Origin: Deltaproteobacteria bacterium
GTDB lineage: Bacteria; Myxococcota_A; Polyangia; JAAYKL01
Assembly (NCBI GenBank): GCA_030621515.1
Contig: JAUXHN010000003.1
Coordinates: forward strand, 1 to 57,255
DNA length: 57,255 bases
Reading direction: 5' to 3'
The notes beneath the pieces were generated by a model. That model worked only from the letters and a program-made list of their open reading frames with translations, ran no database searches and was not told the DNA's origin. Shown one piece after another: positions 1-57,255 of the stretch. How positions within the stretch are numbered: the first letter of the stretch is position 1; each line of letters begins with the position of its first letter. The translations under genes were made by a program, and so were the position numbers.

Positions 1-1668
1 GCGGGTCCTCTTCTCTCATGGTTGGCCCTCCTGGCGATTGCAATAACGACCCTCTGGCCTCTCTTCAAGCGGGGCAGGGTATGGCTTGTTCCCGCAGCCG
101 GAGTTTGTCTTCTACTCGGCTTCCTGGGTCCCGTCTGGGCCGGTTCGGCGATCGCGCACACCCCACAAACCCTTGACAGGATCGACTCCGCAGGCGGGAT
201 GTCTCCGATGATCGGCAAGATCGTCCGCAAGCTGGGAGACGGGGACGGCGACGGCCATGCCCGCTGGATGGGCGGCCTGGATTGCAACGACGAGGATCCG
301 TCCATCCACCCGGGCGCACGGGAGATCCCGAACAACGATGTGGACGAGGACTGTTCCGGCGCGGACCTGGATCTCGATGAGCTTCGCGCCGCCGCCTCGG
401 GCGGTTCCGCCAGGGCCACGGGGGAGGGGATAACCTCCTATAAACGCCCGGATCTACCGGAGGATGTCTCCCTCTTCTTCATCACAGTAGACGCGCTGCG
501 CTGGAACGAGCCGGGGTTCATGGGCTACGAACGCCCGGTGACGCCGAACCTGGACAGGCTCGTGAAAAACGGAACCATCTACGATCGCGCCTACGCGCTG
601 GGATCGTACACCGGCCAGTCCATACCCGCCATGTTGACGGGCAAGTACACCTCGGAGCTATTGAGGAACGACAGGCACGAGTTGCGCGTGTCGGGCAAGG
701 AGAAATTTGCCGCCGAGTACATTTGCGGCGACAACGTTCGCTGCAACGCCATCCTCTCGCACTTCCTGTTCAAGCCACACTACGGCTGGAGCCAGGGATT
801 TCAGGAATGGCTAGTGTCGGGCGCGGCCCCGGAAGGCCCCGGGCATATTGACTCCAAGTACAACTCTCACATGGTGGCGAACAAGGCCGTCAATTGGTTG
901 AAGGACCCAGAGAACACGGCGGGCAGATTTTGGATATGGACCCACTTCATGGATCCTCACAAGGAGTACCTGGACCACGAGGGGTTCAGGCGGTTCGGAA
1001 AAGATCGACGATCTCGCTACGACCAGGAGGTACTCTTCACCGACCACCATGTGGGGCGGATGCTCGACTTCTTCATGACCCTCCCCTCGGCGAAGCGCAC
1101 CATCTTCATTGTGACCTCGGACCACGGGGAGGCGTTCAACGAGCATGGGCGATGGTGTCACGGCAAGGAGCTGTGGGAAGAGATAGTACGTGTGCCCATG
1201 GCCGTGGTCGGGCCCGGAATAGCCAAAAAACGGATCGCGCGGCAGACCAGCCACATCGACCTGTTTCCCACCTTCCTGGATATCTTCAACCAGAAGATCC
1301 CCGACGGTATACACGGAAGAAGTTTGCTGCCCGACTGGGTGGAGGGCCAGGAGATCCCGGAGAAACCCATCGTGGTCGACCAGCCGAAGAACCCGTACTA
1401 CGAGACACGGCGGGTGTTCATCAGGGACGGCTGGAAGCTCCACGATCTCCCCGATACGGGCACCCAACGCCTCTATAAAGTAACCGACGACTACGAGCGA
1501 GGTGATTCCCTGGTTTCGATCGAGCCGGAGAAGTACGCCGAGATCAAGGCGGCGTACGACCTCTTCATGGCCACGGAGTTCAAGCCCGTCGCGACCGTCA
1601 GTTACGGGGCGGATGCGGACGACGTGAACGAGATGCCCCTGCCGCCGGGGGCAGGGAAGAACCGTTGA
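1..1668 (+). CDS. Sulfatase-like/alkaline-phosphatase superfamily hydrolase-transferase with N-terminal TM segments and a MopE-like putative metal-binding motif (5' partial)
   Basis: Frame open from base 1. Motifs ITVDALR, SYTGQSIPAMLTG, HFMDPH, TSDHGE, HG, plus DCNDEDPSIHPGAREIPNNDVDEDC. Confidence 0.85.
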   Translation, partial: AGPLLSWLALLAIAITTLWPLFKRGRVWLVPAAGVCLLLGFLGPVWAGSAIAHTPQTLDRIDSAGGMSPMIGKIVRKLGDGDGDGHARWMGGLDCNDEDPSIHPGAREIPNNDVDEDCSGADLDLDELRAAASGGSARATGEGITSYKRPDLPEDVSLFFITVDALRWNEPGFMGYERPVTPNLDRLVKNGTIYDRAYALGSYTGQSIPAMLTGKYTSELLRNDRHELRVSGKEKFAAEYICGDNVRCNAILSHFLFKPHYGWSQGFQEWLVSGAAPEGPGHIDSKYNSHMVANKAVNWLKDPENTAGRFWIWTHFMDPHKEYLDHEGFRRFGKDRRSRYDQEVLFTDHHVGRMLDFFMTLPSAKRTIFIVTSDHGEAFNEHGRWCHGKELWEEIVRVPMAVVGPGIAKKRIARQTSHIDLFPTFLDIFNQKIPDGIHGRSLLPDWVEGQEIPEKPIVVDQPKNPYYETRRVFIRDGWKLHDLPDTGTQRLYKVTDDYERGDSLVSIEPEKYAEIKAAYDLFMATEFKPVATVSYGADADDVNEMPLPPGAGKNR

Positions 1669-1713
1669 CATAGAATCTATATGTCAAGTGGAGGGTTCCG
1701 ACCCCATATGTGC

Positions 1714-2487
1714 TCACGGGCAGTTGTCCGGGACCGGCGTGCAAGAGTCGTCGAGGTTGTCATAGACGTCGATCCAGCTGGGGCTACTTGCGAGCTGGTC
1801 CAGCAGCTCGCATACCTCACAGTCGGGCAGGACGTCGTTATCGTATACATGCAAGCTCCCCCCCAGCTCGGTGATGGCGCTGAGCCCGTCCAGGTTGGTC
1901 AGAGCCCCGTTGTAATCGACATACATTTCCCCCACCACCGAGGTGATCCCGTTCAGCCCGTCCAGGTTGGTCAGGATGTCGTTGGAGCTGATATACAAGC
2001 TCCCCCCCATCTCGGTGAGGGCGCTGAGCCCGTCCAGGTCGGTCAGGGCGTCGTTGGAGGCGATAGACAAGTCCCCCCCTATCTCGGTGAGGGCGCTGAG
2101 CCCGTCCAGGTTGGCCAGGGAGCCGTTGGAAAGGACATACAGGCCAGAACCGACCGAGGTGAGGCAAATCAAATCGTCCAAGTCGGTGCATAAGGGGCAC
2201 AGTACCAGCAGCTCGCCCGAGATCGAGGTGTATCCTGCCAGATCTGCGATCTGGGCCGGAGTGTTGACCTCGACATCCCCGGCATAGGCTCCCAGATCGC
2301 AGGTGTCCGAATCAGTGTCGGTATCGGTGTCTGTGTCGGTGTCTGTGTCGCTGTCGGAATCGGAATCCGAATCGGAATCCGAGTCGGAATCCGAGTCACT
2401 CGATCCACCGCCACCGCTATCGCCCCCGCACCCCCCGCAAACCAGCGCGGTGGCGAGCGCCGTCAAAAGCAAGTACCTCATTTCCAA
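1714..2487 (-). CDS. Lipoprotein with Ser-Asp/Thr-Asp linker and receptor L-domain-like Leu-rich repeats
   Basis: Signal peptide with LVCGGC, (SD)n(TD)n tract, repeated LTNLDGLSALTEIGGxLxI units, Cys-rich cap. Confidence 0.85.
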   Translation of the reverse strand: MEMRYLLLTALATALVCGGCGGDSGGGGSSDSDSDSDSDSDSDSDSDTDTDTDTDTDTDSDTCDLGAYAGDVEVNTPAQIADLAGYTSISGELLVLCPLCTDLDDLICLTSVGSGLYVLSNGSLANLDGLSALTEIGGDLSIASNDALTDLDGLSALTEMGGSLYISSNDILTNLDGLNGITSVVGEMYVDYNGALTNLDGLSAITELGGSLHVYDNDVLPDCEVCELLDQLASSPSWIDVYDNLDDSCTPVPDNCP

Positions 2488-2540
2488 GCCTTTCGTTTTG
2501 AACGTGTGGGCATTCTAGCATTGAACGGGGACGTTTGTCC

Positions 2541-4943
2541 TTATTCCGGCACGACGTTGCCCCATTCGGGTTCGGACGACGGGTCCTTGTCCCCGTATTC
2601 CTCGTCGTCTTCAGGCAGCACCCGGATCCCGCTCCGGCTGATGGGCATCCTCGACTCCGGAAGAGGATCTCCCTCGTGGTAGAACCGGAGCTCCTGGCTC
2701 AGCCCCTCAGCAAGCTCCGTCCGGTCTATCCTCCCGCGATCGAACATGGTTTTCATCACCCGGTGCAGGGAGTTCATCTTGCGCTCGGACACCTGGTTGC
2801 GCACGTAGGTTCCGTGACGGGTTATCGGGCTGGGCAGAAGCTTGATCAGGAAGACCGACTCCACGAGGTTGAGTTCGTGGGGCTCCCGCCCGAAGTAGTG
2901 GCTTGCCGCCTCCTTGATTCCGTACAGGGTCGGGCCGAATTCGATGACGTTGAAATACAGCTCCAGGATCTCGTCCTTGGTGAACTGGGACTCCATGTAC
3001 CAGGTGAAGAAGAGCTCCTGCAGTTTTCTGGCCACGGTCCGCTCCCGGTTCATGAAGAGGTTCTTGGCCAGCTGCATGGTGATGGTGCTGGCCCCGTGGC
3101 TCAGGCTGTCCTTCTTGAGGTTGAGCTCGATGGCTCTTTTTATCTCCGGGATGGTAACGCCCCGATGATGTCTGAACTTTCCATCCTCGGTGGTGAGCGC
3201 CGCCTCTACGAGGTACGGCGAGATCATGGAGTACGGCGTCCATCTGTCCGTTCCCGGGCCGCTGATCAGTCGCATGGGTTCTGCGTCAGCGCCATAGGCG
3301 GTGTAAGAGAACGGCCTTCGGAAATCCTGCGGGTTCGGTACGGTGCTGAAGTCCGTGATCTGGCAACGGTTGTCCAGGTTCACCTCCAGCGCAGTTTTTC
3401 CCGGCGCGTTCTCGTCGATGCCCAGTCGCATGTCCAGGGCGAACAACCCCTCCAGCTGTACTCCTTCCAGACGAGGTTTCAGCTGCGAGGGCACCGCCGC
3501 GAGGATCTGTCGGCACGCCGTGGGAGGGACGTTTCCGGAGATATCGAAGGCGAAACGATCGAACATCACGTTGCCCCGCAGGGTAATCCTGGCAAGCCCT
3601 CGCACCGCCATCAACCGCTCCAGATTGAGCTGTCCCTTGTCCTGTTCGTAGCTCGCCTTGAAATCCAGATGGGCATCGAGATCCTCGATGGACTCCGCCG
3701 CCAGTCTCGGATGACTTACCGCTAACCCCGAGATCGAAGCCTGGCCTTCGAATGCCAGCTTCTCCCCGTTGTCCTGTAATTCCACAACTACGGTTCCGTC
3801 GACCGATGCACGCCCCCACTCGATGTGCTCGTTGGGCATGAACATCTCGCCGACGGTCTTCAGCGGCATGTCCGGTATCTCGATGGAGACGCTCGGATCC
3901 TCGTCCCCGGGCCAACTCGCTCCCAACACCCAGCGAGCATCGGTTCCAGGCATCTGCCCGCTCGCCCGGATCGTCAACGCCCTTTTTCGTGTCAGGGAAA
4001 TCTCCCCGGACACGCCGGAGAGCTTCATTTCCAGGTTCTTGTCGCCCGATTTCGAAAGCACGCCGGACGCATCCAAAACGTCTACCTTTACCGAGATGCC
4101 CTCATCATCAACCGCAGGGCCGGACTCCGCCTGCACGTCGCCCTCTTCGATGCTCCCATCGGCCTCGGCCAGGCCTCCTTGCGAATCAACCATGCCGAGC
4201 GCGCGTGCGCTGTCCCTGGCGTCCTTGACGAGTTTTTCCAGATCCTGAGGGTCCACAGGCAGATCGAAGCCCGGCTGGTTCAAGGAAAGAGACACATGTT
4301 CTCTCTCGCTCCTCAACTGCACCTCGCTGGATTCCCCGAAAACAAGATTCCGTCCGAGATGAACCAGGGTGAAATCGTCGGTGTTGACAACAGCTCCTCC
4401 CTCGGTCGAAAACCGTCCGGACAACCCCTCCACGGTTACCGAGAACATTCCATCATCCGCGACGAGACGACCCGAAACGAGGTGGATCTCTGGGATGGAT
4501 CGCGTCGGGCCGGCGCCCTGTGCCTCTGCGTCCATTCCCTTCGAAACTCGTTCGATCAGCTCTCTCCACTCCACGGCCTGCGCTCCGTCCAGGGACTCAC
4601 CCATCCGGATCTCGAGACCGTCCACCCGGATACCGGTGAGATCGAGATCTCCCATCAACAGCGACCCTACCCGCACCCCGACCCCGAGGCTTTCAACCAG
4701 GACGAGCGGTCGTGAACCCTCCTTCGACCGGACCTCCACATTCTCGAAGACCACTGAAGAAAGCGAGATGTCTACGTCCTCGAAGGATATGTGAACGCCG
4801 AGTCGCTCCTCGACCCTGGGAATCAAACCCTCTATGATGCGCTCGTCGGCTCCGGATTGAAGAAACAGAAGCGCCAGGAGGCCCAGAACGAGCACCAATA
4901 TGAAGAGGGCCAGGAGCCAGCGCTTGATACCCATGATCGACAA
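2541..4943 (-). CDS. Large monofunctional peptidoglycan transglycosylase (GT51) with N-terminal TM and AsmA-like region
   Basis: C-terminal GT51 motifs EDGKFRHHRG, GASTITMQLAKNLF, RKLQE, KDEILELYFN. No transpeptidase domain. Confidence 0.88.
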   Translation of the reverse strand: MSIMGIKRWLLALFILVLVLGLLALLFLQSGADERIIEGLIPRVEERLGVHISFEDVDISLSSVVFENVEVRSKEGSRPLVLVESLGVGVRVGSLLMGDLDLTGIRVDGLEIRMGESLDGAQAVEWRELIERVSKGMDAEAQGAGPTRSIPEIHLVSGRLVADDGMFSVTVEGLSGRFSTEGGAVVNTDDFTLVHLGRNLVFGESSEVQLRSEREHVSLSLNQPGFDLPVDPQDLEKLVKDARDSARALGMVDSQGGLAEADGSIEEGDVQAESGPAVDDEGISVKVDVLDASGVLSKSGDKNLEMKLSGVSGEISLTRKRALTIRASGQMPGTDARWVLGASWPGDEDPSVSIEIPDMPLKTVGEMFMPNEHIEWGRASVDGTVVVELQDNGEKLAFEGQASISGLAVSHPRLAAESIEDLDAHLDFKASYEQDKGQLNLERLMAVRGLARITLRGNVMFDRFAFDISGNVPPTACRQILAAVPSQLKPRLEGVQLEGLFALDMRLGIDENAPGKTALEVNLDNRCQITDFSTVPNPQDFRRPFSYTAYGADAEPMRLISGPGTDRWTPYSMISPYLVEAALTTEDGKFRHHRGVTIPEIKRAIELNLKKDSLSHGASTITMQLAKNLFMNRERTVARKLQELFFTWYMESQFTKDEILELYFNVIEFGPTLYGIKEAASHYFGREPHELNLVESVFLIKLLPSPITRHGTYVRNQVSERKMNSLHRVMKTMFDRGRIDRTELAEGLSQELRFYHEGDPLPESRMPISRSGIRVLPEDDEEYGDKDPSSEPEWGNVVPE

Positions 4944-5068
4944 AGTCTTTCACGAACACTGAATAACTTCAACGTCCTCGTATACGAATCACATGTGATC
5001 AATCAAGGCGCATTTGTGGCCAACCATGCGCTTGAGGAAACCGCGGCCTTTTGCGAAGATAACCGGCC

Positions 5069-5557
5069 ATGGGACGCTTGATCAGGCAAACCGAAATGGA
5101 GACAATGGCCGGAGCGCTGGTGGCGCAGCTGGCCGATTTCGATCCGCAAGCGGTGGTCTACATCCACTCCCAGGGTCATTTTTCGGGCGAGGTTCTAGCC
5201 CGCTCTTATGGCGCGGATCTTTTCAAGCTGGACCTTCGATACCCCTTCAGCCGTGTACTCGCTTCGATCCCGAGACCGTTCCTCATTCCCCTGTGGCCAC
5301 TGAAGGAGTTGATGTACAAAGTTTCGGCTCCTTCACTGAAGGGAGCCGCGCAACTGCCAAGCCCGGGTGTTCGCATCACCCTGGTGGACGACTCGGCGAG
5401 CAGTGGACGAACTATCCGAATGGCCCTGAGCATTCTCGAGGACAACGGTCACAAGCGCAAAGACATTCGCGTTGCAGTGCTTCGATGCGGCGGCAGGGCA
5501 CAGGAACTGGTGGATCATTACGTCACCGGGAATCCGGTGATATTCAGTTTGAGATAG
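5069..5557 (+). CDS. Phosphoribosyltransferase (type I PRT) family protein
   Basis: PRPP-binding loop ITLVDDSASSGRT. Start may be 5096. Confidence 0.75.
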   Translation: MGRLIRQTEMETMAGALVAQLADFDPQAVVYIHSQGHFSGEVLARSYGADLFKLDLRYPFSRVLASIPRPFLIPLWPLKELMYKVSAPSLKGAAQLPSPGVRITLVDDSASSGRTIRMALSILEDNGHKRKDIRVAVLRCGGRAQELVDHYVTGNPVIFSLR

Positions 5558-5568
5558 GCTTCAAGGTG

Positions 5569-6048
5569 TTATCTGGTCTGGGCATGCCTTACGAATCTTC
5601 TCGCCACGTAGCAACGCAGTTGCTCTCTGGCGTCGTGCCCCATATCACAGAATGCCACGCCCATCCCCGCGCTTCCCTGGCCGTCTCCCACGTCGGCCCG
5701 TACGACCTTTCCCTTGACGGAAAATGGACGGCGGCTGGAGGGCAGGGAAAGCCGAAGGAGCAGCTCCTCGCCCTCGAATAACAGGAGATCCGAGTGCAGG
5801 TAAACTCCCACGGCGCTCAGGTCGAAACAGTCGAACGCCATGGCATCCCCATGTTCGTCCACCAGTTCGATTGACACGTCCTCTATGGATCTTCGGGAAC
5901 TCTTCCTGCGATTCGTCCGACGGGAAACCCCCGCAGTATCCACTACACATTGCTTTACGGCATGTTCGACGCGTCGCGGATTACCCATGAAATCATTTAT
6001 TCCATAACCGGGACCCGGGGTCAAAATCTTTCTATTATACTTCGCCAA
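5569..6048 (-). CDS. PilZ-domain protein (c-di-GMP receptor)
   Basis: RxxxR (RRKSSRR) and DxSxxG (DLSAVG) motifs followed by VKGKVVR...GMGVAF. True start may be downstream. Confidence 0.8.
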   Translation of the reverse strand: MAKYNRKILTPGPGYGINDFMGNPRRVEHAVKQCVVDTAGVSRRTNRRKSSRRSIEDVSIELVDEHGDAMAFDCFDLSAVGVYLHSDLLLFEGEELLLRLSLPSSRRPFSVKGKVVRADVGDGQGSAGMGVAFCDMGHDAREQLRCYVARRFVRHAQTR

Positions 6049-6069
6049 TCGATACTAATGCGTCTATTA

Positions 6070-7071
6070 TCACGGAAAAACCAGGATACGTTCCTCCCCG
6101 TGCACCGCGATCAATTTGTCCACGTGGGCGATCAATGCGTCTCTTCTGGCTAGCAAGAGCGCGATCTCCGATTCTTTTAGCAGCGCTCGACCCGGGCGAG
6201 TGGGCCCCCACTTCACGGTATCCATCACCGCTCTTGCTTCAAGCCTGCGCAACTTGGAAATCAGGGCGACGGAGAATCTCTGGCAAGACGAAAGCAGATC
6301 GTCCATTCTCATGCGTTGTCGATCGGACCACGTCGAGAAAGATCCGTTATTGTCGATGAGCACAAGGGTGGATCCGGAGCTGTCGGCGAACAGGTTCCCG
6401 CCCGAGAACCGATCCCAGTTTCCGGCCACGTAATCGAGCGTTACCATTGACGACGCGGGCGCAACGAGCGGTTCTTCGCCGGGCGTGGGACCGTCAATGG
6501 AGAGAAAGAAGTCAAGCTTCACGCGACCTTTGCGACCATCGAGCCCGGACACGACGATATCGTCCATCCAGGTGATCATCGCGCCGGGAATAGCCCCGTT
6601 GTCTCCCGTGCGCGCCTCTTTCCTCAGGGACGAAGCCACATCAGGGAAGTGTTTCTCCAGGTGTCCTGTGAGCCTGGGAAGCGGGATCTCGCGCATGGTC
6701 GAGGGGGGCACCCTCTCCACCCCGAGCAATCTTGCGAGGCGAAAGTAGGCAACCTCGAAACGGGCGGTGCCGTTGCCACGGCGCATGGGCTTGAAGACCG
6801 CGACATCGCCTTGAGTCAGCTTCACCTTCAACGACAAGGAGCGCATGGAGATCGGGCGCACACCGACTATTTTGCCGCTGACGAGATTCTCCGTCATGTC
6901 TCCGGGCAAGCTCGCGGACCGGCGAGGTTCCTCCACATTGGCGCGAGGGATCACATCCTTCTTCGCCACTTGCGTCACTCGTCGATCTTCCTCGCCCGCA
7001 TGCTCTCCTGTGCCCGAGCAGCTCAACGACAGGACTCCGAACAAGAACGCCGGTATGGGTATTCTGGTCAT
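6070..7071 (-). CDS. Exported Fam20C/Four-jointed-like atypical kinase, lipoprotein
   Basis: Lipobox LSLSC. Motifs AVFKPM, EVAYFRLARLLG.RVPP, DYVAGNWDR, LIDNNGSF, CQRFS. Confidence 0.75.
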   Translation of the reverse strand: MTRIPIPAFLFGVLSLSCSGTGEHAGEEDRRVTQVAKKDVIPRANVEEPRRSASLPGDMTENLVSGKIVGVRPISMRSLSLKVKLTQGDVAVFKPMRRGNGTARFEVAYFRLARLLGVERVPPSTMREIPLPRLTGHLEKHFPDVASSLRKEARTGDNGAIPGAMITWMDDIVVSGLDGRKGRVKLDFFLSIDGPTPGEEPLVAPASSMVTLDYVAGNWDRFSGGNLFADSSGSTLVLIDNNGSFSTWSDRQRMRMDDLLSSCQRFSVALISKLRRLEARAVMDTVKWGPTRPGRALLKESEIALLLARRDALIAHVDKLIAVHGEERILVFP

Positions 7072-7201
7072 TCACTCCCTCTTGTCTGAGATATACTAAC
7101 CGAATGCAGTCTTTACAAAACTAAAACGGTGGTCCTTGACAGCGGGCAGGAGCACCCTTTAAGGTGCTTGCCTCCTTTCGACGAGGTGGAGGGATAAGAA
7201 A

Positions 7202-7567
7202 ATGAAGAAAAAAGAGAAAGACAAGTTTAAGAAGATATTGATGGGCAAGCGGGAGAAGCTCCTGATCAATGCGCGCCAGACTCTCGATGAAGACATGACT
7301 CTTGACAAGGCCGATCTCGCTGACGAGATGGATCTCGCCTCCAGTGAGTACTTGCAATCCTTCCAGTTCCGCCTGAGGGGCAGGGAGCGAACATTCCTGA
7401 GCAAGATCGACAAGGCGCTGGTAAAGTTGAAGGACGGATCTTTTGGAGTTTGCGAGTACTGCGGCGAGCCCATCCACACCAAACGTCTCGAGGCAAGGCC
7501 CGAGACCAACTTGTGCATCAAGTGCAAGGAAGAGCAAGAACGCGAAGAACAGCAGTTCGGCGATTAG
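7202..7567 (+). CDS. dksA: RNA polymerase-binding transcription factor DksA (TraR/DksA C4 zinc finger)
   Basis: DEMDLA coiled-coil tip, CEYCGEPI..RLEARP...LCIKC. Confidence 0.88.
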   Translation: MKKKEKDKFKKILMGKREKLLINARQTLDEDMTLDKADLADEMDLASSEYLQSFQFRLRGRERTFLSKIDKALVKLKDGSFGVCEYCGEPIHTKRLEARPETNLCIKCKEEQEREEQQFGD

Positions 7568-7569
7568 GT

Positions 7570-9321
7570 CTACTGGACCGGAATGCTCACCAGGAACGTC
7601 GTTCCCCCACCTCGCACAGTCGTGAAGTTGATTCTGCCTCCGTGCGCCTCCACGATCTCCCTGGCCACCGCCAGGCCCAGCCCCGTACCGTTTTCCTTTC
7701 CCAGGGTGACAAATGACTGAAACAGGGAACCCTGAATCTCATCCGGTATTCCCGGCCCCGTGTCGGTAAAGCTGAAGATCAGTTCATCGCCGAGCCTGTC
7801 CACCTCGAAGATCATCTTCCCTCCACCGACCATTGCCTCGGCGGCATTGATGGCAATGTTATTGAACGCGCGGATCATCTTCTCGGTGTCCAACCGTACG
7901 GAGCCCGCCGTGCGCAGGTGGATCTCCAGTTCCACTCCGTTCGACTTGAGGTGCTGCTCGACCTGTGCCCTGAACTCATCGATAAACTCGGGAAGAAGGC
8001 AATTGCTGGGGAGGACCCGGCGCTCTCCCCTGGAGAAGGCGATGATCTCTGCGGCCATTCTGGTGATCCGGTCGAGGGCCGCGTTCACGTGCTCGAGGTA
8101 CTGGTCGCCCTCCTGTGTGTCGACCCTGGCCGCCAGCATCTCCGCATATCCCGAGACCACGGTGATTGGCGACTTGAGATCGTGAAGGACGCCCGCCAGC
8201 AACCTGCCCACGGTTGCGAGCCGCCGTTCGCGCTCACGCACGACACGATCCGAGAGATGATCCATGGCCGACGCGAGCTGAGCGGCCACGAGCCGCAGTA
8301 ACATCAGATCGGGCTCAGTGAACCCGACACCCGAGCCCCTGTTGGCCACGAGCAGAGCCCCTCGCATGGTTCTATCCTCGGGGAACGGAAGCGGTACTGC
8401 GGCCAGGTTCTCCACGGGGATCCCGATGCGTTTCTCGATACTGTACTGAAAACGCGGGTCTCCCGCCGGCTCGTCGATCAGGAGCTCCCGACCCCTGGCG
8501 GACACCCACCCGCAGAACCCCCTCCCGGCATCCACCCGGATGACCCTGCTCGTCTTCGCGTCCGAGGTCAGTACGCGGATCTGTGCGCCGCTGTCGTCCA
8601 TGCTGTGCAGGATGGCCACTCCGGCATCGCAGATCGTAAGCACCCTTCCGAGAATTGATACGGCCAGGGAGTCCAGATCCTCGGCCCGCGCCACGAGACG
8701 CTCGAGATCGAGCAGGAGGTTCAACTCCCTGTTTCGACGCTCGACGTCGACCTTGGCATTGGTGATGGCCCGGTTCTTTTCGACGAGGTCTATCATCATG
8801 ACCGAATTCTCGACCGTGAGCGCGAGCTGCCCGCACAGCAGGCCCAGGATCTCCAGATCCTTCCGGTCGAAAGTGCCGTCGATCCTGTTGAGCACCTCGG
8901 CGACGCCGATAACCGTGCCGTGTCGTCCGAGGATCGGATGACACAGGATGTCCCGTGTGGCGAAGCCGGTTTTCTCGTCCCAGGTTGGATCGAATCGCTC
9001 GTCCAGGCTGGTGTCGGTTACGATCAACGGTCTTGCGTGCCGTGCCGCCCAGCCGGCGATTCCCTGCCCGGGCCTGAGGCGAATCTCGGTTACGTCGTCG
9101 CCCTCGATGACTCTCGACAACAGATCTCCGTCGGAATTCACCAGGAAGAGCGTGGATCGCTCCGCCCCCATGAGCCGCGTCGTTCTCTCCACTGCCATGG
9201 TGAGGATCTCGTCGAACGTCATGGTGGATTCGAGGGCCAGGCCGATCTCTCTCAACACGCTGAACTGCTGCTCGGCCTTTTCGAGCCGACGTTCCATTTC
9301 GAGTATATTGAGTTCGGTCAC
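7570..9321 (-). CDS. Cytoplasmic GAF-GAF sensor histidine kinase
   Basis: Two GAF domains, H-box LHDLKSP, N-box NIAINA, DTGPGI, GTGLGL. GTG start at 9321 after a GGGGAG RBS. Confidence 0.9.
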   Translation of the reverse strand: MTELNILEMERRLEKAEQQFSVLREIGLALESTMTFDEILTMAVERTTRLMGAERSTLFLVNSDGDLLSRVIEGDDVTEIRLRPGQGIAGWAARHARPLIVTDTSLDERFDPTWDEKTGFATRDILCHPILGRHGTVIGVAEVLNRIDGTFDRKDLEILGLLCGQLALTVENSVMMIDLVEKNRAITNAKVDVERRNRELNLLLDLERLVARAEDLDSLAVSILGRVLTICDAGVAILHSMDDSGAQIRVLTSDAKTSRVIRVDAGRGFCGWVSARGRELLIDEPAGDPRFQYSIEKRIGIPVENLAAVPLPFPEDRTMRGALLVANRGSGVGFTEPDLMLLRLVAAQLASAMDHLSDRVVRERERRLATVGRLLAGVLHDLKSPITVVSGYAEMLAARVDTQEGDQYLEHVNAALDRITRMAAEIIAFSRGERRVLPSNCLLPEFIDEFRAQVEQHLKSNGVELEIHLRTAGSVRLDTEKMIRAFNNIAINAAEAMVGGGKMIFEVDRLGDELIFSFTDTGPGIPDEIQGSLFQSFVTLGKENGTGLGLAVAREIVEAHGGRINFTTVRGGGTTFLVSIPVQ

Positions 9322-9352
9322 CAGCTCCCCCCTGTCATGCTTGGGGCCGATA

Positions 9353-10558
9353 TTACGACTTGGTGCCGCATTCGGGGCAGAACTTCGCGCCTTCTTCGAG
9401 CTTGGCGCCGCAGTTGCTGCAAAACTTGGGACCCTGCGCGAGGGGCTGGCCGCACTCCGCGCAGAACTTGCCCGGCGCCACTTGCTTGTTGCACCCGGGA
9501 CACGTGACGCCCGCGCCGGCTGTTGCCTGGCCGGCGGGAGTCTGCGCACCCGCAAGCGCACCCGCGCCGCCTGTGGCTCCACCCTGGGGATAACCCTGCT
9601 GTTGAGGCGGCAAGGGAGGTGCCTGCTGCTGCTGCATTCCCTGCTGCTGGAACATCCCGGCCATACCGAACCCGACGCCGAGCGCCGCGCCCCCGAGCAT
9701 GGCGTTGCCGCCGCCACCGCCGCCACCTTCTCCGCCGCCGCCGCCGCCGCCGCCCGCCGCCATACCTTCTCCGGCGCCCATCAGAGCCTTGCCCGACGCG
9801 AACTGCTGGAACCCCTGCATGCCGCCGGCCATCCGCACGTACGCGGCGTCGGTGTACAGCTTCTTGAGGGTCTTTTCGTCCTCTTCCTTGATCCCGATGA
9901 CGAAGTTGCCCATCTGGGCGATGCGCACGCCGTAGTGCTCCGTGTACTTCTTGACGCCCTCGAGCACCGTCACCTCGATCTCCTCGGTGTACGCGCCGGA
10001 GACCACGTCTAGCAGCGGCCACTTCTCCTTGACGACGAGCTCGGCGATCTGATCGCGGATGACCTTCAACACCTGCTGCTTGAACCAGTTGAAGAAAGAA
10101 TCGTTGTCCGACTGCTGCATGCCCACGAGCCCGATGATGAGCTGCTCCGGGTTGAAGACCTGCAAGGCGAAGTCACCGTGGACCAGCGTCTCGACGGGAA
10201 CTCCGGACTTGGGATCCTCTACCGAGCCGATTCGCCCGCCGAACTTGATGCCCGGAAACTGTCGCGTGGAGACGAAGAACACCTCGGCGATAAGGACGTT
10301 GCCGCCCGTGAACGAGTCGACCAGGTTGGACAGGAACGGAATGTTGGAGGAATTCAGGGTATGCCGTCCCGGCGGAAGCTTTCCCTCAACTTTACCGTCC
10401 TTGAAGAAGACGGCCACCTCGTCCGAATCGACGGTCAGCTGAGCATAGTTGGGAATGGTTTGATCCGGGTGCTTGTAGATCGCGAAGTCTTTGGCTTCGT
10501 CCGGTCGCGCGATCATCATCTCCTGGACGCCGCGCTTCAGAAAACTGCCGATACCCAT
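9353..10558 (-). CDS. SPFH/band-7 domain protein (YdjI-like) with Gly/Gln-rich linker and double zinc ribbon
   Basis: AQLTVDSDEVAVFFKDGK..LPPGRHTL N-terminus. C-terminal CPGC/CAEC/CSNC/CPECG. Confidence 0.88.
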   Translation of the reverse strand: MGIGSFLKRGVQEMMIARPDEAKDFAIYKHPDQTIPNYAQLTVDSDEVAVFFKDGKVEGKLPPGRHTLNSSNIPFLSNLVDSFTGGNVLIAEVFFVSTRQFPGIKFGGRIGSVEDPKSGVPVETLVHGDFALQVFNPEQLIIGLVGMQQSDNDSFFNWFKQQVLKVIRDQIAELVVKEKWPLLDVVSGAYTEEIEVTVLEGVKKYTEHYGVRIAQMGNFVIGIKEEDEKTLKKLYTDAAYVRMAGGMQGFQQFASGKALMGAGEGMAAGGGGGGGGEGGGGGGGNAMLGGAALGVGFGMAGMFQQQGMQQQQAPPLPPQQQGYPQGGATGGAGALAGAQTPAGQATAGAGVTCPGCNKQVAPGKFCAECGQPLAQGPKFCSNCGAKLEEGAKFCPECGTKS

Positions 10559-10818
10559 GTCTCTCTCCTTCGCCTTGATAATAAAGGCGGATACTTTACG
10601 AATTCTCGTACTCGAAGCTTGAAAGTATAGTGTCCACCCGCAATTCGGTCAACGAGCCCGCTCGCAGATCGTTCATCCGCCATAGCGAGCCCGGTTCGGA
10701 CGCGCGACGAAGAAATGAGCCCAAAGCAGGGCCACCGCGCTCCAGATATTGACAGCCTTTTTCTGTAAGAGATCAAGCAAAAGGACGCTACAATCACGCA
10801 CCCTACTCGGAGGCTGCC

Positions 10819-11997
10819 ATGCGATTCCACTTCATGCTCCTGTTACAAGCGATACTGCTCCTGTCGCTCCTTCTCGGCTGCGGCGGGTCTGGAAAAAGAC
10901 CCGGGAGGGCGTCCGATTCCGACGCGGAGGAAACCGATACGGAAGAACGGATGACCGCGGAGGATATGATCCCCCGGGCCGTGCTCGTTCGAGCCGAGTT
11001 CACCCGCGAGGTGGACCACAAGCGCTTCAAGGCCACGGGCGACATTCTCGAGGAGTTCGATCCGACCGTTGAGGTCATCTACCTGGTGGGCAAACTCAAG
11101 CGGGTACCCACACAGGCGAGGATCGAGGTCCGCTGGTTTCGGGACTCCAAGAGGGATCCCCTTCTCATCTCGGATATCCACGGTTCGGGCCGTTTCTCCT
11201 TCGTGGCCGATTTTCGACCCGTCGAAGACGAATTCATCCCCGGATCACACACGGCTCGCATCTTTGTCGACGATGCTGAGGTGGGGGGTGCCTCGTTCAC
11301 GATCGCGGGGGAAGATCCCTTTGCCGCCGGGGTGCGCGTCAAGAAGACAACCGTCTCTACCCGGGTGACCCGGAAGATGAAGCCCCGGCAGCCGGCCAGG
11401 GCATTCAGGGAAAAAACAAAAAAGCTCCACGTCACCTTCGACATCGAAAACGCTTCGCCTGAAACCGAAGTCACCGTGCGCTGGCTTCGCAACGACGACC
11501 TGTTCAACGAACAGGAGGTCAGCGTGGCACCAAGAGGGCGGTTCGGGAGCGTGATTGAATCCCCCGCCGGGCTACCCTCGGGAAACTACGTCGTGGAGAT
11601 CGAGGCAAATGGCGAAGCGAAGGCGCAAACCCGCTTCGTCATCGGGGAGGTGTCCGACGGACCGGCGGTGGATCTCCTGGCCCTCGGTCTCGCCCTTGGC
11701 GGCGACAACCTGCCCACGGTGGAGCAGACGGCGTTCAAGGTGGGCCATCCGGCCATCAAGTGCGGATTGAGGTTTCTGGACGTGCCGCCGGAATCGATCG
11801 TCGAGGTTCAGTGGATCCAGCTAGAGGAGGACAGCGAATCCATCTGGCACACGACGCGCACCGCCGTGACCGCCGGAGGATCCGGGACATTGAGCGCTGT
11901 GTGGGAAGCGAACGGCTCTTTTGCGGAAGGACAGTACAAGGTCGTCGTGTTGATCAACGACGCGGCCGTGGCCGAAAAGGAATTCACTATCGAGTGA
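10819..11997 (+). CDS. Lipoprotein with three tandem beta-sandwich-like repeats, function unknown
   Basis: Lipobox LLLGC. Three ~120-aa units each ending G-[SNQ]-[HY]-x-V/A-x-I...F-x-I. Confidence 0.8.
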   Translation: MRFHFMLLLQAILLLSLLLGCGGSGKRPGRASDSDAEETDTEERMTAEDMIPRAVLVRAEFTREVDHKRFKATGDILEEFDPTVEVIYLVGKLKRVPTQARIEVRWFRDSKRDPLLISDIHGSGRFSFVADFRPVEDEFIPGSHTARIFVDDAEVGGASFTIAGEDPFAAGVRVKKTTVSTRVTRKMKPRQPARAFREKTKKLHVTFDIENASPETEVTVRWLRNDDLFNEQEVSVAPRGRFGSVIESPAGLPSGNYVVEIEANGEAKAQTRFVIGEVSDGPAVDLLALGLALGGDNLPTVEQTAFKVGHPAIKCGLRFLDVPPESIVEVQWIQLEEDSESIWHTTRTAVTAGGSGTLSAVWEANGSFAEGQYKVVVLINDAAVAEKEFTIE

Positions 11998-12625
11998 TGT
12001 TGTTCATGGAGATAATGATCTCCTGATTCGGGGCGCCGTGCATGTGTTTCATGGGATCCACTGCCTTTCCCCTCACCAGCAGGGCGAAGTGCAGGTGCGC
12101 CCCCCTCGAGATACCCGTGTTGCCCACGTTGCCGATCACGTCGTTTCGTTCCAGTCGTTGCCCCGGCTCGACCTTGAAGCGATCGAGATGCGCGTACAGT
12201 GTGACCCATCCTCCCGAGTGCAACACCATTACCAGGTTGCCGTACCCACGTACCTCGTTGTCGGAGTAGCCGACTATTCCCGGCGCCATCACGTGAACGG
12301 GAGTTCCTATATCCGCCGTGATATCGACGGCGCGATGTCTCCCGTTGTCCGATTTGAAGCCTCTTCCGAGGCGATGATCCGGGATTGGCCATAGGAGATA
12401 GCCCGGAGGCTCAAATCCACCTGCGGCCATCTCCCAGCTTATGGGGAATTCTCCGTTCAGCAACAGAGTTGCCGCTTTGCGGGTTCCAAGACCCAGATCA
12501 TCGGCCAGTTTTTGCGCCTCGATGTGACTGAAGACCGTGCCCTGGGCCCGACTGCTCAGGGAAACGGAAAAAAAGGCGATAAAAGATGCCAGAAGCAAGG
12601 CCGTTGTCAAGAAAGGATATTTCAT
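11987..12625 (-). CDS. M23 family metallopeptidase, exported
   Basis: HRAVD, YGN, YAHL and HLHF motifs. Signal peptide from ATG 12625 (MKYPFLTT). Confidence 0.88.
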   Translation of the reverse strand: MKYPFLTTALLLASFIAFFSVSLSSRAQGTVFSHIEAQKLADDLGLGTRKAATLLLNGEFPISWEMAAGGFEPPGYLLWPIPDHRLGRGFKSDNGRHRAVDITADIGTPVHVMAPGIVGYSDNEVRGYGNLVMVLHSGGWVTLYAHLDRFKVEPGQRLERNDVIGNVGNTGISRGAHLHFALLVRGKAVDPMKHMHGAPNQEIIISMNNITR

Positions 12626-12701
12626 AATCTTCGTGTTCCTCGATGCCCGAAACGCGATGATTATCGCGGATATTCCCGTCTCTTTCAAGAAACTTGGGTT
12701 C

Positions 12702-13172
12702 CTATGCGAACTCCTCGATGAGCTTGTCGTCCCACTCGTCGGCGACAGTGGCGACCGTGTGCAACATGTCCTCGAACTCGGCATAGTCGAGCCCGTCGAC
12801 GGAGCGGAGCGCGCGCAGGCACACCGTGTCGGTTTCCTTCTCGATGGCAAACGCGCCGTCCGAAGTGGCCAGAAAGTTCAGTTCCAGCAGGTACCTGTAG
12901 AGTTCGGTACTTCGCTCTTGCGGGATCTTCATAATGCGGGACAGGAAGAGCAGTACACCCTGTTCCTCGATGACGTTGATCCCGATGGTCGCCGACCCTC
13001 TGTTCACGCTCGTGTACCCGTCATCGTCGAGGGGATCGAACGCCACCGATTCACCGGTCGCCTCCGACACCTTTTGGGAAAACCTTTTGATGAACTCGTC
13101 GATCAACGCAACCGCAGTGGAATGCTCTTCTCCCGTCTCCCGATCGATATATCGTTTGTTCACCTCGGTCAT
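12702..13172 (-). CDS. CesT/YbjN-like chaperone-fold protein
   Basis: Small acidic protein with LYRYLLELNF..TSDGAFAI and a C-terminal amphipathic helix. Confidence 0.75.
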   Translation of the reverse strand: MTEVNKRYIDRETGEEHSTAVALIDEFIKRFSQKVSEATGESVAFDPLDDDGYTSVNRGSATIGINVIEEQGVLLFLSRIMKIPQERSTELYRYLLELNFLATSDGAFAIEKETDTVCLRALRSVDGLDYAEFEDMLHTVATVADEWDDKLIEEFA

Positions 13173-13188
13173 TTTGGATCCTCCTTCT

Positions 13189-13246
13189 TGAAGCCGGCCG
13201 CCATCATCTTCCCCTTCCCCTCGCAGGGGAAGGTCGGGATGGGGTT
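13189..13246 (+). repeat. Palindromic REP-like element, family Y, copy A (intergenic)
   Basis: 58 nt with 4 mismatches to 45619-45676. Perfect hairpin CCTTCCCCT-CGC-AGGGGAAGG at 13213-13233. Confidence 0.9.
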
Positions 13247-13253
13247 AACAAAA

Positions 13254-14276
13254 TTATCTGAATCCAACGATCTCTTCGAGCGCAATCGTAACCATTAGAT
13301 CGAGCTTCGACGGTTCCTCGACGGGTAACGACAACCCTCGGCTTCGAAGGAAGTCCTCCGTCCAGGTGGTCTCGAACTGCGCTGCGCTCATCCGGCGCTT
13401 GAAAAACGCCCCGGTTGACCAGCGGCACGTCTTGTCCATGCGAGACAGCGCACGACGGGCACCCGCCGCCAGATCGAATCCCGCCGGAACCTGTTCTCTC
13501 GCGAGCGAAGAGATCTCGTTTACGATCTCTTCGGTATCGCCTCGGAACGGAGAGATGATGTGGAGAGTCCTGCCCCCGGGGTCCGGATCTATATCCTCGA
13601 GGCCGACCACCACGTCGACCAGGTAATCCAGATCCGTGAGAAGGAGCCGCCCGTTTCCCTCCCAGGGGCTGGAGTCTGCGGCGGCCAGGCACAGGTGAAC
13701 CAGCGGGCACAAATCCTCACCCTCTCCGACGATCCAGCCCGACCGGATCACCGTAATGGGGATCTCTCCGAAGTGCCTGCGGTACACTCGCTCGGCGGCA
13801 AGACGCATCTTTGCGGATTCTCCGTCGAACCGCTGGCCCACGGCAAGATCCACTTCGCGAAAAGCTCCCCGGTGATTGCCCGCCACGTCCAGGTGGGACA
13901 GCACTACCACCTGTCCGAGGTTCTTCGCCGCCAGCGCCAGCTCCAGCACCTCCCGCCCGGTGGTCTTGGCGGATGCGAGGTCGTCTCCGTCCGTGTAGGA
14001 ACACGGTGGCACCAGGCTGTAAATCGATGAGACCTGATCGGCAAGGCGTCTGAACCGTTCCCCGGACAAGCCGAAATCGATATGGTTCCAGTCGCCTTCG
14101 ATGATCTCTATATTGGTGCCCGCTCGTCGGATTCGCTCCTTCGCGCGAGGTAAATCGGACGGGTGGACAACTACCTCTACGGACATCTCGTTGCCGGACG
14201 CCAGTTTTAAAGCCACGCGACAGGCCGGCTCCGCAGGGAAACCCAGGATCAGAGCAGTTCCGCCGCCATTACTCAT
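13254..14276 (-). CDS. Degenerate extended-SDR / NAD-dependent epimerase (thioester-reductase-like) protein
   Basis: ALILGFP, IEGD...DFGLS, F.E.DL.VGQ.F, ITVIRSGWIVG. The YxxxK motif is not evident. Confidence 0.7.
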   Translation of the reverse strand: MSNGGGTALILGFPAEPACRVALKLASGNEMSVEVVVHPSDLPRAKERIRRAGTNIEIIEGDWNHIDFGLSGERFRRLADQVSSIYSLVPPCSYTDGDDLASAKTTGREVLELALAAKNLGQVVVLSHLDVAGNHRGAFREVDLAVGQRFDGESAKMRLAAERVYRRHFGEIPITVIRSGWIVGEGEDLCPLVHLCLAAADSSPWEGNGRLLLTDLDYLVDVVVGLEDIDPDPGGRTLHIISPFRGDTEEIVNEISSLAREQVPAGFDLAAGARRALSRMDKTCRWSTGAFFKRRMSAAQFETTWTEDFLRSRGLSLPVEEPSKLDLMVTIALEEIVGFR

Positions 14277-14902
14277 TTTACTTCTCCCCAGTAACGCTCT
14301 TTCAACACAGTTATCAGTTTTTTCGTTTCTCGCTCCAGCTCATCGAGAGTTCCATCATTTGGAATCACATGGTCGGCCACAGCGAGCTTCTCGTCCATGG
14401 GAAGCTGCGCCGCAATACGCACGGCGGCGGCCTGCTTTGAATACCCCTCTCTGAAGCTCAGCCTTGTCAACTGGTTTTCCACTGAACAGGAGACGACAAT
14501 CAGGGCTTCGAGGCTTTCGTGGATTCCGGTTTCCACCAGCAGCGCCGCTTCGTACACAGCCAGACGTATTCCTCTTTGCTCGATCAAGTGAAGGCCCTGT
14601 CCGGCGAGCTGTCCTATGGCTGGGTGAGTGATTGCTTCGAGGGCCGCGCGCCTCTGTGGATTGTCGAACACGATCTTGCCGAGTTTCTGCCGGTCTATGG
14701 TGCGATCGTCGTCTCCGAGAATATCTGCCCCGAATTCATCCACGACAGCCTGGTAGGCGATGCCGTCCGGCTCCAGGGACATATGCCCGAGGCCGTCCGC
14801 GTCGATTACCGGGATGCCGGCGCCTCTCATTATTTCGGCTACTGTGCTTTTACCCGAAGCGATGCCGCCGGTGAGTCCGACAACGGTGAGATCGGTGGTC
14901 AT
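14273..14902 (-). CDS. coaE: Dephospho-CoA kinase
   Basis: VGLTGGIASGKST, IDAD, IDRQKLG..VF, LEAITHP, LLVE. Confidence 0.95.
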   Translation of the reverse strand: MTTDLTVVGLTGGIASGKSTVAEIMRGAGIPVIDADGLGHMSLEPDGIAYQAVVDEFGADILGDDDRTIDRQKLGKIVFDNPQRRAALEAITHPAIGQLAGQGLHLIEQRGIRLAVYEAALLVETGIHESLEALIVVSCSVENQLTRLSFREGYSKQAAAVRIAAQLPMDEKLAVADHVIPNDGTLDELERETKKLITVLKERYWGEVK

Positions 14903-14935
14903 GGCGCTATCAGATTCTGCGCCCCCCAAAGGTGT

Positions 14936-15565
14936 CTAGAAGAGCCCATCAAGGGTGTCGTCCTCATCCTCGCCCTCGTCTTTCTCTGGCTCCGGCTCCG
15001 CCATGCCGCCCACCTCCTTCTCGGTCTCCGGAGTCGATCCGAAGCCGGCGGAAGCGGCGAAATCGTCGTCCATCGTTGTGGTCGGACCCTTATTTCCCTG
15101 GGGCTTGAGACGCTTCTTTGCACGCTGCAGCTTGACCGCCTCCCATTTCTTTCCGGCGTCGTCCTCGCCGTAACCCCATTCGCCCTTGACCCAGTGCACC
15201 ATGCGCTTCTTGGTGGTTCCTTCTTCATTGATGACGTACTTGAAATACCCGCCTCCCGTGGAATCGGCTATCTTGCCGCCCACCTTTGTGTTGGTGCTGG
15301 TCCATCGGAATTTATACAAATTCCCGGTGATGGTGCCCTCCATGCGTCCATACCGGCTGTCGCTCTCGAAGAGTCCGACCGCGTTTGATCCATCCACGGT
15401 GATTTCCAATCGACCCCACGCGGGGGACTGATATATGCCGTCAAAGGTTCCGTCCTGCGGCATGGTTCCCGCTCTGGCAGCGGATTTCCCGGGCTGAGGG
15501 CCGCCACAGCCGAATGCCACGGCCAGACCCAGAACGACAATTGCGCTTACAATCCAGTTTTTCAT
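14936..15565 (-). CDS. Hypothetical lipoprotein with acidic tail
   Basis: MKNWIVSAIVVLGLAVAFGC lipobox, GGGAGG RBS, beta-rich core. Confidence 0.8.
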   Translation of the reverse strand: MKNWIVSAIVVLGLAVAFGCGGPQPGKSAARAGTMPQDGTFDGIYQSPAWGRLEITVDGSNAVGLFESDSRYGRMEGTITGNLYKFRWTSTNTKVGGKIADSTGGGYFKYVINEEGTTKKRMVHWVKGEWGYGEDDAGKKWEAVKLQRAKKRLKPQGNKGPTTTMDDDFAASAGFGSTPETEKEVGGMAEPEPEKDEGEDEDDTLDGLF

Positions 15566-15638
15566 GGCTTCCTCCCGTTGATTGGACGCTGTGCAGTCTA
15601 GCAAGCCGTAATTCAAGCTGCAACGTTGAACTCCATTT

Positions 15639-15762
15639 ACCCCATCCCGGCCCCTCCTTCGCCAAGGCTACCCTCCTTCGCCAAGGGCTACGGCGAGGCA
15701 GGCGGCGAGGAAGGCTTCCCTTTTTGTTGGGGGGAAGGGGAAGATGTTGGAGGCCAGCATCA
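15639..15762 (-). repeat. Family Y REP-like copy C interrupted by two nested family X palindromes
   Basis: ACCCCATCCCGGC | insert 15652-15714 | CTTCCC...GGGGAAGGGGAAGATGTTGGAGGCC matches the reverse complement of copies A/B. Confidence 0.85.
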
Positions 15763-15878
15763 TATTGAATTGATCTTGTAGGGAGCGGGAAGGTTTGGTA
15801 ATGATTGTTACTTCTCTTTGTCGAGGGAGTGGTGTGCTTTTCGACGCTGTCGGCGATAGCACCAAGGGAGAACAATAA

Positions 15879-16361
15879 ATGGTCGATCCGCAGATGGTGA
15901 TGTACGAGGAGGAGTTCAACCAGATACAGGTGGTTTGCGACAAGCTCGTACGCGATGCCAATGCTCTTGTGGTTTTCATAGTAGATAAAAACGGGCAGTT
16001 GATTTCCACGTCAGGGGAATACGAGCATCTGGACACAACGTCCCTGGCTTCCCTGACCGCAGGTAACATTGCTGCAACCGGTGGAATGGCGAAGCTCCTC
16101 AAGGAGAACGAGTTCGCCACCCAGTTTCATGAGGGTGAGCATCAGAACATTCACATTCAGATAGTCGGACAGCGCGTCATTCTGGTAGTCATTTTCGACG
16201 AACGTTCCTCTCTGGGCCTGGTAAGGTTGAGGGTTCGCAAGGCAACTGCGGAACTCGACAGGATTTTCGGAATTCTGTTGAAAAAGGTTCAGGATCCCGG
16301 CACGCCTTCACCGTTCGCCGAGATCACCGATGATGACATCGATAACTTGTTCAACGATTAG
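15879..16361 (+). CDS. mglB: Gliding-motility polarity GAP MglB (roadblock/LC7)
   Basis: MYEEEF..I..VC..L..DANA.VVF.VDKNGQLI...DTTSLASLTAGN.AA.GG, ending ITDDDIDNLF. Confidence 0.97.
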   Translation: MVDPQMVMYEEEFNQIQVVCDKLVRDANALVVFIVDKNGQLISTSGEYEHLDTTSLASLTAGNIAATGGMAKLLKENEFATQFHEGEHQNIHIQIVGQRVILVVIFDERSSLGLVRLRVRKATAELDRIFGILLKKVQDPGTPSPFAEITDDDIDNLFND

Positions 16362-16378
16362 GAAAAGGGCCCCAATAG

Positions 16379-16966
16379 ATGTCGTTCATCAATTACTCAT
16401 CGCGTGAAATCAACTGCAAGATCGTTTATTACGGTCCCGGGTTGTGCGGCAAGACGACCAATCTCCAGTACATTTATAACCGTACAAACCCCGATGCCAA
16501 GGGCAAGATGATATCACTTGCCACCGAAACCGAGAGGACATTGTTTTTCGACTTTCTGCCGCTCTCTCTGGGAGAGATTCGCGGATTCAAAACAAGGTTC
16601 CATCTCTACACTGTTCCCGGGCAGGTTTTTTACGATGCTTCGAGAAAGCTCATCCTCAAAGGGGTGGACGGTGTCATTTTCGTGGCCGACTCTCAGATTG
16701 ACCGCATGGAAGCCAACATCGAGTCCATGGAAAACCTGCGGTACAACTTGCAGGAGCAGGGTTACGAGCTTGATAATCTTCCATTTGTGGTCCAGTATAA
16801 CAAGCGCGATCTTCCAAATGTGGCTTCCGTGGACGAGCTTCGCGAGTTGCTCAACATCACCATAGTCCCCGATTTCGAGGCCGTCTCTACCACCGGCCAA
16901 GGGGTCTTCGATACCCTCAAGGCGGTCGCCAAACTGGTGCTCACGGATCTCAAACGCGGCAGCTGA
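16379..16966 (+). CDS. mglA: Ras-like GTPase MglA
   Basis: MSFINYSSREINCKIVYYGPGLCGKTTN, TVPGQ, NKRD. Confidence 0.98.
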   Translation: MSFINYSSREINCKIVYYGPGLCGKTTNLQYIYNRTNPDAKGKMISLATETERTLFFDFLPLSLGEIRGFKTRFHLYTVPGQVFYDASRKLILKGVDGVIFVADSQIDRMEANIESMENLRYNLQEQGYELDNLPFVVQYNKRDLPNVASVDELRELLNITIVPDFEAVSTTGQGVFDTLKAVAKLVLTDLKRGS

Positions 16967-16992
16967 TTGAACGGCCCACAAAGGAGACAACA

Positions 16993-17814
16993 ATGAAAAT
17001 TCCGGTTTGCCTTTTCATCGGATTCTCGATGGTATTGCTCATCGCCGCCGGTTGCGGCATTCCCGAGGAGCAATACAACGCCAAGGTCAAGGAAGCAGCA
17101 AAGTTGCGAGCGGATCTGGACGAGGCCACCGCAGCGAACAAGAAGCTCGAGGAGCAGCTCTTCGAGATGCGTTCCGAGAACCAGACCCTGGCGGCTCGCT
17201 TGATGGAGCTGGGCGATGACGTGGAGAAGCTCCTGGGCGAGAAGAGCGTTCTCTCTTCCGACTTGCAACAAACACGGGATCGCGAGATGCGCCTGCGCCG
17301 CGAGCAGGAAGCCCAGCGTGCCAGGATGGCCAAGTACCGCCAGGTCATCGAGAAGTTCAAGTCCCTGATAAGCTCCGGCAAGCTCAAGATCCGCATCGTG
17401 CGCGGACAGCTGGTGGTGGAGCTGTCATCCAGCATCCTGTTCGAGTCGGGCAAGGCCGTGCTGAGCGAGGAGGGCGAGGCGGCCCTCGCGGAGCTCGCGT
17501 CCATCCTGTCCACCATCAAGGGTCGAAGCTTCCAGGTCGCCGGACACACGGACAACGTCCCCATGAAGTCCAAGAAGTTCCCATCCAACTGGGAGCTTTC
17601 CGGGGAGCGCGCGGTCAAGGTTGTCAGGTTCCTTCAGGACTCGGGCGTCAACCCGAACAACCTGTCGGCGGCAGGCTATGCGGAATATCAGCCGGCAGCG
17701 AGCAACGACACCAGAGAAGGCAAGGCCAGTAATCGCCGTATCGAGATCGTCCTCATGCCCAACCTCGACGAGCTCCCGGACCTCAGCGATCTCGAGAGCG
17801 ACATCGGCAAGTAA
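16993..17814 (+). CDS. OmpA/MotB-family peptidoglycan-binding lipoprotein with coiled coil
   Basis: Lipobox AAGC, ILFESGKA, GHTDNVP, SNWELS..RA, NRRIEI. Confidence 0.9.
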   Translation: MKIPVCLFIGFSMVLLIAAGCGIPEEQYNAKVKEAAKLRADLDEATAANKKLEEQLFEMRSENQTLAARLMELGDDVEKLLGEKSVLSSDLQQTRDREMRLRREQEAQRARMAKYRQVIEKFKSLISSGKLKIRIVRGQLVVELSSSILFESGKAVLSEEGEAALAELASILSTIKGRSFQVAGHTDNVPMKSKKFPSNWELSGERAVKVVRFLQDSGVNPNNLSAAGYAEYQPAASNDTREGKASNRRIEIVLMPNLDELPDLSDLESDIGK

Positions 17815-17819
17815 CCACC

Positions 17820-18755
17820 GTGAGCGAAACCGGGTCACCACGCTGTGCCGTCGGCCTGGATATCGGATCCAATACATTCAGTTGCGCCGAGATCGTGATC
17901 GACCCGACGGGTGCGCCCCTCGTCGTCAAGGACACCTCGAGGACGGTCCGGCTCTCGGAAGATCTCTTACCCGGCGGACGACTCAAGCAATCCGCGATAG
18001 CCCGTGGACTCGACACTCTCCTCGATCTCGCGCGGGATTTCGACATGGCGAGCAAGCCGTTTCGGGTTGTGGCCACCGCAGTTCTGAGGATGACGTCGCA
18101 CCCCCGGGATTTCACCGATCCGGCGGAAGAGATCCTGGGCGCCGACGTGGAGATCATCGACGGTGAAGGGGAGGCGCTGCTCGTCAGCCGGGGCGCCGTT
18201 CTCGATCTCGAGCCGGCCGCGAACGGAGCCGGCTGGATAATCGTAGACATCGGAGGTCAGTCGACCGAGGTGTGCGCAAGCGGCGGCACAGATCCGGAGA
18301 GACCGGTCAGCATGCCCCTGGGGGTGGTGGGGCTCACCGATCGGTTTCTCGACGACGATCCGCCGACCGTTGAGCAGATCTCGAACCTCGAAGACTACGT
18401 GTTCGAGCAAGTTTCGAAAGTCCTGCCCCGTAGTCCGGTCGGCCGGATTGTGGGCGTCGCAGGAACCGCCACCACCCTGGGGATGCTGCAGCTTGGCCGG
18501 ATGAAATGGGACAGGGCGGCGGTCCACGGATTGGAGATCTCCCGATCGGCGAGCCTCGATTGGCAAGGGCGCATGACGAAAATCGACACACAGGCTCGTC
18601 AGGAACATTTTGGCATCACGGGCCTGCGAGCGGATGTTTTCCCTGCCGGGCTTTGCATAATCAATACGTTGTTGAAATACTTCGAGCGAGATGTATTCAC
18701 GGTCAGCGCCAACGGCCTGCGTATCGGTGCCGCGCTTTCCATCTTGAAAGGTTGA
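17820..18755 (+). CDS. Ppx/GppA family exopolyphosphatase (short form)
   Basis: DIGSNT, VATAVLR, IIDGEGEA, DIGGQSTE, GVAGTATT, RADV..AG. Confidence 0.88.
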   Translation: MSETGSPRCAVGLDIGSNTFSCAEIVIDPTGAPLVVKDTSRTVRLSEDLLPGGRLKQSAIARGLDTLLDLARDFDMASKPFRVVATAVLRMTSHPRDFTDPAEEILGADVEIIDGEGEALLVSRGAVLDLEPAANGAGWIIVDIGGQSTEVCASGGTDPERPVSMPLGVVGLTDRFLDDDPPTVEQISNLEDYVFEQVSKVLPRSPVGRIVGVAGTATTLGMLQLGRMKWDRAAVHGLEISRSASLDWQGRMTKIDTQARQEHFGITGLRADVFPAGLCIINTLLKYFERDVFTVSANGLRIGAALSILKG

Positions 18756-18758
18756 AAA

Positions 18759-19550
18759 ATGGATCTCGGACTGAAAGGAAAACGGGCCATCGTCGGCGGC
18801 GCCAGCAAGGGTCTCGGCTTCGCGGTCGCAAAGGCGCTTCTGGATGAAGGCGCGGCGGTTGTGATCGCTTCTCGAAAATCGGTCTCCATAGAGGCTGCCG
18901 CAACAGAGCTCGAACGAATAACGGGAAGCAGACCGATACCTGTCACTGCGGATCTGACCAGGCCGGACGATCGCGAGCGCCTCGTCGAGATCGCACGTAG
19001 CTCCATGGGAGGAATTGATATCCTGGTGTCCAACACCGGAGGGCCTCCGTCGGGGCCCTTTCTCAGCCACGGACCCGAGAACTGGAAACTTGCAATCGAT
19101 CTGGCGCTGGGAAGCGTGACCCACCTGTCGTCGCTGGTGTTGCCGGTCATGAAGGAGCAGAAGTTCGGACGCATCGCTCAGATCGTCTCCATCGCAGGCC
19201 TGGAGGTGGTCGAGGGGCTCATCCTCTCCAATGCGTCCCGCCCTGCCGTGCTCGGCTTCGCCAAGGCACTGGCGCGGGAGATTGCCGGGGACAACATCCT
19301 GGTCAACAGCATCTGCCCGGGCGTGTTCCTCACAGATCGCATAAGGCAACTCGCGCAGGAGCGCGCGCAAGTCCGGGGCATCACAAAGGAGCAGTTCCTG
19401 GAAGAGTTCCTCGCGGACATCCCGATCGGACGCCCCGGCGATCCCTCCGAGGTAGGCGATCTCGCTGCGTTCCTGTGTTCACCCCGCAACACGTACATCA
19501 CCGGGGCCGCCATCCCCATCGACGGCGGCAAGACCAGACGATTATATTAG
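18759..19550 (+). CDS. SDR family oxidoreductase (3-oxoacyl-ACP reductase-like)
   Basis: MDLGLKGKRAIVGGASKGLG, NTGGPP, SNASR, IDGG. Confidence 0.9.
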   Translation: MDLGLKGKRAIVGGASKGLGFAVAKALLDEGAAVVIASRKSVSIEAAATELERITGSRPIPVTADLTRPDDRERLVEIARSSMGGIDILVSNTGGPPSGPFLSHGPENWKLAIDLALGSVTHLSSLVLPVMKEQKFGRIAQIVSIAGLEVVEGLILSNASRPAVLGFAKALAREIAGDNILVNSICPGVFLTDRIRQLAQERAQVRGITKEQFLEEFLADIPIGRPGDPSEVGDLAAFLCSPRNTYITGAAIPIDGGKTRRLY

Positions 19551-19558
19551 GACGATCG

Positions 19559-20590
19559 TCAGACGTTGAACCTGACGTGGAAAATTTCGCCGTCCTTGAC
19601 GACGTAGTCCTTGCCCTCAATTCGCATCTTGCCCTCATCCCGGCACGCGGCTTCGCTGCCGAGCCTGTCGAAATCGTCGAAAGCTATGACCTCGGCGCGA
19701 ATGAACCCCCTGGAAAGATCGCTGTGGATCGTTCCAGCTGCATCCAGTGCGACGGTACCCCTCCTGATGGGCCACGCGCGGCACTCGTCCGCCCCGCGGG
19801 TGAGAAACGTGATGAGATCCAGCAACCGGAAAGACATTCGGATGAATCGCATCTTGGTGGGCTCTTCCAGTCCCAGATCCTCGAGAAACTCCGCCTGATC
19901 CTCCGGATCGAGGGCGGCGATCTCGACCTCGATGGTTCCGCTCAGAGACATCACTTCGAGGCCCTTCTCGGTGGCAAGGGCCGAGAGCTCTTTCGGAATT
20001 TGCGACGACGCCTCGTTTTCGGGTTGGTTCAGAACAATCATCATGGGCTTCAGGGTGACAAACGCAAACCCGGACAGGGAGTGTGCATCACCGCTGGACA
20101 GCTGAAGTCCCCTCAGCGGCAGCCCTTCGCCCAGCCGCTCCAGACAACGTTCCAGCAAGGCGAGCTGCCTGGGATCGGTGCGGTCCTTCGCCAGACGCTC
20201 CACCCTCTTCTCGACCACCTGCATGTCGGAGATGATCAGCTCCTCCTCGAAAGATCTGATTTCCTCGTTCGGGAAAGGTCCGGTCGAGCCGTCATGAAAC
20301 CCGCGAACGACCTGGACCAGAGCGTCCATCTCCCTGATGCGACCGAGGGTCTGCGGATCCAGATTGTTCGATCCCCTTCCTCCGGGAACATCCGCGAAAA
20401 CCATTTCCGCATATGTGATCTTTTTGGGCTGATCGATCTGGGCCAGTCGATCCACTCGTCGATCCGGAACCTTGATAGTTCCCAGGTTGACCTTTCCTCC
20501 ACCGTAGCCGGTCGGGGCGCTCTGGCCCGTCAACGCATTGAAGAGCGTCGTCTTTCCCGATCCCGCAAAACCGACGATGCCGATCTTCAT
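19559..20590 (-). CDS. ychF: YchF/OLA1-like ATPase (DUF933/TGS C-terminus)
   Basis: GFAGSGKTTLFNALT, VPDRRVDRL, E.RAW.I..G..A..AAGTIHSD..RGFIRAEV, EGKDYVVKDG. Confidence 0.85.
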   Translation of the reverse strand: MKIGIVGFAGSGKTTLFNALTGQSAPTGYGGGKVNLGTIKVPDRRVDRLAQIDQPKKITYAEMVFADVPGGRGSNNLDPQTLGRIREMDALVQVVRGFHDGSTGPFPNEEIRSFEEELIISDMQVVEKRVERLAKDRTDPRQLALLERCLERLGEGLPLRGLQLSSGDAHSLSGFAFVTLKPMMIVLNQPENEASSQIPKELSALATEKGLEVMSLSGTIEVEIAALDPEDQAEFLEDLGLEEPTKMRFIRMSFRLLDLITFLTRGADECRAWPIRRGTVALDAAGTIHSDLSRGFIRAEVIAFDDFDRLGSEAACRDEGKMRIEGKDYVVKDGEIFHVRFNV

Positions 20591-20671
20591 ATTGCCTTCC
20601 TCATGCCTTCTCCCCGTAAGAGGGACATTTTGCCAATCTCACCTGCCCGAGATAACAGAATGGGAATCCTC

Positions 20672-20699
20672 TTGCATCGAAAAAAACACGTATTATAAT
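20672..20699 (+). promoter_or_regulatory. Sigma-70-type promoter of the tRNA, with GC-rich discriminator
   Basis: TTGCAT-16 nt-TATAAT followed by GCCGCCGC, 13 nt before the tRNA. Confidence 0.65.
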
Positions 20700-20712
20700 G
20701 CCGCCGCTAGCC

Positions 20713-20787
20713 GGGCCTGTAGCTCAACTAGGTTAGAGCCCCCGGCTCATAACCGGGTGGTTTCCGGTTCGATTCCGGACGGGCCCA
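20713..20787 (+). tRNA. tRNA-Ile2 (CAU, lysidine-type); CCA not encoded
   Basis: Cloverleaf GGGCCTG/CGGGCCC, anticodon loop CTCATAA, TTCGATT. G1-C72 pair excludes initiator, and C4/C5 are TilS-type determinants. Confidence 0.88.
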
Positions 20788-20851
20788 CAAGATGTTTACT
20801 ATATCGCCGTACCGGCTGGTCGGCGCGGCTTGAGCGGACGAGGAATCAAAG

Positions 20852-21589
20852 TTGCAAGAAGAACTGGCTGCCCTCGAAGAATTACAAAAACTCGACCTTG
20901 ATATCCTGGAACTCAGCAACGAACTCGGTGCCATACCGCTTACCATCGAAGAGACCCGCGAGAACGTTTCTCATATAGGAGAGATCCTCGAGCGTGAGCG
21001 CGAACGTTTGCGGGAGTCCGAGGAATGGCGAAGGGATCGCGAGAAAGCCGTCGATCTTCAGAGCGATCTTCTCACCAAGAGCAAGGCCAAGCTGCAACTC
21101 GCCCGAAACGAAAAAGAAAACAAGGCCGCCCAGCGCGAGATCGACACCATCCGAAAGAACATCCAGGAGCGGGAGAAGGAAACCCTGGATGTCATGGAGG
21201 CCATCGAGCAATACAGGAAAGCTATCGAGGAGCATACGGTGGAGTTCTCGGAGCTCGAGAAGCACCTGAAGGCCACCGAAGAAGAAGGCAACGAGCGCAT
21301 GAGAGAGATGGAGTCGGCCATCGGCAGTACGGAGGAGCGCCGCGCGCAACTTTCAAGCCGGGTTCCCGAGAAGCTCCTGCGCCAGTACGAGCGGATCCAC
21401 AAGCGCCTGGGCCTCGCGCTCGTGCCGGTTGTCGAGGGTAGCTGCACCGGGTGCAACATCGGTCTTCAGCCTCAGATGTACAACCTCCTCCAGCGAGGAA
21501 ACAAGATCTTCACCTGTCCCAACTGCTTTCGAATCCTGGTATACAAGAAGATGGAAGATCCAGAGTCCGGTGTGGAAAAGCAGGACTGA
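20852..21589 (+). CDS. Coiled-coil protein with C4-type zinc ribbon (DUF164/CT398-like)
   Basis: L.ELQKLD N-terminus, long coiled coil, YERI, CTGC...CPNC.RIL. Confidence 0.9.
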   Translation: MQEELAALEELQKLDLDILELSNELGAIPLTIEETRENVSHIGEILERERERLRESEEWRRDREKAVDLQSDLLTKSKAKLQLARNEKENKAAQREIDTIRKNIQEREKETLDVMEAIEQYRKAIEEHTVEFSELEKHLKATEEEGNERMREMESAIGSTEERRAQLSSRVPEKLLRQYERIHKRLGLALVPVVEGSCTGCNIGLQPQMYNLLQRGNKIFTCPNCFRILVYKKMEDPESGVEKQD

Positions 21590-21605
21590 GGTTTTTTTTA
21601 CTGTT

Positions 21606-22005
21606 GAAGCGGCTCAGGTGATCGCCGGCAAAAGCGACGTTTCGGCGTCGTTTGCGGGAGGAAAGTCCGAGCTTCGCAGGGCAAGGTGCCGGGTAACGCC
21701 CGGTGGGGGTGACCCCGAGGAAAGTGCCACAGAAAATATACCGCCTTGGGCCGCGAGGCCGAGGGTAAGGGTGAAATGGTGCGGTAAGAGCGCACCGGGG
21801 TCCCGGTAACGGGGCTCGCGAAGGCAAACCCCACCTGAAGCAAGGCCAAACAGGGAGCGGCCGTCTTTGACGGCACGGATTGCCCGTCCGAAGTCTCCCG
21901 GGTGGGCCGCATGAGGTGGTCGGTAACGGCCGTCCTAGATGAATGATCGCCGCCCCTGGTTCGGGCGACCGGTCAGGGGAACAGAACTCGGCTTACGAGC
22001 TCTTC
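21606..22005 (+). ncRNA. rnpB: RNase P RNA (type A)
   Basis: GAGGAAAGTCC, GAAAGTGCCACAGAAA, GGTGAAA.GGTGCGGTAAGAGCGCACC, GGCAAACCCC, AGATGAATG, AACAGAACTCGGCTTA. Complementary ends form P1. Confidence 0.97.
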
Positions 22006-22013
22006 AACAGACT

Positions 22014-22044
22014 GGGTCGCCGGCGAAAGTCGGCGGCCCTTTTT
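22014..22044 (+). terminator. Intrinsic terminator after rnpB
   Basis: GGGTCGCCGGC-GAAA-GTCGGCGGCCC hairpin followed by TTTTT. Confidence 0.85.
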
Positions 22045-22135
22045 ACTCTCCCCAGATGTGTTCGTTGATGGACATCTTTTTGGAGGAGTAGAATCCACTA
22101 CTATCCATGTATTCAAAGGAACAAAGGGACCATTT

Positions 22136-23464
22136 ATGCGCATGCGTCTTCCGATACTAGTTTTTTTCCAACTCATGTTCACCACGGCGGTTATCAGTGA
22201 CGCCGGCGCGAGCTGGGTGAACCAGATGGGCAACGGTGACTCCAACTCCATCTACCTGGCCGCAGGAGCGGCCCCCGGAGCGTCGGTCGCCTGCGCGGCG
22301 GGCTGGGTCAACACCGGCTCAAGTCCACAGGTACTCTTTGCCCGCACAGACAACGGAGACAACTGGACCGAAGGCGGTTTCAACGGCTATGCCGGCGCTC
22401 TGGCCATGGTCGACAACAGCATCGGGTTCATGGGCGGAATACTGGGAAAGGTGTGGAAGACTACCGACGGAGGCGTATCCTGGGTGGAAATACCGGAGGC
22501 GACGCTCGGAGGCGGTACGCTGACGGATTCCGAGTTCATTGCGGACATCGTTGTTTCCCAAAATGGCCAAACTGTGCTGATTGTAGGTTTGAGCGGGCTC
22601 ATTGCCATCTCCCTGGACCAGGGTTCCACATGGGACAAGGAAGAAGTTTCGGTTCCGAGTGGAGGTTCACTCACGGCGGGGGCCGTCATTGGAGAGAACA
22701 TCTGGTTTGTTGGTGGGACACCGAGTGAGGAGCCCACCGAGGGAGATGATTGGGAAGACCCCACCCCGGGGCACGCGGGTGGTGACGGGTTTGTGTTGTA
22801 CTCCGACGATGGAGGATCGAGTTTCGACACCATAGCCTCGAACCTGGAGTACGAACTCACCGACGTTTCGTTCGTGAATCCGCTTGAGGGCTGGGCATCT
22901 GCCTCCACGAGCACAGAGGGAGGCGCGGCCGTCGGCAAGACCTCGGACGGCGGTGAAACATGGGATTTTGTATCGGTGCCGGACTTCCCAGAAGGCGAGG
23001 TTTTCGGAGTCGCCATGGGCGCCTCGTTGGTTCCCGCCGGGTGTTCCGGAGTGGAGTTCTTCGGCAGAGAGGTCGGGGTGGCGGTGTGTACCTCGGCGAC
23101 CTTTGAAGCCGACGGGGCCACGGGTCTTTTCCTGAGCACTGACGGCGGGGCATCCTGGGAGATTCAACCGGGTTACAAGGACGCTTTCGCGTCCCAGATG
23201 GCCTCAATGGCCACGATCTTCGACATGGCGATGATCGACTGCCATCGCGGATGGCTCGTCGGGGGAGGCAAGGTCATTCAAAGATGGGACAATGACGATC
23301 AGTCTCTGGATTGCTCACAAGGAGGCGCCCCCACTGAAGACGTGCCCGACGATCTGGCGGATCCCGACGCCTCTGACGGCAGAGGGGATGACTGCGGCTG
23401 CGCTCTTGTGGGGGCAACGTCATTGAACAGCTTCATCCTCGCGATCGTTTCCGCGCTATTCTAG
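22136..23464 (+). CDS. Secreted BNR/Asp-box (Ycf48-like) beta-propeller with MYXO-CTERM-like tail
   Basis: Signal peptide, repeated [ST]xDGGx[ST]W boxes, C-terminal DDCGCALVG plus hydrophobic segment. Confidence 0.85.
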   Translation: MRMRLPILVFFQLMFTTAVISDAGASWVNQMGNGDSNSIYLAAGAAPGASVACAAGWVNTGSSPQVLFARTDNGDNWTEGGFNGYAGALAMVDNSIGFMGGILGKVWKTTDGGVSWVEIPEATLGGGTLTDSEFIADIVVSQNGQTVLIVGLSGLIAISLDQGSTWDKEEVSVPSGGSLTAGAVIGENIWFVGGTPSEEPTEGDDWEDPTPGHAGGDGFVLYSDDGGSSFDTIASNLEYELTDVSFVNPLEGWASASTSTEGGAAVGKTSDGGETWDFVSVPDFPEGEVFGVAMGASLVPAGCSGVEFFGREVGVAVCTSATFEADGATGLFLSTDGGASWEIQPGYKDAFASQMASMATIFDMAMIDCHRGWLVGGGKVIQRWDNDDQSLDCSQGGAPTEDVPDDLADPDASDGRGDDCGCALVGATSLNSFILAIVSALF

Positions 23465-24777
23465 GCGTCCGGGTTTCCCAGGCTTCTGAGCCATCCGTCG
23501 GCGAGGGGCCCCGGGTCGAATCCGGTTTCTATCTGAATGAGATCCAGCATCTCCTGCATAGTCGCAGCTTCGCCCGCGTGCTCATCGAAAAAGGATCCGA
23601 ACACTGCGTCCAGCACGTCCGGTCCCACGGCCTGTGCCACGGCACGGTAAAAATAGGCGCCCTTGATGTACACCGCCCGAGTGAATATCCCGTCATCGAG
23701 AACATCCAGCTCGTTGCACGAGTCAGGCCACACGATGGAATCATTGCTGGAAAGAATGTAATTCAACTCCGACTGGTAATCGTCCCAGACACTCTGCTCC
23801 GCTTCGGATCCCACGGCCTGGCCGAGCGAGCGAGCGGTCAGGTATGTCACGGTGCCCTCCGAGAGAACCAGATCCTCCCAGCAGGCCAGTCGAATGCCGT
23901 CGCCATACCAGCCGTGAGCTGCTTCGTGAACATGTATGTCCCTGTCTCCCATGGCTCCGGAAGCCAGGTGCCAGAGGGGATGGTGCTCCATGCCCCCCAA
24001 CGCGCCGGCCCCCCATTCCACCTGCACTCCGCCGGCCACTTCACCAAATGGATAAGAACCGAGGGTCTGCTCCATCCAGCCGAAGGCCTCGACCAGTCCT
24101 TCACCGCCGTCCGCCGCCGCCTGCTCGTTTCCGGCAAAAACCCACATCTCTATTTCGGTTCCTTCGGTGCTTGTCCCCAGGGGAACATGGACATAGTCGC
24201 CGATGGCCCAGGCTATCTGGTACGACGGAGCATCAAAGGCAATTGCCTCCGGGTACACCGCAACTTCACCCTCCTGCACACCTGTTATCTCCAGGGTAAA
24301 CTCTGTGCCGTCCTTCGGGTGTGAGTGACAGGGAAAGAGGTTTCCGCAGTAATAGGGCCAGGTAAGAGTTGATCCCCCGCTCATGTATCCCTGGAAGACA
24401 GCCTGGACAAAGAATTCGTATTCGATGATCAGCACCGACTCTTCTTCCGAGAGGGGCAGTCCGACATCGAGCCTGCCCTCCATAACTTCAAATAACAGCG
24501 GACCATCCTCGCTCTCCACCGAATCGATCTCCAGCCCACCCACATCAAACGACGCGCCTGTCGACTCGGACGACCCCATGGTGATGGTCGCTTGCCCGGT
24601 CATGGTCTCCATGTCCACTTTCAGCCCGGTCTCTACGATGTCCCTGTCCCAGTTTTCCGACGGCTCCACCGGGTTCGTATCAGTGCCTCCGTCCGGATCT
24701 GTCCCGCCGCCCGCACCGTCTTCGTCGCATCCCGCCGCCGCAAGAATCGCGGATAAAAAAATGTAGATCGGCCTCAT
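23461..24777 (-). CDS. M1 family aminopeptidase, lipoprotein
   Basis: Lipobox AAAGC, GGMEH, HEAAHGWYG-x-LSEG, YIKGA. Confidence 0.9.
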   Translation of the reverse strand: MRPIYIFLSAILAAAGCDEDGAGGGTDPDGGTDTNPVEPSENWDRDIVETGLKVDMETMTGQATITMGSSESTGASFDVGGLEIDSVESEDGPLLFEVMEGRLDVGLPLSEEESVLIIEYEFFVQAVFQGYMSGGSTLTWPYYCGNLFPCHSHPKDGTEFTLEITGVQEGEVAVYPEAIAFDAPSYQIAWAIGDYVHVPLGTSTEGTEIEMWVFAGNEQAAADGGEGLVEAFGWMEQTLGSYPFGEVAGGVQVEWGAGALGGMEHHPLWHLASGAMGDRDIHVHEAAHGWYGDGIRLACWEDLVLSEGTVTYLTARSLGQAVGSEAEQSVWDDYQSELNYILSSNDSIVWPDSCNELDVLDDGIFTRAVYIKGAYFYRAVAQAVGPDVLDAVFGSFFDEHAGEAATMQEMLDLIQIETGFDPGPLADGWLRSLGNPDA

Positions 24778-24814
24778 CAGCGCGTATCTCCTTTTTTCGA
24801 GAGTCGGTATGGGG

Positions 24815-25552
24815 TTAGTAGAACACTTCCATGAGGGTCAGTCCATGGGCGGGAGCGGTCATGCCCGCGATCTTCCGATCGCCTGTCTCGAAGAGCCGGC
24901 CGATAGTGTCGGTCGGCAGCTTGCCGAGCCCTATCCCCACCAGGGTACCCGCGATGATCCTCACCATGTACTTGAGAAAGGCCGTGCCCTTCACGGTGAT
25001 GGTTATCACCTCGTCTTCCTCACGGTTTACGATCACCTCGGTGAGGGTACGCTCGGTAGTCTCCCGTTCACAATCCGCCGCCCGAAAGCCCGCGAAATCG
25101 TGCGTTCCGACGAGATCGCCCGCCGCCGCCCGCATTCGGTCAAGATCCAGGTCCTGCGGCACGTGCCAGGCCGTGTTGCCAATCAACGCGGAGGGTGCGC
25201 TCCGGTTGAGCACCCGGTAACGGTAGTGCTTTCCCGTCGAGTCGAATCGGGCGTTGAACCCGTCGGACATGACCTCCGCATGAACCACGGCCACGTCCGG
25301 CCTGCAAAGCGCGCACAGGCCCCGCACCAGTTGCGCAGGCTCGATATCCTTCTGTGATTCGAAGCCGGCCACCTGACCGATGGCGTGGACACCGGCGTCC
25401 GTGCGTGAGGCCCCCTGGATCTTCACATCGTGCCGCAATATCGTGGACAGGGCCTCCTCCAGGACACCCTGCACGGTACGTTGTCCCTCCTGGCGCTGCC
25501 ACCCGGAAAATCTCTTTCCGTCATATTCCACTGTGAGTTTATAGCTTGGCAA
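24815..25552 (-). CDS. truA: tRNA pseudouridine(38-40) synthase
   Basis: EYDG..FSGWQRQ, ASRTDAGVHA.GQV, GTHDF..F, FLKYMVR, TAPAHGL. Confidence 0.97.
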   Translation of the reverse strand: MPSYKLTVEYDGKRFSGWQRQEGQRTVQGVLEEALSTILRHDVKIQGASRTDAGVHAIGQVAGFESQKDIEPAQLVRGLCALCRPDVAVVHAEVMSDGFNARFDSTGKHYRYRVLNRSAPSALIGNTAWHVPQDLDLDRMRAAAGDLVGTHDFAGFRAADCERETTERTLTEVIVNREEDEVITITVKGTAFLKYMVRIIAGTLVGIGLGKLPTDTIGRLFETGDRKIAGMTAPAHGLTLMEVFY

Positions 25553-25562
25553 GTCCGGCCCC

Positions 25563-26273
25563 CTAGAACTCTATGCCCAGGCCGATCTGGAAGGTGCTCG
25601 AGCCCCAGTTGCTCGGGCTCAGGTACATGTAGCCGTCCCTGCCGAAACCCTCCACCCCGGCGACGAGGAGCTCGAAGAAGATATAGCTGTGGTTGACTCC
25701 CACCTCGTTGTCGAATGTCCTCGCTGACATGGGATCGAAGCTGTCCAGCCGAAAGGCTATGCCCGGATTGATCTGCCAGCCCATAGTCCCGCCCGATTCG
25801 ATGGTCTCTCCCGCCCCGAGGACCCACCACAAGTACCAGTTGAGCCCGGCCTTGAAATACGGCACCAGCGGAACCCTCAAATAGTCGGCGAAGACGTCTA
25901 CCCTGATGACGGCGAGCACCGCGAACGGCATTACGTTGAGCACTGTATAGTCGGATGACAGCTGGCCGGTATCCACGGTTCGCGCGCGGGCGTATTCCTG
26001 CATGAACCCGAAGGATCCCCCCACGCCGAAGCTGACTCCGGGCACCCTCAGGAATTGCCAGTCGAGCTCCAGGGTGGTGAGGAACATGTTCTCTTTTCCG
26101 CCGAAGGTGTCGGCGTAGGGCGTACCGGACAGGCCCGGCTCCTCGTCCACGTTGGGCCTGTACGGCCCGAACTTGATCTCGAACGCGCCGTATTGGGGAG
26201 ATGGCACATAGCCCTGCGCCGCAGCCGGAGTGAGGACAAAGAGCGCAAAAACCGCAACCGCGATCTTCCTCAT
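25563..26273 (-). CDS. Outer-membrane beta-barrel protein (MXAN_2562-like)
   Basis: Signal peptide from ATG 26273, which overlaps the upstream stop. SPQ..AFE.KFGPY.P.VD, VPLVPY.K.G, ends in GLGIEF. Confidence 0.75.
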   Translation of the reverse strand: MRKIAVAVFALFVLTPAAAQGYVPSPQYGAFEIKFGPYRPNVDEEPGLSGTPYADTFGGKENMFLTTLELDWQFLRVPGVSFGVGGSFGFMQEYARARTVDTGQLSSDYTVLNVMPFAVLAVIRVDVFADYLRVPLVPYFKAGLNWYLWWVLGAGETIESGGTMGWQINPGIAFRLDSFDPMSARTFDNEVGVNHSYIFFELLVAGVEGFGRDGYMYLSPSNWGSSTFQIGLGIEF

Positions 26274-27661
26274 CTTGCCCTCCGACGACGCGGCAACACC
26301 AGGCCTACCAGCAACCCGGTAAAGACGCCGCCTCCCAGACCGGCGCCGAGCCCCGCAGGACCGATCCACATCAACAGCATCGCAAACCCGGCGAGGATGT
26401 AAAGCAACCGGGCCAGCACCGAGCGAACGACCTCGTGCCCCTCCACAACCGCGGCCAGCACAGGACCGGCGGCATAATACCCGGCAATAAAGACGGAACC
26501 GCCGGGCAGCTCGTCGATGAACTCGTCCCTGAACTTGCTAAGAACGCGCACCACCGGAGCATCGTACGACCCGAAGGTGGCGCTGGCGATGAAGCAGAAT
26601 TTGCCGCCGCCCGACCCGCCGGCTGTCTTGTAGTCATCGAAAAAATTGGTCGTCTGCTCGGGTTGGACACACACGACCCTTGAAAAAACGGACGGGTTCG
26701 CGTGATCGTCGAGTGCTACAACAGCGATCTCGTAAGCCACACCGTTGGTCAGGCCGCTGATGGTGACGCTCTGCATGCTCGCCGCATCCTTCGCGCCGTC
26801 TTCAATTCCTGTCACGGCGTAGGGATCGTAGGGGCTTCCTTCCACGGGGCCGCCCGGGACAGAGCAGATTTCCGCATCCGTCCCGCCGTCATCGTCGCCA
26901 TTGGCGCAGGGCACCGGATCGAAATCCAGCTCTTTCACGCCGGCGTCGCCATCCGTGTCGGTATCGGTATCGGTGTCGGTATCGGTATCCGTGTCGGTGT
27001 CCGTGTCGGTGTCGGTGTCCGTGTCCGTGTCGGTGTCGGTGTCCGTGTCGGTGTCCGTGTAACTGCTGGTTCCATCCCAGTAAATCACCAGGTAACCGTG
27101 GACATCATCGGTTTCGATCGCGGTCCAGCTGACCTGCACGTTCTGCGATCCGATCGAGGCCGATACCCCCGTGGGCGCAGCGGTCGGGCCGGCCATATCG
27201 AGGGCCATATCGAGGGCGGATTCGGGCCAGATTCCGTCTATGGTGAAGCCATCAGTATTCTCGGCCTGTCCCTCGAATTCGAGCAACCCCACCCATAGGT
27301 CCACTGTCACATCCGTAGCGTCGGTCCCGAAGATCTCCTGGGCCGTCAGTGTGAAGATCAAATCTCCGGTGGATTGGTTGTCGACAAGCAGGTCGCAAGC
27401 GTCCGGATCTTCCCAGCAGGAAGTTCCTCTGTAAAGATACAGCTGCCTCCCGGTTGTGTCGTCGCTCTCCAGATCCACGGTCAGGCTGAACGAAACGTTT
27501 GATTCGTAGTCATTCTGATTTGCGTAGGTGTAGTCGCTGGACGAAAATCCCCAGCTGTTGTTCGACCGATCGGCGGCCTCCATAGTTATGGCCGCAACCT
27601 CGCAGGGAATCAGCGCCAGAAGCGCCGTCCATATGCCTATTTTTCTCGTAATAGAAATCAT
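26270..27661 (-). CDS. Secreted FN3-like protein with (Asp-Thr)n tract and CFI-box-CTERM domain
   Basis: Signal peptide, GLTNGVAYEIAVVA.D, CFIASATFGSYDAP.V..L..FRD, TM segment followed by RRRR. Confidence 0.85.
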   Translation of the reverse strand: MISITRKIGIWTALLALIPCEVAAITMEAADRSNNSWGFSSSDYTYANQNDYESNVSFSLTVDLESDDTTGRQLYLYRGTSCWEDPDACDLLVDNQSTGDLIFTLTAQEIFGTDATDVTVDLWVGLLEFEGQAENTDGFTIDGIWPESALDMALDMAGPTAAPTGVSASIGSQNVQVSWTAIETDDVHGYLVIYWDGTSSYTDTDTDTDTDTDTDTDTDTDTDTDTDTDTDTDTDTDGDAGVKELDFDPVPCANGDDDGGTDAEICSVPGGPVEGSPYDPYAVTGIEDGAKDAASMQSVTISGLTNGVAYEIAVVALDDHANPSVFSRVVCVQPEQTTNFFDDYKTAGGSGGGKFCFIASATFGSYDAPVVRVLSKFRDEFIDELPGGSVFIAGYYAAGPVLAAVVEGHEVVRSVLARLLYILAGFAMLLMWIGPAGLGAGLGGGVFTGLLVGLVLPRRRRAR

Positions 27662-27945
27662 GACCTATGGTTTAGCAAGAACCGAACCATAAGGCGAGCG
27701 CCCGTTCACAGCACTTTTTGGAGGTCCCTCACAGCGTTTTTTGACATTTTGTCATTAAGGAGAACGATTTTGAGACGTAAAGGCGAAAAAAGAGGTTCGA
27801 AACCGTTATGAAGCCAGTCCCTACTCATCGGATCGGCTTCGCGAGTGGCAAACGTGTGCTGCAAATTTTTTACGCTCGTTTTTTCCAACTAGGGGGAATG
27901 ATGGTTTTAGTTGTAGTATCATTTATTGTTAGAGGAGGTAGCGTC

Positions 27946-28176
27946 GTGGACGAAAAGCATATCAAGATAGTGGTCGAGAAACACCAGGACGGATACGTGG
28001 CCTATCCATTGGGTCTGAAAGGCGTGGTCGTGGGACAAGGCGATTCCTACGAAGAAGCGCTGGCGGACGTCAAATCCGCGATCCGGTTTCATATGGAAAC
28101 TTTCGGCGCTGAAGCGCTCGATATTGATCCGCCCGTTCTGGAAGCCTTTGTGGTAGAGGCGGGATTCCCGAGCTGA
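27946..28176 (+). CDS. hicB: HicB-like antitoxin (short, no obvious DNA-binding domain)
   Basis: GTG after GGAGG RBS. GYVAYPLGLKG.VVGQGDSYEEAL.DVKSAI. Confidence 0.85.
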   Translation: MDEKHIKIVVEKHQDGYVAYPLGLKGVVVGQGDSYEEALADVKSAIRFHMETFGAEALDIDPPVLEAFVVEAGFPS

Positions 28177-28412
28177 TGCCGAAATTTCCTGTCGATGCTC
28201 CGCGAAAAAAGGTAATCCGCACTCTGCAACTGCTCGGTTTCACAATTGTGCGAGAAGCAGAGCATATAGCGATGACTCGCGCTAATCCGGATGGAAGTCA
28301 AACACCTCTCACAATGCCGAATCATCGTCACATAAAAGGGTCTACGCTCAGAACCATTTGCACTCAGGCCGGGATATCGCGAAACGACTTCATGAAAGCC
28401 TATTTGGATTAA
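28176..28412 (+). CDS. hicA: HicA-like mRNA interferase toxin
   Basis: KVIRTLQ.LGF..VRE..HI.M...T.P.H..IKGSTLR.I..QAGI. Coupled to hicB via TGATG. Confidence 0.88.
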   Translation: MPKFPVDAPRKKVIRTLQLLGFTIVREAEHIAMTRANPDGSQTPLTMPNHRHIKGSTLRTICTQAGISRNDFMKAYLD

Positions 28413-28442
28413 TAAGCTTTGAGGAAAATGTTGGAGGCCTCG

Positions 28443-29582
<1,140 letters not shown>

Positions 29583-29592
29583 GCGGCGCCTC

Positions 29593-30372
29593 CTACTTTC
29601 TGGTGAAAACCGCCTTGCGTTTTGCAACAAACGCGGCCATTCCCTCGGTCTGATCCTCGGTACCGAACAGAGCGCTGAACGCCTGTTTTTCGAGCTCCAG
29701 GGCCGAGTCCAGCGGGAGATCCACGCCCTTGTTCATCACGCGCTTGGCCGCCGCGATCGCGAGCGGGCCATTGGACATGAGCAGGTTCGCCTTTTCGCGA
29801 ACCTTGTCCATCAGCTCATCGGGCTCGAATACCTCTGCCACCAGGCCGATACGCTTGGCCTCCTGGGCGTCTATGATCTCTCCGGTGTAGATGAGCTCCC
29901 GAGCCTTGTTCATCCCCACGGTTCGTGCGAGCCGCTGGGTTCCGCCGAACCCGGGGATGATGCCCAGACTGACCTCGGGCTGGCCGAACTTGGCCTTGGT
30001 CGAGGCGTAGATGAAATCGCAACCCAGGGACACCTCGGTGCCTCCGCCGAGCGCGAAACCGTTCACTGCAGCGATGGCGGGCTTGTCCATGGTCTCCAGC
30101 GCCATCAACATCGCGTGGCCCAGATCCCCGAATCGGAGCCCGTCCTGTGTTCCGAATTCACCCATCTGGGCTATGTCGGCGCCGGCGATGAAGGACCTTC
30201 CCGCGCCGGTGATCACCACAACGTTCACCTCGGCATCCGACGCGGCTGTGACGATGGCCGAGAGCATCTCTGCCAGCACCTGCATATTCAGCGCGTTGAG
30301 CACGTCCGGACGGTTGATCGTTATGGTGCCGATGCCTTCTTTCACCTCGTATTTGATGGTTTCGTAGTTCAT
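29593..30372 (-). CDS. Enoyl-CoA hydratase (crotonase)
   Basis: NRP..LNALN, FIAGADI, VNGFALGGG.E, GQPEV.LGIIPGFGGTQRL. Confidence 0.95.
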   Translation of the reverse strand: MNYETIKYEVKEGIGTITINRPDVLNALNMQVLAEMLSAIVTAASDAEVNVVVITGAGRSFIAGADIAQMGEFGTQDGLRFGDLGHAMLMALETMDKPAIAAVNGFALGGGTEVSLGCDFIYASTKAKFGQPEVSLGIIPGFGGTQRLARTVGMNKARELIYTGEIIDAQEAKRIGLVAEVFEPDELMDKVREKANLLMSNGPLAIAAAKRVMNKGVDLPLDSALELEKQAFSALFGTEDQTEGMAAFVAKRKAVFTRK

Positions 30373-30611
30373 TCGATCTTGCCTTTCCTTGGAAACGGTG
30401 TTTCCCCTTTGCCTCAATCAACGAGGCCGAATTTTATCACGAAAAAGGAACCACGGCTGTATGTGTAAGATCATGTGTTCATCAATTGGGCACATCAATT
30501 GGACGGGATTGTGCCGACAGGTCAAGTCAGATACATTGATGGCGTTGAGAATTGCCAACCCGTTCTAAATGGCAATCGTCGCCTCAAGAACGGGACACAC
30601 AAGGACGCTCA

Positions 30612-32144
30612 ATGACGAAAAACGATCAAATAGCCCGCGCAGCGACCATTATAGCGCTGGCCCTTCTTTCGTACACCGGCCTGTCATTTGCCCAACCACG
30701 GGACAACCCCATCGAGCGTGCCCGCCATCACATGGAGCTGGGACAGGAGTCATTTGCAAAGGGGAGCTTCGAGGATGCGCAGCAGCATTTCGTGAACGCC
30801 TACGCGGCATCGCCGTTTCCGGCGTTTCTTTACAACGCGGGGCTTGCCGCGCAGAAGGGCCGGGACTACGAGCTCGCCGCAAAGATGTACCGGCGCTATC
30901 TCGACGAGGAGCCCGATGCGCCCGACGCGGCCGAGGTGGAAATCACGATCCGGGGGCTTAAGGCCGATCAGCCGACGGAAACCCTTGAGGGCGAGACCTC
31001 CCCGGGAGTACCCGACGTCACGAGCGAGACGGAAATGAAATCACTGATCTCGGTGCGGACAAATCCACACAACGCCAATGTCAGAATACTCGACAAGGCG
31101 GGGAATGAGGTCTCGGTTTTCGATGGACCCGCCGCTCACACAGTGATCAGGGGCACCTATACAGTGGAGGCGAGCCACGCGGACTACCGGACGGTACAGA
31201 CCGACATTAACGTCACCCCGGGTCAGGTCTACATCGTGGTCGTCGAGATGAGCCAGGGAGCTTTCCTCGGTTTCCTCCATATCAAGACCGATGTGCCGGG
31301 CGCGCGGGTGTACGTGGACGACAGGGAGATGGGTTCGATGGGTACAACGCCGTGGGGCAACGTGCTCCCGAGCGGAAAACACAAGATCTGGGTGGAAAAA
31401 CCAGGCTTTCAGACCATCGAGACCGAGGTGGAGATCAATATCGGCGACAAGCAAGCGATCGTCTTGACCCTGGAGCGCCTGCAGGTGGGCGTCCTGCACG
31501 TCAAGACCAACGTTCCCGTCTCCAGTATTTACCTCGATGGGAAGCTCTTCGGAGCCGCGCCCGTCGAGGAAGTGACGACCCCAGGGCATCACAAACTCAA
31601 GGTGACTGCCGAGGGCATGAAGGACTACGAAACAGATGTGGAGATATCCTGCGGTCAGACAACCAAGGTGCTCGTGAGGCTCAATCCCAAACCTAGCCGG
31701 ACATCAGCCTGGGTATCCCTGGGGTTCGCAGTGGCTCTCTTCACCGGCGGCGGTATCGCCGGGGGGATGGCCCTCAAGATCGATGACGAACTTGATTTCG
31801 ATCGAAACAAGGGGCGCCTCGCCGACGACGATCCGAGAATCATGCACGGTTTCCTCTGGGCGCTCGGCGCGGACATCGCGTTCGGTGTGGGCGCCATCGT
31901 GACCGGAATGTGCATCTATTACTTCCTTCGGGATCCTCTGCCCCCATCGGAAGGCAAGCTGTACGATCCCAAAGATCTGACCGAAAACCCGGACCTCACG
32001 GGAAAGACAACGAAAGAGCAGGGCTCCGACGAATCCGACATCGTCGAGCCGCCGCAAGCAACGCACATGGCGGGTCCGAGGATCCTGGTAGCCCCGCTTC
32101 TTACCCCCGAGGCGGTCGGTCTGGGGCTGGCGGTGGTTTTTTAA
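30612..32144 (+). CDS. TPR + PEGA domain exported/membrane protein
   Basis: Signal peptide, TPR helices (FLYNAG), three PEGA repeats, C-terminal hydrophobic segments. Confidence 0.88.
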   Translation: MTKNDQIARAATIIALALLSYTGLSFAQPRDNPIERARHHMELGQESFAKGSFEDAQQHFVNAYAASPFPAFLYNAGLAAQKGRDYELAAKMYRRYLDEEPDAPDAAEVEITIRGLKADQPTETLEGETSPGVPDVTSETEMKSLISVRTNPHNANVRILDKAGNEVSVFDGPAAHTVIRGTYTVEASHADYRTVQTDINVTPGQVYIVVVEMSQGAFLGFLHIKTDVPGARVYVDDREMGSMGTTPWGNVLPSGKHKIWVEKPGFQTIETEVEINIGDKQAIVLTLERLQVGVLHVKTNVPVSSIYLDGKLFGAAPVEEVTTPGHHKLKVTAEGMKDYETDVEISCGQTTKVLVRLNPKPSRTSAWVSLGFAVALFTGGGIAGGMALKIDDELDFDRNKGRLADDDPRIMHGFLWALGADIAFGVGAIVTGMCIYYFLRDPLPPSEGKLYDPKDLTENPDLTGKTTKEQGSDESDIVEPPQATHMAGPRILVAPLLTPEAVGLGLAVVF

Positions 32145-32156
32145 AGGAGTATCAAG

Positions 32157-33593
32157 ATGCGAAACGCCATACCCCTGATCCTCACCATGTTTATTGTCGT
32201 GGGAGGTTGTTCGTTCCTGGACTTCTTCGGATATGAGGACAACTCGCCGCTGCATGTGATCCAGCGACCCGAGGGGTACCCGTCCGTTATGTTCGGCGCC
32301 GAGATAGCGCCCACCTTCTTCCACCAGGGCGAATCGAGCGCGGATCTCGTGGCCGTCTCCGCCGGCACCGGCTATCCGACCCTGATCTACAGGCTCTCCA
32401 CCGACGGAAAACTCGTCGATGTCGAGGATCCGTACAACGAGTACCTGAGCGACAGTGAGCCCGAGGCCGAGAGCATGGGTAGCGGGTCGTCACTCGTGGG
32501 ACTGTCCTCATGGGAGCATGACGGGCTCTACACGGGATGCGTCGCGATCGGCGAGCACTTGGCGGGCCAGGTCACCATCGTATGCGAACAGGACAAGGAG
32601 ATATTCCAAATAGAAAGCGGCGCCACCGGTGTCGACGACCTGAACGGCTTCGGTCTCGAGATGGCAGGGATCCGCCCCTCCCAGGGTGACGGATGGCTGC
32701 TCGCGGTGTCCTCACACACGACCGTTACTGTCTTCAGTTCCAGTCCGGGGATCGACCGATCCGAAACTGTCTCTCCTCAATACGACGGCTCACCGGCCCA
32801 GGCTCCAATCAACGAAATCGCCGCTGGACGTCTTTTTGACGGTACCTTTTTCGTAGCGGCGGCCACGGGCGATGTGCAGGAGAGCGAACCTTCCAGGATT
32901 CACCTTTTTGTGCAGGACGGACCGAACAGCACCGGGATGACCCAGGTCGCCTGCCTCAATCGCTCGGGTGTGATCGGCTTCGGCGGGATCATGATCACCG
33001 GAGATCTGGACGGAGACGGTAACGACGAGCTCATTACTTCGCTGGCCGCAGGCGCGCCCGACCGGGAAGATCTGGTGGAAATATGGCAGATCGAAGATCT
33101 CGTGGACGCTGCTCCTACCTGCAACAGCGAGGAGATTGTACCCGCGGCTACGGTTGTTCCCGGGGAGGGGCCGCTGAAGATCTCGTGCGACTTGGGCTCG
33201 GATTGTGAGTTCGGCTTTTCGCTGGCGGTCGGCGACATCGCCACGGATGACGGCGGACCGGAGCTCATCGTCGGCGCCCCCGGGGCGAAAGTGGACGGCG
33301 TAGCAGGGGCCGGTGCTGTCTATGTCTACAGAGGCGTCGATCTGATCTCCAACGGAACGGCATCGCCGGCCGGTCGCATCGCTGACTCCTCCCCGAAAAA
33401 GGACTATCGCTTCGGTGGAGGTGTCGCAGTGTCGCCCATGGCCGGTCGCAACGAACTCCTTGTGGGAGCGACGGGGAAAGGACGCCTGATTATTGCCTAT
33501 TGCACCGGTGTCGGAGAGGATCTCGAAGCCGGTGCGGACGTCACTACCAGCGCGGGAGGATCGGTCATCTCAACCAGATGTCGCCCCAGGTAA
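32157..33593 (+). CDS. FG-GAP/integrin-alpha-like repeat lipoprotein
   Basis: Lipobox VGGC, GDLDGDGNDELI, FGFSLAVGD, ELIVGAP, GAVYVY. Confidence 0.85.
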   Translation: MRNAIPLILTMFIVVGGCSFLDFFGYEDNSPLHVIQRPEGYPSVMFGAEIAPTFFHQGESSADLVAVSAGTGYPTLIYRLSTDGKLVDVEDPYNEYLSDSEPEAESMGSGSSLVGLSSWEHDGLYTGCVAIGEHLAGQVTIVCEQDKEIFQIESGATGVDDLNGFGLEMAGIRPSQGDGWLLAVSSHTTVTVFSSSPGIDRSETVSPQYDGSPAQAPINEIAAGRLFDGTFFVAAATGDVQESEPSRIHLFVQDGPNSTGMTQVACLNRSGVIGFGGIMITGDLDGDGNDELITSLAAGAPDREDLVEIWQIEDLVDAAPTCNSEEIVPAATVVPGEGPLKISCDLGSDCEFGFSLAVGDIATDDGGPELIVGAPGAKVDGVAGAGAVYVYRGVDLISNGTASPAGRIADSSPKKDYRFGGGVAVSPMAGRNELLVGATGKGRLIIAYCTGVGEDLEAGADVTTSAGGSVISTRCRPR

Positions 33594-33595
33594 CC

Positions 33596-35032
<1,437 letters not shown>

Positions 35033-35041
35033 TTTCAACGT

Positions 35042-35464
35042 TCACTCCCATAGACCCATAATAGGGTGGTACCGCCTGCTCCCCGGAGGAGACAACTCCA
35101 GCGGGGCGCCTGTCTCGAGCGGTTTGCAGATAAGGCAACGCCACTTGATGTTCTTGTAGCCGGTGTCCGTTTCGGAATCGGTGTCTGTTTCGGAATCGGT
35201 GTCTGTTTCGGAATCAGTGTCGATATTCGTGTCTGTATCGATATCGGAATTCGAATCGCTGTCAGAGTCACTGTCGGTGTCCGAATCGATGTCGGAGGCG
35301 GTGTCCGTGTCGGTGTCCAGATCGTAGCCCAAATGGGATGTGTCGGTTTTTCCGCAACCCTTCAGCGCCGGAGTCGCCGTTACCAGCAAAAGAACAGCGA
35401 TGCTCCACGACAATTCCGCAAACCCGCTCAACCGAGTTTTTCTTTTTTGTATACGAGTGTTCAT
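35042..35464 (-). CDS. Small exported Asp/Thr/Ser-repeat protein (probable lipoprotein)
   Basis: Hydrophobic segment plus LKGC, then a long DT/DS/DSET tract and a short CxxC tail. Confidence 0.6.
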
Positions 35465-35603
35465 GATCTTGATTCCACGGGCTCATCATACCACTTCTCT
35501 GTTCGTCAGTGGTTATTCAGCGAATTCAGCGAATGAAGCAAATGAGTCTGTTTTGTAAAATGAGGTTCAATAAAACGGGCTTTTGGACGGTCGAATCTTC
35601 GTG

Positions 35604-36167
35604 ATGCAAAGGCAGTTACTATTTCAACACCTGATAACGATCGGCGCGATGCTTGCTACCGCGTGCGGTGGGAACAGTGGAGCCCAGGCGCCCGGGGACA
35701 CGGCCGAGCCGGAATCGAAGCCCGAACCTCAGGCCCCTCTGGTGGTATTGAACTCACCCGAAACAGAGATCGACACAGACACCGGACCAAAAGTGGTTAG
35801 CGACGAGAAGCTGGCGGTTATCCCGTCGATGCCATTGAGCCAGCTGCTGGGCAAGACCCGCGCCAATATCGAGACCCTGTTCCATCCCAACGAGCCCGGT
35901 CATGCCGAGGGCTGGGTGCGCTACAACGAGCACCTCGAAGTGCGTTACGAAAAGCAGCTCTGCGTGGAGTTGATCCAACTCGTACCGGGCGGGTTGACCT
36001 GCCGCGCGGCCGCGCGCTGGGTGGGATTCGGCGAGACGATGGCCCCTATCTACCGCGCGGACAAGTGCGTCTGGCCCGCGAACAGCCTCAAGCACCTGCT
36101 TGGCCAGGGAGTATCCGGCGAGCTGGTCTTTCAAGGTGGTATGTTCCGCGCCCGTCTGGACCGCTGA
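35604..36167 (+). CDS. Hypothetical lipoprotein
   Basis: LATAC lipobox, Pro-rich linker, Cys-containing domain. Confidence 0.7.
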   Translation: MQRQLLFQHLITIGAMLATACGGNSGAQAPGDTAEPESKPEPQAPLVVLNSPETEIDTDTGPKVVSDEKLAVIPSMPLSQLLGKTRANIETLFHPNEPGHAEGWVRYNEHLEVRYEKQLCVELIQLVPGGLTCRAAARWVGFGETMAPIYRADKCVWPANSLKHLLGQGVSGELVFQGGMFRARLDR

Positions 36168-36264
36168 CAGGCTGGTCCTGGCGATTCGTTAAACCGTTTT
36201 CTTCTACCGGCCCCTCCGTGGTAGATTCCGATCGACGTCATGTAACTTTGTCGAGGAGGACCAG

Positions 36265-37233
36265 ATGATATTCCGTCGATTCGCAACCATCGCAATTGCT
36301 ATTCTGTTCGCTGCGTGCGGAGGCGCGCGGCCGGACAGTGAAACGACCACGGGAAAACCCGCCGGCAGTATCGCCGACGGAAAAACGCTCATCGAGCAGG
36401 GCGATTTTACGGGGGGTGCGGCGCTGTTCGAGAAGATTGTCGAGGAAAAGCCCACCAGTGCAGAAGCGCACTTCTACCTGGGTGTTTGCCTGCAGAACCT
36501 GGATGATCTCCAGAGAGCCGAACAGGAATACGTCATCGCCATCGAGCGAGATCCGGATCTCATGGAAGCCCACAATAACCTTGGATTGTTGCTCATGGAC
36601 AAGGGCGATCTGGCCGGGGCGAACAGGGCGCTCACCCTGTACCTTGAAAAAAACCAGGAGGAAGCGGACGCACATTACAATTACGGCCTTCTTCTGGCGG
36701 CCATGGATCAGACGAACGCGGCCCGCGGCTCGTTCGAGAAGGCGGCCGAGCTGGCCCCTGACGATCCGGATCCGTGGCTCGGTTTGGGCGATCTGGATCG
36801 CGCGGGAAACAGGCAAAAAGAAGCCCTGTTCAATTATCGCAAGGCAAAGGAAATCGCCCCGGACGATCCCATCTGTGTCCTGAGCGAGGGCCGGGTCTTG
36901 CTCGATATGAAAAAAATAGACGAGGCGACAGCTGTGCTGGCATCCATGCCCAATCTCGCTGGCAGCGATGCCGTCACCCTGACCACCGCCGGAATGCTTC
37001 TGGCCAGGTTCGACAAGGACACAGAGGCCATTGCGCTCTATGAAGCAGCTCTTTCAAGGGACGACTCGTTTCCCAGGGCGCATATCCTCCTGGCAAACGC
37101 CCTGGCCCGGATCGGCCGCTTCAACGACGCGGCCGGTCATTTCGAGAAATTTATCGAACTGGCTCCCGAGGCGATGGAAGCGGACGCCGCTCGCAAGGGG
37201 CTGGAGATCTGTAAATCGAAAGCTTCTCAATAA
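36265..37233 (+). CDS. Tetratricopeptide-repeat lipoprotein
   Basis: FAAC lipobox, AHFYLG/AHNNLG/AHYNYG TPRs, GAGGA RBS. Confidence 0.9.
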   Translation: MIFRRFATIAIAILFAACGGARPDSETTTGKPAGSIADGKTLIEQGDFTGGAALFEKIVEEKPTSAEAHFYLGVCLQNLDDLQRAEQEYVIAIERDPDLMEAHNNLGLLLMDKGDLAGANRALTLYLEKNQEEADAHYNYGLLLAAMDQTNAARGSFEKAAELAPDDPDPWLGLGDLDRAGNRQKEALFNYRKAKEIAPDDPICVLSEGRVLLDMKKIDEATAVLASMPNLAGSDAVTLTTAGMLLARFDKDTEAIALYEAALSRDDSFPRAHILLANALARIGRFNDAAGHFEKFIELAPEAMEADAARKGLEICKSKASQ

Positions 37234-37238
37234 AGCGC

Positions 37239-38666
37239 ATGAGAGAAAACAGACATCCTTCGACTCTCCTGATCCTCCTGATAACGGGAGTAGCTCTTTT
37301 CGCCTGCGACCCGGACGGTTCCACCGGGGACGCCGGCATGGACGGGGGTTCGGATACTTCGGCGGACGGGGGAGACACGGACACGGGGACGCAACCCGAT
37401 GCGGGCCACGACGCCTCCGATGACTCCGGCCAGACGGACACCGACACGGACACCACGATCTTCGACGGAGACGGGTCGTGTCAGATGGTTGAGCCCGCGT
37501 TCGTGAATACTGTTGTGTCCGACAATACCTCTGGCGAGCCCAACGATCTCTTTGACTACAACTGCACCGCCCTGGATGAGAGCGGGTCGGATCTGGCCTA
37601 CCAGTTCGATCACACGGGTTCCGTAGCCATCAGGCTGACCGCGACATTAACGAACGCGATCTGCGATCTCGACCTGTTCCTTCTGGGTGAAGATTGTTCA
37701 AGGAATTCATGTGTTACCTACTCGGCAGGCACGGGAGACGAATCAGCCTGCGCGATCGTCCAACCGTCCTCGACTCTCTTCGTTGTCGTTGACGGGTACA
37801 TGAGCGCCGCATGCTCGTTTGATCTCTTGCTCACCGAAGAGATGGTGGAGGTGAACTGCACGGGGAACATCGACGACGACGGAGACGGCCTGACGGATTG
37901 TGAAGATGACGACTGCGTGTTCGAGGCCGATTGCATTCAGTCGTGCGCGCCCGACGAGACGATCTTCTGCGGACACATGGGCTCTCACACTACCTCGGGA
38001 TTTACCAACTCCATCGAGATTTATTCCTTGTACTCCACATCCCTCAACGGTCCGGAGAAGGCCTTCGAATTCACAGCGAGCGCAACCGGAACCACCCTCG
38101 AAGCTACACTTTCCAACGAGACTCCCGGGCAGGAGCTCCTCGTTCTTGCCGATTTCTGCTCGTCCGACGCTGTCGCCCATGCGGGCTCGTCCACGGTGGA
38201 GTTTGCGCCGGATCCGGCGATCTCCTACTTCTTTGTGGTAGATGGACCGTCCGGCTCCGCTGGACCGTTCGAATTCCAGCTCACCTGCCGTGAAACCGAC
38301 TGCGATGATGGCCTCGACAACGACGACGACGGCCTCACGGACTGCGCCGACGACGACTGCGAGATCGACCTGTCATGTGTCACCACCTGCGACCTGCTCA
38401 CCGCAGACGCCGGTTGTGCATTCTTCGACGGCGGCGTTTCTTCCTGCTATCTCCTCGATCCGTATCCCCCCATGGGCTTCTGTCATCCGGTCGGCGACGC
38501 CTCGGTGGGAGACCCGTGCGCCGTGCCCCACGACTGCATCGCGGGCGCCATATGCACACCGGCCGACATCTGCCTCATGGCCTGTGATCTGGTGGACGAT
38601 GTGCCGGGTTGCGCTTCGGGAACCTGCTCATCACTCGGAATCGATCCCCTCGGCGTCTGTTGGTAA
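37239..38666 (+). CDS. Cys-rich acidic lipoprotein with PPC-like domains and DDDGDGLTDC repeats
   Basis: LFAC lipobox, DT linker, two xFVVVDG domains, two C...DDDxDGLTDCxDDDC motifs. Confidence 0.85.
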   Translation: MRENRHPSTLLILLITGVALFACDPDGSTGDAGMDGGSDTSADGGDTDTGTQPDAGHDASDDSGQTDTDTDTTIFDGDGSCQMVEPAFVNTVVSDNTSGEPNDLFDYNCTALDESGSDLAYQFDHTGSVAIRLTATLTNAICDLDLFLLGEDCSRNSCVTYSAGTGDESACAIVQPSSTLFVVVDGYMSAACSFDLLLTEEMVEVNCTGNIDDDGDGLTDCEDDDCVFEADCIQSCAPDETIFCGHMGSHTTSGFTNSIEIYSLYSTSLNGPEKAFEFTASATGTTLEATLSNETPGQELLVLADFCSSDAVAHAGSSTVEFAPDPAISYFFVVDGPSGSAGPFEFQLTCRETDCDDGLDNDDDGLTDCADDDCEIDLSCVTTCDLLTADAGCAFFDGGVSSCYLLDPYPPMGFCHPVGDASVGDPCAVPHDCIAGAICTPADICLMACDLVDDVPGCASGTCSSLGIDPLGVCW

Positions 38667-39806
38667 AGCCTGTTTCTTGCCATGCAACTGCATATGACCT
38701 GACTGTATTCCCTCGCTAGCCAGGGCGGCCAGCGCAGCGAGATTCGACGCCAACCCCACAGACACGGCCACTTGCGCCAGCTCGGACGCGCACTCGACAC
38801 CCACGAGATCCAGGCACGCGACCGCCCCGGGGTTTGCCGTGGATGCGCCACCTACCAGGCCGACAGTCATGGGCATCTCCACCTCTCCGACCAGATCGGA
38901 TCCCTCTATCCGCCAGGTCGCAAGCGGGGCGTAGCTTTTACCTCTCGCCGCGAAAGCGTGAGCCCCCGCCTCCACCGCGCGCCAGTCGTTTCCGCATGCG
39001 AGCAGGAATGCGTCTATTCCGTTGAAGATCCCCTTGTTGTGCGTGGCCGCCCTGTACGGATCCGAACACGCGAAATCCGAGGCGGCAGATACGCCCACGG
39101 CCACATCCTTACCACTGAACCCCTCTCGATCGAGAGCCTCGAACGGGATGGCGCACCTCGCGCGAGCGAGGCGGTGATCTGCCAGGTTCGTGAGTATCCG
39201 CAGGCCGGCGCGTCCGCCCGCGATCTCGGCCAGGCGATGAGACACGGCCTCGGTCATGGTGTTGACCATATTGGCGCCCATGGCATCACGGCAATCAATG
39301 TGCAGGTGAACGACCAGCCGCCCGGGCCCGCCAACATCGCAACGGACCGCCATTGTGCGCATCCCGCCGCCCAGTGACACAAGCTCCGGCTGGACGGCGT
39401 CGGCTATCCGTACAATTTCATCGACGGAGTCTTCCAGACGCTCTCTTGCCCCGGGCAATGGATCGAGGATCTCCACCTGGCCGGCCATGATGGGCGGGTC
39501 GGCCTGCGCCAGGAACCCCGTGCCGGCGCGTGCCATCCTTGCGCCGTTCGAGGCCGCAGCTATCACAGAAGGTTCCTCCACCGCCATGGGCACCAGTAAT
39601 TCCACCCCGTTGACCATGAAATTGGTTGCTATCCCCAGTGGCAGGCAAAACACTCCCACCGCGTTCTCGATCATCGCGTCGGCCTTCTCAATAGTGAGGT
39701 CAGCGCCAAAACCGGGATTTTTGATCCGTCGTGATATTTCTTCCAGCCTCTTTGCAGGGCTTCTCTTGTGGAACCCCGGCAGCCTTGATCTTCCCTTCGA
39801 TTTCAT
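38631..39806 (-). CDS. mvaA: Hydroxymethylglutaryl-CoA reductase, class II
   Basis: MIENAVG, PMAVEEPSV, DAMGANMVN, RAATHNKGI.NG, GNDWRA.EAG, GIQ.GHM.LH. ATG 39806 overlaps the upstream stop. Confidence 0.93.
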   Translation of the reverse strand: MKSKGRSRLPGFHKRSPAKRLEEISRRIKNPGFGADLTIEKADAMIENAVGVFCLPLGIATNFMVNGVELLVPMAVEEPSVIAAASNGARMARAGTGFLAQADPPIMAGQVEILDPLPGARERLEDSVDEIVRIADAVQPELVSLGGGMRTMAVRCDVGGPGRLVVHLHIDCRDAMGANMVNTMTEAVSHRLAEIAGGRAGLRILTNLADHRLARARCAIPFEALDREGFSGKDVAVGVSAASDFACSDPYRAATHNKGIFNGIDAFLLACGNDWRAVEAGAHAFAARGKSYAPLATWRIEGSDLVGEVEMPMTVGLVGGASTANPGAVACLDLVGVECASELAQVAVSVGLASNLAALAALASEGIQSGHMQLHGKKQALPTDAEGIDSE

Positions 39807-40654
39807 GAATCGATTTCCCTCTCGAGCTTGTCGAATTTCTTTGCCACTTCGAACACACCATCGTGGTCGAGATCGAATTCCTCCCTGATTTTCACTCCGT
39901 GAATATAGAATGCCTTCTTGTCCGGCTTTCCGCTCCCATCCAGCGACCAGTGCTGCTCCACCACCTGACCGAATTTGCCAAACGACCACGAATCCGGCCG
40001 TCCGTCATAATCGAGATCGTATCTGCCGTTCGTGAAGTGACCGAGTTCGAAGAATTCCCAGGCGTCCACCGAACCATCGAAATTCAGGTCGCTCTCAACT
40101 CTCTCCGTCTGGCCGAACTCTCCACAATATATCCACTCGTCAATCCTTGTGTCGAAATTGGTGTCGTTATCAACCCTGTTCCTGTATCCGTACTTGCCGT
40201 ACTTGACCCACTCATCCACTTTCTGATCGAAGTTCTTGTCGCTCCTGGACCCTACCTGCACTCCCATAACGAAGATGGTCCACTCGTCGACCTTGTCGTC
40301 GAAATTCAGATCGTTCTTGATCTCGCTCGCCCGGCCCATCTCGTCGAACTGGACCCATTCGTCCGGCTTGCCATCGAAGTTGGTATCTTTCCTCGATCGC
40401 ACGGGGACACCGTCCTCGAACTCGGTCCAGTCGTCCCTGCGGCCGTCGAAATTGTTATCTCTCTCCCATTTGAGAAACTTACCGTCCTTGAAGATGATCC
40501 ACTCGTCCACTTCACCGTCGGCGTTCGAATCACTCTCCTGCCAACCGTCGGGCGACTCCTCTTCGTCAGAAACGACGACAAGGGTGATTGAAATACCCGC
40601 GACCGCTCCCAGCATCGTCGTGGCAAGGGCAACCGGCAAGATAGGACTACGCAT
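39803..40654 (-). CDS. Membrane-anchored protein with ~10 DxNFDGxxDxW repeats
   Basis: N-terminal TM followed by ~23-25-aa tandem units. Confidence 0.8.
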   Translation of the reverse strand: MRSPILPVALATTMLGAVAGISITLVVVSDEEESPDGWQESDSNADGEVDEWIIFKDGKFLKWERDNNFDGRRDDWTEFEDGVPVRSRKDTNFDGKPDEWVQFDEMGRASEIKNDLNFDDKVDEWTIFVMGVQVGSRSDKNFDQKVDEWVKYGKYGYRNRVDNDTNFDTRIDEWIYCGEFGQTERVESDLNFDGSVDAWEFFELGHFTNGRYDLDYDGRPDSWSFGKFGQVVEQHWSLDGSGKPDKKAFYIHGVKIREEFDLDHDGVFEVAKKFDKLEREIDS

Positions 40655-40782
40655 GTTATTAATCTATCACACAAACCCGAACGGCCTTGTCCTCTTTGTT
40701 TATCGAGGGCAAAATGCGAAGGAATCGCAATTGAGCGAGCCTGTTTTCTGGGAACAGTGAACGCGAAAGAGAATACCCGATA

Positions 40783-41826
40783 ATGATCATCAAATGCCCC
40801 AAATGCTCCACCGGATACAGTATCCCCGAGAACATGATTGGCGAGAAACCCCGGAAGATGCGATGCTCGCGATGCAAGAATTTGTTCACCATCGCCAGGC
40901 GTGCCGAGGCAGCGCCTTCCGGATATGAGGAGTTCACCGGCCAGCATCATCTTCCCGGCGAGTTTGCATTCCTGAAGGAGTCACCAAAAAAAGAACCGCC
41001 GCCACAACCCGAGGAGCCGCCGCCACAATCCGAAGAGCCGCCGCCACAATCCGAAGAGCCCCAGCCCGATCTCGTGCAACCCGCCCCCCCTGTGCCCATG
41101 CCGGCACAACCCGCGCCGGAACCTCCTCCACCGCCGATCGATGCCCCGGAGCCCGTCGGGACCGACCCATCACCCTCCGTTCCGGAGATCTACGGTGGAA
41201 CTGCCTCCGCATGGGAGATGGAAGCACCTCTCGATCTGGGTGGGTTCGCCATCGCGAACGAGGTTCCCACCAGAGGTCAGGCAATCGGCAAGGTGATTTT
41301 CGTTATGGTCGTGCTTCTGGTCGGCTTCCTGGTGTTCGTGGCTTACCGAAACGGCTGGGCCATCTCGATCCCTGCTCTTGGCGACCAGATAGCCTTTGCG
41401 TTGTCCGGAGAGAAGCTCGAGGAACTTCCCAAAGAGGCGCGGGATATCGAGACCATGATCCATCGGCGCAAGATAATCATAAACAGAGAAAAAGTTCCGT
41501 TCCTGGTGGTCCAGGGGGAGGTGACCAACAACGCTGCGGCCAAGCGTTCCAGAATCATCATGCGCGCTCAGCTGATTGACACGGTCGGCGACATACGCGC
41601 TCAGGTGAGAGCCCCGTGCGGAAAGCTCATAGACGACTCGGTCATAGAGGCCACGCCGAAGGGTGCGATGGAAGGGCACTATCGCCGTGGCGGAGCCCTT
41701 CACAATTGCTCCGTTGAAGGTAACGGCAACACAGTATTCCAGCTCATCTTCGACGAGGTGCCCGCCGATTACGAAGATTCATTCGACGTTCGGGTACAGG
41801 CTGTGGCGGCAAGATCCCTCGACTGA
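40783..41826 (+). CDS. MJ0042-type zinc-ribbon protein with Pro-rich linker, TM and DUF3426-like domain
   Basis: MIIKCPKC...RCSRCK, PPPQSEE repeats, TM segment, LVVQGEVTN. Confidence 0.85.
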   Translation: MIIKCPKCSTGYSIPENMIGEKPRKMRCSRCKNLFTIARRAEAAPSGYEEFTGQHHLPGEFAFLKESPKKEPPPQPEEPPPQSEEPPPQSEEPQPDLVQPAPPVPMPAQPAPEPPPPPIDAPEPVGTDPSPSVPEIYGGTASAWEMEAPLDLGGFAIANEVPTRGQAIGKVIFVMVVLLVGFLVFVAYRNGWAISIPALGDQIAFALSGEKLEELPKEARDIETMIHRRKIIINREKVPFLVVQGEVTNNAAAKRSRIIMRAQLIDTVGDIRAQVRAPCGKLIDDSVIEATPKGAMEGHYRRGGALHNCSVEGNGNTVFQLIFDEVPADYEDSFDVRVQAVAARSLD

Positions 41827-41843
41827 CACCTCACTCTTTCATT

Positions 41844-42590
41844 ATGCCCGTTATCGACAAATCTTCCATCTGGCTCGACAAGCTGACCAGGCGGATCGAA
41901 TCTCTCGATGACTGGGCCCAGCGAACGATATTCTTCGGCAGATCTATCTTTGGCATTGCGCCGGAAGAGGCGACAACCTGTTTCTCGACCATCGTGGCAA
42001 ACGCTTTTCACCTTCGTGAAAATCGCTTCGTCATTACCTCCAATACCGCCTTTCTTTCGATCGCGAAGGACCACTGGCCGAAGGAGCACAGGACTCACAC
42101 CCGGGAAGCGGCCGCCGCGCAAGGCGACAAGCTGACTCTTTTGTTTCTCGTCCAGCCTGCTTCGGTCGGCTTCGAGGACGACGACAGTGAGGTTCCGAAC
42201 TACGGTTCAGAGCGACCTCTCACCCTGGGCGAGCGAAAGGCCCTGGCCTCGACGCCCGCTCGACGTGTCGTGGAGATGGCGATGCTCGATCCCCACCCCG
42301 CAGTTGCGATCAAACTTCTTTGGAACCCCAAGCTCACCGAGGACGATGTAGTTCGGATCGCCGCGAGGCGAATGAGCCCGTCGGCGGTGCTCGCTCATAT
42401 TGCATTCAACACCAAGTGGAGGATGAGGAGGAGGGTGGTCTTCGCCCTGGTAAACAACCCGGGCCTCCCCTCGTCTATCGGTGTGTCCCTGATTCCCGGG
42501 CTCACCGCGTCGGATGCCGTACAGGTGGCCGCTGACAATCGCCTTCCAGGGGAGATCAGAGAGTGTGCCGCCGCTTTACTGGAGGTCTGA
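41844..42590 (+). CDS. Hypothetical protein with leucine-rich-variant (LRV)-like repeats
   Basis: LTLGERKALA, DPHP.V...LL.NPKLTE.DV, ALVNNP. Confidence 0.7.
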   Translation: MPVIDKSSIWLDKLTRRIESLDDWAQRTIFFGRSIFGIAPEEATTCFSTIVANAFHLRENRFVITSNTAFLSIAKDHWPKEHRTHTREAAAAQGDKLTLLFLVQPASVGFEDDDSEVPNYGSERPLTLGERKALASTPARRVVEMAMLDPHPAVAIKLLWNPKLTEDDVVRIAARRMSPSAVLAHIAFNTKWRMRRRVVFALVNNPGLPSSIGVSLIPGLTASDAVQVAADNRLPGEIRECAAALLEV

Positions 42591-42974
42591 TACCACCTTC
42601 TCGTGCACGGGTCGCGAGAATCCGAGCAGAAACATACTCACCGTCCATACGAATATCCCTGCACCGACGGTGATGAACCCGCCAAGCCCAATGTCGCCCC
42701 AGGGATCGACCTCGATGAGCGCGATTCCGCCCAGGATGAGTCCGAACCCCGCGCCCAGAAGGCCGTGACCCCAGTTCTGGAGCCGTGCATTCTTGATTAT
42801 CTCGTCGGCGGAGAATGCCGGCTCCGGATCCTTGAGGCGGAAATGCCTTCCCGCCGGGCCCTCGTTCTCTACAAAAACACCGGCCGTCGATTCGTCCGTA
42901 TTTTCCGATGCGAACACAGGGAGAGCCGCGACGACCGTTCCGAGCAACACAATGATGCTAACCGTGGATCTCAT
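42576..42974 (-). CDS. Hypothetical exported/membrane protein
   Basis: Signal peptide and two C-terminal Gly-rich hydrophobic segments. Confidence 0.6.
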   Translation of the reverse strand: MRSTVSIIVLLGTVVAALPVFASENTDESTAGVFVENEGPAGRHFRLKDPEPAFSADEIIKNARLQNWGHGLLGAGFGLILGGIALIEVDPWGDIGLGGFITVGAGIFVWTVSMFLLGFSRPVHEKVVSDLQ

Positions 42975-43032
42975 GAGAGACATTATCGCACGGGTGGATT
43001 TTGGAAGAAAATAGAAAATAGTTCGCAACTTT

Positions 43033-43584
43033 TCAGTCCGCTATTGGTTTGGAGATCATTTGAAGACCTTGCGGCGAAAGCCACGTTAGGCCTGTCGATA
43101 TTTCGGCATGTAACGCGCTATTGGGATGTTTATCGTCGTGTCGCGCCGCACTAATCCGGCTCACACCTTCGACAGACAACCAGGATAACCCGCCCAAAGA
43201 CGTATCGTGCGAAATGTCGACTGCAATGGGAGGTGGCGCCGGAGTGGAAGAGAACTGCGTCGGTGAGTGGTCCCGAACGAAAAACAGGGCCGACAAAATG
43301 ATTGCGGCGGCCGCCGCCGGGATCGCGAACAGGAAGACTCGTCGTTTAACCTGCTTCGCACGAGTCTGTTTCAGGGCGTTGGCGATTGATGCTGATGTGG
43401 ATTCGATCAGATCGTCGCTCGGCTCGGGCAGGAGATTCGAAATCTCGCCGGCGCCGGCGATGAGTCTCTCAAGTGCAATCCTGCAATCAGGGCATCTCTC
43501 CAAGTGCGCGGCGATCTCATTATCAATGGGTTCGAACGCATAGATTCCCAGCTCTTCGCTAATCTCCTCGCATTTCTTTTCCAT
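43033..43584 (-). CDS. Zinc-finger (HxxxCxxC) anti-sigma factor
   Basis: AHLERCPDC, TM segment, directly downstream of an ECF sigma. Confidence 0.85.
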   Translation of the reverse strand: MEKKCEEISEELGIYAFEPIDNEIAAHLERCPDCRIALERLIAGAGEISNLLPEPSDDLIESTSASIANALKQTRAKQVKRRVFLFAIPAAAAAIILSALFFVRDHSPTQFSSTPAPPPIAVDISHDTSLGGLSWLSVEGVSRISAARHDDKHPNSALHAEISTGLTWLSPQGLQMISKPIAD

Positions 43585-43595
43585 GAGCGTTCTCC

Positions 43596-44090
43596 TTAGT
43601 CTTCTTCGATTTTCCGGGCCAGCGCCTCCGTTAGTGCTGTCACTGCGCGGCTCAACTGTTTTTTTACTGTACCTACCGAGACCTTAAGTTCCTGCGCGAT
43701 CTCGGACAGGCTCATTCCGAGGCGCCAGCGAAGCAGGAACACCGAGCGCTGGCCCTCGGGGAGATCGGCGATCGCCTGATGGATCAGTTCTTTTCGTTGC
43801 TGTTCGATAAGTGATTGTTCGGGCGTTTGGGGGACCGGTGCGGTCGGTGCCCCAAATAGGTGCTTTCCTTCGTGCAGCAAGCGCTGCTTTCGGCGGTTGA
43901 TCGACAGATTGATGACGGTGCGGTTGAGCCATGCCCTTGGATTGTAGATTGGGGCGGTTTGCGACACGTAGCGAATGAATGTTTCCTGGCAGATATCTTT
44001 GGCGTCGTCGTCGTTTCGCAGTATGGCCGTGGCTAGGCGCACGAGCGCCTCCGTATGCTGCTCAACAAGTCCTTGCACATTGTTGTTCAT
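43596..44090 (-). CDS. ECF RNA polymerase sigma factor
   Basis: DAKDICQETF, RAWL, LPEGQRSVFLLR, EIAQEL.VSVGTVKKQLSRA. Confidence 0.93.
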   Translation of the reverse strand: MNNNVQGLVEQHTEALVRLATAILRNDDDAKDICQETFIRYVSQTAPIYNPRAWLNRTVINLSINRRKQRLLHEGKHLFGAPTAPVPQTPEQSLIEQQRKELIHQAIADLPEGQRSVFLLRWRLGMSLSEIAQELKVSVGTVKKQLSRAVTALTEALARKIEED

Positions 44091-44098
44091 GCCCGAGG

Positions 44099-45100
44099 TT
44101 AATCTACCACGGAGACGGCGACGAGCGGCACATCCCGGTTCATCAAACCCTCGCCCTTAAACTCCCAGCGGACGCTGTTTAGTCCGGTCCTCTCACCGTT
44201 GGTAGTGATCACCTTTCCCGGCAGGTTGAGAATCACCTCGAAGTTCTCGTCGGTTAGATCCTCGGTGAATGCGAAATCCGACTTCGATGCGGTGATGAAG
44301 GGTTCGATGCGTTCGGTGGGGTATCCGGAGAAGATCGTGCCGAGGACGGTTCGTTCCGCCCTTCCGAGGCCGGTCTCAATTTCAGTGAGCTGCTGGACTT
44401 GCGCTTCCTTGTCCGAGAGAAGCAACTGTTTGACTCGCGCTATTGTGAGTGTCCTGCCGTAGGCTTCGATGAGAGCTGCGTAACTTCGCGCGATAAGATC
44501 GCCGGGGAAGTCTACCTGGGTCATGCTCTGGGCCAAGCCGTCCGTGAAGATCAGAGCCCGTTTGTGTGCCTCGAAGTCGATGAGGCCATTAATGAGCTTT
44601 TGTTTTTCATTGTCCGCGAGCTTCTCGAACCGAACCTTTGAAGCTTTATCGAGTAGCTTGGTGTCCACATATTTTTGCTTAAGACGCTCGAACTTCCACC
44701 AGTCTCGTCCCCGATAAGTCCTCTCGAAGCGGTAGAATGTTTTTCCTTTCGATTTCTTTGTGCTCAAGGAGCTTTCGAGCTTCAGGTCGCTTTTTGAAAA
44801 CCGAAGTGCCTTGTCGAGATCGGTGATGCTTGCAAAACCGGCCTTTGCTTCGTAGTGAAACTTTTGCTTTCCGTCCGATTGAGTCTCGGTCCAATGCCGA
44901 ACGGCCCAGGGCCCTCCTGTGGGTAAAGCCAAGCCCCGGAGCGCGTCATCCTCATCGCCGGCGACCGACCACACCACATCGACACTACCGTCCGGGCGAA
45001 CCGTTATTACCTCTCGCCGGTGGAGGCATCCGCCTATTATCAGTGCCGTTAACAGAACTGAGAGCAGTTTTATCGCAGAACCCGAGTGCGAATTTTTCAT
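44099..45100 (-). CDS. Hypothetical lipoprotein
   Basis: IGGC lipobox, ITVRPDGS N-terminus, LPGKVITTNG...V.W C-terminus (LppM-like ends). Confidence 0.75.
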   Translation of the reverse strand: MKNSHSGSAIKLLSVLLTALIIGGCLHRREVITVRPDGSVDVVWSVAGDEDDALRGLALPTGGPWAVRHWTETQSDGKQKFHYEAKAGFASITDLDKALRFSKSDLKLESSLSTKKSKGKTFYRFERTYRGRDWWKFERLKQKYVDTKLLDKASKVRFEKLADNEKQKLINGLIDFEAHKRALIFTDGLAQSMTQVDFPGDLIARSYAALIEAYGRTLTIARVKQLLLSDKEAQVQQLTEIETGLGRAERTVLGTIFSGYPTERIEPFITASKSDFAFTEDLTDENFEVILNLPGKVITTNGERTGLNSVRWEFKGEGLMNRDVPLVAVSVVD

Positions 45101-45244
45101 CCTTTTATCTCCTTTGCATGCAAAGCAAGAGTCCCGCCGAAATAGGCGTCTTCATGCAAGAAGACAAATGAGGATGCGGAAAGGTTGACAAAAAAGAGTG
45201 GAGCAGAAAAAAAACCGCAACTTTTCCTTCGATCGACCGATTAC

Positions 45245-46039
45245 ATGGGGACAATGGCTCCGATACGAATCCTGACTGCGCTGGCTGACCTGTTGTGGGT
45301 TCCTCGCTGCTCGGCCTGCGACAACTTTGTTGCGGCGGCTGGCGGTGATTCCATTTCAGCAGCTTTCTGCCCCGTCTGCGCCGAATCGCTGGTCCCCGCC
45401 TGCTCGCCGCGCTGTCCGATCTGCGGGCTGACCTTCGACGGAACCGGCAAGGATCACGTCTGCGGACATTGCCTGGCCGACAGACCCGCGTTTTCGAGCT
45501 CCCATGCGCCTTTCCTGTACGGCGGGGCGGTCAAGCAAGCCATTCTTCGATTCAAATACCGGCCGGCGCCCTGGCTCAGTACGCAGCTGGGAAGACTGCT
45601 CTTTTGCCGGGATGGGAGTGAAGGCGGCCTCCATCAACTTCCCCTTCCCCTCGCAGGGGAAGGCCGGGATGGGGTTCTTGCAACCCCGGATGTGGTGATG
45701 CCTGTTCCCAGCCACCCCTCCCGGCTTCGACAGCGGGGATTCAATCAGTCCGCCCTGCTTGCCCGGTACGCCGCTGCGGTTTACCGTGTGCCTCTGGACA
45801 CCAACACGCTGCGAAGAACACGTGAGACCATGCCGCAAGCGGGTTTGAATCGGGCGCAACGCCTCAAGCACCTTCGAGACGCCTTTACGGCCTGCTCAAC
45901 CCCGCGCCTGGCAGACGCAAGAGTGCTTCTCGTCGATGACGTGGTTACCACCACCGCCACCGTACGAGCCGCCGCACAGGCTCTTGTCGAGGCGGGCGCC
46001 TGCAGGGTGGATGTGCTTTCCCTGGCGAGGGCGCCCTGA
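45245..46039 (+). CDS. comF: ComF family protein (double zinc ribbon + PRT domain)
   Basis: CSAC/CPVC/CPIC/CGHC, PVP.H..R...RGFNQS, LLVDDVVTT.AT. Confidence 0.9.
   Translation: MGTMAPIRILTALADLLWVPRCSACDNFVAAAGGDSISAAFCPVCAESLVPACSPRCPICGLTFDGTGKDHVCGHCLADRPAFSSSHAPFLYGGAVKQAILRFKYRPAPWLSTQLGRLLFCRDGSEGGLHQLPLPLAGEGRDGVLATPDVVMPVPSHPSRLRQRGFNQSALLARYAAAVYRVPLDTNTLRRTRETMPQAGLNRAQRLKHLRDAFTACSTPRLADARVLLVDDVVTTTATVRAAAQALVEAGACRVDVLSLARAP
45619..45676 (+). repeat. Family Y REP-like copy B inserted in-frame in comF
   Basis: Near-identical to 13189-13246. GCCGGGATGGG recurs at 45606 and 45663, 57 nt apart. Confidence 0.88.
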
Positions 46040-46098
46040 GTGAAAGCGACCGGGATGGGGTTGCCCTCACAATATCGTTCGAGCTAAAAGAACGCATC

Positions 46099-46572
46099 AT
46101 GGGTATGGAACGAAGCGGCGAAAAGATAGTCTGTCGCAACCGCAGGGCCAGGCGCGACTACAACATCGAGGACACCTTCGAGGCCGGTCTCGTCCTTGTT
46201 GGAACCGAGGTGAAGTCCCTGCGCCAGGGCAAGGCCGATCTCACGGACTCTTACGTCACGTACCGGCTAGGAGAACTCTTTCTCGTGGGCACACATATCA
46301 CGTCATACGAAAACGCGACCCACTTCAACCACGAGCCCAAAAGAGAGCGAAAGCTCCTGATGCAAAAACGAATCATCGAGAAACTCGGGGTTCGAATAAA
46401 AGAACGCGGATACACGCTGGTTCCGCTGGAGATCTACTTCAAGAACGGCTGGGCCAAGGTGCTCGTAGGACTGGCCAGGGGAAAGAAGCAATACGATCAC
46501 CGAGCCCAGATTCGCAAGAAGGACGAGCGCAGGGAGATGCGCGAAGCCGCATTGGATAAGAGGAGTCGATGA
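46099..46572 (+). CDS. smpB: SsrA-binding protein
   Basis: NRRARRDY.IEDTFEAGLVL.GTEVKSLR, RKLL, GLARGKK.YD.R. Confidence 0.97.
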   Translation: MGMERSGEKIVCRNRRARRDYNIEDTFEAGLVLVGTEVKSLRQGKADLTDSYVTYRLGELFLVGTHITSYENATHFNHEPKRERKLLMQKRIIEKLGVRIKERGYTLVPLEIYFKNGWAKVLVGLARGKKQYDHRAQIRKKDERREMREAALDKRSR

Positions 46573-46832
46573 GTGGCAACATCACAGAGCGCCATCTCGA
46601 AACAACGATGCTCATCGATTACTACGATGGCATGGCCGTGCTCTCCTGCCCGGCAGGTTTACCTCCGGGCTCTCGGGTGCGATTCGGGTTTCCCGATGGT
46701 AACGCTGGCGATCGGACGTTCCACGGCAAGATCGTCAAGCTGAAGCGTCTTAGCGACGGCGCCTTCGCCGTATCTGTAAGGCTGCACAACCTGGACAGGA
46801 TCCACCGAGAAATCCTCGAAAAGCTAGTCTGA
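46569..46832 (+). CDS. Small degenerate PilZ-like beta-barrel protein
   Basis: ATGA overlap with smpB. PPGSRVRF...HGKIV...VRL pattern, but no RxxxR/DxSxxG. Confidence 0.55.
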   Translation: MSGNITERHLETTMLIDYYDGMAVLSCPAGLPPGSRVRFGFPDGNAGDRTFHGKIVKLKRLSDGAFAVSVRLHNLDRIHREILEKLV

Positions 46833-47396
46833 GATCAACTGCGCCCAGGAAAAGCCGTTGCAACCTCCCGAAATATCACCGTGGTCCGCCGAGGTATTGG
46901 CGGCGGCCGTGGATTCGTCTGCGGCCGCGTATTCTACCTGACAGTAATACAGGCTCACCCCGCCGTCCGCCTGGCTGTCATGGGCCCAGTCGTACCGGGA
47001 CCACAGGTCCGGGTAGTAGCTGTCCACGCTGTCGTTCTGGGCCGTCAGGTACCCGGCTGTGTTGTCGTACGCCTCGATGTGGCACTTGCTGGTCGTGGGC
47101 CCCGCGTCGCCGTACGGCGGGAAAACCGTCGTCCAGCTGGCGGCGGTGATCTCGTGGACGGCGCCCCAACTCTCCGTATAGCTCCCAATGATTGCCAGGG
47201 CTCCGGCATCGGCATCCGTGTCGGTGTCGGTGTCCGTGTCCGTATCCGTGTCGGTATCCGTGTCCGTATCCGTGTCGGTGTCCGTGTCCGTTGCCCCACC
47301 GTCGATCCCGGCGTCCGTGTCGTCATCGTCCGAGCACCCGCACGGCAGCACGAGAGCCCCAATGATGACCAGCATCCCAATAATTGATTTTCCCAT
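46824..47396 (-). CDS. Cobalamin-riboswitch-associated lipoprotein with (Asp-Thr)n linker, unknown function
   Basis: GAGG RBS before ATG 47396, PCGC lipobox, DT tract, ~125-aa aromatic-rich domain. Confidence 0.8.
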   Translation of the reverse strand: MGKSIIGMLVIIGALVLPCGCSDDDDTDAGIDGGATDTDTDTDTDTDTDTDTDTDTDTDTDADAGALAIIGSYTESWGAVHEITAASWTTVFPPYGDAGPTTSKCHIEAYDNTAGYLTAQNDSVDSYYPDLWSRYDWAHDSQADGGVSLYYCQVEYAAADESTAAANTSADHGDISGGCNGFSWAQLISD

Positions 47397-47550
47397 GGTG
47401 TTTACCTCTTGGCTCCCCTTGAATAAGCCCTCGCCCCGACCCGGGCGACGAGCAATTCTCCCCTCGTCCGAGAGGCAAGCTTCGAACACGCTTCGAATAG
47501 ACCGCGTGTCAGGGAACCGTGAAGTCTTACACCCCGTAGACTGGAGGTGC

Positions 47551-47716
47551 CGCTGGACAGGTCTCCTGGCTCCCGGATCAACCTACTTGCGGCGCCTTCC
47601 CGGATCTTTTGATCTAGTGGCAGTGCCGCGTTCGTCCCCGGATACAGTGGCGGGGGCCGCGCCGGTTTCCAACCGGCTTCCCAGAGCGAAAGCATTTCGC
47701 CCTTGTCCATGCAGCG
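47551..47716 (-). ncRNA. Cobalamin (B12) riboswitch
   Basis: Minus strand reads GGGAAGCCGGTTGGAAACCGGCGCGGCCCCCGCCACTGT...GCCACTAG...GGGAAGGC...AGCCAGGAGACCTG (B12 box), with complementary ends. Confidence 0.93.
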
Positions 47717-47815
47717 AAAAAAATGAAAAAGAACGTTGGAATTACTTACCACCAAGAAGAATGTGTTCGCAACGATAATTGACCTGTCCGCACACAGAGT
47801 TCTAGAATCCAGACC

Positions 47816-48049
47816 GTGGACAATGCGCAAGAAAAAATCAAGGCCGCGAAGCGTCACTACGAAAAGGGTGATTTCAAGTCCGCTCGCGCGAATGCAAAGC
47901 AATTGATCAACGATGACACTCTGACCGAAGAGGCGAAGCGAGAAGCGCGGAGGATCCTCAAGGCTACGGGTATCGATCCGATCTCCACCGGGGTCTTTCT
48001 CATCACGTTCTGCCTGCTTGCATACCTCATCATCAAGTACATCTTTTGA
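47816..48049 (+). CDS. Small TPR-like protein with C-terminal TM
   Basis: AKRHYEKGDFKSAR helix, then DP followed by a hydrophobic tail. Stop overlaps the helicase start. Confidence 0.65.
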   Translation: MDNAQEKIKAAKRHYEKGDFKSARANAKQLINDDTLTEEAKREARRILKATGIDPISTGVFLITFCLLAYLIIKYIF

Positions 48050-49989
48050 CCGACGTGACGGACATCTTCGGGCCGTCCGGGCCCATCTCCAGGAAACTGT
48101 CGAAGTTCGAACGCCGCGATTCGCAGATCGAGATGGCAGCGGCAGTCGAAAAAACAGTGATGGGAGACGGGGTGCTCCTCGCCGAAGCCGGCACCGGTAC
48201 GGGAAAGACACTTGCATACCTGGTTCCGGCGATCCTCTCTTCGAAACGCGTTGTGATCTCCACCGGTACCCGGAACCTGCAGGAACAGATTTTTTTCAAG
48301 GATCTGGCCTTTCTCGAGGAGGCGCTTAAGGTTTCCGCACAGGCAACCTATTTGAAGGGTCAGGAAAACTACCTTTGTGTTCGAAGGTTCCAGAACTTCC
48401 TTCGTTCACCTCGTGTCCTGGCTCATGATTCCCATGAGGTGAGCCGGCTCGAACAATGGTCTCGCACAACCCCGACCGGCGACCGCATGGAGGTCGAGGG
48501 GCTCAGTGACGACTCACCTCTCTGGCGAGAAGTGTGCTCTACCCGCGAGACGAGGATCGGCCAGAAGTGTCCTTTCCACTCTGATTGTCACCTGACAAGG
48601 GCGAGAGATACGGCAAGGCGTGCGCGTATCATCGTCGTCAACCATCACCTCTATTTTGCGGATCTAGCCACCCGGCTCCAGGGCGGCTCCGTTCTGCCCG
48701 AACACGATGCGGTGATCTTCGATGAGGCCCATTTGATCGAGGATATCGCCACCGAGTTCTTCAGCATCAGGATATCATCCGGTCGGGTTGACCGCCTGAT
48801 GACCGAAACGATGAACTCGGTGAAAAGCGCACGAATCAATGAGGATCCCAATGAGACGAGACGCCCCAATCTCGTGAAATACGCGCGCGCCGAAACTTCC
48901 GCTATGTTCACGGCGTTCAGAGACGAACAACAGGGGCGACATCACCTTGCAATACGCGAGATCCCGGCCGAGGTCATTCAGATCTACCACAAGCTCGATT
49001 CGGCCCTGGAAGCGGTGGAGATGTCTCTTCACTCGCTGAAAGGCCGTGATCAGGCTGTCGATCACTGCGCCCTTCGAATCACCGGGGTTCGTCGAGATCT
49101 AGCGGATGTCATCGAGGGGGACTCGCGGAGTTACGTTCACTGGATGGAAACGCGACAGCGTTCCGTGGTGCTCGGAGCTTCCCCCATCGATATTTCCGAC
49201 TTCTTTCGGCGTGGCGTGCTCTTTTCCATCCCTTCCGTCGTGCTGACCAGCGCGACGCTTTCTACCGGCGGGAACTTCGAGTTCTTGCGCTCCAGATTGG
49301 GAATCGATTTCGATGCGGACGAGCTGTCCCTCGCAGCGCCATTCGACTATGAAAAACAAGTCATGCTCTACGTTCCGTCCGAGTTTCCTGATCCGCGAGA
49401 TCCCGACTTCGCGTCTCACGTGTCGAACGAGGTAACACGTCTGGTAGCAATAACCGGTGGCGGAGCGCTGTTGCTGTGCACATCCGTCAAGAACATGCGC
49501 GCCATCCACGCAAATCTCATCGGCAGGGTGCCCGGACCGCTCCTCATTCAGGGGGACGCGCCCAAGTCGGTTCTCATGTCCCGATTCGTGCAGGAGAGAT
49601 CCTCGGTACTCGTCGCCACAACGAGCTTCTGGCAGGGGGTGGACCTTCCAGGAGATGCGCTACGGCTCGTCATCATAGATAAGCTCCCATTCGCATCACC
49701 TGGCGATCCGGTGGTTGCCGCCCGTATCGACCGCCTGAAGGAAGACGGCAAAACTCCCTTCACCGATTATCAGGTTCCGCAAGCTGCGCTGGCCTTGAAA
49801 CAGGGGTTCGGACGGCTCATAAGGACCAGGGATGATCACGGGGTGGTCGCGATAATGGATCAACGACTCTACACCATGGGTTATGGAACAACCCTCCTTG
49901 CGTCACTTCCCGACTGCCACCGCGCCTATCTGATAGATGATGTCGAGAAGTGGTGGGCCGGCCAGGAAAGCCCAATCATCGCTCGTTGA
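48046..49989 (+). CDS. DinG/YoaA family ATP-dependent DNA helicase
   Basis: EAGTGTGKT, KG.ENYLC, DEAH, SATL, FWQGVD, IDKLPF, QGFGRLIR. Confidence 0.95.
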   Translation: MTDVTDIFGPSGPISRKLSKFERRDSQIEMAAAVEKTVMGDGVLLAEAGTGTGKTLAYLVPAILSSKRVVISTGTRNLQEQIFFKDLAFLEEALKVSAQATYLKGQENYLCVRRFQNFLRSPRVLAHDSHEVSRLEQWSRTTPTGDRMEVEGLSDDSPLWREVCSTRETRIGQKCPFHSDCHLTRARDTARRARIIVVNHHLYFADLATRLQGGSVLPEHDAVIFDEAHLIEDIATEFFSIRISSGRVDRLMTETMNSVKSARINEDPNETRRPNLVKYARAETSAMFTAFRDEQQGRHHLAIREIPAEVIQIYHKLDSALEAVEMSLHSLKGRDQAVDHCALRITGVRRDLADVIEGDSRSYVHWMETRQRSVVLGASPIDISDFFRRGVLFSIPSVVLTSATLSTGGNFEFLRSRLGIDFDADELSLAAPFDYEKQVMLYVPSEFPDPRDPDFASHVSNEVTRLVAITGGGALLLCTSVKNMRAIHANLIGRVPGPLLIQGDAPKSVLMSRFVQERSSVLVATTSFWQGVDLPGDALRLVIIDKLPFASPGDPVVAARIDRLKEDGKTPFTDYQVPQAALALKQGFGRLIRTRDDHGVVAIMDQRLYTMGYGTTLLASLPDCHRAYLIDDVEKWWAGQESPIIAR

Positions 49990-50851
49990 GAAAGCGCCTG
50001 ACCCGTAGGATGACAAGATCCGGCTGTTCGATGGGAAGGGAGTGGGTCCCTCCCGGTACCATCATCAGTTGTGCCCCCGGTATGGCCGAGGCCATCAGGC
50101 TGGATCGCCTCGAGGGTGTAAAACTGTCCTCTTCACCTGCTATGACCAGCGTGGGAACGTCCACGTCCGAAAGATAGGGGGTCGCGTCGTGGTGTCCTGC
50201 CCCTTCCAGGATGTGCAGCCCGATCCTGATATCTACCCTGTTCATTCTGGCAACATACTCGGCCAGATCCGGCGCCCGGATGAGGCGATTGTTGACCTCG
50301 TGGGATCGCAGAGTTGTTCGCAGTATCCAGTCTGATGGAAGCGAGCGCCACGCTCTGGAAGCCAGATTCGGAAGAAACCGGGTGATCACGTCGAAAAGTG
50401 GCACCAGATACCCGAGAATTGCACTTTCGTGGAAGCTCTCGATTATTCGACCCGGAGAGCCGCACAGGAGCACAAGGCCGGAAATCGATTCCCTGTGCCT
50501 GTGCCACAGCTCCAGAGCGACCTGAACACCCAGGCTGTGTCCCACAACGGTGACGCCTTTGACCCCGGCGTGATCGATTACGATAGCGGCGTCGTCCGCG
50601 AGCCTTTCAATAGACAGATCGGCCCAGTACGATGGATCCTGGGACGATCCGTGGCCCGGGTAGTTCCAGTGCAGGCAATCGTGATCGGTTTGAAGGGCGG
50701 GGATCAGGTATTTCCAAACATGGCCTTCGCAAAGCAACCCGTCACAGAACAGCAGTGGCGCCCCGGTCCCACCACGCTCGTAGAAGATCCTGGTTCCGTC
50801 CATACCGCGAACCGATCTCTCCTGCAACGACTGGTATTTGAACCCCTGCAA
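49976..50851 (-). CDS. Alpha/beta fold hydrolase
   Basis: PGHG.S, GHSLG nucleophile, GEED, GGTH. Confidence 0.9.
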   Translation of the reverse strand: MQGFKYQSLQERSVRGMDGTRIFYERGGTGAPLLFCDGLLCEGHVWKYLIPALQTDHDCLHWNYPGHGSSQDPSYWADLSIERLADDAAIVIDHAGVKGVTVVGHSLGVQVALELWHRHRESISGLVLLCGSPGRIIESFHESAILGYLVPLFDVITRFLPNLASRAWRSLPSDWILRTTLRSHEVNNRLIRAPDLAEYVARMNRVDIRIGLHILEGAGHHDATPYLSDVDVPTLVIAGEEDSFTPSRRSSLMASAIPGAQLMMVPGGTHSLPIEQPDLVILRVRRFLNER

Positions 50852-50864
50852 GGTTCTTCGAACG

Positions 50865-51056
50865 TCAGGGCTTTGAGTCTATTTCATCCGGTTCGTTGAC
50901 GGACGGGTACTTCATGATGTCCTTTCGGGCGATTTTCCACGCCTTTTGCACGATCCAGGACAGGGAACGATCCTGACGATTTGCCTCAGCGGTTATCTCA
51001 TTGAGCATTTCCTCGGGGAAATACAGGCTTTGCTTTCGCTTGTCGCTCTTTGACAT
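50865..51056 (-). CDS. Myxobacterial small ribbon-helix-helix-like protein (TIGR04563-type)
   Basis: DKRKQSLYFPE.ML.EI..EA.RQDRSLSW.VQ.AWKIAR, with GGGAG RBS. Confidence 0.85.
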   Translation of the reverse strand: MSKSDKRKQSLYFPEEMLNEITAEANRQDRSLSWIVQKAWKIARKDIMKYPSVNEPDEIDSKP

Positions 51057-51110
51057 CTGAGAACTCCCTTCATGATGGGATGAATTGTACTACTTTACCC
51101 TACAATGGAT

Positions 51111-51139
51111 ACTGTATGCTACACTATCCGCAACGTCAA
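51111..51139 (-). promoter_or_regulatory. Sigma-70-type promoter for the small RHH gene
   Basis: Minus strand TTGACG-17 nt-TACAGT. Confidence 0.5.
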
Positions 51140-51162
51140 CACATACCCATGAAATTACCTGC

Positions 51163-51810
51163 TCAGAAGACCCGTTCGGGGACAAAGAGGATGTCACCTG
51201 GACGAAGAATGAAGTTGGACGCCTTTCCCTGTCCGATGGCCTCCACCGGCACCGTGAACTGCTTCTCTTCGCCGTTCACGATCCTGGTGACGGTGGTATC
51301 GTTGGCACGGGCCATTGACGTGAACCCGCCCGACAGGGAGATAGCCTCCACCACGCTCATACCTTCCTGGTACGGGAAGGTGCCGGGCTTTTTGACTTGC
51401 CCGAAGATCGACACTTTCTTGCTGTTGTACTCCTTGACCAGAACCGACACGTGAGGCTTTTTGAGAAAGTTTCCTTCGATGAGCAACTGCTCCAGAAGCT
51501 TCGTCACCTCGGTGGGGGTCAATCTGCCTACTACAACGGTTCCCAGGAGCGGATACTCGATGGTGCCGTCGGAAGCCACCTTGAATGTGTCGGTCAACTC
51601 CTTCTCGTCGTAAACACGGATATCGAACACGTCGCCCGGTCCGAGGGTGGTGTCCATGGAATCGCCGCTGTCAATGGGTTTGGGTGTAACGGGCTGCGTG
51701 GAGCCGCAAGCCGCCGCGAGGATCCCGGCGATGACGATGGCTATTGCAACAAGTCCAAAATTTGTCGGGAGGTAAATTGCGGGAAGATCCGAGGCCGTGC
51801 CGTTGACCAT
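51163..51810 (-). CDS. Short OPX polysaccharide export protein (Poly_export + one SLBB, no C-terminal helix)
   Basis: LGPGDVFDIRV, DGTIEYPLLG, GQVKKPG, L.PGDILFVPERVF. Lipobox AAAC. Confidence 0.9.
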   Translation of the reverse strand: MVNGTASDLPAIYLPTNFGLVAIAIVIAGILAAACGSTQPVTPKPIDSGDSMDTTLGPGDVFDIRVYDEKELTDTFKVASDGTIEYPLLGTVVVGRLTPTEVTKLLEQLLIEGNFLKKPHVSVLVKEYNSKKVSIFGQVKKPGTFPYQEGMSVVEAISLSGGFTSMARANDTTVTRIVNGEEKQFTVPVEAIGQGKASNFILRPGDILFVPERVF

Positions 51811-53142
51811 CTAGTAGTGCGCCCGGACGCCACCGAACACCTCGAACTTGTTGAATCCGGCGTTGTAGGTAGTGGTCGTTCCCGATGCATCATCCATAAC
51901 GTCGTACTCGAATTCGGTGATGTCAGCCAGATAACTGCCGGATGCGTGCAGGGACAGCCAATCGTTGATGCGGAACTCCAGAAGGAGCGACGCGCTCGCC
52001 CAGACGTCGGCTCTCTCGTAATTAGCAGGAGTAACGGTGATCCCCGGGTGGAAGGGTCCGGAGTTCGTGGCGTAGTCACGATAGAACACCTCGCCCTTTA
52101 AAGTGGCGAGGAAGACGCCGCCGAACATGTGCTCGTACGATAGATATCCACCGTTCTTGACGAAATAATTGGCGTACATGGAGTCCACGAAATCTCTTTG
52201 TCCGCCGAGCCTGATGTTGGAAAAAGGAGTGATAAAGAACGCCAACTCCGCCTGGGCGAGGACGCTGTCGAAGTTGGGCCCGGCAGAGTAGAAGCTTGCT
52301 CCGTATCCAGCCAGCAGGAGCAGGGCGAAACGATAGGTGATAAGCCCCTGGATTCCAAAAAGACTTCTGATGGGCAATGAGTTGTTGTTGATCGTGGCGC
52401 TGCCGTAATAGACCGTCGGCGTGAAATTGAACCTGGAAACCAGAGCGGTCTTGGGGAACACCTTCCACGAGGTGTGGAAACGCACATCATGGGTGTGCTT
52501 GTCGTTCTGATTTCCCATGCTCGGGTCTTCCCAGATGACGAAGTTGAGGCGGTAACCGGTCTCAAAGGTCAGGGTGCCCCCGCCGGGCCTCACGCGAAAG
52601 CCGATACCCGGTCTGATGTCGTGTCGGTTGTTGGCATCGTACGCTGTTTCATAAGGTGTGAGTGTCCTCATGTAAGCCGCGTCGAGAATCAGGCCGAAGT
52701 TGCCTTCGGGAAACAGCTCGAATTTGAGGTTGGTGGCCACGCCGAAAGCGTTCTTACCGTTAACCTGATCGACGTTGGAATTATCACTCAGAGCGAAATG
52801 ATGGTCGTATGAGCTGGCCACACCGAGCCGGAACCTTATTTTCGGCGGGGTCGCATCGAGAACCCCGTCGTCCTGCACGCGCCGCTTGCCGTCTCTGGTG
52901 GCCAGATCGACATACGGAGTGATCCTCAACCGCACGGCGGGATCTTTGTCCCCGGCCTCGTAGAAAGTGTTTGTATCGTAGCCGGCCTCAGCGCCGAGGC
53001 CCAGGTGCAGGACCAGAGAATCACTAACCTTGATGCCGGCGCCCTCCTTGTCCTCGCGATCCTCAAGCCATATCTGTGCATCGGCCGCAACACAGGCGAC
53101 AAAAATGACAAGCGCGATCAAGCCGGCATAGAAACTACGCAT
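51811..53142 (-). CDS. Outer-membrane beta-barrel, OPX partner (EpsX/Wzp-like)
   Basis: Signal peptide, GIKV...VLH.G...EAGYDTN.FY, alternating strands, terminal aromatic residue. Stop abuts the OPX start. Confidence 0.8.
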   Translation of the reverse strand: MRSFYAGLIALVIFVACVAADAQIWLEDREDKEGAGIKVSDSLVLHLGLGAEAGYDTNTFYEAGDKDPAVRLRITPYVDLATRDGKRRVQDDGVLDATPPKIRFRLGVASSYDHHFALSDNSNVDQVNGKNAFGVATNLKFELFPEGNFGLILDAAYMRTLTPYETAYDANNRHDIRPGIGFRVRPGGGTLTFETGYRLNFVIWEDPSMGNQNDKHTHDVRFHTSWKVFPKTALVSRFNFTPTVYYGSATINNNSLPIRSLFGIQGLITYRFALLLLAGYGASFYSAGPNFDSVLAQAELAFFITPFSNIRLGGQRDFVDSMYANYFVKNGGYLSYEHMFGGVFLATLKGEVFYRDYATNSGPFHPGITVTPANYERADVWASASLLLEFRINDWLSLHASGSYLADITEFEYDVMDDASGTTTTYNAGFNKFEVFGGVRAHY

Positions 53143-53219
53143 TACATTCTTGAGTTATAATTTTCTGACAATGGTGTGTGCCGACCCGTTAGCCGACACC
53201 ACAGCGCCCACATCCTATT

Positions 53220-53807
53220 TTAAAAAAACGCACTCGCGTGTGGAGGTTGGTCCACCCCTACTTCCACATTCAACGGTTCCGTTGGGTCCTCCAGAGTAAT
53301 ATCTTCATCCACGGTTACAATGGTTTCCGATTCACCAATAACAACATCTGTGTCACCGATACAGTTTTCGGCTTCGGCCATCAATCCTTGTATTCGTGCA
53401 ACGTAGATCTTCAAAATAACAAATTGCTGTCTGGAGGATGCGGTATCACCAGCCCCCACAGAAACCTCCAACGCCGACTTTCGCTCCTCGACACCCCTCA
53501 TATTGACGTGAATCTGGGTCAACTTGTCATCAAGGCAGGTGATCTTGAGAGTGTCCTTTTCCTTGCGCGCACGATCGAGCATATTCTGCACGCGGTGGTA
53601 AATCCCACGCACCACGCCCATTTGCTGATCTATCCACGCAACCATCTGTGTTCCCGAGAGATTTGTGTCATCGGCGGCAACCGTCACGTCCAGATCTGGT
53701 TGCGTATCAGGGGCTACACTCTGGGCACTGACGTTGCCGAGCAATGCAATGCCGGCAATTAACGCGACCGCGCCCAGAAGAACACGTCCTTTCAATGCTC
53801 TACCCAT
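53220..53807 (-). CDS. Exported helical hypothetical protein
   Basis: Signal peptide, AR.EKD..K..C..DKL...AE.C.G, PP.AS C-terminus. Confidence 0.75.
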   Translation of the reverse strand: MGRALKGRVLLGAVALIAGIALLGNVSAQSVAPDTQPDLDVTVAADDTNLSGTQMVAWIDQQMGVVRGIYHRVQNMLDRARKEKDTLKITCLDDKLTQIHVNMRGVEERKSALEVSVGAGDTASSRQQFVILKIYVARIQGLMAEAENCIGDTDVVIGESETIVTVDEDITLEDPTEPLNVEVGVDQPPHASAFF

Positions 53808-54030
53808 CACTGTCGCCTCTCTTGAAACACACTCTTCCCCACGAGGATTCAACCTATCTACAAGACAGCTTTGTGTTACTAGCACAAGGAGTCCTTTCTG
53901 GCTATCGACGAAATGTTTTTTTCGTCTGGACCTTGAATAGGTTCCCTGAGCGTCACAAACTGTTCAAAATCTAATCCCCCGGGTCAAAACCCAACTACAA
54001 AACGAATATTCTTATCGAAAACCGATCAGC

Positions 54031-55506
54031 TCATCCAGCAGGGGTGAACATAAATGGGTATTCGAAGGTTACGGTTCCACCTTCCGGTGGCGGGAACCGG
54101 AATCGCTTGAATGCGCTCACCATGCAGTTTCCCACTGCGGGAGTCAGTTCGTTCAACGTGGTCCTCGCCGTAGTAACTTTTCCGCTCCCTGAAATTGTAA
54201 ACCGGATGGTCACTTTTCCCTGCAAAGTGGGGTCGCGTTTCAACGCTTGCTCGTAACATCCCTTGATTGCGCCGAGTCTGCGATTTACTACTTTGGCAAC
54301 ATCCGAGGCGGCCATCATTCCCGTACCACCCGACGCCATCGGCTTCTTTTTCCTCACCTTGCCCTTGATCTTCTTCTCTGCTCCGGGACCCGCCGTCTTT
54401 ACCGACTTATCGCCGCCCTTCACCTTCAACTGGGAGATGTCCGCAGCTTCACCGCTTCCTTTTCCGCCGGCGGGGCCTTTCAGAGACCCACCGGTCTCTC
54501 CGGTAGCAACACCGATTCCGTCCACCTGAGAGAGAAGATCGTCCTGGTCGGCACCAACGTCACCGCCTCTCAGAACGTCGGCGATGGCTCCTTCGGCATC
54601 TCCACCCAGCGTACCGAGAATCTTGTTGATGCCTCGCTCCGCGATCTGTTGCGCCAGCGCTGCCCGCTTTTCCGCTCTCTCGCGAGCGATCTCGGCCGCT
54701 GACCTCTTTGGCCCATCGTCCCTGGCCTTCGATTTACCGGACGATTTCTGCTCCTCTTCCTGTTCCTCTCCCTCGTCGTCTTCGGCCACCTCGTCGCCCT
54801 CTCCATCCAGAACAGCCTTCTTCTCTTTTTCGAAGGTAGCCGTTTCTGCGGCAATAAGCTCTTCGAGTTGCATGAACCTGTCCCAGTCGGAGACCACGGG
54901 CCAGTCCGTCATCTCCCACCAGACGACCACGCCGACCTCGACCAGGAGGAAAAACAGCCAGGCGATCACCACGAAAGAACCCATACCGGCAAGCATAGAT
55001 CCTCGCACAGACGACGGAAGCTGCGGTCGTGGTTGGATTGGCGGCGGCGCTACAAACTGGAACAGAATGGTGGAATCACCGATCAGCACCTTTCCACGAG
55101 CCTTGTCGTTCAGGGGGATCTGGAAGAACTTTCCTTTTTTTCGGGCACGACCGCTGGATCTCAGATCTGCGAGTTCCACCACTTGCCCATCGGTGGAGAT
55201 CCGGCCGTTCATTGCGGCGCTGAAGTTCAGTGTGTAGTGGTCGCCCTTTGTTTCGAAAATATCAAATCGGGACGACGGAAGATCCTGCGCTGGAATGACA
55301 AAAGTGTTCTTCTCGGAAGGTCCTATCGTGATCGTCTCTTGGCGGCGAATGATCCTTTCTTCTATGATCTTTCCGCCCTGAATCACTCCTATGCGAAGAA
55401 CTTTCGGGAGATTCTTCGTGGAAGCACTCCTGCGCTGCGCGGATCCCCGCGCTTGAGGCTTAACTCCCGTTTTTTGAGAAGTGGATTTTGGTGTCGAAGA
55501 AGCCAT
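54031..55506 (-). CDS. GltG/PglI-like TonB-type energy transducer (AgmX/PglI C-terminal domain)
   Basis: VLRIGVIQGGKIIEER N-domain, TM segment, charged linker, I..CYE..LK..P.L.GKV...FTI..SG.V...F.YPF.F. Confidence 0.85.
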   Translation of the reverse strand: MASSTPKSTSQKTGVKPQARGSAQRRSASTKNLPKVLRIGVIQGGKIIEERIIRRQETITIGPSEKNTFVIPAQDLPSSRFDIFETKGDHYTLNFSAAMNGRISTDGQVVELADLRSSGRARKKGKFFQIPLNDKARGKVLIGDSTILFQFVAPPPIQPRPQLPSSVRGSMLAGMGSFVVIAWLFFLLVEVGVVVWWEMTDWPVVSDWDRFMQLEELIAAETATFEKEKKAVLDGEGDEVAEDDEGEEQEEEQKSSGKSKARDDGPKRSAAEIARERAEKRAALAQQIAERGINKILGTLGGDAEGAIADVLRGGDVGADQDDLLSQVDGIGVATGETGGSLKGPAGGKGSGEAADISQLKVKGGDKSVKTAGPGAEKKIKGKVRKKKPMASGGTGMMAASDVAKVVNRRLGAIKGCYEQALKRDPTLQGKVTIRFTISGSGKVTTARTTLNELTPAVGNCMVSAFKRFRFPPPEGGTVTFEYPFMFTPAG

Positions 55507-55604
55507 CGACGAACTCCCCTTATACTCCGGTCGATCGTCGTGGCAATTGGAACGGACCCCCTATCCCCTGACAGATCGCAGAACGGGAAAATTGACCAGT
55601 TGCC

Positions 55605-56180
55605 CTAATTCGCTTTGCCGCCTTCTGCGGCGACAAACTTAAATTTTTCGAACTCCGCCTGACCGGCCGTATATAAAACCTCTGTTACCAAACGATAACT
55701 GGTCCCCGAATGTGCCACAACAAGTGCCTTACCCTCAAACGGCTGATTTGTCCTGGCCGCAATCATTTTGAGGTGCTGCACCTTTTCCTTCAGTGAATCG
55801 AAAAGCGGGTTGATGAGCAGCCCCTCCTGTCCATCCCGCTTCATGCTTTCGTCCACGGCGCCGTTCCTGAGATCGGCGACCTTGATATCCTGGACCATGA
55901 TGGCCTTTGTGGATATTGCGATGACTATCGCGTCCTCGAGCGGCTGCACGGACGTTGATCTCGGCAGTTTCAGGTCATCGGACTCACGAATCTGCACGGG
56001 ATCGGAGCCGAAACTCTTGAGAAGGAAGCACAGGATGATCGTGAAGGCGTCCATCAGTGAGTTGATGAGCAGTTTCGGCCGCGGAGTAGACCGCATGCGT
56101 CGCTTGTCTTTTTTGGCCTGGCGTTTTGCCGCCCAAATTGCGTCTACCTGACTGGCATTTCCCGGCGTGTTAGGATCCAT
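55605..56180 (-). CDS. ExbD/TolR family protein (AglS-like)
   Basis: INSLMDAFTIILCFLLKSF, LP.S, Y..V..VLYTAGQAEF. Confidence 0.88.
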   Translation of the reverse strand: MDPNTPGNASQVDAIWAAKRQAKKDKRRMRSTPRPKLLINSLMDAFTIILCFLLKSFGSDPVQIRESDDLKLPRSTSVQPLEDAIVIAISTKAIMVQDIKVADLRNGAVDESMKRDGQEGLLINPLFDSLKEKVQHLKMIAARTNQPFEGKALVVAHSGTSYRLVTEVLYTAGQAEFEKFKFVAAEGGKAN

Positions 56181-56238
56181 TCGATACCCTCCGTAGAAAT
56201 GATCGGTTTTCTACTCAGCCGCCATCTCGAAAAAACTG

Positions 56239-56748
56239 TTACACCACACCGCGCGTCAGCGTCACCACATCGAAGAGCGGTTCTTCCAGAGTGCCGCGCG
56301 AGTAGTCCATCGCCTTTATAAGCACTTCGAACTGAATATCGTCCTCCGCGCCCAAAATGATATTTCTCTCTTCCCTGTGATCGGCCTTCAGCTCCTTGAG
56401 CTTTCGCGCAAACTCATCGAAATCCCAATCGTCGTCCTTCTTGGGAATGTCCGGACCTGACGATGCGGTCTCGGTTGCCTGGGACATCCAGGACATCCGA
56501 TGCTTGGGGTTGACCTTGAAATGGAACCCCTGGTCGGTGATCATGACCGTCAGGTTGAGCGCCTCGTTCTGATCGGGCGGCTGTTGTGCGGGAGCGCGCG
56601 AGATCTTGGGGGCGTTCACCGTCAGGGTCATGAACCGAACGAATACCGCGCCGTACAGGAGGAGAGGAATCAGCATGCACACCAGGTTCATGATCGGGAT
56701 CAGCGGATCACCCTCATATGGTTCTTCTTTTCGCCTTTTCTTTGCCAT
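56239..56748 (-). CDS. ExbD/TolR family protein (AglQ-like position)
   Basis: LIPIMNLVCMLIPLLL TM, AEDDIQFEVLIKAMD, LF..V.L. Confidence 0.85.
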   Translation of the reverse strand: MAKKRRKEEPYEGDPLIPIMNLVCMLIPLLLYGAVFVRFMTLTVNAPKISRAPAQQPPDQNEALNLTVMITDQGFHFKVNPKHRMSWMSQATETASSGPDIPKKDDDWDFDEFARKLKELKADHREERNIILGAEDDIQFEVLIKAMDYSRGTLEEPLFDVVTLTRGVV

Positions 56749-56838
56749 GTGGCGTCCTCCTAAAACAGAGTTGTTTCAAAACCGTCGAGCAAGCTCTTCA
56801 GTTTGATCGACAACTCGAAACCCAAGGAAGTTCCAACG

Positions 56839-57255
56839 CTACTGCGAACCACCCGCACGGTAACGAGAAACGAGCAGATTCTCTAACTTGACGGAATGCT
56901 GATCGATCTCGTTGAGAATCTTGGTGGTCACCGAGGCCAGGAACATGTGCGCCGACATACACGGGATGGCCACGATCAAACCAAAGGCAGTGGTATTCAT
57001 GGCCACCGAAATACCTTTGGCCAGAGCGGCTGCACGGGCGTCGGGTGCGGCAGACTCGAGGGCGGAGAACGCCTGAATCAGACCCACGATGGTACCGAGC
57101 AGTCCGAGCAGGGTGGCGATGTTGGCCACACCACCGAGGATCGGTGTTCGCTTCTGAACGATCGGCACAACCTCCAGGGTTGCTTCTTCAATGGCGTTCG
57201 AGACCTCCAGCTCACCCTTGTTGGCGCGGGTAAGGCCGGCCTTGATAACCTTGGG
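56839..57255 (-). CDS. MotA/TolQ/ExbB proton channel (AglR-like), 5' partial
   Basis: ATLLGLLGTIVGLIQAF...GIS.AM.TTAFGL.VAIP. Frame open to the window end. Confidence 0.92.
   Translation of the reverse strand, partial: PKVIKAGLTRANKGELEVSNAIEEATLEVVPIVQKRTPILGGVANIATLLGLLGTIVGLIQAFSALESAAPDARAAALAKGISVAMNTTAFGLIVAIPCMSAHMFLASVTTKILNEIDQHSVKLENLLVSRYRAGGSQ

Follow-up and report, generated by a model that had tools for sequence, protein, structure and literature searches.

Kinases of the Fam20 type are usually treated as an animal or eukaryotic invention of the secretory pathway. The metazoan set considered here comprises the Golgi casein kinase Fam20C, the xylosylkinase Fam20B and the pseudokinase Fam20A (PDB entries 5yh3, 5yh0, 4kqa, 5xom and 5wrr). 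With ATP and Mn2+, Fam20C phosphorylates S-x-E proteins and Fam20B phosphorylates xylose. In PMC5865150, Asp299 of hydra Fam20 is assigned the role of catalytic base, and a Fam20-specific acidic residue in the Kβ3-Kα3 loop (Glu213 in C. elegans Fam20, ceFam20; Asp152 in hydra) is described as pairing with the Lys. The inactivity of FAM20A is attributed there to a Gln that replaces an acidic residue. Xylose is selected by His301 and Lys321 in hydra Fam20 and blocked by an Arg in Fam20C, and an FYF loop, a CxYYC motif and an Arg after the DN bar the disaccharide from Fam20C (PMC5865150).

The bacterial spore coat protein CotH has been described as Fam20C-like, without a DFG-type metal motif (PMC12189002). 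The label "eukaryotic- or Metazoa-specific" is given to the FAM20 cluster in a survey of kinomes (PMC9758233), and a preprint places FAM20B among possible Myxococcota-derived eukaryotic genes. Our literature search for a characterised bacterial Fam20 homologue found none; many of the "FAM20" matches were the name of a Neisseria strain. Here we describe a myxobacterial gene, located in a window of 57,255 nucleotides (the whole stretch of DNA that was analysed), whose product is related to these kinases by profile and by fold.

The gene and its translation

The gene is on the minus strand (Table 1). Its translation is free of stops over 333 residues, and it is present in one copy in the 4.64-Mb genome. 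A purine-rich AGAGGGAG lies 3 nt 5′ of the start codon, and the N-terminus is kept in relatives with 77–84% identity. Scans for promoters and terminators around the gene yielded matches at chance level only. All motifs that the first-pass annotation had listed were found in this reading frame, in the order it had given. No RNA run was among the 20 sequencing runs listed for this DNA; the DNA runs were sediment-type metagenomes, mostly with small shares.

Table 1. Features of the kinase gene, its product and the adjacent PilZ gene (positions in the window)
Feature	Position	Strand	Residues	Basis
Fam20-like kinase precursor gene, 333 aa, stop included	6070..7071	(-)		ORF list and translation
Shine-Dalgarno-like AGGGAG (7075-7080) and 3-nt spacer to ATG at 7071	7072..7080	(-)		sequence read directly
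Putative signal peptide with lipobox-like end (...VLSLS-C18)	7018..7071	(-)	1-18	hydrophobic window and loose lipobox pattern
Disordered charged tether	6901..7017	(-)	19-57	pLDDT <50
Kinase domain, minimal Fam20-type core and C-terminal helix	6073..6900	(-)	58-333	pLDDT >90, VIA
N-lobe catalytic pair, AVFKPM (K94) to E106	6754..6801	(-)		K94 and E106 in 36/36
Catalytic loop LDYVAGNWDRFSGGN (D213, D220, N226)	6394..6438	(-)		invariance in alignment
Metal-binding (DFG-equivalent) LIDNNGSF (D240)	6337..6360	(-)		D240 invariant
Signal/lipobox MTRIPIPAFLFGVLSLSC			1-18	motif read in translation
AVFKPM			91-96	motif read in translation
EVAYFRLARLLGVERVPP			106-123	motif read in translation
GAMITW			163-168	motif read in translation
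LDYVAGNWDR			212-221	motif read in translation
LIDNNGSF			238-245	motif read in translation
CQRFS			263-267	motif read in translation
LARRD...HG			307-325	motif read in translation
PilZ-domain gene, 21 nt downstream of the kinase gene	5569..6048	(-)		Pfam PilZ, E 7e-12

Homology to Fam20 kinases

Taken singly, the 333-residue sequence gave no significant match. A phmmer search of the PDB returned only three matches, all of them Fam20 chains, at E about 1; the sole match in a Pfam scan was FAM198 over residues 63–129 (E 0.24); a scan of NCBIfam gave no match; and PF06702, the Golgi casein kinase C-terminal domain, did not match the protein even at E ≤ 10. PF06702 matched six of the 11 relatives scanned, at 16.8–26.3 bits and thus under the gathering cut-off of 26.8 in every case, and these matches covered profile positions 80–217 of 218, through the C-terminal helix. 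FAM198 was matched by one relative at E 0.0035 in the Pfam scan. A precomputed PF06702 tag is also attached to some relatives; in the nearest ESM-Atlas clusters, about 10–11% of the members bear it.

A profile of 36 relatives was then compared with the PDB. This search returned FAM20A (E 4.7e-12), FAM20C (1.8e-11), zebrafish Fam20C (3.4e-8), C. elegans Fam20 (9.9e-6) and Fam20B (1.4e-4). Six Fam20 chains were significant in all, and the next chains had E values of 0.055 or higher, with PI4KIIα at 0.71. In the alignment with human FAM20C (chain 5yh3_C), the motifs ALFKPM, EIAAFHLDRILDFRRVPP, FDFLMGNMDRHH and LDNGRGF stand at matching places; the Fam20C motifs cited in the first-pass annotation do occur in solved Fam20 chains and had been aligned correctly. 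The hinge GAMITW matches GALILW of Fam20, and the C-terminal helix matches as well.

The AlphaFold model of the protein has a pLDDT above 90 for residues 58–333 and below 50 for residues 19–57. Using VIA, residues 52–333 of the model were aligned with zebrafish Fam20C over 265 residues (rmsd 3.0, Z 22.0) and with hydra Fam20, a xylosylkinase, over 267 residues (rmsd 3.2, Z 22.0, 21% identity); ceFam20 gave a Z of 21.1, and the Fam20 alignments cover model residues 51/52–333. Lower scores were obtained for PI4KIIα (16.0), CtkA (13.9), actin-fragmin kinase (12.7), CotH (12.2) and HipA/HipT (12.0/11.0). The 15 top entries in the Foldseek list (ranks 1–27) were without exception Fam20, with E values of 3e-11 to 3e-8 and a query TM of about 0.6, and FAM20A was the top match here as in the profile search. 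The sequence and structure matches obtained included no Four-jointed (Fjx1) or FAM198/GASK1 protein. The structural comparison that had been proposed against Fam20C, CotH, HipA and PI4K thus has the Fam20 kinases as best matches (Z 21–22 versus 12–16). Profile E values of 4.7e-12 to 1.4e-4 are far beyond chance and the fold agrees with them; the resemblance first noticed from motifs is real homology. We regard the relationship of this reading frame to the Fam20 secretory-pathway kinases as supported.

Catalytic residues and active-site differences

Residues K94, P95, E106, D213, D220, R221, S223–N226, D240 and R309 are invariant in all 36 relatives. K94 aligns with the Lys of the Fam20 FKPM motif, and the Glu in ...NAEIAAFHLDRIL is the counterpart of E106; E106 is the equivalent of ceFam20 E218, the canonical αC Glu. 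D220 aligns with D299 of hydra Fam20, and D240 with the Asp of the LDN motif in FAM20A, FAM20C and hydra Fam20. Because the Lys/Glu/Asp/Asn/Asp set is invariant in 36/36, the earlier description of an intact kinase holds at the level of sequence. In a sister, Polyangiales-type subfamily the β3 Lys is an Arg in 16 of 32 sequences.

Several features of the Fam20 active site are missing from the bacterial family. The profile alignments contain a gap of about 14 residues at the Kβ3-Kα3 loop, and the Fam20-specific ion-pair acid is absent. Positions 100 and 101, near this site, are Asn and Gly in the 333-residue protein and are unconserved; position 100 is an Asp in 15/36 sequences. The residues equivalent to hydra H301 and K321 are Phe222 (34/36) and Gly243 (22/36), and Gly243 also occupies the site of the Fam20C Arg. 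Since the selectivity residues of Fam20B and Fam20C are replaced in this way, substrate class is not transferable from either. The conserved Fam20 disulfides are also absent: the domain contains zero, one or two Cys residues in 10, 20 and six of the 36 sequences, respectively, none of them invariant, and hence there is no conserved disulfide set. Fam20 chains are longer than this kinase domain by about 100 residues, which implies that the bacterial domain lacks insertions.

Export signal and location

The first-pass annotation had proposed an exported lipoprotein. Bacterial lipoproteins of the Sec/SPII class carry a lipobox, [LVI][ASTVI][GAS]C, where the signal peptide ends. The S-L-S-C18 sequence fits a loose lipobox pattern (a simplified, PROSITE-like form) and fails the strict L-x-[GAS]-C pattern, with an atypical Ser at −3; across the subfamily, the loose pattern is found in 26/36 and the strict one in 13/36. 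A hydrophobic N-terminal segment is present in 58 of 63 relatives, with either a lipobox or a Sec-type AxA signal, the latter being carried by the Polyangiales-type relatives. No conserved twin-arginine motif was visible by eye in the listed N-termini of relatives, and there is no second hydrophobic segment in the 333-residue protein. The tether varies in both length and sequence across the 36-relative alignment. Judged from the primary structure, export is predicted from the hydrophobic segment, Cys18 and about 40 disordered residues, and the strict lipobox is absent. The kinase domain is probably exported and lipid-anchored at Cys18.

Family and genomic neighborhood

The family is large, with 2901 representatives at E ≤ 1e-3 and 378 at E ≤ 1e-30, and it occurs in at least 114 of the 401 sampled Myxococcota genomes. 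Where relatives have been named, all are called "hypothetical protein" (best 120 of 281 profile matches). The gene had been put forward as the best candidate in the window for an undescribed system; this description stands for function, and is weakened by the existing PF06702 tags on some relatives and by the FAM20B link listed in the preprint. In a profile search of longer proteins for fused forms, none of 8000 candidates scored at E ≤ 1e-5, a result of little weight. Long ORFs of 814–1206 aa with C-lobe-only matches occur in another class; in three of these no Pfam match was seen at E ≤ 0.01, so that they give no functional hint.

No terminator-like site was found between the kinase and PilZ genes, and the two are probably co-transcribed, judging from their arrangement. 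A PilZ gene is directly 3′ of the kinase gene in 7/81 loci. In 64/81 loci the kinase gene is adjoined by a gene for a mini histidine kinase that has no sensor, the distance being at most about 470 nt in 62 of these loci, and this linkage is seen in three arrangements with differing outer flanks. The mini histidine kinase partner is not in the present genome, where the best match has 23% identity; the PilZ gene is kept. For the closest relative that possesses the partner (L003), prediction of a complex between the kinase domain and the mini histidine kinase resulted in a score of 0.00 in two runs made without controls, which speaks neither for nor against an interaction. An AsmA-like/transglycosylase gene is located 1.1–3 kb downstream in eight of the 81 loci, within the clade of the present gene, and none of the genes conserved beside the kinase gene across the 81 is a glycosyltransferase or polysaccharide gene. 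The cytoplasmic nature of the conserved partners, the histidine kinase and PilZ, sits oddly with an exported enzyme.

ATP supply

If the kinase is exported, the means by which the envelope compartment receives ATP becomes a pressing question. In E. coli, ATP has been reported at micromolar levels in the periplasm and also in outer-membrane vesicles, with the export route given as unknown (PMC7432876). The present genome carries a TLC/NTT-like carrier gene (C247; 57–71 bits) next to trypsin-like and FHA genes and unlinked to the kinase gene, and the TLC/NTT-type family is found in 159/401 sampled Myxococcota. By hand count, a TLC match is present in 44 of 58 kinase-bearing and six of 20 kinase-less same-class genomes listed, a split that is confounded by kinship, with one genus supplying 18. 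It is also contradicted by kinase-bearing families without TLC (0/3 in f9, 5/34 in f20). The carrier is not tightly co-distributed with the kinase and is a lead only as a candidate ATP supplier.

Proposed function and alternatives

On balance, the sequence and the model lead us to favor an exported, probably lipid-anchored and catalytically competent Fam20-type kinase. The precursor would be exported by Sec. Lipidation at Cys18, which is probable, would place the domain on a flexible tether of about 40 residues in the cell envelope, at the periplasmic face or the surface. The 275-residue domain would bind ATP and a divalent metal, with K94 pairing canonically with E106, N226 and D240 holding the metal and D220 acting as catalytic base, and the phosphate would be passed to an envelope or secreted substrate. 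We lean, tentatively and with less than even confidence, toward a protein Ser/Thr as the acceptor. In relatives the kinase would form a module with the sensor-less cytoplasmic histidine kinase, sometimes with PilZ between them; in the present genome only the PilZ gene is kept.

A kinase of the same fold and location might instead have as its acceptor the hydroxyl of a sugar or lipid in an envelope polymer (exopolysaccharide, LPS/lipid or peptidoglycan precursor), by analogy with Fam20B, which acts on xylose, and PI4K, which acts on an inositol lipid. A glycan or lipid acceptor of this kind seems to us somewhat unlikely. It would agree with the tie of the hydra xylosylkinase for best structural match (Z 22.0), with PI4KIIα next (Z 16), and with the AsmA-like/transglycosylase gene in 8/81 loci; the FYF loop, CxYYC and Arg after DN, the features of Fam20C that clash with the disaccharide, are absent from the family, and the preprint puts Myxococcota near FAM20B. 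Yet the sugar-binding His301 and Lys321 of Fam20B are Phe222 and Gly243 here, the 81 loci hold no conserved glycosyltransferase or polysaccharide gene beside the kinase, and the structural neighbors CtkA, actin-fragmin kinase, CotH and HipA are protein kinases. It is improbable that the protein is not a phosphotransferase at all, being instead a nucleotide-binding scaffold or regulator like Fam20A or an enzyme with AMPylation-type chemistry. Some proteins with a kinase fold have other activities, among them SidJ and SelO, on which papers are cited in PMC7948968; the periplasm is poor in ATP, half of the Polyangiales-type sequences (16/32) have Arg for the β3 Lys, and the pseudokinase FAM20A is the top sequence and Foldseek match. 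Its lead over FAM20C is just 1.9 bits, however, and all canonical catalytic residues are invariant in the gene's own subfamily, including K94 and E106 (36/36), and FAM20A is inactive because Gln replaces an acidic residue (PMC5865150).

The export step of the favored Fam20-type kinase would fail if the hydrophobic segment were uncleaved or did not direct export, leaving the kinase at the cytoplasmic face with PilZ, joined in relatives by the mini histidine kinase. The conserved neighbors are cytoplasmic signaling proteins, the lipobox of the 333-residue protein is atypical and the cytoplasm offers ATP freely. We nevertheless consider this location highly improbable: a hydrophobic segment, a Cys or AxA and a long charged linker form the standard layout for export, this layout is kept across subfamilies though the signal type switches, and a second hydrophobic segment is missing. 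Membership in the HipA/PI3-PI4-kinase group rather than in Fam20 is scarcely credible. Relatives do match HipA_2 (E 4e-6 to 1e-3) and PI3_PI4_kinase (E 2e-3 to 0.1), over the catalytic loop only; their maxima are 26.6 bits (cut-off 27) and 23.8 bits (cut-off 27.1), and the 333-residue protein has no match. The Asn six residues past the catalytic Asp also recalls the DxHxxN loop typical of the HipA and PI3/PI4-kinase families. In contrast, only Fam20 chains have E < 0.05 in the profile search, against 0.71 for PI4KIIα; the VIA Z is 22 for Fam20, 16 for PI4KIIα and 12 for HipA; and the PF06702 matches in relatives (80–217 of 218) reach through the C-terminal helix.

Implications

A large, conserved bacterial branch with unbroken catalytic residues and predicted export bears on the view of Fam20-type kinases as an animal or eukaryotic invention. 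A broader picture, which we offer as speculative and rather doubtful, is that in myxobacteria a lipid-anchored or secreted Fam20-type kinase phosphorylates targets beyond the inner membrane at the expense of ATP, and that it does so in a module with PilZ proteins that bind c-di-GMP and a histidine kinase that has no sensor. In this picture the family would be ancient and diversified, reduced to a "bare" Fam20 core in which Lys and Glu pair canonically, and it could be the source from which eukaryotes derived the kinases of their secretory pathway (Fam20, Four-jointed, FAM198). Because Myxococcota may be linked to FAM20B, the branch would open the question of where extracellular phosphorylation in eukaryotes came from to testing. 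The bacterial branch would also be a tractable system for asking whether regulated envelope phosphorylation exists, and its minimal core may offer a simpler structure in which to study how Fam20 enzymes catalyze phosphate transfer.

Comparison with known systems

PI4KIIα, HipA/HipT, H. pylori CtkA and actin-fragmin kinase share with the present protein a protein-kinase-like fold and a similar catalytic loop, but they lack a match to the Fam20-type C-terminal helix and a significant profile match. CtkA is secreted by H. pylori, and its PDB entry is titled "proinflammatory kinase". Bacillus CotH (PDB 5jda) is likewise a bacterial atypical kinase and works on the spore coat, which is of the extracytoplasmic type; unlike CotH, the present family keeps the D240 metal motif, and CotH gives a Z of 12.2, 11% identity and no profile match.

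The closest likeness is to Fam20. Differences from it are the bacterial origin, the probable lipid anchor, a core of about 275 residues as opposed to 350–420, the absence of the Kβ3-Kα3 insertion of about 14 residues with its ion-pair acid and FYF motif, a catalytic loop reading DRFSGGN instead of DRHH(Y/F)E, and an identity of 15–21%. Shared with Fam20 are the fold over the whole domain (Z 21–22, 265–267 residues, rmsd 3.0–3.2) and the catalytic Lys, Asp and Asp; a secretory route via an N-terminal signal is a predicted likeness. The succession of motifs is also common to both: FKPM, E(I/V)AA(F/Y)xLxRLLG..RVPP, GAxIxW, DxxxGNxDR, LDN..F and an R-rich C-terminal helix ending in HG.

A Fam20-like fold with an intact set of catalytic residues

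Translation of the kinase gene recovered every motif of the first-pass annotation, in the order it gave, within one 333-codon ORF. The ATG start codon is preceded by a purine-rich AGAGGGAG, and the gene is present in one copy in the window's genome (4.64 Mb, 346 contigs, 96% complete). As a single sequence the protein gave no significant match in Pfam (only FAM198, E 0.24), no match in NCBIfam, and three non-significant matches to the PDB with phmmer (E about 1), all three Fam20 chains. A word-indexed protein search returned 55 homologues, for which every name given by a source was 'hypothetical protein', and 36 of these were aligned as the window's subfamily (A1). The profile built on A1 matched six Fam20 chains in the PDB: two constructs of FAM20A (E 4.7e-12 and 6e-12), human FAM20C (1.8e-11), zebrafish Fam20C (3.4e-8), C. 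elegans Fam20 (9.9e-6) and the xylosylkinase Fam20B (1.4e-4). The chains that followed were unrelated (E >= 0.055). The alignments with Fam20 span both lobes and reach the final residues of both proteins.

In an AlphaFold2 model built on A1, pLDDT is above 90 at residues 58-333 and below 50 at residues 19-57. When it was compared with the PDB by Foldseek, as the first-pass annotation had proposed, the best 15 entries listed (ranks 1-27) were all Fam20 (E 3e-11 to 3e-8), followed by PI4KIIalpha (E 3e-6). An independent all-against-representatives structure aligner placed zebrafish Fam20C (Z 22.0, 265 aligned residues, rmsd 3.0), hydra Fam20 (Z 22.0, 267 residues, rmsd 3.2) and C. elegans Fam20 (Z 21.1, 265 residues, rmsd 3.1) above PI4KIIalpha (Z 16.0), CtkA (13.9), actin-fragmin kinase (12.7), CotH (12.2) and HipA (12.0). 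By this ranking the best structural match is therefore a kinase fold, specifically Fam20, rather than a non-kinase fold. With the profile and the model in agreement, the likeness claimed earlier is real, and the protein is a clear Fam20 homologue.

Fourteen residues are invariant in A1: K94, P95, E106, G163, W168, D213, D220, R221, S223, G224, G225, N226, D240 and R309 (window protein numbering). The proposal of an intact kinase thus holds at the sequence level, as K94, E106, D220, N226 and D240 are kept in all 36 sequences. Equivalences were taken from a pairwise alignment with hydra Fam20, and roles from excerpts of PMC5865150. D220 corresponds to D299, the catalytic base of hydra Fam20, D240 to the Asp of the LDN motif, and K94 to the Lys of FKPM. 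The counterpart of D213 is the leading Asp of FDFLMGNMDR, the site of human D451; according to an excerpt of PMC7948968, D451N 'disrupts a salt bridge in the catalytic segment'. The sister subfamily of Polyangiales type (A2, 32 sequences) has Arg in place of the beta3 Lys in 16 sequences and an almost invariant Lys in an SFKPVGH motif close to beta1, and the equivalents of E106, D220, N226 and D240 remain invariant. This shift may reflect a partial drift towards a pseudokinase or a move of the catalytic Lys like that in WNK kinases.

Features of the window and of compared loci
Feature	Position	Strand	Remarks
Kinase gene	6070-7071	-	ORF, open over 333 codons
Signal peptide	residues 1-18		ends in Cys18
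AVFKPM	residues 91-96
EVAYFRLARLLGVERVPP	residues 106-123
GAMITW	residues 163-168
LDYVAGNWDR	residues 212-221
LIDNNGSF	residues 238-245
CQRFS	residues 263-267
LARRD...HG helix	C-terminal
PilZ-domain gene	5569-6048	same as kinase	21 nt downstream of kinase gene
Phosphoribosyltransferase-like (PRTase) gene	5069-5557	convergent	next after PilZ gene
800-aa protein	2541-4943	-	AsmA/DUF748/YhdP-like N-terminal region fused to peptidoglycan transglycosylase domain
DksA-type, GAF histidine kinase and SPFH/zinc-ribbon genes	upstream of kinase	divergent
Sulfatase	22-1668	+	N-terminal MopE-type putative metal-binding motif (Pfam Cu-binding_MopE, E 1e-8)
Roadblock/LC7 gene, small Arf/Ras-like GTPase gene directly after	15879-16963	+
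HMG-CoA reductase gene	38634-39989	-	mevalonate pathway
Wza-like polysaccharide export protein	51166-51810	-	Poly_export + SLBB
Two ExbD genes	55608-56748
Mini histidine kinase	L003:8684-9415		close relative of window
Metallo-beta-lactamase-fold gene	L003:7010-8209	-	399 aa
A2 kinases (examples)	L020:5869-6825; L028:5863-6825		Polyangiales-type loci
TLC/NTT-type transporter	L090:1126-2451		contig C247 of window's genome
C-lobe-only long proteins	L091:789-4409; L092:4010-7309 (-); L093:1162-3606		another class of phylum

Export signal

Residues 1-18 begin with a few positively charged positions, continue with 13 hydrophobic residues and end in Cys18; residues 19-57 are charged and, in the model, disordered. 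The lipobox, S-L-S-C, is atypical: it fits a loose pattern modelled on PROSITE PS51257 and fails the strict L-x-[GAS]-C. Within A1 the loose pattern is found in 26/36 sequences and the strict one in 13/36. Lipidation and an extracytoplasmic location, as annotated at first pass, are what these features suggest. Among 63 homologues from genomic loci, a hydrophobic window near the N-terminus (12 residues with a mean Kyte-Doolittle hydropathy >= 1.8) is present in 58 and a lipobox-like Cys in 24. The N-termini of the populous Polyangiales type end in ...SSVASAE, by eye a Sec-type AxA site, and no conserved twin-arginine motif was seen by eye among the N-termini listed for these homologues. Since the type of signal varies between subfamilies and its presence does not, the sequences argue for a kinase family kept at an extracytoplasmic location.

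Distribution and genomic context

HMMER run over the full set of 1.84 billion representatives gave 2901 proteins at E <= 1e-3, of which 1066 have E <= 1e-10 and 378 have E <= 1e-30. A pattern scan with one genome per species yielded 98 relatives; almost all of the best 80 loci carry titles of Myxococcota, Polyangia or 'Deltaproteobacteria' MAGs, and the title of three is just 'uncultured bacterium'. At least 114 of 401 sampled genomes of the phylum have a match, many with 3-5 per genome, and the other sampled genome of the window's own taxonomic family has none. The ESM-Atlas clusters closest to it, with 1069, 116 and 129 members, consist of bacterial proteins, for the most part from Myxococcota, and part of the family already carries the Pfam tag PF06702 (about 10-11% of members in the first two clusters). 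In another class of the phylum, proteins of 814-1206 aa match the kinase profile over its C-lobe only (E about 1e-18 to 1e-24); the three in the table have no Pfam domain at E <= 0.01.

Neighbourhoods were compared across 80 related loci and the window by ORF clustering and tblastn. The sole consistent partner is a protein of about 235-243 aa that has HisKA and HATPase_c as its only domains and lacks both a sensor and a membrane segment. This mini histidine kinase was detected in 64/81 loci, a count that overstates independence, as the loci are closely related and come mostly from one order. Of the 17 loci in which it was missing, 4 extend less than 700 nt downstream. In 59 loci it follows on the same strand at a distance of up to about 470 nt (listed gap 30 nt in most Polyangiales-type loci); it is adjacent and divergent in 3, and more distant in 2 (1.7 and 3.0 kb). 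Outer flanks vary by clade, with acyl-CoA dehydrogenase and RarA-like genes in Polyangiales versus the PRTase and transglycosylase genes in the window's clade, and across such clades only the kinase-histidine kinase pair persists. A PilZ gene stands shortly downstream of the kinase gene in 7/81 loci; in the 4 loci that have it together with the mini histidine kinase, it is placed between the two kinase genes. The AsmA-like/transglycosylase gene is 1.1-3 kb downstream in 8/81 loci, those of the window's clade.

The mini histidine kinase is cleanly absent from the window (junction 5557-5569, with 12 nt between the PilZ and PRTase stops) and from the close relative L002 (82% identical), and is present in L003 (83% identical). 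In the whole of the window's genome the best match to it is just 23% identical. A metallo-beta-lactamase-fold gene separates the kinase and PilZ genes in the two closest relatives, L003 and L002, and not in the window. Farther away in the window, the Roadblock/LC7 and GTPase genes are what we take to be an MglB/MglA-like polarity pair, typical of myxobacteria.

Discussion

The observation of the first-pass annotation is confirmed, and its interpretation is supported as far as sequence and structure prediction reach. The best-supported reading is that of an exported, tethered, active Fam20-type phosphotransferase, which would act on an envelope or secreted substrate. Its genomic link to cytoplasmic signalling proteins sits less easily with that reading. 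The substrate class is not readable from sequence; a protein is weakly favored over a glycan or lipid. ATP supply is a real problem for an exported kinase. It is not a fatal one: excerpts of a review (PMC7432876) report for E. coli a micromolar steady-state level of periplasmic ATP as well as ATP inside outer-membrane vesicles, exported by a route that is not yet identified. The window's genome encodes one MFS transporter of the TLC/NTT type (ATP/ADP-translocase family; 57-71 bits against a cut-off of 21), unlinked to the kinase and adjoining trypsin-like protease and FHA protein genes. This transporter family occurs in 159/401 sampled Myxococcota genomes and 0/14 control genomes, and its distribution in the phylum tracks the kinase just loosely.

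A literature search found no paper on the function of a bacterial Fam20 homologue. In excerpts, a Legionella kinome survey describes the FAM20 cluster as eukaryotic- or Metazoa-specific (PMC9758233), and the one bacterial protein that a review describes as Fam20C-like is CotH (PMC12189002). An excerpt of a 2026 preprint names FAM20B as one of up to five contributions that Myxococcota may have made to endomembrane functions of eukaryotes, and warns that the signal is not unequivocal.

The catalytic apparatus differs clearly from that of Fam20 at one point. Fam20 proteins pair the Lys with an extra acid in the Kbeta3-Kalpha3 loop (ceFam20 E213, hydra D152), which is Gln in the pseudokinase Fam20A (excerpts of PMC5865150). 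In contrast, profile alignments show that the bacterial family is without this loop of ~14 residues, and A1 has no conserved acid there (position 100 is D in 15/36, N in 13/36 and S in 5/36). E106, which is invariant, aligns instead with ceFam20 E218, the canonical alphaC Glu, so that in its N-lobe the bacterial enzyme looks nearer to an ordinary kinase than Fam20 does. Nor does the family keep the residues by which Fam20B and Fam20C tell sugar from peptide substrates: the His following the catalytic Asp-Arg is Phe222 (34/36), and the Lys (Fam20B) or Arg (Fam20C) following the DN motif is Gly243 (22/36). The kinase domain has 0-2 Cys, none conserved in A1, and the Fam20 disulfide set is therefore missing. 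In the strict sense the protein is therefore not a Fam20 member: it falls below the Pfam threshold and is without the disulfides, the insertions and the ion-pair acid specific to Fam20. Judged from these alignments, the family represents a Fam20 core reduced to a minimum, in which DRFSGGN is a catalytic-loop signature of its own, and the window's protein is the closest thing to a bacterial 'bare' Fam20.
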